A DNA stretch of 64,000 nucleotides from contig NC_043000.1 in the NCBI RefSeq assembly GCF_006345805.1, forward strand, positions 133,672,001 through 133,736,000, written 5' to 3'. The notes under the pieces were generated by a model. It did not search any database. It was not told where the DNA came from and was given only the letters and a program-made list of their open reading frames with translations. The position numbers and the translations under genes were made by a program. The stretch comes from Octopus sinensis. Its lineage: Eukaryota. This document shows, piece after piece, positions 1-64,000 of this stretch; position 1 is the stretch's first letter; every line of letters starts with the position of its first letter.

Positions 1-707
1 TTTGCCTTTCATCCTTTCATCTATGAAATAAGTACCACTTGATCACTGGGGTCGATGTAATCCAGTAGTCCCCTCCCCACAAATTTCAGGCCTTGTGGTT
101 ATAGTAGAAAGGCTAATTGGTAACATAAAATAAAGTCTAACGATTGTAACGGAGAATCGAAACATGATCCCAATTATACCGGGCTGTGAATTTTATCTAA
201 CGATAAGGCATCTGACCTTGGGTCAATAAATCTTCAAAGACGACCTTTTCATTATTTATTTACTGATCTTATCGTAAATATTATCAACAGATGACTTTAT
301 TTGTCCTTATTCTATCTTTCTGTTTCCTTATCTTGGCCATCAGAATTTAACCTGTTAAAAAACACGTTTTTATTATTAAGAAATAATGTCTCTCTCTTAG
401 TGTAGGTTTGTTTAGATGCTGAAAATTTTTTTCTTTTATGTTTACCTTGAAATAAGTATTAGAATCTTTAAAAAAACTTTTCCATTATTGATTGTTATCA
501 TTTAAATTTTCTTATGCAGCAATTTATGTTTCTGATTAAAGTTGGATATAGGTGGCATGAGGAGAGTAATACCATAACCAACTGCTTTTATGGTACAAAT
601 ATTCACTTTCGTGCAATGTCTCTTGACCTCGTCAATGTAATGGAATACATCCCACAGCAAGCTTGGTGTGTAGTTTGAACTCAACACTGCAAGTCAAATA
701 AAAGGCA

Positions 708-1100
708 CAGGCTTCCCAACCACATGGTTCCGGGTTCAGTTCCACAGCATGGCACCTTGGGCGAGTGTCTACTACTATAGCCTCGAGCCGACCAAAGACT
801 TGTGAGAGGATTTAGTAAACGGAAACTGAAAGAAGCTCGTCGTGTATATACACCTATGTATGCGTACCTTTGTGTCTGCGTTTATCCTTCCATACAGCTA
901 TTAGTGTGTTTACGTCACCGTAGCATAACGGTATTAGTGTGTTTACGTCACCGTAGCATAACAGTGCGGCAAAAGAGACAGATAGAATAAGTATCAGGCT
1001 TTAAAAAATAAGTACTGGGGGTCCATTCATTCGACTAGAAATTCTTCCAGGCAGTGCCCCAGCATGGCCGCAGTGTCACGACTGAAACAAACGAGAAATA
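708..1100 (+). mobile_element. SINE family B
   Basis: Matches 16710-17120; has an internal ~33-bp duplication at 899-963. Confidence 0.8.
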
Positions 1101-1329
1101 AAAGCTAAAAACATATTGATCTTTACCATAATTAACTGTATTTGCTCACAGTGTCTATTTACATATGATAATTAATTCTACAGTTTCTGTGAAGCACTGA
1201 TGAATATATTCATATCATTAAAAAACAAAAAGAAAGAAATAAAGACCACATTGTTCCGTAATCCGACAGCTGGCCGCAATGTTTTTCCGAATACATATAG
1301 CTACAATATTGACTTCAAAGTCTGAAGCA

Positions 1330-2550
1330 AGGCCAGAAATTTCGGGTGTGGGATTAAATCGATTGCAACTACCCCAGTACTCAACTCGGTGGAATTTTAA
1401 ACTCAGAACGTAAAGATGGACGAGATGCTGCTAAGCATTCCGCCCGGCGAGCTTAACGATTTTTATTTCTTTATTGCCCACAAGGGGCTAAACATAGAGG
1501 GGACAAACAAGGACAGACAAACGGATTAAGTCGATTACATCGACCCCAGTGCGTAACTAGTTACTTAATTTATCGACCCCGAAAGGATGAAAAGCAAAGT
1601 CGACCTCGACGGAATTTGAACTTAGAACGGAGCGGCAGACGAAATACTGCTAAGCATTTCGCCCAGCGTGCTAACGTTTCTGCCAGCTAATCGCCTTATA
1701 TATGGCAACAATATTAAATACTATTCCCTCAAGAGGTTTCATTGTTCTTAAGAAGATCTCCTTAATCTTTCGCTGAACTTTCCAATACTTTTTCAATTTA
1801 CAACTTGAAAAAAAGCATAATAAAAATGAAATAAAAAGTCAGCACTTTTATAATATAGTTTAGACTGAAATCATCAATATATGCCTTAGATTGCATTTAT
1901 TTATTCATTATTTTTTTCTTTTGTCGCTCTCATGAATGATTATTTCTACATTGATGTTACACACTAAAGCTTTCTGTTGAGCAAACAAAAATTTAACACG
2001 CTTTATTCCATTTTTGTTTGCAGACTTCTTTTATGTGTGTACATTTTCCCCTATTATTAAATACCTATTTTTTTATTACCCACAAGGGACTAAACATAGA
2101 GGGGACAAACAAGGACAGACAAAGGTATTTAGTCGATTACTGGTACTTAATTTATCGACCCCGAAAGGATGAAAGGCAAAGTCGACCGCGGCGGAATTTG
2201 AACTCAGAACGTAGCGGCAAACGAAATGCTGCTAAGCATTTTGCCCGGCGTGCTAACGTTTCTGCCAACTCACCACCTTCCTATTATTAAATACTACATT
2301 GAGATTAGTCTGTTGTTTTCTAAGCATAATATTGGTTTCAAATTTTGGCACAAGGCCAGCAATTTCGGAATAGGGGGTAGGTCGATTATATCGACTCCAT
2401 TTTGCTCAACTGGTACTTATTTTATCGACTCCCCCCCCCAAAGGATGAAAGGTAAAGTCTACCTCGGCGATATTTGAACTCAGAACATAAAGACGGACAA
2501 AATGCCGCTAAGCATTTTGCCTGGTGTACTGACGATTCTATCTGCTCTCC
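1330..2550 (-). mobile_element. Cluster of four SINE family A copies (1330-1697, 2063-2280, 2350-2550)
   Basis: Shared core and tRNA-like head in reverse orientation. A further partial copy lies at 1-112 (+). Confidence 0.8.
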
Positions 2551-2778
2551 GTTTTTTATTGACATAATATTACAAACAAAACAAACTAAAAGAATTACAC
2601 TTTAATTTTCATTTGCGCAGATGTGGCTGTGTGGTAAGAAGTTTGCTTCCCAACCACATAGTTCCACATTCAGTCACACTGCTTGGTACTTTGGGCAAGT
2701 GTCTTCTAGTATAGACCCGGGTCGGCCAAAGCCTTGTGAGTGGATTTGATAGACGGGAACTGTAAGATGCCTGTCGTG

Positions 2779-2819
<41 letters not shown>

Positions 2820-2831
2820 CATACACACACA

Positions 2832-3395
2832 CATAGGGTTTAGACAAAATAATGGAAACCCCTTAAAATTTCAAACAAATTTATTTTGATATGAGGTAGG
2901 ACCGCCTACAAAGTTTGAATTGTTTCCAAAGGAATTTTTGTCCATTCTTCAGCTAAAACTGTCTCCAGTTCTTGTAGTGATGATTGTGGAAGATATCGAT
3001 TTCTTACTTGTTTTTCTAAATTGCACCATAAATATTCAATAATATTGAGATCTGGGGACTGAGGTGGCCAGATAAGTTGTTCGACTTCACTAGAATGTTC
3101 TTCGTGACATTCAGTAACAACTTTAGCTGTGTGAATTGGTGCATTTTCATACTGAAAGATTGCGTTCCGGAAATAGTTCCGCAACCATAGGAGGAATTCT
3201 GCCATGGAGGGAAACTATTGGGCTGGCGGATTTCCAAGATATATCCCTCCAGATCATCACGTCCTCCTCCATGTTTAACAGTTGGAAGAAGGTAATCTGG
3301 GTCAAATGCTTCTTTTGGCTGTCTCCACACGCATACTCGGCCGGTGGTCGGAAATAAAGTAAAGTATGTCTCGTCCGAGAAAATAACATCTATCT
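2832..3395 (-). mobile_element. Tc1-family transposon remnant (DD34E transposase pseudogene plus one TIR)
   Basis: Frameshifted VIFSDET...GRVCVWRQPKEAFDP..LLPTVKHGGG / IFQYENAPIH / WPPQSPDLNIIEYLW. Tc1-like TIR GGGTTTAGACAAAATAATGGAAACCC near 2836. Confidence 0.9.
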
Positions 3396-3494
3396 GTGTG
3401 TGTCTGTGTGTGTGTGTCTTAAATAAAATGCGACAACAAAGCCAAGACAGTGAAATTTCTAGGACATTTATAAGGAGAAAAGTAGTCTTACAGC

Positions 3495-3553
<59 letters not shown>

Positions 3554-5979
3554 CTCATTCCAAGTTTGACTTCTCTGCATGACACTCTGGACCATTACCA
3601 CTTCTACCGTAACCTCAAGTAGACAGAACCCTCGAGAGTGAAATTGGGAAGGAAGAAACTGTGATGAAGCTCGTCTGGTTGACTGCTTCTCGTGAAGTTT
3701 ATTGAATTGACTCTTGACAGCACTCTTGACTCCGAAAGTAGTATATACCGGTTCGTCCAAACAAACCAACTATTTTAACGAGAAAGAATCAGACAACGTG
3801 ATGTAGACTTGAACAAACACAACGCTCTCCGAAGAATGCATTGAATAACATGTATAAGTTAATATTAACGTATACGAAGACATGTTTCTTTCTTATTAGA
3901 CCTCCCCGGCTAACCGTAAACTTCACCGTACTTGCTGAAGCATTGAAAAAGAACTACTATGGAAATGTACGAGAATATATACACTCTGCGTCGTCATAGA
4001 AAACTAGAAATAGTTAAAGATTAAATTATTCTTAGACAGAACACAAATAAAGATACAATAGTTTGAATAAGCACTAACGTATATAATATAGAAAGGTTGA
4101 AAAGACTGAGGTATGTAACAGTATGGGTGATACAAAGATGGATGTACCAGGTGAGCTAAAATATGTATGGGAAAGAACAGAGGTCATTATAATTAACAAT
4201 ATATGAGATATATCTATCAGAAGATTTACAAATATTTGCCAAATTTCTATTTAATAAATGGGAGTGGAGCAAGTCCTTCATTTTATCTCTTGTCTTTTCT
4301 CTAATTCCTATTTGGGTCTATATTCACGGTGCTCTTTATTCTCCGCAAATATATTCTAAGAACAACTCTATGATTTATACATTTGGTTTTCCCAAACAAT
4401 CTAACCTAACACATATATATGAGTACATATACATACATATTAGTATGTACATATACGTATCTCTAAACACACAGATCTATGAAGCATACCCGGATGCTTA
4501 CATTTATATATATATATGTATGATAATCTCCATAGTCCGACAGAGACGGTTCTGTAATTTCTTACTAAACAATCTGCACAAATAATTTGTCTAAAATGTT
4601 GTACATTAGCTCACTTCTTCCATCAAATTGACTTTGCCTGAACAGGTGTACGGTGTACCGCAAGCCGGGTGTCGAAGTGACCGCAGAGTAACGTGAGATG
4701 AAGAGTCTTGCTCAAGAACACAATGCACTAAACGGTTCAAAACTTGAAATCACGATCCTGCGTTCATGAGTCTAACACCCTAACCACATTTATACATATA
4801 ACATATATACTTACTTGATGCTTAAATCCCAACCTTTCTGTATTAAAAGGCAGCTCTTATTGGTATTGGTGCAAAATGTGAAAGATAAAAACCAGAAGAA
4901 CATACATACATACATACATACAGGTAGTCAGGCATAAAACAAAATATTTATACAGTTATTGAGGTAATTTGACCAGTGGATATGAACATTTTCAAAATCA
5001 ATGAGTTAAGGTTTCGAAGTGCATGACTTCTCTCCCCAATAAACGAAAAATGAAGTTTGCAAGAATCTTTACTCAACACAACGATCTTTTCGACGCTGCT
5101 TGCATCTCTTCCTTACAGGTGGGATGTTGCACAGCTAGTTGTGTTGCATCCATCTTTGCAGGATGCATCTCGTTTTAAATAATATACTTCGTTACATATA
5201 CTGAGTTTCGCTTGGCATGTTGTGGTAGTCTGTAAGATATTGACTATGAACCGTGGAATTCCTGACGTAGATCCAGTGACAATTATATCATAACTGTGGA
5301 TGACATCAGGTAGCCTACACGGTCTAAGTGCTTTAATCGGCATGCTACTAGACATATACCCAAAGTTCAAATAATTACTTGTGTGTGTATGTGTGTGAAT
5401 GTGTAAGTGTGTGTGTGTGTATGTGTGTGTAGTCAAAAGACCAAGGATACCTACCTGAAAAGTTTATGCCAATACGAGAAGCACCACGAGTCACCAATCT
5501 GGCATCTCTTTTGTTCGTTATATTATTATCAGGCATAAGCAAAACTATTCAACCGATCACAGGAGATATGCAGACGACAGTAAAATAATGCTGCCGATCA
5601 AGGCAAACATTCATATTTATGCCTGCCTACGAAGCCTAAACACTATTATATTACTGTATGAATGAAAATAATATCTTGTTCATTCCCCCACATCATTCAA
5701 TGTCATCTGTTACGGAAGGAAGATATTCAACGACAAGAAGTTTTACTTTACCCAAACAAAGAAACAATTCAAACCCTGGACTATGGCGGCAGATTCATGT
5801 CACTCTAAACATATTAAATAGACTGTCAGCATGCCGGCGTCTTAGTAGCTAGGTATCAAAAACATTTACTATGAGAGGCCAGACATTGATATTGACATTA
5901 TGGAAATATCCTGTTTTGAACAGGTTGGCTGACTAAGACTTGCCAAGTAACACGAAAAATTTCAAAGTGTATTCATAGA

Positions 5980-7404
5980 TATTAGGTTGATTCACATGAA
6001 ATGTCGCATTTCTAATTACTTGTTATTGCAGTTATTTAAAAACTCAATTATGTCTACATTGCATTAGTCATGACTCTTTTTCCCAACAATATTGATATAC
6101 AAAATTCGTACCCACAGACCTTATAAAAATGATAACAGCTAGACTATGTTGAATGAGTGCAAACTGGGTCACTCTGCCGCAGGAGCTCTACAGAATATCA
6201 AGCGGGCCTTTGGTAATGGTTTTGTTGACAAAAGAACTGTAGAAAAATGGTTCCAAAGCTCTCGTTCAGATGATAGCCTTGAAAATAAACCAAGGGGTAG
6301 GCGAAATCAGTTATTCGGCATGATGGATTAAATGGTTTCGTTGAACAAAATCCGAGAACAAAGGTTCGAAAACTCTTTGTCAACAGCAGGAGAACAAGAA
6401 AGTTATTAGATGCAGAAGAGTCACCTAAACACTACCCAAACCCACCATTGCACCCTAAAAAGTTAGTGGTCACTGTATGGTGGTCTGAGAAGGGAGTTAT
6501 TCATTAATCATTTTTGCAAAAAGGAAAAATGGTAACAGCAACATCGTATTGCCAGGAAATTGATTGTGTGCACGAGAATTTGAAAAAGAAGCAACTCAGA
6601 CTAGTGAATAGAGATGGCCCAATTTTGCTCCACGACAATTCATTTCCTCACACTCCTCAAGGTAGGGTACAAAAGTTGCAAAGCCTGAATTACGAGATTT
6701 TGCAACATCCTCCCTATTCCCCTGATATCTCTCCTACTAATCATCACTTATTTAAGCATTTTGAGCTTTTCATAAGCAAGAAAACATTCTTAAATAGAGA
6801 AGAAGTAATTGAAGCATTCGGAGAGTTTATCACAGCAAAATATGAATTTTTTTTTAAAGATGGAATATATGACATAGAGAAACGTTGGGTAAACATCATA
6901 CATAAACTTGGATCATACATTGAATAAATAAATCAGTTCTCTAACACTTCTGAAGCATTTTATTGTTACCTTTCAAATACGACATTTCATGTTTTATTGC
7001 TTATGAAAAGCTCAAAATGCTTAAATAAGTGATGATGAGTAGGCGAGATATCAGGGAAATAGGGAGGATGTTGCAAAATCTTATAATTCAGGCTTTGTAA
7101 CATTTGGACCATAGCTTGAGGAGTGTGAGGACGTGCAATGTCGTGGAGCAAAATTGGGCTATCCCTATTCACTAGTTTCGGTTGCTTCTTTTAAATAGAG
7201 AAGAGGTAATTGAAGCATTCGGACAGTTTATCACAAAAGATGAATCGTTTTTTAAAGATGGAATATTTGACAGAGAGAAACATTGGGTAAACGTCATAAA
7301 TAAACATGGATCATATTTTGATTAAATAAATCAGTTCTCTAACACTTTTGAAGCATTTTACTATTACCTTTCAAATACGACATTTCATGTGAAACAACGT
7401 AATA
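5980..7404 (+). mobile_element. Mariner-family transposon remnant with rearranged 3' end
   Basis: TIRs TATTAGGTTGATTCACATGAAATGTCG (5980) and CGACATTTCATGTGAAACAACGTAATA (to 7404). HTH fragment (ORF 6146..6331), LHPKKLVVTVWWS, LLHDN and HPPYSPDISP motifs; internal deletion. Confidence 0.92.
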
Positions 7405-8489
7405 AATAAAATGACGAAAACCTTTGTTATTGGAGATATCTCTGTATATTATCCCGAAGAGAACGTCAAATATATGTAGAATGTGTGGGGCTCTAGAAAA
7501 CCTTATTCTAAACTTTCGTATTCAAGAGTACAAGAGTGAAAGAAAAATAATCACGAAGAATGGGAGCAACTGTGGAACTCCCTGGTATTTCCTTTTTCTA
7601 AACGCTCGCATCAGAAGCCCGTACAGGAACTTTTTGGCATTTAAAGGTGCATAAATGTAGAGGTAACACATCCAAAAAAAAGACATAAAACCTCACCAAA
7701 ATTTCTCCTGAAACGTTGAAAATATATTTTGCTGCGTTTATCCATAATATAGATTATCCATCTGCAAAAAGAAAAAATTTCCTATGAAACTTGTGTGTCC
7801 GTGTTTGTCGCCCCAACATCGCTTGACAACCGATGCTGGTGTGTTTACGTCCCTGTAACTTAGCGGTTCAGCAAAATAGATCGATAGAATAAGTACTAGG
7901 CTTACAAAGAATAAGTCCCGGGATCGATTTGCTCGACTAAAGGCGGTGCTCCAGCATGGCCACAGTCAAATGATTGAAACAAGTAAAAGAGTAAAAAGAG
8001 AGTAAGAGTAAGAAGAGTACACATGAATCGATCCGTTGATCCGCCAGTTTCGTATTCGGAAAAACCCGACGAAAAACATTTGAAACTTAGTTATAGACTG
8101 AGACGAATATAAAACAGATGAACAAGATTCAATCCCGAAGGCAATACTCCAGCATGGCCCCGACTGTGGTGGCTAAAACAAAGTAAAGAATGCAAAGAAC
8201 ATGTCACAAGAATATTACACCTAAAGTGTTTTCCTTCACTTAACGAAAACAGATTCATTCATCGCTAAGTAATTCACGTTGTAAACGCCTTATATTACTC
8301 TATTAGATTTATGCCACAGACTGCAAAGCAACGAGGGTGTTGCATTTTAAACACTCAAGATTGCTGAAGCAGTAAACTACCTCCTGCCTTGCCACCTATT
8401 TACAATTATGTGGATCGGACCATTTCAGTTTATCATAAGCCATCAGCATAAACAGTTTTTTCTGTGACTTCATTAAAATTACAATCCAC

Positions 8490-8591
8490 ATTATATGTGT
8501 GTATAAATGTTTGTATGTATGTGTGTGTGTGTATATATATATATGTATATATATTATATTTATGTATACATATATATATATAATGTATATG

Positions 8592-8623
<32 letters not shown>

Positions 8624-8774
8624 TACACATATATGTGTGTGTGTATCCCTCTTTTACTCGTTTCAGTCATTTTGACTGGGGCCATGCTGCAGCACCATAT
8701 ATAATGTATATATGTATATATATATAGTATATATATATGTATATATATATATATGTATAATATATATATATATG

Positions 8775-8838
<64 letters not shown>

Positions 8839-8991
8839 CATATATATATATTCATATATATATATATACACACATATATATATATATAATATATAATGTA
8901 CATATATATATATATTCATATGTATATATATATATTCATATGTATATATATATATTCATATGTATGTATATATAATATATTCATATGTATG

Positions 8992-9023
<32 letters not shown>

Positions 9024-9072
9024 ATATATAACGTACATATATATTATGTACATATATATGTACATATATATA

Positions 9073-9130
<58 letters not shown>

Positions 9131-9135
9131 TGCAC
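8490..9135. repeat. Long compound (TA)n/(TG)n microsatellite
   Basis: Direct inspection; explains the YI-repeat ORFs. Confidence 0.95.
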
Positions 9136-10225
9136 ACGCTGTTATTTTGTTTCTTTACTTTAGCTTCCTTTCGAAGTATAATTTCCAACAATGAGCCATT
9201 AAGAACAATATCAGCTGTTAATGTTTCATTTCATTAATAGTTCTGCATTCGTCATTCTAGAAACGATCATTTATACGAGAGACAAGCATTAACAGAGGCG
9301 GCTATTTGTTCGAATCGAGTCAATATTTATAAACATAACAAATGTATGATAGTTTTTAATTTCCTATTGATTTTTCACTCCGCTTTAGTTTTACGAATTC
9401 CTTAACGCCTTGTTGAGGTAGTTAGATTATGAGTTGGTTTCGAATTTTCTACATTATTTGTTTGTGTGTCTGTTGTATTTGTTATTGGATTTTGTTGGAG
9501 ATTTTTAAAAGATTACCAAGAAGAGAGAGATGAAGAGAAAGACAAACAGATACATACACTTCTACCAGCTTTGACACACACTCACATACACATATACAAA
9601 AATAATTTTTTTTTTTAATGTCCAAAGAAATTAGTAGTGATTTGTCGGGAAAATAATTTAGTAAATTTTGATTGGCCCGTATGGCGTAGGGAGACAAGAA
9701 ACCTGACGTTGTGTGTGAAAGTCTTTGTTTGAGAGAGAAAAATATTTGCAAAATGTTTGATATAGTTCTGAGAATATTATACATTAGGAGAGGGATGTAA
9801 TGCAGGAGAGTGTTGTTCTCCATCCCGTTTCTTTCTAATGCATTCACCCCCCAAGAGAAAGTAACTCGGTAAGCTGAAGCAATTCCCTATATGTACGAAA
9901 ATCTGTTGTTGAACTCAGCCATTCGATAAATAGATATGGGTAGAATAGTTACAGGACTTTTACTGGACGTTGATTTAAGTAACTTGAAGTGCTTTTGAAG
10001 GCTGTACCCCAGAATGACAATAGTCCATTGACTGGAACTGCAGGAGCTACTTAAAGATATTGCAAGCTTTTCTGATGGTAACTAAAGCCATTGCAATGTT
10101 GAAAAGCCGTTCCGTGTCTTCTGTGGATATCTCAAGGTCACATCTGTTTCGCCTCTTAGCTTGTAAACTTTGCCTTAGTGGGGGCAGCAAGAACTGAATT
10201 AGCCTTTGCTTACAGAGGGATTCTA

Positions 10226-10600
10226 TCTGTGGTCGTTTGTCAACCACAACCAACTTGAACTCGTCTTAGCTAACCTGGCTAACTTCTTGTTGGTTTTCCT
10301 CAGTTGTTTGGGTTCCAAACCAATCTTCTACAGAAAACTGTGCACTGATCTTACTGGAAAACCGCAGCAACCGACTCCAGTAGGGAATGAGAGTGGAACC
10401 ACGGATATTGTGCGCCCGACACTATCATATGGTTGTAATATTTTTCTATGAATCTCATCTCCAGCAACATCAGGAGCTCGACTAGTGCTGCTGGTACTTG
10501 ATAGTACACCAGTGAATTATGGATTAGCTGGTGAGGTACACTTAGCTTAGGCCTTGACGAGATATAATCATACAACAAAGGAGTGTGTTGTTGTTTCTGT
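10226..10600 (-). mobile_element. HERO/NeSL-like RLE non-LTR retrotransposon remnant
   Basis: Minus strand reads SVPHQLIHNSLVYYQVP (RT region) joined to FPTGVGCCGFP...LARLAKTSSSWLWL, typical of the restriction-like endonuclease C-terminus; contains stops and an internal deletion. Confidence 0.65.
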
Positions 10601-12183
10601 TTACCTCATTAATGATGTGGATGATTGCTTATATATGTTCAAGTCATCCAGAATAGTCTGGGACTCCCCCCTTTTGGGGGGCATTCGTGTCAATGATCTC
10701 ATTGATGAGATATTTTGTTAATCATTTTCAACGGTGGACTAGAAAATCTGCCTTTCGGCAACTAACAGAGTGATCCGCCGGAATTGGTCAAGTCTTGCTG
10801 AGGTATTTGCTTTGGGAACAAAACAACCCTCAACAAGTTTTGAGAGAGAGAGAAAGGGGAAGAGGAGAGAGAGATGCAGATAGACAGAGAGAGAGAGAGA
10901 GAGAGAGGCAGATAGACAGATATACAAACAGACAGAGACCTCTTTTGAATTTAACGATACAACGTAACACCCGAGTCTCACGTTTCTGAATTCTAATAAT
11001 GCGTGAGTTGACTTTTCCTTCAATCTTGTTCGATCGATAAAATAACGGCCAGCAACATAATTAGGTCAATTTAACTAAATATGTTCACTTAGTTTTCAAA
11101 GTTATTCTTCAGTCAAAAAAGTTCTGATGGTGAGAATAGAAGAGATAAGCAGCGTATATTCAATGGATGAGCAATAGAGTTGATTCAATAGAATTAATTA
11201 GCAGTGGTCGGCAATTCATCAGGAAGTCCATCTTATGGTGTATGCATGTTTTATATTTGCTTGAACTAGCGTTGGTTGTGAAGATAAACATGTTGCTGTT
11301 ATTCTTTAGGGTTAGGTTTTCCCTAATCAAACAAACTTACCACCAAAAACGTTCCAGTTGTAAACATACCATATTTTTGTATATCATGGACAACTTTCTC
11401 CAATTTATGCTTCTTTATAGAAGGCAGTAGAGCGTAATTTGAGATGGGGGTGGAATTTAACTTCTATTTTCTACTGACTGGGCAACAACATAGGTTAAAT
11501 GAGTTGAAGCAATCAATTACCATAAATTAGCGTATAGGTACTAATGTGGTTAATATGCATAAATAAGGAATTTTATTAGAGACTTCAAAAGAAGCTTTTC
11601 TTAAAGTTATTTCCATGCTGCTTTCACAGGAATAAATATAAAGCAGTGATCCTAGAAACGGTATGATAACTGCTAACTCGTTGTAATGATGTTTCTCGCA
11701 AATAAATGATTTTCTCAAATATGGAAATATACATAGTTTTGATAGAATAATTGTCAGAATTTCTCGTAATATCTTCGCAGGAAATTATATGTTCATGGAA
11801 TATTTTCCTTCTGAGAATCACATGAAGAGCTATTCAACCACGTTAATCTGTCGAAGAAAAGAAAACCTCACTGAAATCGTTTGTAATATAAATTGATTAT
11901 TACAGAGACAAATTTTCCCAACCACAAATTGACATCCCAAAATTGATTGAAATTATTTAATTTGCATAATTTCTATGATTAGTCAAAATTATATTTTTTA
12001 CGACTGTAAGTTAAAAATATTAGATGACATTCAGTAACCGAAATCCATGAGACAGCTGACTACGTATGACAACCATTATGATTTCGTCCATAATGTAGGG
12101 TACAACCAAAGTACCAGTTCCAGAGAAAAGAGAAGAAAGGGTTTATAAGATGATAAGTTCCTTCAACAAAATGTAAATAAAAG

Positions 12184-12372
12184 TATCTTGGACATTTACC
12201 CGCCATGGACAATAACACCTCCCCAAGGACAATTACTCCTGAGGACAACAGATGAGGATTTAAAACTCCTTAATATATTGGAGGGGGGGTAATTAACCAA
12301 GGGAGGTAATTGTGCTAGGGGTAGTTGTCGTCAGGAGGAATTGTCCTATGGGGGTGGTAATTGTCCTGATAT
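12184..12372. mobile_element. Degenerate fold-back MITE with repeated subterminal motif
   Basis: About four GGACAATTAC-like motifs on the left are mirrored by GGTAATTGTCC-like motifs on the right. Confidence 0.6.
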
Positions 12373-12960
12373 GAAATAGAAAATATAGACAAAATGAATT
12401 CTAAGACAAAACTTATTAACAAAAACCATTTTTTCTCTATATCAATTTAGCGAAAGTTTGTTTTCTACAAATTTTCTTTCTCATTTTTAGACATTTCTTT
12501 TCTTTTCTCTCTCTCTCTCTCTCCCTCTCTCTCTCACACACACACACAAATCTATCAAAAGCAAAATAATAGTGATATTAATTCAATTATAACCAAACAT
12601 TTCTTCTCATTTAATGATGATTAACAGTTCGACTAACGAAAACAGTTCTTCTCAGCGTGGTGGCCATCATAACTTGACCAGTTTTGTTTTTGTAATTACC
12701 AGGAACTTTGGGGACTGTTTTGAAATCTTTCACTCCACGCCTTATGATATTCTCTGCTAACGTAAATCACATTACATTACAAATCAGAACACAAATGGCT
12801 AAGGTATAGCACTACTCTAGAAATAAATTCCTTTACTAACTCCACTCCATTAGGATTCACTGCTCTAAAATAATCAGTCAAGCTGTTTATCTACAAAGTC
12901 TTGCCCTTCACTTTATATTAATCCATAATTAGTAACTTGAAGCTTTACACATTTACAGTT

Positions 12961-13432
12961 AATATTATTCTGTTTTATTTCTCAGAGCTCTTGGTCTTAC
13001 TTGTTCTGGTTAATTCTGTGAGAGCGGACAGCATCCTGTTGTCAAAGGTCTCACAGGGTCTTTTTCCACAAATTATAGGACTTGGTACTTAGGTGTTAAG
13101 TGTCGTGGAAGATATTCAACACCCAAGTACCAATCTCAAAATCCTAGTTGTCTCCAATAGAGCAGTTTTGGGGGCATGCTCTACATCATCATCATCATCG
13201 TTTAACGTCCGCTTTCCATGCTAGCATGGGTTTGACGGTTTGACTGAGGTCTGGCGAACCAGATAGCTGCACCAGACTTCAATCTGATCTGGCAGAGTTT
13301 CTACAGCTGGATGCCCTTCCTAAGGCCAACCACTCCGAGAGTGTAGCTCTACCCTCATGTCAATTCCAATTTCTCAGACATATTCATCGAACTTGGTTGT
13401 TAGTGCTCCGAATGCATCTAAAACTACTGGGA
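12961..13432 (-). mobile_element. R4/Dong-like LINE 3' fragment interrupted by a SINE
   Basis: IPVVLDAFGALTTKF..EIGIDMR|VEHAPKTALLETTRILRLVLG*. The SINE at 13185-13345 is flanked by TSD GCTCTAC (13178-13184, 13346-13352). Confidence 0.7.
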
Positions 13433-13444
13433 TAAAATATGGCA

Positions 13445-13900
13445 CTGGGGTAAAATATGGCACCGTCAGATAAGGGTACGCTAGGCACATGTATCACAAC
13501 CATGTGTGCGAACATGATCTCATATTACGATAAACAGCGCTTGACCTTGCAAGTTAGAATTTTCTCCAGTAGAGTAGCTCATCCAGCTCAAAAGGTTTCT
13601 GAATAAGGGTTGTTTACACATGTTGAACGAAACACCCATGTTTCCAGAGGTGAATTATTCAAACCCCAAAGAATTCATCTCAACACATGGCTATGATGCA
13701 TCCCCACTACTTCTGCTCGTGATCAGAAATAAATGAACATATCATCAGCTACTAAGGGACCTGTTCAACTGGTTAAGGCCAAGCAAACCTGTGGTAATGA
13801 GTAGAATATTCGCTGTAGCCCATCTTTTATACCAAGACAAAACAATGTACATGATAATTAAGATCAGAAGCCATGAGAGTCTGGTACTGCATTAGGGCAT
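13445..13900. repeat. Non-autonomous (TTA)n-associated repeat, copy 1
   Basis: Clearly homologous to 25364-25897 (e.g. GTTGAACGAAACACCCATGTTT...GAGGTGAATTATTCAAACCCCAAAGAATT); abuts a (TTA)n tract. Confidence 0.75.
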
Positions 13901-13926
13901 TTATTATTATTATTATTATTATTATT

Positions 13927-14183
13927 CCTTCGCGACATAGTCTAGATAAAAATGCACCGGAATATTTAGTCATCTGTCAAGTCACAGCAATGACCTCAGA
14001 CAGATAATACTTTCCTTAAGATGTACACTGTGCCCAATAAGGTTGCTTTTTGCAAGACATCAATCTTGCATGGGATTTCCAATTGCCTTAAGAAGTCTTG
14101 AAGTTTCAATGGGATTGAGCCCAACGCTCCGATCACGACAGGTATCACTTTTACATTACCCTCTCGCATTCCATACAGCCTTG
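13927..14183 (-). mobile_element. R4/Dong-like LINE 3' fragment ending in (AAT)n
   Basis: ORF 13996..14187 VKVIPVVIGALGSIP...LQKATLLGTVYILRKVL is the typical R4/Dong RLE C-terminus; a short 3' UTR runs into a TAA microsatellite. Confidence 0.8.
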
Positions 14184-14373
14184 CCAACCTTCTTCAGGTA
14201 TCTTGGAGAAATTTCGAACCTGGGTTCTTATTCCTAAGGTATTTTTCTTAACCACTACGCCATATGCCTGTGGGCATATGGCGTAGTGGTTAAGAGCGCA
14301 GGCTACTAACCCCAAGATTCTGAGTTCGATTCCAAGCAGTGACCTGAACAATAACAACAACAATAATAATAAC

Positions 14374-14404
<31 letters not shown>

Positions 14405-14595
14405 GTAGTAGTAATAATAACATAGAGAAATAGCTTAGGAATGAGAACCCAGGTTCGAAATTTCCCCAAGACACATGAAGAAGGCTGGAGGGTATATCAG
14501 CCGAAACGTTGTGTTAATAACAAACAAGATGAGGACAAATATTCGTCGAATGTAAATAGTGTAAATAATTCCTCATCTCTTAAATATAGAACTGT
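14184..14595 (+). mobile_element. tRNA-headed SINE with hammerhead-like tail plus inverted partial copy
   Basis: A-box TGGCGTAGTGG (14279), B-box GAGTTCGATTCC (14322), (AAT)n spacer, then tail with hammerhead topology. 14184-14268 is the reverse complement of head and tail pieces. Confidence 0.75.
14471..14514 (+). ncRNA. Minimal type I hammerhead ribozyme motif (C3 mutated in this copy)
   Basis: ACAC-aTGAAGA-A-GGCTG(10-nt loop)CAGCC-GAAAC-GTT-GTGT. The inverted sibling copy at 14191-14197 retains CTGAAGA. Confidence 0.65.
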
Positions 14596-15587
14596 AAGTG
14601 GCATCACCCGTAACCTTTTGGAATACTCGGGAAGTGAAAAAATATTATGATGAGGCTAATGCGAATGGTATTGAGTTTCAATTGCCGCAAACAGACGGAA
14701 ATATCGATTTCTGATATGTGTAAGGATATAGTATGCTACATTAATCCCAGTAATTGACCAGTATCATATTCTTCACAGATTTAACTCGAGAAGGATAAAA
14801 GAAAAAAAAAAGATTTTGCCAGGATTTGATCCGTGAACGTAAAGTGCTGTAATTAAATATCGCAAAGCATTTATATCCGACATTCGACTTTGTCAATCGA
14901 CCACTGTAGAGCTGAAATAATAGCAACAAGATTGTTTCTCCTAGGAAATGCAGTTCTTGAAAGGAAGGTGACGGGAAAGAGTTAAGTGTAAACTTTGAAA
15001 AGCGCGATGCAGTAGGGGCGATAAAGAGCAGAGAAGGGGTTGCACTGGGTTAGCGTAGTTGTAGGGAGAGGTGGCTCGGTCAGTAAGTTTAGAAGCACTC
15101 GGGCTATCGTAGTGGGTATACGAGACAAATGGGAAATATAGCTTAACAAAAGGTCATTGTTTGGAATGTATTGGTAATATTAAACAGCTTTCCTATTAGG
15201 CAGACGACCTTATCTTCTAGGTTTGCATACTGAAAATATATATATATATTTATATGCCTGTATGTGTTCGTGTGTGAGTATTTACTTGTGTTTATCCCTG
15301 CATGTATTATATGTGTGATAATGCACAGTCCCGGTTATGTGATTAATATTAAATTGCAATTCAAATCATTCTTTATCGATGTCTTCTCCTCTGAGAGATG
15401 CTGTGTAACTAGCAGAGTTAACAATCAACTGAATTCTATTGGTTCGTTTGTCTGTTTATGGCGGATGGTGAGTTTAAATCAAATTAGCCACTACGTTTCA
15501 ATGTCTTGCAGTGAGTGGTAATTATAAACTTAATAAACGTCAATGTTTTTTGTGACTGTCATAATTCATTTTCTGGATACAATATCA

Positions 15588-15970
15588 ATTGTTGTTGTTG
15601 TTGTAGTAGTAGTAGTAGTAGCAGTAGTAGAAGCTGTGGTAGTTGTGGTGGTGGTGGTAGTAGTAGCAGCAGTAGTAGTAGTAGTTGTGGTGGTGGTAGT
15701 TGTGGTGGTGGTGGTAGTAGTAGTGTTGGTGGTGGTAGTAGTAGTGGTGCTCGTAGTAGTGGTAGTAGTAGTGGTGCTGGTAGTAGTGGTAGTAGTAGTG
15801 GTGGTGGTGATGGCGGTAGTAGTAGTGGTGATGGTGATGGTAGTAGTAGTAGTAGGGGGAAGTGGATGAGGAGATGGTCATTGTCGTGGTGGTAATAGTC
15901 GCTGTCGTTGTGGTTTTGAAGGTGGTATGAGGAAGAGGAGCTACTGTAATGCTGGTGGTGGTGGTGGTGC
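15588..15970. repeat. Compound (GTA)n/(GTG)n trinucleotide microsatellite
   Basis: Direct inspection; gives spurious poly-V, poly-S/G and poly-H/Y ORFs. Confidence 0.95.
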
Positions 15971-16709
15971 TGATCTTCATAGCAGCCATAAGGAGTGAGT
16001 GAGTAGTCTATATCGCTTGTATTATGGTGGCGATAGCATATCTGGTGATGGAACAGTTGATATTTGGAAACTGTTTAAAACGACTTTGGCTCAATGATTT
16101 ATGTGAGGCTATAGCTGCAATCGATATTTATCATACCAGAACTCATATACATCATTATAGAGTGTTTGTAATCTTTTTTTTAACGTAATAACACTTCTCC
16201 AAACTAAATCAAATATTTTGCATCAGTTTAATTAGTTGGTAATAGTTTCACAGTATGTATAATTAATAGAGATAGAGAGATGCTGAAGATAACCGATGAA
16301 AATACTCTGGAAAACTAGATAAATAGAAATCAGTCCTGCTTCGACGCTAGTTTGTTAAATTGGTTGCTTCATGTCGGCAACCTGTTCATTAATTGTTAAT
16401 TAGAGGCTGTACAGTCTGGACTGCATCCAAAAGTGACCATCCACCTGATAAATAGGCTTCATTTAGCAATACCTCTTAGTCAAATATTACTCATTAACTT
16501 GTGCTCTCCTGGTATCTTTTACCACAGCTGTTTTTGTTTTTTTTAGCCCTGAACTGTGTTCACTCATTCCTCTCGCTCTTCCTTCGTCACTATTCCTTTG
16601 TTTCACTCCTAAGACTTGATACTCAAATCGTCAACTGCTTCGGCGCGTATATTTGATCCATCAACAACTGATCCGAAAGAAAAAAAAAATCAGAATTATT
16701 ATCAATCGT

Positions 16710-17120
16710 AGAGTGGCTGTGTGATAAGTAGCTTGCTTACGAACCACATGGTTCCGGATTTAAGTCCCACTGCGTGGCACCTTAGGCAAGTGTCTTCTAC
16801 TATAGCCTCGGGCCGACCAAAGCCATGTGAGTGGATTTGGTAGACGGAGACTGAAAGAAATCCGTCGTATATATGTATATGTATATATATATATATGTTT
16901 GTGTGTATATGTTTGTGTTTGTTTTTGTCCCCCCAACATCACTTGACAACCGATGCTGGTGTGTTTACGTCCCCGTAACTTAGCGGTTCGGCAAAAGAGA
17001 CCGATAGGATAAGTACCAGGCTTACAAAGAATAAGTCCTGGGGGTCGATTTGCTCGACTAAAAGGCGGTGCTCCAGCATGGCCACAGTCAAATGACTGAA
17101 AGGAGTAAAAAACAAAGAGT
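16710..17120 (+). mobile_element. SINE family B (tRNA head, CORE-like CCTTGGGCAAGT, internal (TA)/(TG) tract)
   Basis: Full-length copy. Relatives at 708-1100, 2615-2780, 7790-8020, 44490-44630, 47960-48370, 49515-49900, 50598-50965 (-) and 57820-57968 (-). Confidence 0.85.
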
Positions 17121-17469
17121 AATCGTATTAACTTTATCAGTTTTTATCGTCCAATCATGGAATGTTTGGGAAGGCTGGTAGTAAGCGCACTCTTCAAACG
17201 AAATTATAAAGCAGCATTGACTGACTGATTCATAATCGGTCAACAGTCAGTAAGAAACCAAATAGTTACTGACTAGAGAGTGATGAAAAGTATATAGCGC
17301 TTCCAGCTATTACATTTTCCTTTTATTCAATGGATTGCTCTCGAGAAAGTGGTTGCGTCCATTGTCGTCACAAGACTTCCAAAACAGGAGAGAGCAATGT
17401 GATTGATGTTCTACTTATCTTTTAAGTCAGTGACTGCTGGTAAAATATGACTGAGGTAACATTTTAGAA

Positions 17470-18732
17470 AACTGATGTTTAGCTCTCTAAAGTCCAGCAC
17501 CGGTCTGACTTGCCCCTTTCGTCGGCTGCACCACCGCCATCAGAGGTAGCACTCCGCTCACCACCTCCTCCTTCCACGGGACAAGGACTCCTTCCTCGAT
17601 CCATCTCTCTACCTCGTCTTCGCACTCGACCCTGGCGTGACATTTCAGAGTACGCTGGTAGCAGCTTACCCTGTTCTTCAGCATCGGGGGCTCGTCTTTC
17701 CATCGCCACTCTATCGTCCACCACTGACCATCGAACCACGCTTGAAAATCCTTGTCCTGAATGGTGTAAGCAGCACAGTCCCTCGCGGAGCTCTGCTCTC
17801 TCTGGCGATCCTGACTCACAGCGCACGACGCCCCACGCTTCTGAACGTGACCTCATCTGCAATATTGACACCACCGAGGCAGTTGATGGCGTCCATCTCT
17901 ATCACCACATCAACCTCGACTTTCACGCATTCGATCACAATTACCTGCAGCCTTATCGTCGCGCCTCGCACCGCTATCTCTACATTGCTGCTGCCCTTGC
18001 ATTGGATTTCGCTGCCGTCGACCGCCCCGACGATACTTGCCCCATTCCATTTCTTCGTCACCATTAGAGTCACGATGGTGGTCATGCAACCCGTATCCAC
18101 GAGGGCCTTGAACGTCTTCTCCTCGGCCTCGACATCAATTACGGGCAGCGTCTCCAAAAGCGCCTCTACTCGTTTGCGGGGAAATTTCGAGAGGCAGCAA
18201 CTTCCCCACGGTCGTTTCCCTGGTCGCAATCACGGGCGGTGTGCCCTGTCTGCCTGCATCGATAGCAGACGGGCCCCGGTTGCGTACACTCCTTCGCCAT
18301 GTGTGACCCCTGACATTTAAAACACCTGATTTTACGCATCCAGAATACTACATAGCCCTCACCATTAAAGGGCCTGATAACGTCGCTGACGATCTTAATT
18401 TTAGCTGCCATCGTGGTGACGTCTTATGTGGAGTGTCGAAATAGCTTGTGGTGAATGCGGGAGATTAGAAGTAAGACACCTACCTTCTCTTCGTCGACGC
18501 AGACCTCCCCGGTGATAACATACCCTTCCACGCGGCCCGACCCGAAACGCTAAAAATAGCAGCTGTTGTTTCTCACCTTGTCGAAGCGCTCACACGTCCA
18601 GCACTCTCGGTTACCCCGATCGAAGAAAGGCCCAATCGTCCCCTGCCTGCGCGCGCGTCACCTACGCGCCCTTCCTCTTCTAGTCAGCTCCCAAGTTCCG
18701 GTCAGCTCCCCAGCTGCTGACGTCATCCTACA
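17470..18732 (-). mobile_element. Gypsy/Ty3-type LTR retrotransposon 5' fragment (LTR, deleted gag, protease, start of RT)
   Basis: GC-rich. Two CCHC knuckles (CFKCQGSHMAKEC, CYRCRQTGHTARDC), aspartic protease ALVDTGC, RT start (LPLMAVVQ...VRPVLDFREL); frameshifted. Putative LTR TGTAG...CCACA at 18732-18427. Confidence 0.85.
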
Positions 18733-18827
18733 GATGAATGATTTTCATTTCAATTAATTGGATGGCCTTTTTTCCCCTACATTATAGGATGTCTGTGTCT
18801 GCAGCACCAATACCAGCACCAGCTAGT

Positions 18828-19190
18828 GGAGGCGCATTGGCCCAGTGGTTAGGGCAGCGGACTCGCGGTCGGAGGATCGCGGTTTCGATTCCCAAACCGG
18901 GCGTTGTGTGTGTTTATTGAGCGAAAACACCTAAGAGCTCCACGAGGTTCCGGCAGGGGATGGTGGCGACCCCTGATGTACTATTTCGCTCCAACTTTCT
19001 CTCACTCTTTCTTCCTGTTTCTTGTCCCCGACTTCCTACGCAACCCTGAGCCTGGAGGCGCATTCATCCATCCGTCGATGCTGTCGGTGTCGGGGGTTGG
19101 CCTGCTTACTCTTCTGCGGGTCTTACGAATAGCAAAGGACCACGTTTCGGACTTCTCCCACTACGAACGAAGACCGCTTCGCTCAACAGC
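18828..19190 (+). mobile_element. SINE family C (tRNA head GGAGGCGCA.TGGCCCAGTGGTTAG)
   Basis: A and B boxes present. Relatives at 37486-37822 and 55935-56237 (-) have different tails. Confidence 0.8.
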
Positions 19191-19679
19191 AACAGCAACC
19201 AGCACCAGCAACACCGTCCTAGATCTGAGAGTATGTGGAAACTAGTTGATTACTACTTTGTTATTGATTATTTATTGCACTGTTTCGGAGATTTCCTGGA
19301 TTTCAGTTCATAGTCATTGCAGATATAATCCTATCCGACAGAAAAATCAACAATCACATGGAATGTATTATATAAATATATGCTGAGTGAAAAAAAAAAG
19401 TAAGCGGGCATAAATCAGGATTTTAAGCTTTAGAATATCCATTAGATATTATGGAGAGTAATTTGATATAAATTTGTTTTCAGCCTGATGTTTATTGGTG
19501 AGAAAAGGAAACTGCTTGCAGCTTTTATATGTACTATATAAATATTGATTTCAATTGACTAAGCAAATATGGCAGTATGGTTAAAAAGTTCACTTCACAT
19601 ACACATAAGGACTGCAGCTCGGACACTTTTTGCTATTATAGTCTCGGTTTAATCAATGCTTTAGGGATTTGGGCTGTTT

Positions 19680-20300
19680 TGCCTGTGATTATTTTGTGCA
19701 TTTCGAGTGCCTTTTTCAATATTGGGTCTTGCTTCAAAAATGGAATGTTTTGATCGATAATGAATGTTTCTATATTTCTTGGGTTTGTTTTGTAATATAA
19801 GACAGAATATTGGTTGAAATTAGATTATTTTTTTTTTTTTTAGTATTTCGTAATTTTTGAATGCTTATTGATTTGGTATGTTGTATTCCGTTATCAGTTA
19901 ACATTGTTTAGTCTATTCTTTCAATTTGTATTTGTTTTCATTCTAAGTTTTTTTTTTCATCTCGTGTTCCAAAATTCGAAATAATTGTGCATATTCTTGG
20001 TGCTAAATTAAACAGTTTATTCTTCGTGTTTTGGTTGGCATGATGTATGTAATAAATGTTGTTTAGACTCTGTTGGTTTGTAGCGGGTGTCAGTCCCGAT
20101 GTCTGTGTCGGTTTTTATGATTAAAATATCCCAGAAGGGTAGTTGATTGTGATTGTATTCCAATGTGAAATTATTTTGCTACTTATATTATTAATTTGAG
20201 TTTTGAAATCAATACGTTGATCAAGATGGATGGTCCACTGAGTTGGGCATCCATCCAAGTAACGTTTCCAATTGTCTACAAGATACTTGTGGATACTGAG
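19680..20300 (-). mobile_element. Penelope-like element RT/thumb remnant
   Basis: Degenerate minus-strand translation FTLEYNHNQLPFWDILIIK..TDTRYKPTESKQHL.HTSCQPKHTK...FNLAPRICTIIS matches PLE RT C-terminal motifs. Confidence 0.75.
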
Positions 20301-21439
20301 ACCTGTTCATACATTTGAACTTTTAGATGTTCCAAATACTATGAGGAATAATAGTTTCTTAAACTATAGAGACGCTGAATAACTAATGCTTTGTTATCGG
20401 GAAGTACTGAATTCAGTGGTCAAAACTGGATATGGATAAACAGTTGAAAGAGGAAGAGAAGAGGCGACAAGTGGCAATGAGACCATTGGTAATGTAAACA
20501 CAAAATGGACTTCGGAACTTTGTCACATAATATGTGTCTTCGCTCTTCTCCTTTGTTACCTGAAAATATTCATTTCCAAACCCAAAGCACTGAAACCAAG
20601 TAACTAGACATAGCATAGAGTTTTAGGTAGATTTTATCTTGTAAGTAAAACCTAATCAAATGGTCGATAGTTTCCAATCAGGCCATCAGTAACCATTGTG
20701 TTCCGCCTTTCAACAAAGACGAAACTAAATATTATAACAAAATGCCCAGGAACACAAGAAATATCTAACGACAATGATATAATATGAACTCACCTTTCGA
20801 GTCGTGAGAGCTTCACAGTCACCACTCGGCCATTGCAATTCTTCCTACTCAAAGAAACTCACCAAGTGGTTTGTTATTCATTAGAAAACAAATTTTAAAA
20901 CCTTATCAATCATTGGTGACAGAGGAGAATATATATTTTATTCATAAGAAAATGGTTGAGAAAAATCAATAAATTAAATTATTTTACGGGTTTCTCTTCG
21001 TTTAATTTTCTCTTTTATACTTCTAGTAATAATATTTTGAGGTATTTATGTATAAGTTCTCAAAGAAGTCACATTAGTTTTAGTGTTGCAAATAATGATT
21101 TTATTATTTTCCTGAGTATAATGCAGTACAAAATATTACAATAAACAATGAAGACTTGCTTTGACATAATACCACAAATCTGTCGAGGATAAGTAGGATA
21201 GTTGACTGAATAGACTGAATTAAACGACTGGTGCTTATTGATACCAGAACGATGAAAGACAAATTCAGTTCCAGTCGATTTGAAATCAATATCAAGATAG
21301 TCTGAAACTCGATACCATTTCTGCTTCTATACGGTTTTTCATTGCGTATATTGATACATATAATCAGGCATAAAATTAGACGTAATGGGTACGAATGCCG
21401 GTTGATTAGCAGAGTATAACATTGAGCAAAATTCTTTGT

Positions 21440-23700
21440 CTTCTTACCATTTTTGTGTTATTACATAACCCCTAGCTGATCTTAATTATAAAACAGCATT
21501 ATTGTATTTTATAGTTGAGGTCTGTGTGGTGGTAAAGCTGGAAGTTTCAATGAGTTTTAAAACATTTTCTACAACAGTATCTATTAACCTGTAGGTATGA
21601 CTATTTCTTGACAGCAACTACAAATGTTGCCATTTGATACTGTTGATTCAAGTTTCTTTTTTGTTTGTTTGTTGTGTGTGTGTGTGTGTTACTTAATGAT
21701 GTCTCAGATCGTAGAACTCTTTCAGTACCAATTCGTTTACCCTTGTAACAACTGTTGATTCAAGTTTCTTTTTTGTTTGTTTGTTTGCGTGTGTGTGTGT
21801 GTGTGTTACTTAATGATGTCTCAGATCGTAGAACTCTTTCAGTACCAATTCGTTTACCCTTGTAACAACTGTGCCTGGTTCCTGGCACAATTTAGAGCTG
21901 CAAATAAATATCCAAAACGATTGAACTTCGTTTCTGTAGAAAGTTTAAAGATCTTAACTTTGATCCAAAGCGATGAAGATTTTCGTCAAGCACAGATTTA
22001 ATCGGACTTTGTTACTTTCCGGTTTAGCGGAGAAGTCTTGGAGAAAATCGACTGAAAACACCCTACTACTGCTTTCATTTGAGATTTGTTCACGTAAATC
22101 TTGCAATGACCTGTCCAGGGCCTCCGGAACTCCCTTAGTCATTATGAATTCATGCAGAATAATCATTTAGCACCTCTTAAGAACTTTTCCGGTTCCTGAA
22201 TTCTTGACAAATTTGCAAACAGTTGCCTTATTTGTACCGAGAAGAACTTTGAAAATAGACTGTGCAGTACGGCTCCTCTAAGCATTTCCACACTCAGTTG
22301 CAATAACTGAAGAAATAGCATCAATGCCTGCATCTCTATGTTTATGTCCAGTCTATTGCTTGTCAAATTGATTAGTATTCCAGATCAGTATATTTGACAA
22401 ACACTTCACTGATCAGGAATGCTGTTCCAGTTCTACCAGAAACATCAAGAAAGCAAGTTTCAGCTTCTTGTTGCCAAACATAGTAAAAAATAGAAGATTG
22501 AAATGAGTTTCGGTTCATTGCCATTAATATATGATATAAAGTGCTTACATTATATGGCGTCTATTACAAAATTTCTGCTGCTGGATTATCGACTTCAGTG
22601 TACTTGAGTTGAGGGAGACCATATTTTTGAAGTTCTTGACCATTTATATATTTAAATTGGTTGAAGAAGGATATTTTATAGATTTCATCTGTGTACTCTC
22701 TGTTTCCATTCCGGAGTACATTTATCTTCGGAAAGAACATACGATACTTGGACGGTTTGCAGTGTTTTAACAGTATGGTGAAAAGAATGCTTAAGGTCTT
22801 GGCTGTTTCAGATACAGAAGATTCTGACAATGTTGCATCCAGATCGCATCATTTTTCAATAATCCAAGTATAAAACAAGTCTCCCTGTAGCTGGTGCAAA
22901 CTTCCCTATTGACCGTTCAAAGATCTTGAAATCAACTCGTGCCTTATGCAGAAGTCGAAGAAAGAAGTTTTCCTGTTAGGTAGTATGAACAGTATCCTGT
23001 CTTCCAATGGATTTGTCAGAGCTTATGTCAGGCTGACCTTCAATAAGGACCGTTTCATTGCTTACTATTCCTTGTATATTTGGACAGAACCCTAGGGTTC
23101 AAAGGAATCATATTGGCACAGCATAAAAAAGGTTGTAAACGTTGTATCTCTTCGATTTCGTTTGTAATTTTGTTTATGCAGTTGCTTGAGTAAAGTAAAT
23201 CCGTTGGCTTTTTCTAAGTGGACTGCAAAATCTTTGATGCTATCTTCAGGAATGGGGAAAAAAATGAAATAGTGACAGAGACTCTCATTGCTACTGATGA
23301 TTTGCTCTTGCTTGGAATAGGCTTACTTTATCACAATCGTTTTGCTTCGTCGGAGCAAACATTACAACGTCAGGGTCCCTGGTGATATACTCGCAGAAAC
23401 ATTTGATGAACATTATTAAATTATATAACTCAAAATTGATGCATGCATTAAATGTGTTGGTCAAGGTCGAGCAATAAGGAACTGTTGTCCAACCAAGTAA
23501 GAAAGACTCCTTTTTCTGCAAAAGAAACAGCCATCTTTATCTGTTTGAGTCTCCTTCGCAAATTGTCTGTAAACCTTTTGGTACACTTGCTATCTTCCAG
23601 GCAAGGTTAATTCTTGTTAAAGTCACCACAGGGAATGTAAATCAAGTTTTATCAATACTGAAGAGCTTTTTTTTTCCTTGCACGAGTCTGGATGCCCTGC
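21440..23700 (-). mobile_element. Highly degenerate Helitron Rep/helicase remnant
   Basis: Fragments in the expected order: WTTVPYCSTLTNTFNACINFE..FIK.FCEYI.RDPD; LSILFTILLKHCKPS; EALDRSLQDLR...VDFLQ; NSLKLPALPPH...LCNNTKM (PIF1-like motifs). Many stops and frameshifts. Confidence 0.8.
21639..21872 (+). repeat. Local tandem duplication (~112-118 bp unit x2) containing a (TG)n tract
   Basis: ACTGTTGATTCAAG...CCCTTGTAACA repeated at 21639 and 21751. Confidence 0.9.
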
Positions 23701-23834
23701 AAGAATCAATTTATTAACTGAGTCAAAATATGGCATTAGTGATGAAAGAATAATTTGTAGCAAATTGTAACTTAAAAGGAAGTCTACATTTGCCCGTGAC
23801 CCTTAATCTGAATTCACGGCCATAAAATTTGACT

Positions 23835-24045
23835 TGCCGGAGCTGGCAGAAACGTTAGCACGCCAGGCGAAATGCTTAGCGATATTTCGTCTGTCTTTAT
23901 GTTCTGAGTTCAAATTCCGCCGAGGTCGACTTTGCCTTTCCTCCTTTCGGGGTCGATAAATTAAGTACCAGTTGTATATTGAGGTCGATCTAATCGACTG
24001 AACCCCCTCCCCAAAAATTTCGGGCCTTGTGCCTAGAGTAGAATC
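23835..24045 (+). mobile_element. SINE family A monomer (alternative tail)
   Basis: Head plus core plus CCTTGTGCCTAGAGTAGAA tail; similar copies at 26077-26290 and 56250-56650. Confidence 0.85.
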
Positions 24046-25161
24046 TTAAAATAATTAAAATCAGTTGCAAGTTCCAAAATAATTAATCAACAGCAAGTTG
24101 GCATTAATTAAGTCTTCGGGTAAAAGTCTTATCTTATTAAATAGAAATACATAACGAAAGAAAAAGAGAAATACAATGCAATAGAGAGAAAAAGAAATAG
24201 AACCAAAAACACTCGAACGCGAAAAGTTTTCAATGAGTTTCAGGAAGAGGGGTAGAACAGAAAAAACTTAATTCAGCACTGTAGTGACCGTGGAGAAGTA
24301 GGAGATAGTTAAATACAACAGAAGAGGAAGAAAAAGGACGTACGTTCGTACAAGTGTGCGCGCACACACACACACACACACACACTTTGTAATAAAGAAA
24401 TGGAATAAAAGTTAGCACCGCCTTTAATTGGATTTAGTTATGTTTTCAATACTTTAGAGTCTTGGCAAATAAGTATATTACATAGACAATGAAAAACGTG
24501 TCCTAAGTCAAAGGAGAAGTTTTTACCTGATCTTTCGATATGCTAGAAATAACTGAAAATCCTGCTTCAAATTACCCTCTATTCTGTCAAAGATAAAAAG
24601 GGCGGACATTTTAGTCGGCGTGTTTTTAGGTACACTGTATGTGAAAAGAAAGACTTTGGTCATAGGTCTGTCTAATCATGGCTGACAGACTAAACAGCAA
24701 CAATGCTACCAGCACTGTCTATTTGGAAAGTATTGTGTGGGACATATAAAATAAATATCACGTGAAAAACTCGAAATACTAGATTTGAATGAGTAACATG
24801 AATTCAGTTAAGATTACTGACGAGTTAATTATATAGCAAGACGAAGTTTTCTCGTTCGGGATGGCGTACTTTTGTTAAAACGTTTGGAGATATATGGCTC
24901 TTTGTAATAAAATTATTATTAGGCTCTTTTCAAATAATCATTAGTCCCTTTTTAGTGCCTTCTATAGAGACTAACAGATGAAAATAATGGATAACATTTT
25001 ACATATAATTATGAGATACGTTTTTAATACGTTGGGGTAAGATACTCGTAGTTCACTACTATCTTCAACAAAGGTGTAAATGTTTGATTTCCCAATCCTC
25101 ATCCCGAAGTGAATACGTGTAGTCGCCAACAAACGTAAGACTGATAACGAAAAGACAATCA

Positions 25162-25162
<1 letters not shown>

Positions 25163-25212
<50 letters not shown>

Positions 25213-25302
25213 GAGTGAGAGAGCAGTGCATGCCATCAAAGTGACACTGGGGTAAAATATACGAAGCCCAGTATACCCATCATGACTACCTGTCTGATAA
25301 GG

Positions 25303-25339
<37 letters not shown>

Positions 25340-25935
25340 TATTATTATTATTGTTGTTGTTTATTGAGTGAGAGAGCAGTACATGCCATCAAAGTGACAA
25401 TGGGGTAAAATATACGAAGCTCACTATATCTATCATGACTATCCGTCTGATAAGGGTACACCAGGCACATGCGTTACAACCATATGTGTGCAACATAGTG
25501 ATCATATATCAAGATAAACAATGCATGATCTTGCAGGTGGGATCCTGTTAGAATTTTCTTCAAATCGAGTAGCCCAGCCCGCTCAAAAGGTCCCTGAATA
25601 AGGATTGTTTGCGCATGTTGAACGAAACACCCATGTTTCTAGAGGTGAATTATTCAAACCCCAAAGAATTCCTCTCAACACATGGCTACGATGCTCCCCC
25701 ACTACTTCTGCTCGTAATCAGAGATGCACATATCGTCAGCCACTAAGGGACATACTCAATTGGTTACGGTCAAACAACTGACAAGCAAATCTGTGGTATT
25801 GAGCAGAATATTTGCTGTAACCCATCTTTTATACTAAGACAAAACATATACATGATAACACTTCGAATCAGTTAAAATCAGAAGTCATGAGAGCCAGTAT
25901 TATTATTATTATCATTATTATTATTATTATTATTT
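25163..25935. repeat. (TTA)n-embedded non-autonomous repeat, copy 2, with a duplicated end
   Basis: GAGTGAGAGAGCAGT...GATAAGGGT occurs at ~25213 and ~25366, separated and flanked by (TTA)n; homologous to 13445-13900. Confidence 0.75.
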
Positions 25936-26040
25936 AACTTACATCCTTTTGGGGTCGATAAAATAAAGTATCAGTCAAGTACTAGGGTGAATATAATCGG
26001 AAAATCCCCATCCGCTAAAAATGAATAACCTTGTACCAAA

Positions 26041-26075
<35 letters not shown>

Positions 26076-26076
26076 A

Positions 26077-26290
26077 AGGCGGTGAGTTGGCAGAGTCGTT
26101 TGTATGCCATGCGAAATACTTAGCGGTATTTCGTCTGCCGTTACGTTCTGAGTTCAAATTCCGCCGAGGTCGATTTTGCCTTTCATCCTTTCGGGGTCGA
26201 TTAAATAAGTACCAGTAACGCACTTGGGTCGATGTAATCGACTTACCCCTCCCCCAAATTTCAGGCCTTGTGCCTAGAGTAGAAAGGAAT
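26077..26290 (+). mobile_element. SINE family A monomer
   Basis: Same consensus, inserted in (TTA)n. Confidence 0.85.
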
Positions 26291-26312
26291 ATTATTATTG
26301 GTGGTGGCGGCG

Positions 26313-26343
<31 letters not shown>

Positions 26344-26345
26344 TG

Positions 26346-26376
<31 letters not shown>

Positions 26377-26450
26377 TAGTAGTAGTAGTACTTATCATTA
26401 GTAGCATTTTTATTTAGCACACTAGGTGCAAGATATTAGAATGGAATGTT

Positions 26451-29273
26451 TATCTCTTTATTACGATTATAGAAAATCAATACATAGAAGGGACGAATAC
26501 AGGACATACATACAAAAACATTTAAGAGATTCGATTAAAAGTTTCGTTTGGATTCGTTATAAAGTAATAGTTTTTGCATAACTAGTATAACAAACACTTG
26601 TAGATGACTTTTGTGGTTTTACTGGAGCTTTTACACCCCGGCAATTGATGAGGCCCTGCAGCTTCCACTTCCTCTCTCTCCTCCATGGTCAAGCTGGGTT
26701 TCTCACACCCACCTTTCTTTCCACTTCCTTCCATCTTTTCTCATACACTCCCCGCGGCAAGGTCCTCCTCTCCAGTCCCATCTTGCTTCTCAGATGATAT
26801 CTGAAGTAGGTGAGCAAGCCGGGCCCGGAGATAAAGGACCCTGTCGCGGCTCCTTCCATTCTCGTTCTCCACATGCATTCCTTTACCACTGCAACCGTGC
26901 AGTGAAAACATGCCTCACCTTCCTTCGAGAGTCCAGTTGGCGGTATCATCTTAATCATAGACTCAGCCGACAGCTGTACTCGTCCCAGATGCGATAACAC
27001 GTGTTCTGCGTAACTTATCAAGTCGTTCAACTTCCGACAGTGAACAAAAGCGTGCTGAACGGTTTCATCGTCCGACCCGCATCTTGGACATGTCGGTGGC
27101 ACTGGAACTCCGTGCCGCGATAACTTCTCGCGAACAGGTAAAGCATTCCTGTAGCACTGCCAGGCCAGGGATCTTTGGAAATTATCCAAATACCCCGACC
27201 TGAACGTTTTCTTAAACAGATTGGCAAGCTGGTCTTCATCAAACCCCAGAGCCCCTCCTAGGACGTCATCGTTTTTACCTTCTACCAGCCCTCTATAAAA
27301 TACCGAGGTGGTATTTCCGCAGCCGGCCTTGCCCGTCCTGTGGATCAGCGTGAGTGCCTGTCGGCACTCCTTTTGCCATGGAGTTAGATTCCATCTTCTG
27401 ATGTAACCGGGTTTAAAATTAACTAAGGAGGCCGGTCTCGGGAAAAATCCCTCTGCCAGCGGACTCCACACCTTATCACCTTCCAGGTGGTGCCAGAGAT
27501 GTCTTAGTCTCAACGCATGTCTGCGCATCATCAACCAAGGCATCCCTAACCCACCCTTTAACGGTTCTTGACAGCACACGGAGCGTCTCACAAGTGGCTT
27601 TCCTCCTTTCCACAAAAAGCGAAAGAGGACTCGTTCCAACTTGTTAAGCCATGAGTCGGGGCAAGGGACGACGGTCAGGCGATAGGTGATTACAGATGCA
27701 ATAAACATCTGCACCACCTCCGCCCTTCCTTTCAAGGACAGAGACCTTCCGGACCAGGTCCGTACTATGGCCTCCACCTTGCCCGTCACCTCGCTCCAGT
27801 TCTTCTCCGTTTGGGAGTCCGGTCCAAACCAAACTCCCAGCAACTTAACAGGGCCATCCGTCCAGTGTCCCACAACACTGGACGATATCGGCTTGTTCCT
27901 CCAGGTGCCGAGGCGCAAGCCGACCGATTTGTCCCTGTTAACCTTTGCTCCTGCCACCGCCTCGTATCCTCTGATAGCCTCCTCTACACAAGGTAGTTGG
28001 GCCTCTTTGGACACGATGAGGGTGATGTCATCCGCATAGGCAGTGACCGACCTCCCACCTCCGATTTCATCTGGGTTACTCCCCAGCCTTTCCAACCTTC
28101 GCAGTAGTGGCTCAAGAGCCAATACGTACAAAAGTGGTGACAAGGGGCACCCCTGACGTACTGAACACTTGATCGAAAACGGTTCCGTTAGGTAACCGTT
28201 TATCTGGACGGTGGACTTGATGCCGCTGTACATAGCGGAGATCCACCCGCGGAATTCGGGACCCAGTCCGGTCGCTTCGAGGACCGTCGCCAGGTACCCA
28301 TGGTCTACCCTATCGAAGGCTTTACTTTGGTCCAAGTGGACCGTTACCCCGCCTTTGCCGGTTACTTTACCCACCCTATCTAGGGTGTAGCGTATAAGGT
28401 GAAGGTTGTCCTGGATCGACCTGCCTGGAATTGCACATGTCTGTGCTCTCCCTACAAGTTTCTCCACGACAACCGTCAACCTTTTTGCTAACACCTTGGC
28501 CAAAATCTTTAACTCTACATTAAGTAGAGTTATGGGCCTGTAGTTACTAATTATATCCCCCTTGCTCGGGTCTTTCTGGATTAGCGTCACCACTCCCCGG
28601 CTTACAGAACTGGGAATTCTCCCATTCTGCTGCCAGTTCGTGTAGACGCCTGCCAGTATTCCCCCGAACAAGTCCGGCATACTTTGGTAAAACTCGTAGG
28701 GCAGACCATCCAGCCCCGGCGACTTCTCCCCGGCGCACCCGGCCAGCACTTCCTTTATTTCCGCGGGAGTGATCGCTCCCTCACAGCACTCCGCCTCACG
28801 CCCCGCGAGCCGCGGCCCGCCGGCCAGGAAGTCCCTTAAGGCACTCCCCCGATCCAGCGGGCCACCACCCCCGAACACGCGCGCGAAATGCTGGTGAAGA
28901 AACTTTTGCATCTCCTCCTGTCCATAGATCTTTTGTCCCTGTTCGTCAGTCAAAGATTTTATTGAGGCTCTGTTGCCTCTCTTACTCTCCACACGACGGG
29001 CCCATCCGGCCACGTTAACACCTTCTCGTTTCCCGGCGCGCAGCTTAGCTCTGACTCTGCAACCTTCGTGTTTGGAGTTAAGGTGACGGTACAATACCGT
29101 CCTTGCCGCCAGTACTCCGGATGCAGAGCCAGCTTCCATTGCCTCGTCTAGATTCTTAACTAAATCGCCCTCTAGACTAGCCCTATCTATCCTTAGCTGA
29201 TTGCTAAATCTAACGGACTCTAAACGAATGGCTCTTTTGAGGGCGTGCCACCATCTATTGTTAATGATGGTGC
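26451..29273 (-). mobile_element. L1/Tx1-type non-LTR retrotransposon, 5'-truncated, copy 1
   Basis: GC-rich island with an uninterrupted ORF2 (KSPGLDG, NYRPITLLN, LDQSKAFDRV, VRQGCPLSP, YADD, C-terminal CPRC...H...C knuckle). The frame stays open to the truncation (...NRWWHALK...). No endonuclease domain. AATAAA at the 3' end. Bounded by ATTAGAATGGAATGTT. Confidence 0.95.
26689..29139 (-). CDS. LINE ORF2 reverse transcriptase plus zinc knuckle (endonuclease missing), 816 aa
   Basis: ORF track; RT motifs intact with no stops or frameshifts. The ATG is internal to the original ORF2. Confidence 0.9.
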   Translation of the reverse strand: MEAGSASGVLAARTVLYRHLNSKHEGCRVRAKLRAGKREGVNVAGWARRVESKRGNRASIKSLTDEQGQKIYGQEEMQKFLHQHFARVFGGGGPLDRGSALRDFLAGGPRLAGREAECCEGAITPAEIKEVLAGCAGEKSPGLDGLPYEFYQSMPDLFGGILAGVYTNWQQNGRIPSSVSRGVVTLIQKDPSKGDIISNYRPITLLNVELKILAKVLAKRLTVVVEKLVGRAQTCAIPGRSIQDNLHLIRYTLDRVGKVTGKGGVTVHLDQSKAFDRVDHGYLATVLEATGLGPEFRGWISAMYSGIKSTVQINGYLTEPFSIKCSVRQGCPLSPLLYVLALEPLLRRLERLGSNPDEIGGGRSVTAYADDITLIVSKEAQLPCVEEAIRGYEAVAGAKVNRDKSVGLRLGTWRNKPISSSVVGHWTDGPVKLLGVWFGPDSQTEKNWSEVTGKVEAIVRTWSGRSLSLKGRAEVVQMFIASVITYRLTVVPCPDSWLNKLERVLFRFLWKGGKPLVRRSVCCQEPLKGGLGMPWLMMRRHALRLRHLWHHLEGDKVWSPLAEGFFPRPASLVNFKPGYIRRWNLTPWQKECRQALTLIHRTGKAGCGNTTSVFYRGLVEGKNDDVLGGALGFDEDQLANLFKKTFRSGYLDNFQRSLAWQCYRNALPVREKLSRHGVPVPPTCPRCGSDDETVQHAFVHCRKLNDLISYAEHVLSHLGRVQLSAESMIKMIPPTGLSKEGEACFHCTVAVVKECMWRTRMEGAATGSFISGPGLLTYFRYHLRSKMGLERRTLPRGVYEKRWKEVERKVGVRNPA

Positions 29274-29289
29274 ATTAGAATGGAATGTT

Positions 29290-32112
29290 TATCTCTTTAT
29301 TACGATTATAGAAAATCAATACATAGAAGGGACGAATACAGGACATACATACAAAAACATTTAAGAGATTCGATTAAAAGTTTCGTTTGGATTCGTTATA
29401 AAGTAATAGTTTTTGCATAACTAGTATAACAAACACTTGTAGATGACTTTTGTGGTTTTACTGGAGCTTTTACACCCCGGCAATTGATGAGGCCCTGCAG
29501 CTTCCACTTCCTCTCTCTCCTCCATGGTCAAGCTGGGTTTCTCACACCCACCTTTCTTTCCACTTCCTTCCATCTTTTCTCATACACTCCCCGCGGCAAG
29601 GTCCTCCTCTCCAGTCCCATCTTGCTTCTCAGATGATATCTGAAGTAGGTGAGCAAGCCGGGCCCGGAGATAAAGGACCCTGTCGCGGCTCCTTCCATTC
29701 TCGTTCTCCACATGCATTCCTTTACCACTGCAACCGTGCAGTGAAAACATGCCTCACCTTCCTTCGAGAGTCCAGTTGGCGGTATCATCTTAATCATAGA
29801 CTCAGCCGACAGCTGTACTCGTCCCAGATGCGATAACACGTGTTCTGCGTAACTTATCAAGTCGTTCAACTTCCGACAGTGAACAAAAGCGTGCTGAACG
29901 GTTTCATCGTCCGACCCGCATCTTGGACATGTCGGTGGCACTGGAACTCCGTGCCGCGATAACTTCTCGCGAACAGGTAAAGCATTCCTGTAGCACTGCC
30001 AGGCCAGGGATCTTTGGAAATTATCCAAATACCCCGACCTGAACGTTTTCTTAAACAGATTGGCAAGCTGGTCTTCATCAAACCCCAGAGCCCCTCCTAG
30101 GACGTCATCGTTTTTACCTTCTACCAGCCCTCTATAAAATACCGAGGTGGTATTTCCGCAGCCGGCCTTGCCCGTCCTGTGGATCAGCGTGAGTGCCTGT
30201 CGGCACTCCTTTTGCCATGGAGTTAGATTCCATCTTCTGATGTAACCGGGTTTAAAATTAACTAAGGAGGCCGGTCTCGGGAAAAATCCCTCTGCCAGCG
30301 GACTCCACACCTTATCACCTTCCAGGTGGTGCCAGAGATGTCTTAGTCTCAACGCATGTCTGCGCATCATCAACCAAGGCATCCCTAACCCACCCTTTAA
30401 CGGTTCTTGACAGCACACGGAGCGTCTCACAAGTGGCTTTCCTCCTTTCCACAAAAAGCGAAAGAGGACTCGTTCCAACTTGTTAAGCCATGAGTCGGGG
30501 CAAGGGACGACGGTCAGGCGATAGGTGATTACAGATGCAATAAACATCTGCACCACCTCCGCCCTTCCTTTCAAGGACAGAGACCTTCCGGACCAGGTCC
30601 GTACTATGGCCTCCACCTTGCCCGTCACCTCGCTCCAGTTCTTCTCCGTTTGGGAGTCCGGTCCAAACCAAACTCCCAGCAACTTAACAGGGCCATCCGT
30701 CCAGTGTCCCACAACACTGGACGATATCGGCTTGTTCCTCCAGGTGCCGAGGCGCAAGCCGACCGATTTGTCCCTGTTAACCTTTGCTCCTGCCACCGCC
30801 TCGTATCCTCTGATAGCCTCCTCTACACAAGGTAGTTGGGCCTCTTTGGACACGATGAGGGTGATGTCATCCGCATAGGCAGTGACCGACCTCCCACCTC
30901 CGATTTCATCTGGGTTACTCCCCAGCCTTTCCAACCTTCGCAGTAGTGGCTCAAGAGCCAATACGTACAAAAGTGGTGACAAGGGGCACCCCTGACGTAC
31001 TGAACACTTGATCGAAAACGGTTCCGTTAGGTAACCGTTTATCTGGACGGTGGACTTGATGCCGCTGTACATAGCGGAGATCCACCCGCGGAATTCGGGA
31101 CCCAGTCCGGTCGCTTCGAGGACCGTCGCCAGGTACCCATGGTCTACCCTATCGAAGGCTTTACTTTGGTCCAAGTGGACCGTTACCCCGCCTTTGCCGG
31201 TTACTTTACCCACCCTATCTAGGGTGTAGCGTATAAGGTGAAGGTTGTCCTGGATCGACCTGCCTGGAATTGCACATGTCTGTGCTCTCCCTACAAGTTT
31301 CTCCACGACAACCGTCAACCTTTTTGCTAACACCTTGGCCAAAATCTTTAACTCTACATTAAGTAGAGTTATGGGCCTGTAGTTACTAATTATATCCCCC
31401 TTGCTCGGGTCTTTCTGGATTAGCGTCACCACTCCCCGGCTTACAGAACTGGGAATTCTCCCATTCTGCTGCCAGTTCGTGTAGACGCCTGCCAGTATTC
31501 CCCCGAACAAGTCCGGCATACTTTGGTAAAACTCGTAGGGCAGACCATCCAGCCCCGGCGACTTCTCCCCGGCGCACCCGGCCAGCACTTCCTTTATTTC
31601 CGCGGGAGTGATCGCTCCCTCACAGCACTCCGCCTCACGCCCCGCGAGCCGCGGCCCGCCGGCCAGGAAGTCCCTTAAGGCACTCCCCCGATCCAGCGGG
31701 CCACCACCCCCGAACACGCGCGCGAAATGCTGGTGAAGAAACTTTTGCATCTCCTCCTGTCCATAGATCTTTTGTCCCTGTTCGTCAGTCAAAGATTTTA
31801 TTGAGGCTCTGTTGCCTCTCTTACTCTCCACACGACGGGCCCATCCGGCCACGTTAACACCTTCTCGTTTCCCGGCGCGCAGCTTAGCTCTGACTCTGCA
31901 ACCTTCGTGTTTGGAGTTAAGGTGACGGTACAATACCGTCCTTGCCGCCAGTACTCCGGATGCAGAGCCAGCTTCCATTGCCTCGTCTAGATTCTTAACT
32001 AAATCGCCCTCTAGACTAGCCCTATCTATCCTTAGCTGATTGCTAAATCTAACGGACTCTAAACGAATGGCTCTTTTGAGGGCGTGCCACCATCTATTGT
32101 TAATGATGGTGC
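29290..32112 (-). mobile_element. L1/Tx1-type non-LTR retrotransposon, copy 2 (exact tandem duplicate, offset 2839)
   Basis: All ORF-track entries repeat identically at +2839 and the 5' truncation point is the same. The TSD sequence occurs at 26435-26450, 29274-29289 and 32113-32128. Confidence 0.95.
29528..31978 (-). CDS. LINE ORF2 reverse transcriptase plus zinc knuckle, copy 2
   Basis: Identical translation to 26689..29139. Confidence 0.9.
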   Translation of the reverse strand: MEAGSASGVLAARTVLYRHLNSKHEGCRVRAKLRAGKREGVNVAGWARRVESKRGNRASIKSLTDEQGQKIYGQEEMQKFLHQHFARVFGGGGPLDRGSALRDFLAGGPRLAGREAECCEGAITPAEIKEVLAGCAGEKSPGLDGLPYEFYQSMPDLFGGILAGVYTNWQQNGRIPSSVSRGVVTLIQKDPSKGDIISNYRPITLLNVELKILAKVLAKRLTVVVEKLVGRAQTCAIPGRSIQDNLHLIRYTLDRVGKVTGKGGVTVHLDQSKAFDRVDHGYLATVLEATGLGPEFRGWISAMYSGIKSTVQINGYLTEPFSIKCSVRQGCPLSPLLYVLALEPLLRRLERLGSNPDEIGGGRSVTAYADDITLIVSKEAQLPCVEEAIRGYEAVAGAKVNRDKSVGLRLGTWRNKPISSSVVGHWTDGPVKLLGVWFGPDSQTEKNWSEVTGKVEAIVRTWSGRSLSLKGRAEVVQMFIASVITYRLTVVPCPDSWLNKLERVLFRFLWKGGKPLVRRSVCCQEPLKGGLGMPWLMMRRHALRLRHLWHHLEGDKVWSPLAEGFFPRPASLVNFKPGYIRRWNLTPWQKECRQALTLIHRTGKAGCGNTTSVFYRGLVEGKNDDVLGGALGFDEDQLANLFKKTFRSGYLDNFQRSLAWQCYRNALPVREKLSRHGVPVPPTCPRCGSDDETVQHAFVHCRKLNDLISYAEHVLSHLGRVQLSAESMIKMIPPTGLSKEGEACFHCTVAVVKECMWRTRMEGAATGSFISGPGLLTYFRYHLRSKMGLERRTLPRGVYEKRWKEVERKVGVRNPA

Positions 32113-33087
32113 ATTAGAATGGAATGTTGCTCTCAACTTCATTAACAACGTGAAATGACTTCAAGCTAAAATTGGAATCATATCGCAAATCTCAGCTTAC
32201 TTCTTGTGCTCTGACTTCCAACAATGATATAATTATTGACTGAAATATGTGAGAACTACATATTTCAGGAGGAGAGACGCCGAAATTTCGAGAAGTAGTT
32301 GAAATGAGAGTCCAAAATGGAGGAAAGTTCAGCCAGACAGGAAAAAACTGGGGTAACCACGTGAGCGCATGTAATATATAGTTCAAATTTAAAGAAAACA
32401 AAAGACGCAGACAGGTGTAGGAACAGCAAGCAGGTGTTTAACGATCGGGAAGAATGGAAAAGTCTTTTGATTACTTATAAAAAGAGGTGGGTGACACAAT
32501 CTCTCACTTTAACTCTTTTGTATATGTAGGACCATAAAGTTATCAAGAGTTAATCCTTCCATACAAATATATAAAACTGGTGTTTAATTTGTTTCCACAA
32601 ATCTTCTTTTCATCCTAACATCTACTTTTAACAGCGCTTACAGTGATGCAATATGAAATTAAGTTTCTTCCTCAGAAATTTATCCAACAACCGTCGGCTT
32701 ATTTAATGCCGTAACCCAGCTATTTTACACATTTTCCGATTGATCAGTTCGTATCTATCTTTTATTGTTAACTTACCAATAATCAATTTGTTGTGGCCAA
32801 TCACTGAAGAAAGACTTTGAAGCTAACAGTCGAACGAAATATTTATTGCTTTAGATTAGTTTCAAAAACATTTTTTTCTAAACAAGATGCCGGGTGTGTT
32901 GTCGCTAGAATCAACCCAAATGCATAGTATTAGAACCTATTTTATCGATCCTGATTGACCACTGTACAACTTGAACTTAATCACAAAAGGAACACCAGAA
33001 TTGATTTATTCTTGCATTCTGCGGCTTCTGTGAAGTCACAGAAATGTTGACTGCATGAAATAAGTTTTGTAAAGGGAAGGAGGTGGA

Positions 33088-33340
33088 GGCGCGTGGCTTA
33101 GTGGTTAGGGTATCGGCACCATGATCGTAAGATTGTGGTTTCGATTCCTGGACCGGGTGACGCGTTGTGTTCTTGAGCAAGACACTTCATTTCACCTTGC
33201 TCCAGTCCACTCAGCTGGCAAAAATGAGTAACGCTGCGATAGACTGGCGTCCCGTCCAGCTGAGGAACACATACCCTATAGAAACCGGGAAACCGGGCCC
33301 ATGAGCCTGGCTAGGCTTTAAAAGGGCGCATTTATTATTT
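33088..33340 (+). mobile_element. SINE family C' (tRNA head plus GTGT.CTTGAGCAAGACACTT core)
   Basis: Relatives at 42936-43260 and 4640-4790 (-). Confidence 0.8.
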
Positions 33341-34780
33341 ATTTTTTTAAAGAGAAGGAGAACTTGTGTAGGTTTGCAGGAGAGTTCGGTAAGTTTAGCT
33401 GTCGTAAAGAGTGAATAACCAAATGTTTTGGGCTCTTGCATTTCGTCAGACAGTGACGAAGGTAACTAGAATATTGTCGATTTCACGGCAAGGTAGTAAA
33501 ATGGTCGAGTTCGTTCGTCACCGACAGTGTATTGTCATATTTGTTATCAATTCACTTTTTAAATGGCTGTCTATCGAGCTGTAAAAAGGTACACAAGATA
33601 GTAGCAAAATTCTCGTTAGCTTAAAGTTTTGAGTTTAGCGCCCTCTGTCTAAAAAGAATTGGCTTCTCTCTCTCTCTCTCTCTAATATATTTTTAGAGCT
33701 ACCCGTAGGTAATTTAATTGCTGTGACGACTTTTAAATTGAAGTGAATATATTTCTCAGTTGAATCATTTCGATTATTGCAAAAAAAAAAATAATAATAA
33801 TAACAGAAGGAAGAAGTATCGTTAAATTGCCAACGGCACACACCATTCCTATTGCGTCAACAAACTAGTTTTTAATGTTGTACAAAAAAATGAAGACAAC
33901 ATAATCGAAAAAAAATTCAATTGGTGATTGATATCTTCAAGGAGTGGGATAATCTTCGAGGAAATGACAAAGATAAATCTGACAAAAATATCAGCTGAAA
34001 GTAATTAGGTAACAACGGTTGATGTCCATTTTTGTAACACCCGACAGACAATATTGTTTTAGTAAAAAAATATAATTATTTTTGTCCGTATATTATCATA
34101 TTTCCGTATCACTTTTAAATAGAATTTTCACAATTTAGTACAAAGACTATATCGTTCACCAAATTATATACGTGACTATCTGACAACTTTTGGATGATAG
34201 TCTTTTATGTAGACTGTTTACATCTATATAAGTCTTAAATCACAGTACAGCTGTTGTTATTATTGAAGATGTTTGAACATTATATCTGTCTTGATTCAGA
34301 ATACCTTTAATCTAAAGAGTTCCGGGTGAAACGGTATAATTTGAGGGAGACTTTCTTTTTAATGGAATAAGTAGAAAGGAGGGCAGCGCCTCTGGTTCTT
34401 TTTTATTCTTCCACGACTGTTGAAAAGAAGGGTCGAAATTATATTCAGACAGGAGATCCAAATGCTTGCAACAGAGTATACTCTGTTAAAGGTATTCAAA
34501 GATTAGGAGTCAATGCTAAACAGAGCAGCGGATTAAATATACCTAACAGATCAAGCGATCACAAAGAAGCTCTCTCATTGGCTCGATCAGAGTACAGGTG
34601 TATTGATTGAACAACTATCTTAAAAGAATGTAACATGAGAATTGTTTCGTTATAGTGCTGAGTCCAAATTGTCTGAAATATGGTAGAAGCTCTCTGATAT
34701 AAATTATTAATAAATTTTTAATAATAGAAATATTAAAATTACTAAGTCTCTCTAAAGGAAATTACGGCAGCGTTACTGGA

Positions 34781-35035
34781 TATTAATAGTTATCGACATA
34801 CTAATATGGCAGTCTAAATATAAGACTAAAGCTGTCGCTTATTAGCTCAAAGAGGCCACCGCCTCTAGCTAGCTATATGACACACGAACCTGCGTCCATT
34901 ACATTCGAAGGTTGTAATGGACGCAGGTTCGTGTGTCATATAGCTAGCTAGAGGCGGTGGCCTCTTGGAGGTAATCAGCGACAGCTTTAGTCTTATATTT
35001 AGACTGCCATATTAGTATGGCGATAACTATTAATA
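34781..35035. mobile_element. Fold-back palindromic MITE (~123-bp arms, 9-nt loop)
   Basis: Near-perfect inverted repeat centred on 34904-34912, with TA-rich ends. Confidence 0.85.
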
Positions 35036-36635
35036 AATTTTTAATAAATATTAATAAATTTTCTTAATGTAAATAAAATTTTAGTAGAACCCATATTAGT
35101 TCTATTAAAGCTTCCCATAGGTGACCTACAAGAAAAGTAACATTCAGCTCATCTCTGCTGCCCAGGTTACAATTATGTATTAAAAATCATTCTAACAGCT
35201 AGTGTATGTGCTCTCAAGTGGATGACAGCAACAATCACTGCTAGGTGCGCTGGTCTAAAGTCTTCCTGCCTCGCCCTTCCAAATACATCTGCTTTCTAAA
35301 CCGTTCTCCGGATTCCACCAACTACCACCACCACCGCCAGTTCTCCCGACTACATCTTTTCTTACATCGAGCACCTGAAGTCATTGGCCTTTATTACTTA
35401 ATGCTCACAGCTCTTCTTAACTGCTGCCGACGCGCAAACCCAATCTTTTGCAATCCTTGACTCTTTTCATCAGTTTCGCCTTGTAGACTCATCCCGACTA
35501 ACACACGGTCTCCAAAGTCTCTTGATCTCTTTCTCTCACACCCATATCCATCTTTAAATAAGGTAAAATCACCTCTGTACTGTTAAGTCGACTGATACCG
35601 CTTATACCCACACACAACACAATGCACTTCCCCTCCCAAACTCTATGGCCCTTCAAACAGTAGAAACACTCCTGGCTCTACACTACTTTCTCTAGCAGTG
35701 CACATGCTTTACGACTACTAAGATCATCTTCTTAGGCATGCCACTCCACATCCCACACATAACCAAATCACCATCATCATTGTTCGACCGTGGTCGAGAC
35801 TTTCATAGTCTTTCCAAATGGCTAATAATGTGTGCGCGCGCCACTACTACACACATTGGAAAGCATTGTACAACCAAGTACTAAAGAAGATCTTTCCTCC
35901 TCCATGAAACAAAGCTGTTCCCGCTGGACGTCAACCCAGTATTTCTAAGCTACGGACCCAGTGATTTATTGTAAGGTTATCTCCCTAGATAGATTGCCTT
36001 CACTACGGCTAAGGAGCCCTTTCTACCCCATGACCAAAACTCATAACTTTATATTCCCGAAGTAGTTGACTAATGACTGCACCACAGCAGTACATGGAAA
36101 ATGCATTAACTTTAATGCTTGGAGAATTTCCCCCAGCTTTACAAACTGGACGGCATTTACCCACCATCAGAATTTCATTGTAAAAAATTACCACTGGGAA
36201 CGTGATAGCTACCCTACGTACACCCACCTAGTTCTCTCGCCTCCCACACGGAAGATAATCTTGCCAGTTCCTTGTAAAAGGATCTCCCCCATTTTATTGA
36301 ACCCTCCTTTCTTCCGCCACTCAATGATATTTCTTTAAGTTGTACTTCCACAGTGAAAATCTCCACATTTGCTGTTCGTTTTGCATCCAAAATCGCACTG
36401 AATTCACTGGACAAATTCTCATAAACTATCCTACTATACTCCATTGTGGAAAAGACACAGCATTTTCCATTACGAGTGACTTGAGCTATTTCTAATACAT
36501 AGAAAGAAAATGCTTACTGAATTTTGGTGAAACTATATAAAGTAGAGAAATTTGTTAGATTTTATTTCTTTATATTACGGAGATGTACTCGCATAGCAAG
36601 TGACTTGATCTGAGATCGTGTGCTGAAACGAAAAC

Positions 36636-36902
36636 AATTGCAGCGTGGAAGGTGTTTGTAAGCCATTTAAGAAACACACAAAAGCCGTTCGATTCACTTC
36701 AACATTTAAGTTTAATTTGTCAAAATATTTTCGTCGCTAAAATCTGCGACCTGTTCACTGACAGCACGGATTTTTGTCAATGAACAAATCGCGGATTTTA
36801 GCGACAAAAATATTTTGACAAATTAAACTTAAATGTTGAAGTGAATCGAACGGCTTTTGTGTGTTTTTTAAATGGCTTACAAACAGCTTCCACGCTGCAA
36901 TT
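36636..36902. repeat. Inverted repeat (~128-bp arms) with hammerhead-like motifs at its centre; probably Penelope-derived
   Basis: AATTGCAGCGTGGAAG...TGACA is mirrored by TGTCA...CTTCCACGCTGCAATT with an 11-nt spacer. Confidence 0.85.
36718..36763 (-). ncRNA. Minimal hammerhead ribozyme motif, G3:C8 core variant
   Basis: Minus strand TGTCA-GTGAACA-G-GTCGC(AGATTTTA)GCGAC-GAAAATATTT-TGACA, with perfect stems I and II and a palindromic stem III. Confidence 0.6.
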
Positions 36903-37485
36903 ATTTCTTTATAGTGATAGGTAAACTAGATTCTAAAGGTTCACAATTTTTTAAAAGTAGTGTTGTGCAACATGAGAAAACCAATGACGAAGGGGAGGAA
37001 AACGAGAATATGAATCCAACTGAACACGATTCAAACCCATTCTCCCTTGTTGATGCTTTAATGCAAATACCGATATATTATTATTAGTTTATGAAGATAC
37101 ATATGCGTCAAGATTAGTTTTAAAAAGCTTTTTAAGTGACTTTATAGGTGATTATAGTTACACATACTTGATTTTATACCAGTAATTACATTTCTATGTT
37201 CACTGTATGGATTTGCAAAACATTACGTAAAGAATCTAAAGCCATATATAGAAACTAATGTAGCTTTTAGCTTCCAAACTTCTTTTTTATTTATTACTCA
37301 TATTTCATTGAACACACATAAAGATGTAGAATTATAATACATGATGGTTATTATTATCCTATCCTAAATATGTCAGGTAAGTGAATACCCATTATCGTAG
37401 TGTTATCACTTCACGACATTAACGATATGCAAGGCAGGTCAGTCTGGCCTAACCTATCCTTCTCCAAGCTATACTCATAAAGAGT

Positions 37486-37822
37486 GGAGGCGCAATGGCC
37501 CAGTGGTTAGGGCAGCGGACTCGCGGTCATAGGATCGCGGTTTCGATTCCCAGACCAGGCGTTGTGAGTGTTTATTGAGCGAAAACACCTAAAGCTCCAC
37601 GAGGCTCCGGCAGGGGATGGTGGTGATCCCTGCTGTACTCTTTCACCACAACTTTCTCTCACTCTTACTTCCTGTTTCTGTTGTACCTTGTCACTCTCTG
37701 TGTCACGCTGAATATCTCCGAGAACTACGCTAAGGGTACACGTGTCTGTGGAGTGCTCAGCCACTTTCGTTGATTCGGATCAACCGGAACCCTCGTCGTC
37801 GTAACCGACGGAGTGCTTCCAT
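37486..37822 (+). mobile_element. SINE family C
   Basis: Flanked by direct repeat ACTCATAAAGA; its tail is shared with 42936-43260. Confidence 0.85.
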
Positions 37823-38318
37823 CCACTCATAAAGAAATTTAGAAAGCAACTCTGCATGCTAAAGTATCCCTAAAAAATTATGCAATATTTACTTTGCATT
37901 GTTGAGTGAGTTAATTGTATTTGCTTAAAGTTAAAAGGACAATGCCTGTTAGTCTTCTGACTCGACCTTGAAGTTAATCAAATGCTAGTAGCGAGCCGTT
38001 GATCATTCGGTCAAAAACCTGAAACTCTTTCATTCGGGCAAATGCAGATCTAAACACATGGATTCCTGTAATAAAAAATAGCTGCATTTCAAATGAGATA
38101 CTTCAAGCTGAAGCCGACTATTGACATGTGAGTCGGAAGTTCGATTTCTTTTCTTTTATATTCAGGGGTCTTCGTATGTCTCGTGAGACAATGAATTTAA
38201 GTAAAATATTCAGGCATATATGTACATACTGCTATAAATATACGCATATTAACATACGTGCCAGAAAAGAAAACGTTCATATATACATATATTCACATCC
38301 ACGCTCGGAAAGAATATG

Positions 38319-38637
38319 TCCATATATACACACATACGTATATTGGTACTAGTATCGTAGACTGGTCCCGGTTTGCGCAGACGCAGGCAGTCGATCCTAC
38401 GAGCTGCCTGGCGCATGTACGATATATACTTGTATCGATATATACAATATATACAAGTATACAAGTATATATTGTATATATCGATACAAGTATATATCGT
38501 GCATGCGCCAGTCAGCTCGTATGATCGACTGCCTACGTCTGGCTAGCACGGACGCGCGTCTGCGCGTGTGTACGAACCGGGACCAGTCTACGCTACTAGT
38601 ACCCGTATATTCATATACATATGTGTGTATATATGGA
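38319..38637. mobile_element. Fold-back MITE-like inverted repeat within a degenerate minisatellite
   Basis: GTACTAGTATCGTAGACTGGTCCCGGTT... mirrored by ...AACCGGGACCAGTCTACGCTACTAGTAC; centre near 38455. Confidence 0.8.
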
Positions 38638-38743
38638 TACATCAAAGTGTAGAATATACGTATATTCATATACATGCCAGGAAAGAACACGTTCACATAT
38701 AAATACATAGACGTATACACTAACATACCAGAAAGGAACATGC

Positions 38744-38774
<31 letters not shown>

Positions 38775-40885
38775 CTAGTAATACTCATGCCCACATATAC
38801 ACACATTCAAGTAAGTGCATGCTCAATATTAATGGCCACTGTAGTCTGTTACGAGTAGTTTCAATATCTTCACCTGAAAAGTCCCTTCCCAAATGCGCTT
38901 GCCTGATCTGAGTTTTTTGTGGAAGACCGGCAATTGCTAATTTGTGTAAATTGTCCAAATCAATGCCATTGATGCTGAACGAACGAAAATCAAAGCTGAT
39001 ACAGCTTGGAACCATTGTCTTCGCAAGTGTTTCGGTCAGAACGCAAAGTGCCGGAACAGACACTGTAAAGCATCCTTTTTTTGCACTCTAGCAATTCCAT
39101 TCAACCTCCAGTCTGTTATTTTGTTTACCTACCCCGAAGAGATGAAAAGCAAACTTGACCGCGGTACGAAGTCAGTTCAGAACGCAGAGAGCTGAAACAA
39201 ACACTCTAAGGCTTTATATCTGTCTTTCTGATGACACTGCAAATTCGCCCCATAAACAAAGCAATTAACTATCTGAGCCTGAAACCAAACTGGTACCTTC
39301 TCCCTTGGTCAGATCGTTTAAATTCTACAATCAATTCCGAAATCTAGAAACGTCAGGCTGTTTAACTAAAAACACAGAATTTGCGTTTATGTAAGAAAAT
39401 TATATGATCGAGAACAATTACCAGTTGGAGTATGTATAAAAATTTATTTAACCGTTGCAAATGCATTGTGCTGGAAAGATATAAACAAGCATATCACAAG
39501 AAAAATTGTATTCTTTCCAAGTAAGGCCCTATCAATTATTGTTTCCACAATGGACATTAATGTAAATGTCTTACGTTGGTTAAATGCACCCCCATAAGAT
39601 AATTGCTTTCATTGTGTTTATTTTATTTATCAATTTATTTTGGCCCTTTAAATACCAACGTATGATGTAGTGACTTGTTATATGTTTTGCAATAAGTTAT
39701 TTCATGATTTTTCAAGTTGATTTCAACCTCGCATTTAGAACTTCAATATAAAATTGCGTTTTTTTTTAAACTTACGTCTTTCTGCTTCAATAAACACCAG
39801 ACGCTTATTTAAAAAAAAATTTATTTAAATTTAAAAAATAGAATATGAGTCTATTCGAGGTTGTGCCTTCTTCAGACGTTCGGTAACTTATTGATTACGG
39901 AATCACAGACTTTTTTACAATGGTCTTCACTCAGGAGAACGAACCACAATTTCGTTTGTTGCGTCAATTTTTTTTTTTTTCGTTAAAAATAATTAGAGGC
40001 AAATAAACTTGCCTTCAAATCCATTTCATGTGTGGAATGTATTTGTTTGGAAAGATAAATACTTAATCTTCAAATATGGCGGAAAATTCTGTTTCAAATA
40101 TTTTCTCTTGGTTTCAGCTATTTTAGCTATTTTGTGTGTGACTGTATGTGTGTGTGTGTGTAAAGGACAAGCAGGGTGATACGTTGCTTTCATGTCCTTC
40201 TCTCTACTATCATCTACCATCTTCGTATTGTATTTGTCATAATGTTTTATAGTTGCTGTATTATAATTGGCTGTTTTGCCGAATTTCTTTTATTCTTAAA
40301 ATAAGGTTAATTCATCCATCTTATGTCGAGCGCAGCAGTATTTGAGATATAGTGTTTTCTTTTCTTATTCAAATTGATCAGTTGATAATAATTCAACAAA
40401 ATATATTGCTTCAGTTAATAACTTGAGAACAAAATGAAAGCATTCCTTACTTCTTTCTATCCGTTACGACCTAACCTCGTTTAAAAATAAATCTATAATC
40501 CCATTGCGATAGTACATTTATTCAGTGTGTTGTGGTGAATCCAAACTTTTGTTTTGATGTCAGAATATACAAGTGAAAAATGTTTTAGTTGAAGTCTCCT
40601 CGCTAGCATGATATATGAGTGGCATGAAGAATGATATATGTGTTGGGTGCAGGTGGCATGATATTTTGTTTCCAGTCAGTTGTACAGTTTTCAATAATCG
40701 TCAGTTATCAATGAATCTCCGATAACCTTTTTGGCCATTCTACATATATATGAGTTACACATGTAGCAAGCATAAGATATATGCAAATTGACTGGCAGTT
40801 GTTGTCCAGACATCTACATAACTACTTTCGTATGTATATATGGAAAAGAATATTCCAGATCGTTGAATTCAGTTAACTTTATTTA

Positions 40886-40962
40886 TCAGGATAGCAGGAC
40901 CATATCAGGATAGTATTCGTTTCTTATCCTATCACAGTAATCTTTGAGGTTTGGAAAGGAAT
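40886..40962 (-). CDS. FAXC: FAXC last coding exon
   Basis: tttcag acceptor; SFPNLKDYCDRIRNEYYPDMVLLS-TGA. AATAAA follows immediately after the stop (40878-40883). Confidence 0.88.
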
Positions 40963-43900
40963 CTGAAAGAAATATTATATAATTAGTATTACATAAAGAA
41001 ATTTTTATGATTTTTGATATAAATACCTTTTACAGCTAATCTTTCGTGTTATGGATAGTTGGAATATGTATTTGACGGTGTGTACTTTTCCTTAGCTATC
41101 ACAAAAACAAAAAATAATGCGTATGTATGAAGATCTTATTCATTGACTCCCAGATCTAGTGAAATAAGTTGGCCATAGCTACAGAAGTGTAACCCCATCC
41201 ACGACTTTCCTTGAAAGGCATAATATTTTATAAAATTTCTGATATAGATTTTAGAAGATAAAGATTATAAATGGGCTGGAGAAATTTTCAAAAAAAGTCT
41301 TGGAAGTTTCGAATAATTCCTTCCACCCGATTTTGTTCCCTAAAACCTCATTTACAACACGCGTTTTTTTAATAAACTTTTCCCCGACATATGTTTCAGA
41401 AGTGTGAATTACGATTATGTGTTGGAAAGGAAAGAATCATAAAATATTTTGAAGGACTACCCCCAACCATCCACCCCATTGGACTTTATTAAATGTATGT
41501 TTTTCCAGATATGAATTTTTTGGCCAGTGTAGATTGCAATTAACATTTTTTTTCTTTTTTAAATTTTATCACGTTAATTGTAGGCTGATTCGCAGGACAA
41601 ATATAAACACCAGTTTGGTACTTGATTCGAATAATACCACCAAAAACTACAATATAACAGGGGTTGAAAAGAAGTATATTGCCTTGTTCCTCGCGCGAGT
41701 TAACAAGGAGTTCGTTAAAAAATATATCGCAGTCTCTATCTAAAGCAACTTGTTCTGGTAGGATTGAGGTGGGAGTATAAAGGATGTGTGTCTCATGACC
41801 CCGAAAGGGTTCAAGAGGGAACAATCGATAATGATTTGGGAAGTTTAATAATGGTTGCTTCTGATAGGGAAAAGATGGATGGAATTGTCATCTACACCCA
41901 ATTTCATTGAAAAAGTATTCATTTAAAAAAGTCCCATGATGTGTGAGGGAATGACCCTCAAAAATATTTTTAAAAATATTTTTAAAAATATTTTTTCTAC
42001 ATAATTATAATCTATCCCTTTTAAAATGTATACCTGAAACATGCATTTTTAAGAAAGCTATGGTGTAAAAGAATTCGAAATGGAGGGCACAATTCTGTAG
42101 CATGCTATGTATTGTAGCTCATCCGTTTATTAGTGATATGTTAAACAAAGCCCGACTGACAGTTTCCCTGCACAACATCATAACCTTTATGTGATATTGT
42201 TGCTGAAATTTTTCAAATGATATTGATACATCCAAAACAAATAGGAAAAGGAAAAAAATCAGAATAACTACATACCGTTTACTAATTGATGTAAGTAACT
42301 ATCGGTGTGATTATAACAAATCTGAACCAGCAAACCAAATGCACTGCAGTCAGCCAAAGTCATGAAGTTTCCGAATAAGTATTTTTTCTCACCTAAAAGT
42401 AGAAATCACCAATGAAAATTGTCATTAAATTTTTACAAGCAAGATAATGTTTGAAACTGAATAACAAATTTAGATTAGGTGGGAAAAGCTTGATCTGTTG
42501 CAGAATTCAATTCGAAAAGTTGAAAGACGTACAAAGCTGCAATCATGGCTACCAATTAATATAAGACAATAATATGGCCAACTGGCCAATAGAAGTAGAA
42601 AGATCTAGATGTCTAGCATTTCAAATAATTCCAAATGATGAAGCCACGTATATTTGTCATCAGTAACAGACAACTTTGAATAATAGATTTAAACGTTGGG
42701 TGACTTTGAATTCTGTAATTTCCAGGACTTTCGACGTAAGATAATTTTTTGTCCAATTACTGTTTTCCATCTGACTCTCACTCTTTGTAAATTGATTCAA
42801 AGCAAACATGCTAGATATACTGATAAATTGTTATATAAAAATGTTTTGCCGTCTCTGATCTATGTGAATACTTCTGAAATGTAATCTGTAAAAAACTTCC
42901 TGTCAGCCTCACAACTCTTGAGTAGATACGAGTGAGGGCGCGTGGCTTAGTGGTTAGGGCATTCGGCTCATGATCGTAAGGTTGTGAGTTCGATTCCCGG
43001 CGACGCGTTGTGTCCTTGAGCAAGACACTTTATTTCACGTTGCTCCAGTCCACTCAGCTGGCAAAAATGAGTTGTACTTGTATTTCAAAGGGTCAGCCTT
43101 GTCACTCTCTGTGTCACGCTGATTATCCCCGAGAACTACGTTAAGGGTACACGTGTCTGTGGAATGCTCAGCCATTTGCACGTTAATTTCACGAGCAAGC
43201 TGTTCCGTTGATCGTATCAGCTGGGACCCTCGTCGTCGTAACCGGCGGAGTAGATACGGCACTCCACTTTTCTGCCGTGATTGAGATAAGAAAACAGGTT
43301 AAATTTATTTCTTTAACACTTTGGCCTTGTTCAGAATTCTGCTTATTTTAATTGTAATTGGCTGTCCTTGAAACCCTCTATGATCACTTTCGACAGGATA
43401 TCAAAATGGAATTTGTTTTAACGCGAAGAAAATCTTGAATTGACAGTAAGCATTTAGAAATTATAATTATTGAAATATAATGTAACTTCACAGTGTCTGG
43501 AATTTGGTTTAAAACATGTTTTTCTAAGATACACGCCCAGTTGTCTAACATATTCATTTGCTGAGGTTAAAGAAATTGTTTCTACAATATGTGTTTCCTA
43601 ACAACCCTTTTCACGGAAGCCTATTCTTCATAATGAGAGTAGCAACCGTCCATAACACGATGATCTTTGGCAAAGAGTGGCAGATACTGGAGTTCGTGTC
43701 ATATTATTGGTTCTGTGCAATGCTCAAACCTAAGATACTTAATTCTCAGATTATTTCAATTAACAGTCTTATTATCTTGTATTCAATAAATTCCAGTAAA
43801 ATGTTAGAAGCAGTCAGAACTGAACACTCTTCTTTTGTATCTATTACGTAATTATTTTTTTTCTTTCTTTTTATTCGGCACAGATATCTTGCATTTATGA

Positions 43901-45862
43901 GGAAAGCGTGGCGTCCATGCTATTACCAAGATAATTAGCAATGTAACTGAAGTGAAATACCTTCAACCAAAGATTAAACCCACATCTCGGTCTTATCTTG
44001 CCAAGAGCTTATCTCTTGCTGCATAACGCTAAACAATAAATTATTAATTTGTATTCAAAATAGAAATGAAATGATTTGGGAACCGATTAAGAAAACAAGT
44101 ATAAAATGTACAAACCTAAAAAGTCGGATAAAGCAGTTAAGTCTGTCTTTGCAATGCTTTTTATTTCTTCCCATGTGTGGAGACCTATTCCGTGTCCAGA
44201 TGATTTTCGCATAAGAGACTTTGTGATTAAATAAGTAAATACGACATTCACTTTTAAAGCTTGGAAAAATTTTGGTTTCCGTTCGTATTTCCAACGGGAC
44301 AAAAGTAGGCACCTAATTAAGAAACGAATTCATTAATTATATTTACTCGATAAGGGTTAGGTTATCGTAATTTCTTTTTTAACGTTCATGATTAACAAAA
44401 ATAGGAAAATTCAAGATCAGGTGTCTTAATTAGATTAAGTTAATTTGTTTAATGGGACATTGCCGTTTTCTATCAGCAGTCGCTACAGGTGTACCAGTGT
44501 GGTAAGAGGTTTGCTTCCCAACCACATGGTTCTGGGTCCCGTTTTACTGCCTGGCACCTTAGGACCGACAAAAGCTTGTGAGTGGATTTGAGAGACGGAA
44601 ACTGGAAGAGGTCCATCGTGTGTGTGTTTGTGTGCTGACATCGCGAGATTGAAAAATGATTGTCAGTGTCATACAACTAGTGCCACTCACTTCCAATATT
44701 CTGCGAGAGCATGTCTGCTCACGATGAAATATCACTTTGTTTTGAAACAGGTGAGGATTGGCAACAGGTAGGGCATCCGGCCGTAGAAAACCAGTCTCAA
44801 GCTCCGTCCGACCCATGCAAGCATAGAAAAGCGGATGGTAAAATGATAATGAATCGAGGAAATTATAAAATTTCTTTACTTGATATCAATAACCATAACA
44901 AAAAAATAACAGCTTTTAAATTCAACTTTCGTAAGTGTATAAACGATGTAAGCTTTCACAGAATATTATTTTTGTCTACTTCGTCTCAGTAGGAGAGGTC
45001 GCATCTAGAGCATCATCTATCACGGCTTAAACACAAAACAATGAAGCGCAAAGATGAAGTGATGAAACCATAAAGAATCTTGTACGGCTCATATTCGCCT
45101 AAGCTTTGTCTACCATCTTATTTACGGTAGCTAACAAATTAATTTCTTTTCCCTCGCGAAAGTTTGCATATGTTTTCATCTTACAAAGGAAAATACTCAC
45201 CAGGTTGTATTTTCTTCTATCATTACTTGGAATGCTCGAGATAAAGAACGTTCATAGGGGGACAATTTTTCGTTCAGATCCACATTAAAACTGTTATTTA
45301 AATAATCGATACAAAACTGCGTGTCTTCAACCACCACTCCATTATGTTCAATCCAAGGTAGTTTACCTTTAGAAGACAGTTGGCGAATGTGTGATAGCTG
45401 GAAAAAATCAAGAGCAAAATATAAAATTCCAATCAACTAGGCTCAATTTTTTTGAGCCAGACTACACATAACTACACATCTACACCAAACAGTTTTCATA
45501 TATAAAATCAAAATACGCTTTAAAAACAAAATATATTTAGTGGTGGAGTATTGTGTTTGTAAATCCTCTAATCAAATCAGCTTTTCATTGGGGCTGGCCA
45601 GATTGGAACAATCTCGAGTATAACCAGCCGAAATTGCAAAGATAATCTGGAACTAGACTGAGGAAAGAAAACTCCAAATGGCCCGGCCTTGTTTTTTTTT
45701 TGGTCCCTTTCTTTTTCATCTGCCTGGATGTTTTGTAGTCCCTTTTCTGTATCATCTGACTGTCTGGATGTTTTGCGGTCTTGTTCCATTTTTCGTATTC
45801 CTTTTTATATACATATGACGGCGAACTTACACTTTGGTCTCTTATATGTAAGTACATATATA

Positions 45863-45896
<34 letters not shown>

Positions 45897-46019
45897 AGCA
45901 ATAATAAATCTCTGAACAAGGTATAAACAGTAGCTGCAGGACAATGTGAAGTATATTTGCCACTTAAATGTGGCTAACCACTAAGGGTGGGTGCTACTGT
46001 AGCTTGTAGCCCCAGGAGA

Positions 46020-46079
<60 letters not shown>

Positions 46080-47429
46080 ATATATTTGAATGTATGTGTA
46101 TATATGTGTGTGTGTGTGTGTGTTGTATGAATGTGAAACCGTCCAACCCATGTCAACATGGAAAACGGATGTTAAATGATGATGCTGACTTTCCCATGCT
46201 GGCATGGGTTGGACATGTCAATAGAAACTGGCAAATCAGAAGACTACAAACTCTGCTGTCTGTTTTTGGCATGATTTCTATAGTTGGGTGCCCTTCCTAA
46301 CGCCAGCCACTTTACTGAGTGTACTGGGTGTCTTTTACATGGCACTAGCAGTAGTAACATTCAAAACAAGACTCCTCAACTGACAGGAGAGTATTATTGA
46401 GGGACAGAAAAAGGTGCTTTGCAGTAGAGGCGAAACATAGCTACCCCAGTTAAAGAGAGAGCATGAGAGTGAAGATGTGACGAGGATGCATACACCTAAG
46501 TTACAGGGAGATGTATATAGAGAAGTGAATTAGAGATGAGAGAGTCCGAAGCACCGTCCGAACGTGGCAGATGCCAGCGTCGCCTGACTGGCGTCCATGT
46601 CGGTGACACGTAAAAGCACCAAATGATCATAGCCATTTGCCAGCCCCCTCCCCCACCTGGCACCTGTGCTGGTGGCATGTAAAAAGTACCCACTACACTC
46701 ACGGAGTGTTTGGCGTTAGGAAGGGCATCCAGCTGTAGAAACACTGCCAGATCAGACTGGTGCCTGGTGCAGCCTCCTGGCTTCCCAGACCCCAGTCGAA
46801 CCGTCCAACCCATGCTAGCATGGAAAACAGACGTTAAACGATGATGATAATGATAAGAGTGTGAGTGCATGAGTAAGTGCGAGATTTCGAAAGGAAAATG
46901 GGAGATGGAGGGAGCGGGAATGTGAGTGGGTAGAGGTAGAAGGAGGGGATATTAGGTTGTTGTAAAGAGATTCGACAGAGACATATTGTATGAGGTAGGT
47001 TGGTGAGGAAGTGTGCGATATAGAGGAGAGGGGAATAGAAGAATATAGGGAGTAGCTAGCACAGGTAGGGGAAGGGTGGATTGTTCGGAAGATCGATTGT
47101 GGTGGAGCGTTTTGTCAGGGAACAAACTATGTAGGGAGAGGGGGTACGGGCATGAAGGACATATCATTGTGGCCTTGATTTGACTTAGCTGGACAGGTCT
47201 TCTCAAGCACAGCAAATCGCCAATTGTCTCAGCACTTTGTCATATCTGACGTGTATGGTGGCAGGGAGAAAGATGTATGATATCCTGAATAGGTTAGACA
47301 TTTTCTCATGTACCAAGTGAAAAACTAATTGTTCAGAACCAGTTTTATCTTAACCAAATTTGTCTTTCATAAGTTTCTTTATGTTCTGCTTAAAACACTA
47401 TCAAGAATGGGCATTTGTACACACATGTG

Positions 47430-47527
<98 letters not shown>

Positions 47528-50259
47528 CTTATATACAATAATGTATCTATGTTTGGGTGTATTAATTTATATATATATATATATATATTCATATTAATAA
47601 ATGTATATGATTATTTACATTCATATATATATATACATCCTGTACTAGAAGTTAAACAAACAGTCTATGAGCTAACAAAGTATTTCACATTAACTAGAAT
47701 AGAGCTGAATGAAGTATTTTGCCTGGCATGCTAACTGATTGAGATAAAGTTAGGGTATTTCAACAAAAATATGTAACAAAAGGATTAAAATCACTAATTC
47801 TGATCAAAAAATGGCAGAGAAAACACCTCCTCTGATAAGGTTTTTGGAAGGGTTGTTTCAATCCTTCTGATTAACTTTCTATCCTTATTTGGCTAACAAA
47901 GCTGAGTGTTTTTTTTTTAACTATGACAATGTCAACAAATTCCACTATGGTATAGGCATAGGAGTGGCTGTGTGGTAAGTAACTTGCTTACAATCCACAT
48001 GGTTCCGGGTTCAGTCCCACTACTGCGTGGCAACTTGGGCAAGTGTCTTCTACTATAGCCTTGGACCGACCAAAGCCTTGTGAGTGGATTTGGTAGACGG
48101 AAACTGAAAGAAGCCTGTCATATATATGTATATGTATATATATGTATATGTGTGTGTATATGTTTGTGTGTCTGTGTTTGTCCCCCCCACAACATCGCTT
48201 GGCAACCAATGCTGGTGTATTTACGTCCCCATAACTTAGCAGTTCAGCAAAAGAGACCGATTGAATAAGTACGAGGCTTACAAAGAATAAGTCCTGAGGT
48301 CAATTTGCTCGACTAAAGGTGGTGCCCCAGCATGGCCACAGTCAAAAGACTGAAACAAGTAAAAGAGAGAGAGAGTATGGTCATAGTGACATTTATTTCT
48401 GTTTTGCTATCCCTAAGCTCATTAATCATAAACAATAATTATAATTATATTTGTATAGTTATAATTATACAGATAATTAAATTGGGATCAGTTTTTAGTT
48501 TCCTAAAATATCCTTGCACATTTCTTAATTAAGAATCTCTTTTTCATCAATCTTTAACACTGAAATTCACCAACACTGCCTGATATAAACCAATAAAACT
48601 CCAGATTTTTCAACATATTCTGTGTTAACTTCATGTCAGATACTTGTAAATGTTTTCATTATTTTCTTTGCAGCAAATCTCTTGGCACATGTGTTACTTC
48701 TCTTCTGGTAATTTTATTACTCAAGAGAGGAAAATCTTTGAACAAGTCTTTCTGCTGATATATTACAGCTGGTCAAGATAAACATACTGACATGCAACTT
48801 CTTGCTGCTGAATTGTTGATTGTGAAAGCAAAAGAGCAAGAAATTATTTATTTAATCTCAATATCTGCATGTACATGCATATATGTGATGTGATGTGTAC
48901 AATATGTAGAGATATAAAGTATGTGGATGTGAATATGTGTATGCATATATATATATATATATACATATACAAAATATGTGTAGTACTTGTATTTTAAAGG
49001 GCCAGTCTTGCTGCAATCTGTGTTACGCTGAATCTCCCTAAGAACTACATTAAGTGTGCACATGTCTGTGGAATGTTCAGTCACATTCTATTGATTGGAT
49101 CAACTGGAACTCTCATTATCATAACCGACAGAGCACCAGTCATTTAGTTATACACACACTCACACTTTATATCTCTACTTACACATGTGTGAGTCTGTGC
49201 ATATGTAAGTACTCATGTATGTGTGTCTAAATGTATATACATGTATTTGTATGTCTGTTTGTGTGAATCAGTGTGTATTAGAATTATAATTCAAATAATG
49301 TTACCATTTTCCTCCCTAATTCTACAAATTGTCTGGTATATAAATATAAAAATTGTTCTATTCTGGTTGCTCCCAATTTTCTGTTTAATGTCAACAATTA
49401 TTACTGTCTAACCCAAATTTATAATTTTTGCATGATTTATACATATTTTGGAGGTTAGGTTAAAATCACATTTCTTTCATCATGAAATCATGGTGTAAGC
49501 CTTGCATGGGGTACAAGCATTGCTGTGTGGTTAAGAATTTTGATTACCAATCACATAGTTTTTGGTTCAGTATCATTGCACAGCACACTGGACAAGTGTC
49601 TTCTACTATAGTCCCTAGTTGACCAAAGCCTTGTGAGTGTATTCGGTGGACAGAAACTGAAAGAAGCCCCTTGTGTTTATATGTATCTGTGCATTTGTGT
49701 TTGTCCACCGGCATCATTTAAAAACCAGTTTCATTTAGTTTACATCCCTGTGATTTAACAGTTCAGCAAAGGAGACTGATAAAATAAGTGCCAGGCTTAA
49801 AGAAAAAAAAAAATAAATACTCTAGTCAACTTGTTTGACTGAAACCTTTCAAGGCAGTGCCCCAGCATGGCCACAGTTCAATAACTGAAGCAAGTAAAAG
49901 ATAGTCCCCTCCTTGCTTGCTCACTGCTGCTTCATGCTCATGCTTGATGAGGTTGGGGGTCATCCTAGGTTGGTGGTCCCAGAGACATCATTATGCAGAG
50001 AGCCATCAGTGCTTTCCATCACTGGTAGTCCCATGCCAGCCCCTTTGCATCCTCCAAGATATAACAACATCAAACATAATTCATACTGTAATGAGTAACA
50101 ATATCAAAATAGTAATTAATAATAAATGTTACCTCGTAAGGAATCTGACATAGTTTTAGATAGGTCTCCAGCTTCAATCGGAATGGTGACAACTCTGGTG
50201 AGCCAAGAGTTTTAAAGTGAAGAATTACTTTATCTGGTTTAGAATGGAAAACCGGTTTC
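40886..50259 (-). CDS. FAXC: Failed axon connections homolog (FAXC / metaxin-like GST-fold protein), 5 coding exons, 5'-incomplete
   Basis: Exons 50259-50133, 45397-45201, 44312-44116, 42392-42276 and 40962-40886 have AG/GT boundaries with compatible phases (715 nt). They translate to ...SPFRLKLETYLKLCQIPYE/...SSKGKLPWIEHNG...EDTQFCIDYL...MIEENTTW/...GHGIGLHTWEEI...DLTALSDFLG/EKKYLFGN...LADCSAFGLL.../SFPNLKDYCDRIRNEYYPD, the recognised fax/FAXC motif series. Confidence 0.9.
42276..42392 (-). CDS. FAXC: FAXC exon (GST-C domain)
   Basis: ttttag acceptor, gtatgt donor; EKKYLFGNFMTLADCSAFGLLVQICYNHTDSYLHQLVN, with the GST C-terminal N-cap motif TLAD. Confidence 0.9.
42936..43260 (+). mobile_element. 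SINE family C' (FAXC intron)
   Basis: A and B boxes and core present; GAGTAGATACG direct repeat at both ends. Confidence 0.85.
44116..44312 (-). CDS. FAXC: FAXC exon
   Basis: aattag acceptor, gtttgt donor; CLLLSRWKY...GHGIGLHTWEEIKSIAKTDLTALSDFLG (ORF 44087..44302). Confidence 0.9.
45201..45397 (-). CDS. FAXC: FAXC exon (thioredoxin-like domain)
   Basis: ttttccag acceptor, gtgagt donor; LSHIRQLSSKGKLPWIEHNGVVVEDTQFCIDYL...MIEENTTW (within ORF 45197..45436). Confidence 0.92.
46540..46852 (+). mobile_element. SINE family D (GGAAGGGCATCCAGCTGTAGAAA core, (GAT)n tail)
   Basis: Relatives at 13185-13345 (-), 44740-44850, 46135-46345 and 51177-51390 (-). Confidence 0.8.
47436..47525. repeat. (CA)n microsatellite, ~45 units
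   Basis: Direct inspection. Confidence 0.95.
47960..48370 (+). mobile_element. SINE family B (FAXC intron)
   Basis: Full-length match to the family consensus. Confidence 0.85.
49515..49900 (+). mobile_element. SINE family B, diverged
   Basis: Homologous to 47960-48370. Confidence 0.75.
50133..50259 (-). CDS. FAXC: FAXC exon (first identified; GST-N start)
   Basis: ttttcag acceptor, gtaaca donor; encodes KPVFHSKPDKVILHFKTLGSPELSPFRLKLETYLKLCQIPYE. Absent from the ORF track. Confidence 0.88.
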
Positions 50260-50597
50260 CTGAAAAGTTAAAATAAAATGAAATTTTTTTTAAAAATCAA
50301 GATGGGAGATGGTTTGCAACAGAATTTAGACCACTAAGATTACAATTATTACTTTCATCATCATCATCTTCATAATTAAGGTAAGCTAGTTATAACAAGA
50401 AGTTCATTTACCGGACAGACTTTCAGTATAAAATAATGATGTCACATGAAAATATAAAAACAAGTAATCAGATTTATTTTTATAAGTTATGTAAAAGAGA
50501 GAGGAGCAGCACCCAAGTGATTTCTGGCCCTTTCAGTGTGGGTAAGAGTTATGCACTTGTTGTCTATAAAGAATAGGAATTTAGTAGCTGTGACATA

Positions 50598-50965
50598 TCT
50601 TTTATTTTGTACTTGTTTCAGTCATTGGACTGCAGCCATACTGGAGCACCTCCTTCAAGTGTTTTCATCAAACAAATTGTCCCCAGTATTTAGTTTTAAG
50701 CCTGCCAGTTAATCTGTCTGTTGCGTTTGCCAAACTGCTAAGTTATGTGGCATAAATAAACAACAACCGGTTGTCAAGCAGTGGTAGGGGACAAACACAA
50801 AGACCCCCCTCTCTCTCTTTCTCTCTACATGATGGGCTTCTTTCAGCTTCCATTTACCAAATCTACTCAAGAGGCTTTGACCAACCCAGGAAAGACACTT
50901 GCCCAAGGCGCCATACATTGAGACTGAACACGGAACCATGTGGTCGGGAAACAAACTTCTTACCA
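50598..50965 (-). mobile_element. SINE family B, diverged, reverse orientation
   Basis: Reverse complement of the family consensus. Confidence 0.75.
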
Positions 50966-52739
50966 AGTGTATTAGTGACATAAATCAAACTGATTACTAA
51001 CTGGAAAGTGAAACATGTCCACAAGTGTGATTCAATGATGTCTGTCAATCCTAATGGTGTTCAAACTAGATGAGCTTTCCAAAGTGGAATGAAATAAAGC
51101 CTCTATGTTAAGACATTCACCACTCAATCATGAAATAATGATAGCTTTAGCGAGTGCATCAAATACTTTTTTTATGTCATCATCATCATCATTTAACGTC
51201 CGTTTTCCATGCTAGCATGGGTTGGACGGTTTGACTGGGGGTCTGGGAAGCCAGAAGGCTGCACCAGGCTCCAGTCTGATCTGGCAGTTTTTCTACAGCT
51301 GGGTGCCCTTCCTAACGCCAACCACTCGTCAGTGTAGTGGGTACTTTTTATGTGCCACCGGCACAGGTGCCAGGCGAGGCTGGCAACGGCTTATGTATAT
51401 TTTGTTTTCCAACTTCTATGCATGCATGTCACCCCCCCCCACTCATCCTCTTACGTTCATAAGCATATTTATGTGTGTTGAAAGTGGATATTATTTTCAT
51501 ACAAAGCAGCAGTGCAGCAAAATTAGTAGAGACTAGGACATGATGCCTTACGGTAATTAGCTTCATTTCATTATGTTCTGAGCTCAAATCTTGCCTTGAT
51601 CAATTTTTACCTTTTATCCTTCTGAGGTCGATAAAATGAAGAGCTATTCATGTAGTGCAAGATTTTAATCAAGTATACACCCTTCTAAAATTTGTAATCA
51701 TTATCTTAAATAACATTTACCAATGAATTCATGTCAATATTGTCTTCTTCAGTAACTCAAGGACAATCATTGCACATATTAAGGAAACACATTTGTATTC
51801 TATCAATCCAAGTCACAGCAACATACAATTAGAACTTTTAAAATCACTACAACTGAGGCTAGCCCTCACAATCATTAACGTTCTCTTCTAGCAATTTCAT
51901 GCCTACAACATAACAAAGACTGTATCACAATGACTAGGCTTCTTAAAGGCATGAAAATATTGTAGCTCCTCGAATTTGTTAACTCTTTACATTGCTCGAG
52001 ACCAGTGGCGGTTCGTGTATAGACACTGCGGAACTGCAGCACCCTGTATTTCCACTCGATATTATCGATAACATTCAATATAATGAGTCCTCTTTTCCTT
52101 ATATTCTTTCTTTATACTTGTACGTTATATAATCCTTAAGCTTAATGTCTGTAGCCATCCCCTAGTTTATGAAAAAATACAAAAATCCTTGAATAGAACT
52201 GTGCGCTTCACACTTACAGCAGCACAGTGTTTGGCTGTTGTGCACATGCTCACATGTCTGAGATAGGAGGCTCTACGCTAGGGAAAGAGAACATTGTCGT
52301 TCATGCAGTGCCAACCCTAGTGTGCTGGTGAAAGGTAGTGTTTCTTTTTGACTCCGTGTGTGCTGTGCTTAAAAACGTGTTTATATTCTTGAATGTGATA
52401 ATGTGTAGAATGTGAAAGTGTAGAATTAAATTATTATCCTGCCTCCAGCTACAGTGTTGCTGCCAGGATTTGATAAATAGGGCAGATCCACCCCTCCCAC
52501 TTATTTTGTGATTTGGGGGCGATCTTTGAAAAACAAGGGGGAATTCGCGGTGGTGTTCAATGAACAAATTATACATAATATCCGGCAGTGGCTAAAACGA
52601 AAGCGATCAAGTTTATGTATAAAATTTCTTTTTATATGCTTGTTTCCTTTTACACAATATTAAAACAATGGCTAAGAATTTTCTGAAGCAGCTCCCCCAC
52701 TAATTTTATCTACGAGCCGCCACTGCGCAAGACCCTTAA

Positions 52740-53100
52740 TGAAATGTTTCTCCAAGGTCCTGGGCAGTGCTGTAGCTGCTGAAGATGCGACATGACCATA
52801 TCCGGGACAAAAGCATAGGACTGATTATCATAAAGCCAATCACTAACACTCTTAAGCCTCTGGACCACTGGTATGCGATCTTTTCGCTCTTTCTTTTCTG
52901 CATCTACTACTGGGTGATCCTGACCTTCAGAGATGGTTCACTAACTCACTCGTCTTTTTTTCTCCTCTCAACAACCATATTGTGTCTGCACTAACAACTA
53001 TTCCTAATTCTTGCTCAGAACGTCAGCCTTCTGGAATTTCTTCCCTGTCCATGTTTTTCTAGCAGTCATCGACTTTTAGTCATCCAAGAGAAACATCAAC
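52740..53100 (-). mobile_element. Possible RTE-like LINE 3' remnant
   Basis: Degenerate YGHV-like motif on the minus strand; very decayed. Confidence 0.3.
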
Positions 53101-54713
53101 TGCAAATAATGATAAATGAATAAAATAAACCAAAACTGTTCAGGAGCTTTATCGAACATTGGTTCATTGTTGGAGGCATCGTTTTTGTTTTCATCTCAAT
53201 TTGTAAGGTTGTTCTGGAAAGAACCATCCTTTGATGTTTCTATTTTAAACTGGTGTCACGATGTTAAGCACTCTGGAACATTTTGTGAAATGCCAGTCGA
53301 TGTAATTGACCATAATCTAGAAGGAAGTGGCCCAGCATGGCTGCAGTCCAAAGACTGAAACCAATAAAAGAATAATGTTACTTTAGAAGACGTTTTGGCT
53401 TCAAGTAGCATAATTCAGTTTGTTGAAGCAGTATAGCAAAATACTTCTTGTTGAATTGTTGTACACCAGCGTTTTCCTAATGTCTCTAGCGAGGTTGTCT
53501 TTGAGAACTTTTCTAGATGGAAAATGTAATGATAGGACTCTGTCGAGAAAGTGCCTGAAGACTCTACCCCTGCGACCCTCACAGGTACAATGGGCAGAGA
53601 AGATGGATGGATGGATAGATGGATACCGATTAACAACAAAATTGATTGCTCAGCGTACTTGAGCTTGCAAATATAAACCTCGCTTTTAATGACTCAGTGT
53701 ATCCCTAAGTGATGCGAACTGAGAAACAAGGATTCTGTACATCCTCTCATTTAAGATGCTTCTCTGAATGAAATGCAAATTATACGCAAACATGACATCA
53801 TGATGGTGATTTATGAGTTGGAAACTGAATTTTTTTTCACTTAATTTGCTTCAAAATTTACAGTATTCAATTAATGACGGATTTAATAAATAATTAGACG
53901 GCCAGCTCCTGGAACTGAACTAAACATTCCAAATAAACCTTAATGTAAACTAAATTCACATTACATTATTTTAACTGTGCAATTAGCCTCTTTGTAATTA
54001 GAAATAGTCAAATATAATTATAATAAAACCTATTCAGCTATAATTATTCAAAGTTTGTGTCAGTAAGGTCCTCAATACCACGATAACTAACAAATAATAA
54101 TAATTGTGGCAAACAAGAAAATAATAATAATAATATACAAAATAGGAAATCGTAATTGAATGACATTGTTGGGAGTCTCAACATACTTTACCTCCAAATG
54201 TTAACATATTATATCAATTTATAGGAAAATTAGTTTAATTTGCAGCAAAAAAAAAGATCAATTGTCGTCAATAAATACAAAAATATAAGAAAATAAAAGA
54301 TATACAGTATAGCTATACATCTTGTAATTAACTCATGTCCTAAAGTAACCGAGTCAAAGTATAAACGATCATTATAATAATTTGTTGTAGAAATTAGTGT
54401 CTGTAATTAAATCATAAGAAAACATTACAATAATATGAATTGTTCTCATTTGAAATTGCTCTATCTCTTTTCTCATTTCCTTCTTATCCATCCCTGCTTG
54501 TGAAGAATGGTTATGTAGAATGATGGTGTGCGTTGCAATCTAACGGAATAATTACAAAGTAATGCGATCTTCTCAGTTTGCAATTAGATGGACCATCATT
54601 AGAAGTTAATTAATGTTTCTGGAGCCACAGTAAAACGGTCTTTGACGGGATTCGAAACTGTCAATCTTTCGATCGTTGGCTCAGAACTCTTATCAACTCT
54701 GAAACACTATATT

Positions 54714-55498
54714 TAATTCTTTATTGCCCACAAGGGGCTAAACATAGAGGGGACAAACAATGACAGACAAAGGGACTAAGTCGATTACATCGACCCCAGT
54801 GCGTAACTGGTACTTATTTAATCGACCCCGAAAGGATGAAAGGCAAAGTCGACCTCGGCGGAATTTGAACTCAGAACATAACGGCAGACGAAATACCTAT
54901 TTCTTTATTGCCCACAAGGGGCTAAACACAGAGGGGACAAACAAGGACAGACAAACGGATTAAGTCGATTATATCGACGCCAGTGCGTAACTGGTACTTA
55001 ATTTATCGACCCCGAAAGGATGAAAGGCAAAGTCGACCTCGGCGGAATTTGAACTCAGAACGTAGCGGCAGACGAAATACCTATTTCTTTACTACCCACA
55101 AGGGGCTAAACACAGAGGGGACAAACAAGGACAGACAAACGGATTATGTCGATTATATCGACGCCAGTGCGTAACTGGTACTTAACTTATCGACCCCGAA
55201 AGGATGAAAGGCAAAGTCGACCTCGGCGGAATTTGAACTCAGAACATAGCAGCAGACGAAATACCTATTTCTTTATTACCCACAAGGGGCTAAACACAGA
55301 GGGGACAAACAAGGACAGACAAACGGATTATGTCGATTATATCGACGTCAGTGCGTAACTGGTACTTAATTTATCGACCCCGAAAGGATGAAAGGCAAAG
55401 TCGACCTCGGCGGAATTTGAACTCAGAACGTAGCGGCAGACGAAATACCGCTAAGCATTTCGCCCGGCGTGCTAGCGTTTCTGCCAGCTCGTCGCCTT
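54714..55498 (-). mobile_element. SINE family A tetramer (one tRNA-like head plus 184-bp repeated body)
   Basis: Junctions at 54897, 55081 and 55265; TSD TCTGAAACACT(A/T)TATT at 54698-54713 and 55499-55514. Confidence 0.9.
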
Positions 55499-55934
55499 TC
55501 TGAAACACTTTATTCACACAGCTGCATTCGTCTGCTTTAAGACCGTGTTAAAATCGTCAACTGCTTGCTGTTTGTTGATATTAAAGAGCAAATATTTTCC
55601 TTAATTTGTTGAGGAAAGGAAGATGTTTATTTTAGGGAAATGAACAGATGGTACGAGTGTACGTCGGTGCAAGGTGTGTGTATGTGTGTGTGTTTGCGTG
55701 AGCGTGTGTGGGTGTGTTAAATAGATTTTGAAGAGGGGTGGAGCTAAAAGGAAAGTAGATATTATAGTCACATTAAAATGAACAAAACGGACGTTAAAAG
55801 GTGTGGGTTTCCTGATGTTATGGTGTGTGCGTCTGTGTGTGATCTGCAAACCGAGGTAGATATATCATCCAATAAATTGCAGTTTGAGAGTTTGTTATTA
55901 ACCCTGCAAATAGTATATATTCAGTATTATTGAT

Positions 55935-56237
55935 ATCACCGTGACCGACCAGGCTATCAGATGTTGCTACACATCGCTGGTCACAATGCACTTCGCATTG
56001 TTTTAGCCTTCAAATAACGCCACCCCGCTGGCTAAGCGAGCGGGCCAACAGAAGAAAGAGTGAGAGAAAGTTGTGACGAAAGAGTACAGCAGGGATCACC
56101 ACCAGCCCCTGCCGAAGCCTCGTGGAGCTTTAGGTGTTTTCGCTCAATAAACACTCACAACGCCCGGTTTGGGAATCGAAACCGCGATCCTACAACTGCA
56201 AGTCCGCTGCACTAACCTCTGGGCCATTGTGCCTCCA
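55935..56237 (-). mobile_element. SINE family C
   Basis: Reverse complement of head and body. Confidence 0.8.
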
Positions 56238-57097
56238 TTATTAATATGACTATCGTATTTCACCTGCCGTTACGTTCTGAGTTCAAATTCCGCCGAAGTC
56301 AACTTTACCTTTCATCCTTTCGGGGTCGATGTAATCGACTTAAGCCGTTTGTCTGTCCTTGTTTGTCCCCTCTATGTTTAACCCCTTGTGGGTAGTAAAA
56401 AAAATAAAAAAATAAAAAAATTAATATAACGATTAAGGTAGCGAGCTGGCAGAATCGTTACCACACCAGGCAAAATATTTTGCGGCATTTCGTCTGTCTT
56501 TACTGTCTGAGTTCAAATTTCACCAAGATCAGCTTTGCCTTTCGTCCTTCCGGGATCGATAAAATAAGTACCAGTTGAGCACTGCAGTCGATGTAATCGG
56601 CTTACCCCTCTCCCACCCCAGACTTTCTGGCCTTATGTCAAAATGTGAAACTAATATTGATATATTTTGCGTTGCGGTATATTGCGTGAATCTTAAGAAA
56701 AAAATCCAGTTTCTTTAATGCGATTTTAATGACGATTTATAACATGGAATTTCTCGAAAGCAAACCCGAAAGAAGTGAGATTCTCTGGGGAATTTCCCAC
56801 AATAAAAAATGTGGGCGGCTTCTTTGTTTATAGCTGGTAAGGATTAAGCGATTAAATGTTGGCGATGAGGAAAACAGCGAAGATGGGGAATTAAGGTGTA
56901 AAGCCATCTTAGCTACGTTATAGGTCTCTTGGCTAATCAATGGACATCATGAATGACCATGGAATTGCACCTAGAAAATTCCGTGTGTGTGTGAGACAAA
57001 GAGAGAGAGAGTGATGTCTAAGTGGCACGCTCTCTCTCACACACACATACAAAAATGATGTATTTATGTATGTACGTGTCCATGACGACACAATCCC

Positions 57098-57145
<48 letters not shown>

Positions 57146-57381
57146 CACACGCACACATGCGTCCATTTCATATAGACGTACATACACCTTGCACTTTCTC
57201 CTGTCTTTCACTTTAAAACAAAAGTAAATAAATAAATTATGGAAATTAACGAACAATCAAATGGTCCCCGTATGATCGAATTTTGACAGTTCTGAGGGGC
57301 ATACCGAAAGAATGCCTCCTCGCTTGAGGCGGGTTAAAAAACTTTCAATTTGTTCAGTGTTATCAATGATATTTAAATTAA

Positions 57382-57602
57382 CCCTTTAGCATTTAAACCG
57401 GTCATATCAGGCCAGAAGTACTCTACCCGTTCTATGTTCAAACTGGCCAGATCTGGTCTCTCACACCAACCCTACAATATCGTTTTAAAAATTAACAGCT
57501 ACCTCATCAAAATCTCATAGCTACAAGATAATGCATGATTAGTTCAAAACAATGTGGATAAAAAAGCATTAATTTTGGTAGAATAATGCAAACACTAAAG
57601 GG
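57382..57602. mobile_element. piggyBac-type MITE
   Basis: TTAA TSD on both sides (57378-57381, 57603-57606); termini CCCTTTAG...CTAAAGGG. Confidence 0.85.
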
Positions 57603-58073
57603 TTAAATATCTGTCTCAACGAATGTAATCTTTTATCGAACTCACGACCAATAAAATACCCACTGGGCACCACAGATAGATACTAAATGTATCTTCGTTT
57701 TTCTTATGGTAAAATTGTAAAAAAGAGTTTGATGGTGGAGAAAGAATTTCATCATCATCATCACCACACTTCATACACTAACATTGGTAAGTAATTCTTT
57801 CTCCGCCACTACTAAGCTTTACTCTTTTACTCTTTTACTTGTTTCAGTCATTTGACTGCGGCCATGCTAGAGCACCGCCTTTAGTCGAGCAACTCGACCC
57901 CGGGACTTATTCTTTTGTAAGCCCAGTACTTATTCTATCGGTCTCTTTTTACCGAACCGCTAAGTGACAATTTTATCGGAAGAAAAGAGAAAGTTCATTT
58001 AAAATCGATCTGTTGTGCCTAGTAAGTGTTTTAATGGTTGTGAGTTCGGTAAAAATAAAATTACACCTGTAGA

Positions 58074-58229
58074 CAGGGGCGGACTGAGCCATCGGTCAAT
58101 CGGACACTGCCCGAGGGCCCGGGGCTCTGAGGGACCCGCTCACTACGTGTTAAATCCACGGATATCAATGCTAAGGGGCCCGGTAAATAGTTATGCCCGA
58201 GAGCCCTTAATACTCTCAGTCCACCCCTT
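58074..58229. mobile_element. hAT-type MITE (156 bp)
   Basis: TIRs CAGGGGCGGACTGAG / CTCAGTCCACCCCTT; 8-bp TSD CCTGTAGA / CCTGTAGG. Confidence 0.85.
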
Positions 58230-58519
58230 CCTGTAGGTATTAACTTTAATTCAATTGTTATTAATAACATTCAACAAACTGGAAGCCCTTAGACCTGGCT
58301 CAGGCGAGGAAATATATAGTGCCTTAATACAATGTTTCGTAATTTTTTTTCAGACGTTATGATGTAGTTTAAGGAAGATTTGGCTGCTATTTCTAGCATA
58401 TCGAGATACCATTGTTGTCAGTGCTGCTCCTTATACAGACGCAGGTGCAACATACAATACGAGGTTTCTGATTAGTTAAAATTACGTAACTTTAAATGCT
58501 TATAAATTTTTTATTATAA

Positions 58520-58912
58520 TCTTTATATATAAAAGTAAGGTTGTGTGTCTGTCTACTCCGATTTAGATTCCTAACTACTCCCACATTTTGCGGTGCAGTT
58601 TAACCAAAACCGGGTATCTTATAGTCGTGATTCATATCGAGCCCTTCTGGGTATTAGCGCGCGTCTACGATGAGTCTACGATTTTAAAAATAATTTACCA
58701 TCATTTTTTTCCATTTTAATGCATATTTTTTAAATGTTAGGGAAGTAACTCTCTAAAAATGTCTACGATAAGTCAACGATTTAAAAAAAAATTTACCATC
58801 ATATTTTTTCCATTTTTAATGCATTTTTTGCTATTCTTTGGCTATAACTCTCTAAAAATGCTTTATAGTTATTTCCCTTACAAACCCGAGCAACGCCGGG
58901 CGATACTGCTAG
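58520..58912 (+). mobile_element. Complete non-autonomous Helitron (393 bp)
   Basis: 5' TC, 3' CTAG, GC hairpin CCCGAGCAACGCCGGG (58885-58900) just upstream of the end, inserted at A|T with no TSD; internal ~60-bp duplication. Confidence 0.85.
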
Positions 58913-59012
58913 TTTTTAATAAAAGTCAATATGATTTTCATCAGCATGCAAAACTACTTTGATGTAGAAAATTTGAAATATTTCATGTGGTTGAAAGAAA
59001 TTTAACAGGTTG

Positions 59013-59608
59013 TTAAGGCGGCGAGCTGGTAGAAACGTTAGCACGCCGGGCGAAATGCTTAGCGGTATTTCGTCTGCCGTTACGTTGTGAGTTCAAATTC
59101 CGCCGAGGTCGACTTTGCCTTTCATCCTTTCGGGGTCGATAAATTAAGTACTAGTTACGCACTGGAGTCGATTTAATCGACTTAATCCGTTTGTCTGTCC
59201 TTATTTGTCCTTTCTGTGTTTAGCCCCTTGTGGGTAGTAAAGAAATAGATATTTCGTCTGCAGCTACGTTCTGAGTTCAAATTCCGCCGAGGTCGACTTT
59301 GCTTTTCATCCTTTCGAGGTCGATAAATTAAGTACTAGTTACGCACTGGGGTCGATATAATCGACTTAATCCGTTTGTCTGTCCTTGTTTGTCCTCTGTG
59401 TTTAGCCCCTTGTGGGTAGTAAAGAAATAGGTATTTCGTCTGCAGCTACGTTCTGAGTTCAAATTCCGCTGAGGTCGACTTTGCCTTTCATCCTTTCGGA
59501 GTCGATTAAATAAGTACCGGTTACGCACTGGGGTCGATATAATCGACTTAATCCCTTTGTCCTTGTTTGTCCCCTCTATGTTTAGCCCCTTGTGTGCAAT
59601 AAAGAAAT
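59013..59608 (+). mobile_element. SINE family A trimer
   Basis: Head GGCGGCGAGCTGG...GAGTTCAAATTCC followed by three bodies; TSD AAGAAATTTAACAGGTTG at 58995-59012 and 59609-59626. Confidence 0.9.
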
Positions 59609-60796
59609 AAGAAATTTAACAGGTTGACCTGGGGCTTAGCAATAACTAATGATGATGAGAAGTAAGACACTGATGGAATTCAGATAATTGTTATTTCCAA
59701 TATCGTCTTTTATCGTGAAATCGTACACTGAGAGACGATCGCGATTTTTATTCCAAGAAAAAAATTGCGTCTTTCTGAAGCAGTTTTGGAAAAGATGCCG
59801 GAGAAAAGGCAATGAAAGGAAAACAGAAATAGAAAACGGGGATACGAAATGTGACAAAAAATATATATAATAAAACAAATAAAGGAAATTTAAATTAATG
59901 CAAAACATAAAAAATAAAAAACATTTTTAAAATAAAAAGGAAATAATTGAAAAAGAAAAAAAGAAAAAATAATTTAGAAGAATAACGCAAAAGATGAACA
60001 TACACACACGAGGGAAGAATGACAGCAAAATAGGAAGACAGCTTGAAAAAGGATCGATGAAAAATATTTTGTTTTGTTTTAAAATGTATCAGGATATTTA
60101 CCTTCGGGTTAATTTATGATATAGAACAAAAACCGAACCAACAAATGCGGTGAAGAAGAAAATTGTACTAATCTCTACTGCCATGAGTGGGAAATTATTG
60201 TACGGAATAAAAATAAATCCAGATATTACGATCTTAGTTTGACAATCTTTTGTCCCCAAGTGGGTAAGAAGTAAAAAATAAAATCTATATAAGTAGAAAT
60301 TTCGCTGCGAAATCTATAAATAGAAATTTCATTAACGCACATTTACTTCACAGTGAGAGGAGTGTCAACCAGCAGGACGGCATGAAAATGTATAAAAAGC
60401 TGAAAAAACACAAAGGAAGTTTGATTCTGGTGACTGGTGTCAAAAGATTGAAGAAGGCGTGTGATGTCCGCTGTGTGGAGAACATATAGGAAACCCCTGA
60501 AAGCGTGCTTAAACGAATAACATTACAGTTTCCACACCCATTTTCCTCTTATTTCCTTGATATTTATTATTGCTCTAATCGGATCAGAACATACCACATG
60601 AGGCGTGGTACTTACAAATGCCCGTTTTTTTGTTTTGTTTTTGTTTTTCTCCAATTGAGAATTAAATAAACCACTCCTTTTCTTGTGTTACCCGGACATT
60701 AGGAAAATTGGTCTATTCGAAATTATTTCCAAACCAACACACTCCCATAGAAATAAGATCACCGTTCACTTTTTAATAAGCTTTCACATAATATAT

Positions 60797-61340
60797 CCTT
60801 TTCTACTCTAGGCACAAGGCCGGAAATATTTTTTTTTGGGGGGGGGAGGGTGCCAATCGATTAGATTGACGCCAGTACGCAACTGGTACTTAATTTATCG
60901 ACCCCGAAAGAATGAAAGGCAAAGTCGACGTCGGCGGAATTTGAACTCAGAACGCAAAGACAGACGAAATACCTATTTCTTTACTACCCACACGGGGCTA
61001 AACACAGAGAGGACAAACAAGGACAGACAAACGGATTAAGTCGATTATATCGACCCCAGTGTGTAACTGGTACTTATTTAATTGACCCCGAAGGGATGAA
61101 AGACAAAGTCGACCTCAGTGGAATTTGAATTCAGAACGCAAAGGCAGACGAAATACTTGCTAAGCATTTCGCCCGGCATGCTAACGTTTCTCATTTCTTT
61201 ATTGCTCACAAGGGGCTAAACATAGAGGGGACAAACAAGAACAGATAAAGGGATTAAGTCGATTAGATTGACCCCAGTGCGTAACTGGTACTTAATTTAT
61301 CGACCCCGAAAGGATGAAAAGCAAAGTCGACCTCGGCGAC
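60797..61340 (-). mobile_element. SINE family A multimer cluster
   Basis: Repeated CGACCCCGAAAGGATGAAAGGCAAAGTCGACC core; same internal junction near 60970. Confidence 0.85.
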
Positions 61341-62036
61341 ACATTGAATAATATAGTCCTAGATGCACTGTGTATGAAAATAATACAGAATTAATCAGAA
61401 TTTGGATGCCCTTCATCGCAAGGCTACTCAAACAGAACTGTCCGGGTTTTAATCAAAAACTTTGCTCCAAGTGCTTCGTCCGAACTTTCAAGATCAGAAC
61501 TGCAGATTTCAAGAATTACTTTCTTGCCTGTGTTTCGCTACAGGCATCAACCTGCAGAGGTTCAATGTGAATATAAATCACATCGACCATACTATTTTGG
61601 CGGGACTGGTAATAGCTTTGGCAAATCTAGTGTTGTTGGAGGAAAAAGCGCATAGCAGAAAATGGACGAAAATGGACACATGATGGTAATGGCAACGTTG
61701 GAAGTATTGTATCGACGTCGCAGCATTGAAATAATCGCTAACTTTCAGTATCATTTTACAGCTGAATTATAGTAACCTGCGACATCGTGCTTCATGTATG
61801 ATATGGAAGGGGAAAAGGCCAAGTTTGTAATATTTAAGCACTAAACTCATTGATTATAAATTTACATCCAATGCAGTATGGTATGTAATTTCAAGTATTT
61901 CGATTCACTAGCCTTTGCTTGTGGGCGGGGAATAGTTACCAGATCTTTTGCGAATGGTGTCCGCGAAGCTGAGTCGTCTTATCCTGGGTGACATTAATCT
62001 CTCATGTTAACGTCTCAAAATTCAAAACTACACACC

Positions 62037-62072
<36 letters not shown>

Positions 62073-62229
62073 TACTTTCAATAAGAATCTAAAATTTAGC
62101 CTCTTGTATCTTATGATCCAAATATCCTTATTACTTTTTCCAAACAGATGATTTCACTGGATACAAAATATTTAAAATTACTTCAACTTACAGAAAGCAA
62201 GGACGAGCTTATACTCTTGTTTGAGCGTC

Positions 62230-62871
62230 GAAATATGCATTGCGGTATTTATTCTGACACTTAACGTTCTGAGTTCAAATTCCACCGAGGTCAACTATGC
62301 CTTTCATCCCTCCAGTGTCGATAAAATATAGCAGCATTTAAAAACAAGGATTGAATTAATCGGCTAACCCCGTCCCATCAAAATTGCTGTCCTTATGCTT
62401 AAAGTAGAAACAATTATTAACATGTGTTGGTTTGGCAGAAATGGCAGAGTAAAAAAAAGGCGGCGAGCTGGCAGACACGTTAGCACGCCGGGCGAAATGC
62501 TGAGCGTTATTTCGTATGCCGTTACGTTCTGAGTTCAAATTCCGCCGAGGTCGACTTTGCCTTTCATCCTTTCAGGGTCGATAAATTAAGTACCAGTTAC
62601 GCACTGGGGTCGATATAATCGACTTACCGTCTGTATGTCCTTGTTTGTCTCCTCTGTATTTAGCCCCTTGTGGGTAGTAAAGAAATAGGTATTTCGTCTG
62701 TCTTTACGTTCTGAATTCAAATTCCGTCGAGGTCGACTTTGCCTTTCATCCTTTTGGGGTTGATTAAATAAGTACCAGTTACACACTGGGGTTGATGTAA
62801 TCAACTTAATCCCTTTGTCTGGCCTTGTTTGTCCCCTCTGTGTTTAGTTCCTTGTGGGCAATAAAGAAATA
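62230..62871 (+). mobile_element. SINE family A degenerate copy plus dimer
   Basis: Dimer 62459-62871 flanked by AGAAATGG(C/T)AGAGTA. Confidence 0.85.
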
Positions 62872-63439
62872 AGAAATGGTAGAGTATCAGACTAAACGCT
62901 GAACAGAATTTAATTTCCTTTTTACATCTGTGGTTCAAATCTCGTCATGATTAATTTTATCTTCCATTTCTTTTGGTCGATAAAATAAATAAGATTTAGG
63001 AAGGGAGTTGGATCAATTTAATCCGTTACATAATCTCATCTTCATAAATATTTGAGCTTGTGACAATTAATAACATATACAAAAAGTTAAAATGGTGCAC
63101 ACAACAAAATACTGTTCTACATTTGAGATGGAGCTACTACTATCTATATACACATTCTAGATCGTACCCCCATAGAAGTCACCCAAGTGATTGACAAGTA
63201 CTTGACTGGTACTTAAATAATTGCTAGGTCCTTCTCCATGACAGTTCAATCTTTGGTCTACAGACTTGCAATCTTCTCACTCTGCCTTTTCCATTGTTAG
63301 TTACAACAGAAGCTTCTGGACTTCAGAGCTGGCCTGTTCGTATTATATATCCACTTAACCCCATACCTAACTCTACTGTCCTTCTGGAGTCATCTATAAT
63401 GTGTCCCCAACTGGTGAAGTACTATCTGTGATTCAAGAA

Positions 63440-64000
63440 AAACTAGTGACAGACACCCATCTAAAAGAACGCACTAATATACCAATAAGAAACCTGATGG
63501 AAATGTTGACCTTCCGTGTAGAAATGACCTAGTTCAGTATGGACACTGATATATATCGACAAGTAGAGGGTTTAGCTATGGGTTCGCTATTATCACCAAT
63601 ACTAGCCAAAATATACGTGGAATACTTTGAAAATTTGGCTTTAGGATCAACACCACTAAAACCAACCCTATGGATGCGATATGTTGATGACACCTTTATT
63701 CTCTGGCCCCACCAGGAAGATGTCCAAGTACTGTTAGATCATGTGAACTCAATAAAGCCATCCATACAGTTCACAATGGAAAAGGAAAAAGACAATCAAC
63801 TAGCATTCCTGGACGTATTAATAACACGCACCAAGTATGGATTCAGGACATCCGTATACCGCAAGCCGACCTTCACTGGACGATGCCTCAACTTAAATTA
63901 CCACCATCCATACAGTGTAAAGAGAGAGATTGCTCAGTGCCTAAAATATCGAGCAAAGAATATAAGAAATGATCAAGCTAAGTAACAATCTATTAAGTAA
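63440..64000 (+). mobile_element. Penelope-like element reverse transcriptase fragment
   Basis: ORF 63539..63985: YRQVEGLAMGSLLSPILA, WMRYVDDTF, IQFTMEKE..LAFLDV, SVYRKPT. In-frame stop upstream, so a pseudogene. Confidence 0.9.

Follow-up and report, generated by a model that had tools for sequence, protein, structure and literature searches.

Minimal hammerhead ribozymes occur in the pLTRs of metazoan Penelope-like elements, where they generally cut poorly in vitro (Cervera and de la Pena 2014, PMC4209133). As that study describes them, they combine a palindromic stem III with a short stem I, have one extra nucleotide (H in the consensus) between positions 9 and 10.1, carry a G10.1-C11.1 pair, and are found as motif pairs on opposite strands. 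Positions 3 and 8 pair in a tertiary interaction within the active hammerhead core (PMC3884650), and a covariant form of this pair, U3-A8, is already represented among the minimal motifs of PMC4209133: of the 56 representatives in its Fig. S3, 53 have C3-G8, two U3-A8 and one U3/G8, and none G3:C8. The descriptors of that study fixed the core. Covariation at 3:8, likewise as U3-A8, is described for natural core variants by Perreault et al. (2011, PMC3088659), and G3-C8 does not figure among the variants in the accessible text of that survey. An engineered 3:8 swap partly rescues hammerhead cutting (review PMC8495972). Our literature search, whose coverage of the work on Penelope hammerhead variants was incomplete, returned G3:C8 only as a laboratory variant.

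Two described groups of elements are close to the one considered here. In the PAc / Poseidon element of Anolis (Frangieh et al. 2024, PMC11167929) the hammerhead lies near the ORF start and overlaps the ATG, its cutting needs protein, and an engineered C3G/G8C double mutant partly restores cutting. Reverse transcription of the Anolis element starts at two sites in the ORF, the tail being the stretch between the two resulting 3′ ends, and its targets are AT-rich. Elements of the Neptune/Nematis type encode an RT, a CX2-5CxxC linker and a GIY-YIG endonuclease with CCHH, and are found as partial tandems and inverted 5′-truncated copies, with a tail of 30-40 bp at one end and (TA)n targets (Craig et al. 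2021, bioRxiv 10.1101/2021.04.23.441226).

Here we analyze a 64-kb stretch of Octopus sinensis DNA (the window) in which one arm of an inverted repeat carries a hammerhead motif with G3 and C8. Like the minimal motifs of PMC4209133, the octopus motif is located in a pLTR and shows all of the structural traits listed above; it differs in that its extra nucleotide is G, outside their consensus, and in that its stem III palindrome of 6 nt is longer than in most of them. With the Anolis element it shares the position near the ORF start, a tail delimited by two 3′ ends within the ORF, and the AT-rich targets. In contrast to the engineered Anolis swap, however, the octopus swap is natural and fixed; the whole octopus motif precedes the ATG, with the predicted cut 56 nt before it; and the element has a tail of ~57 nt, a zinc-finger linker and a place in another clade. 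All traits given for the Neptune/Nematis type recur in the octopus element, except that its tail is longer.

A hammerhead motif with G3 and C8

A first, sequence-only reading of the window had claimed a hammerhead in the left arm of the repeat, with perfect stems I and II and the core GUGAACA. Read on the minus strand, positions 36763-36718 give TGTCA GTGAACA G GTCGC AGATTTTA GCGAC GAA AATATT T TGACA. The parts of this motif and of its counterpart in the right arm are as follows.

36718..36763, minus strand: minimal type I hammerhead motif of the left arm (from sequence, fold and descriptor scan)
36758 (G3), 36753 (C8) and 36751 (extra G), minus strand: core positions of the left-arm motif
36750-36746 / 36737-36733, minus strand: stem II, 5 bp, closed by G10.1-C11.1
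36729-36724, minus strand: stem III, a 6-nt palindrome, all A-U
between 36723 and 36722, minus strand: cut after U17, as predicted from the motif
36775..36820, plus strand: decayed hammerhead copy of the right arm, with G-to-A at positions 3, 9a, 10.1 and 12

Stems I (5 bp) and II are perfect and belong to the minimum-energy fold, which bears out the earlier claim; the folding energy itself is ordinary (z -1.47). Besides stem I and stem II with its G10.1-C11.1 pair, the palindromic stem III, A15.1-U16.1 and H17 expected of a minimal type I hammerhead are present. The literal CUGANGA core is absent, the core being GUGAACA. When any base was allowed at positions 3 and 8, the descriptor matched the window twice, at the left-arm motif and at a weak A3/G8 candidate at 14475, and gave no match in 30 composition-matched resamplings.

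The right arm had been said to hold a decayed copy, and it does: four G-to-A changes, at 36780 (position 3), 36787 (9a), 36788 (10.1) and 36806 (12), affect core or core-adjacent positions. All four are G-to-A on the sense strand, one of them at a CpG, and the same adjacent GG-to-AA change is found in an arm of another locus, L133. Possible causes are a hot spot or the deamination of cDNA in its single-stranded form.

It had also been predicted that searches for CUGANGA would miss the motif. This holds, by construction, for a descriptor with a fixed core. An Rfam search of the window with E up to 5 likewise gave no hammerhead match, but the swap is not the cause, because Rfam also gave no match at five loci of C3:G8 relatives.

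Anatomy of the insertion

The palindrome consists of two arms, 36632-36763 and 36775-36906, of 132 nt each, which are 94% complementary and separated by a gap of 11 nt, in keeping with the inverted repeat first noticed in the window. The insert as a whole extends beyond that repeat, from 36575 to 36901, since the left arm continues as a tail to 36575. Its features are listed here.

36562..36574, plus strand: target-site duplication, left copy, 13 nt, identical to 36901-36913
36575..36763, minus strand: left, tailed arm, a 5′-truncated piece of a Penelope-like pLTR that extends from stem I as far as the distal 3′ end (~+1 to +189)
36575..36633, minus strand: tail of ~57 nt on the left arm only, made up of the ORF stretch that separates the two preferred 3′ ends (from 3′-end clusters and the pair survey)
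36664..36666, minus strand: start codon of the element ORF (ORF fragment only), matching the place of L064:3657, which opens a long ORF
36762..36763, no strand: inversion junction, a 2-nt microhomology common to both arms (the left arm aligns to 36763, the right from 36762)
36764..36774, plus strand: the 11-nt spacer, which corresponds to -11 to -1 of the element, precedes stem I in family copies and belongs to the right arm
36762..36901, plus strand: right, short arm, a 5′-truncated pLTR fragment to the proximal 3′ end (-13 to ~+127), without tail
36901..36913, plus strand: target-site duplication, right copy, its first base common to the element end

Aligned to the full copy L064, the left arm is 97% identical across 190 nt and the right arm 93% identical across 141 nt. 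Because alignment of the right arm with the full element already begins at 36762, the 11 nt between the arms are element sequence. The earlier statement that both arms begin at stem I is therefore correct for their complementarity, which starts there, and incorrect for the right arm, whose own upstream sequence occupies 36764-36774. Within the 64-kb window we found these two end fragments and no other part of the same element. A single insertion, in which two 5′-truncated Penelope-like ends lie head to head, accounts for the palindrome, and this architecture is ordinary for Penelope. Any RNA that runs through the copy is predicted to fold into a hairpin of ~130 bp (-206.8 kcal/mol), and since its arms would pair together, ribozyme action of this dead fragment is unlikely.

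The parent Penelope-like element

A 35-nt motif pattern with positions 3, 7 and 8 free has 1,471 exact matches in the genome searched (2.7 Gb), which a protein labelled Octopus vulgaris matches at 99%, and a 34-nt anchor downstream of the motif has 3,022. In longer copies a GIY-YIG domain lies upstream in the same orientation. The copy L064 is complete, running from pLTR through ORF to pLTR, with a motif in each pLTR and a unit of 4,361 nt. Its first motif, at 3560, is followed by the ATG at 3657, 97 nt after the start of stem I, by the RT, zinc-finger linker and endonuclease, which extend to 6868, and by the second motif at 7921; the pLTRs result from a partial tandem seen as a direct repeat, 3055-3689 / 7392-8050. 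The ORF comprises ~1,070 codons with one frameshift, and a further copy, L066, has an open stretch of 1,042 aa.

The endonuclease domain, C-terminal to the RT, matches PF01541 (GIY-YIG) with an E value of 4.6e-5. RT motifs are recognizable in the translated ORF; Pfam RVT_1 gave no match to the protein of this family and a weak one (E 0.004) to that of its sister family. The translations also contain the linker CQSNCAVC (CxxxCxxC) and a C..C..H..H pattern, both read by eye. By its domain content and layout, the parent is an endonuclease-bearing (EN+), C-terminal-endonuclease Penelope-like element, of Neptune/Nematis type by description, the tree of elements holding no named Neptune or Nematis references. 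The Penelope origin suspected from the window copy, and the link to an ORF, are thus supported by the presence of the motif in both pLTRs of an element with RT and GIY-YIG domains.

DNA contigs of four organisms contain the G3:C8 family. Assembled contigs for which an RNA origin was guessed cover the motif and the tail, ends and cutting not being visible in such contigs. A stretch of the annotated octopus protein P0109, a dynein regulatory complex subunit 6-like model, is 68% identical to the RT region of the element and is likely, on this identity, to be a retroelement piece inside a gene model.

Positions 3 and 8 in the family and its sister

Among the matches listed (100 of the 1,471 to the pattern with positions 3, 7 and 8 free), 97 have G3:C8. 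A second sample, of 119 arms, was chosen by the downstream anchor and hence blind to the core; 31 of these arms were truncated or shifted and could not be scored at 3:8, and G3:C8 was present in 85 of the 88 others. G3:C8 is thus family-wide. For the genome as a whole we counted matches in one shared stem II context, each with a reversed-pattern control. G3:C8 yielded 6,104 matches (control 8) and C3:G8 4,478 (control 16), compared with 498 for G3 with a base other than C8 (control 39), 260 for C3 with a base other than G8 (control 31) and 737 for A or T at position 3 (control 121). G:C or C:G thus occupies 3:8 in 10,582 of 12,077 matches, which are copies and not independent events; very few independent changes stand behind these thousands, and G3:C8 perhaps arose once.

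An independent test came from a sister family, which was found through its protein and not through the motif. It is placed as sister in a quick tree (SH-aLRT 100), its N-terminus is 42% identical to that of the G3:C8 family, and it ends at the same two sites by homology. C3:G8 occupies the corresponding core positions in 36 of its 37 scored arms; its stem II shows a two-sided G-C to A-U change, and stem I is changed as well. On these aligned copies, G3:C8 is the family state, and since the sister has C3:G8 at the homologous place, the swap is compensatory relative to it, as had been claimed from the single copy in the window. By parsimony, C3:G8 is likely to be ancestral, and the swap would have arisen in the G3:C8 lineage.

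Across 109 arms and 46 nt, variants at a frequency of at least 10%, which are those of older subfamilies, are confined to four sites in loop II and one in stem I, where a G-U pair results, and the other core positions (U4, G5, A6, A9, G12, A13, A14) differ in 0-7% of arms. In 14 representatives 88.5% of cells pair, with two-sided changes at all five pairs of stem I; for at least 10 of the 14, the selecting patterns had already set stem II and 3:8, which leaves stems I and III as the only fair tests. G8 seemed frequent among the G3 matches without C8. A G3/G8 intermediate subfamily was considered and rejected in favour of independent decay, since the 21 arms concerned share no diagnostic site against 42 others; such sites were sought in the aligned core region, and the low-p columns, few in number, are those of the ragged tail.

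Possible activity of the motif

The best explanation, in which we have moderate confidence, is that the locus is a single head-to-head Penelope insertion and that the family-wide G3:C8 motif likely still cuts slowly, either as a dimer or aided by protein. In favour of cutting are the place of the 3:8 contact in the active core and the partial rescue by the engineered swap, also in the Anolis Penelope hammerhead. Counting against it are C9 in the young sister family, the lack of an excess of 5′ ends at the predicted cut, and the weak, all-A-U stem III: the dimer modelled through it, at -22.0 kcal/mol, is no more stable than two monomers at -12.0 kcal/mol each, -24.0 kcal/mol together, and an alternative dimer fold is lower, at -27.1 kcal/mol. 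We lean slightly towards the more specific proposal that this would be a natural hammerhead working with C at the general-acid position 8, fixed through several subfamilies of a successful lineage with thousands of copies, and that these copies come from uncut RNA.

It is also conceivable, though in our estimation rather unlikely, that the motif no longer cuts and that its fold is kept for protein binding, translation control or an internal promoter, the change at 3:8 merely preserving shape or having drifted to fixation. Such a loss of cutting would fit the presumed origin of the copies from uncut RNA (see below), the weakness of stem III and the C9 of the sister family. It would also agree with the Anolis hammerhead, which is dispensable for insertion in vitro and at whose cut site, according to the same report, no RNA reads began or ended (PMC11167929), and with the internal promoter that Penelope has within its transcribed region (PMC2377424). 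However, positions 3 and 8 make their tertiary contact as part of the active core (PMC3884650), and a Watson-Crick pair is kept there in three forms, as selection on an active fold predicts.

Ends, pairs and targets of the copies

Ends were mapped for the 119 arms around the first 100 listed of the 3,022 anchor matches, all of which are on one contig; a 5′ end could be called for 117 arms. Self-complementary sequence at -20 to -8 makes these calls imprecise by some bases. The largest group of 5′ ends, 49 of 117 arms or 33 of 81 insertion events, falls at -23 to -11, that is, 11-23 nt upstream of stem I. Nine more arms end at -10 to -4, and 27 reach past -41, some of these being microsatellite alignment artefacts. 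The 3′ ends of the 119 arms form two clusters, at ~+130 and ~+185, inside the ORF start.

The sequence-only reading had suggested that the hammerhead defines the boundary of the element. That stem I or the cut creates the 5′ boundary is now very improbable. Complementarity in the window copy does start at stem I, the 5′ ends of six of the 117 arms lie no more than 3 nt from stem I, and those of six others near the predicted cut (+37 to +47); yet the latter are no excess, and the two arms at exactly +42 belong to inverted pairs in which stem I supplies the microhomology. Against such a role stand the main cluster of 5′ ends at -23 to -11, the solo copies flanked by target duplications, which start at -11, -18, -21 and -21 (four clean cases; seven hits in 46 rows), and the full elements, which run through the motif. 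The end map largely refutes this reading, with 3′ ends at two ORF-start sites and 5′ ends 11-23 nt upstream of the motif.

Each of the 36 head-to-head pairs among the 119 arms consists of one short and one tailed arm. Targets are (TA)n in 30 of 48 insert rows, one of the 48 being a mis-anchored duplicate, and target duplications measure 9-14 nt in 15 of 18 non-microsatellite rows. The copies hence display the traits of EN+ Penelope-like elements: partial tandems, inverted 5′-truncated copies, a tail at one end, variable target duplications, and AT-rich or microsatellite targets. That the palindrome is a self-standing unit, a MITE-like hairpin or a retrozyme that moves as such, is scarcely credible: although short foldback copies are common, as the 36 pairs attest, the palindrome centre varies between copies, arm length varies between tens of bases and kilobases, in some cases taking in RT and endonuclease sequence, arm ends inside the ORF start are asymmetric, and duplications vary instead of having a fixed length. 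The variable junctions, unequal arm ends and variable duplications rule out a MITE or foldback element; a non-LTR retrozyme, defined by non-coding head-to-tail tandem monomers with a hammerhead in each (bioRxiv 10.64898/2026.07.22.740005), is ruled out because the arms are inverted ends of a coding element.

For the head-to-head Penelope insertion we propose the following course. Judging solely from the DNA 5′ ends, the RNA would start ~18 nt upstream of the motif. At an AT-rich or (TA)n target, the RT-endonuclease would cut the two strands ~12 nt apart, as the target duplications suggest, and reverse transcription would be primed once at each of the two fixed ORF-start sites, for which the 3′ ends and the Anolis element argue. 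The two cDNAs may then be joined 5′ to 5′ via microhomology; such joining would give one short and one tailed arm, an asymmetry that is itself observed. Inserted copies would derive from uncut RNA, in which case the ribozyme would not set the boundary, and its likely job would be the slow processing of tandem or read-through transcripts.

Further core variants and other features of the window

G3:C8 is also present in older, more distant relatives whose loops and stem III palindromes differ (L326:294-341, L327:294-342, L328:294-342 and L261:1494-1541); the swap would accordingly predate the present family. Among 15 metagenome loci, two contain a motif, one with C3:G8 and one with U3:A8. In the octopus genome, U3:A8 in the same stem II context gave 56 matches compared with 29 in the reversed control; these matches, mostly decayed members of C3:G8 families together with one small family, lend U3:A8 weak support. 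Hammerhead-like motifs with U3:A8 were seen in two small repeat families (L223:1494-1538 / L199 / L222; L100:4258-4301).

At position 9, C replaces A in 37 of 37 arms of the young sister family; an apparently older subfamily keeps A9, and a metagenome relative with U3:A8 has C9 (loci L187:6864-6911 and L276:2490-2537). As these alignments read, C9 is a second recurring core variant, and the core in this clade is not strictly conserved.

The window holds several other elements. Two LINE-type RT ORFs of 861 aa (RVT_1 + zf-RVT) with identical translations lie in tandem on the minus strand at 26689-29274 and 29528-32113, 2,839 nt apart, which represents either a very recent duplication or an assembly artefact. 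An RT fragment at 63533-63985 on the plus strand was considered as part of the hammerhead element and rejected (24% identity over 110 aa); it looks like a different Penelope-type element, with motifs that we take to resemble the Poseidon type. Two more long foldback palindromes, at ~34800-35020 and ~38330-38600, are unrelated to the G3:C8 family and gave no hammerhead match in the descriptor scan. Fragments of an LTR-retroelement-like protease region, with a weak RVP match, and of Tc1/mariner-like transposases, with weak or no Pfam match, are located at 17487-18229 (minus strand), 6508-6927 (plus strand) and 3016-3594 (minus strand).

Discussion

Judged by its sequence conservation and by the provisional standard of the literature surveyed, the natural G3:C8 hammerhead core is probably both genuine and unreported. 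If so, it would be a third Watson-Crick form of the 3:8 pair in natural hammerheads, next to the C-G and U-A forms already described, and searches with a fixed core would undercount hammerheads by thousands in a single genome. The family would then offer a natural test case for how well the core tolerates the swap and for the purpose of Penelope hammerheads. On the latter question the end map has a bearing, in that copies start upstream of the motif and not at the cut, and the use of both priming sites once in each head-to-head pair constrains the integration mechanism. The matched sister families, one with G3:C8 and others with C3:G8 and either A9 or C9, provide material for a comparison of cleavage.
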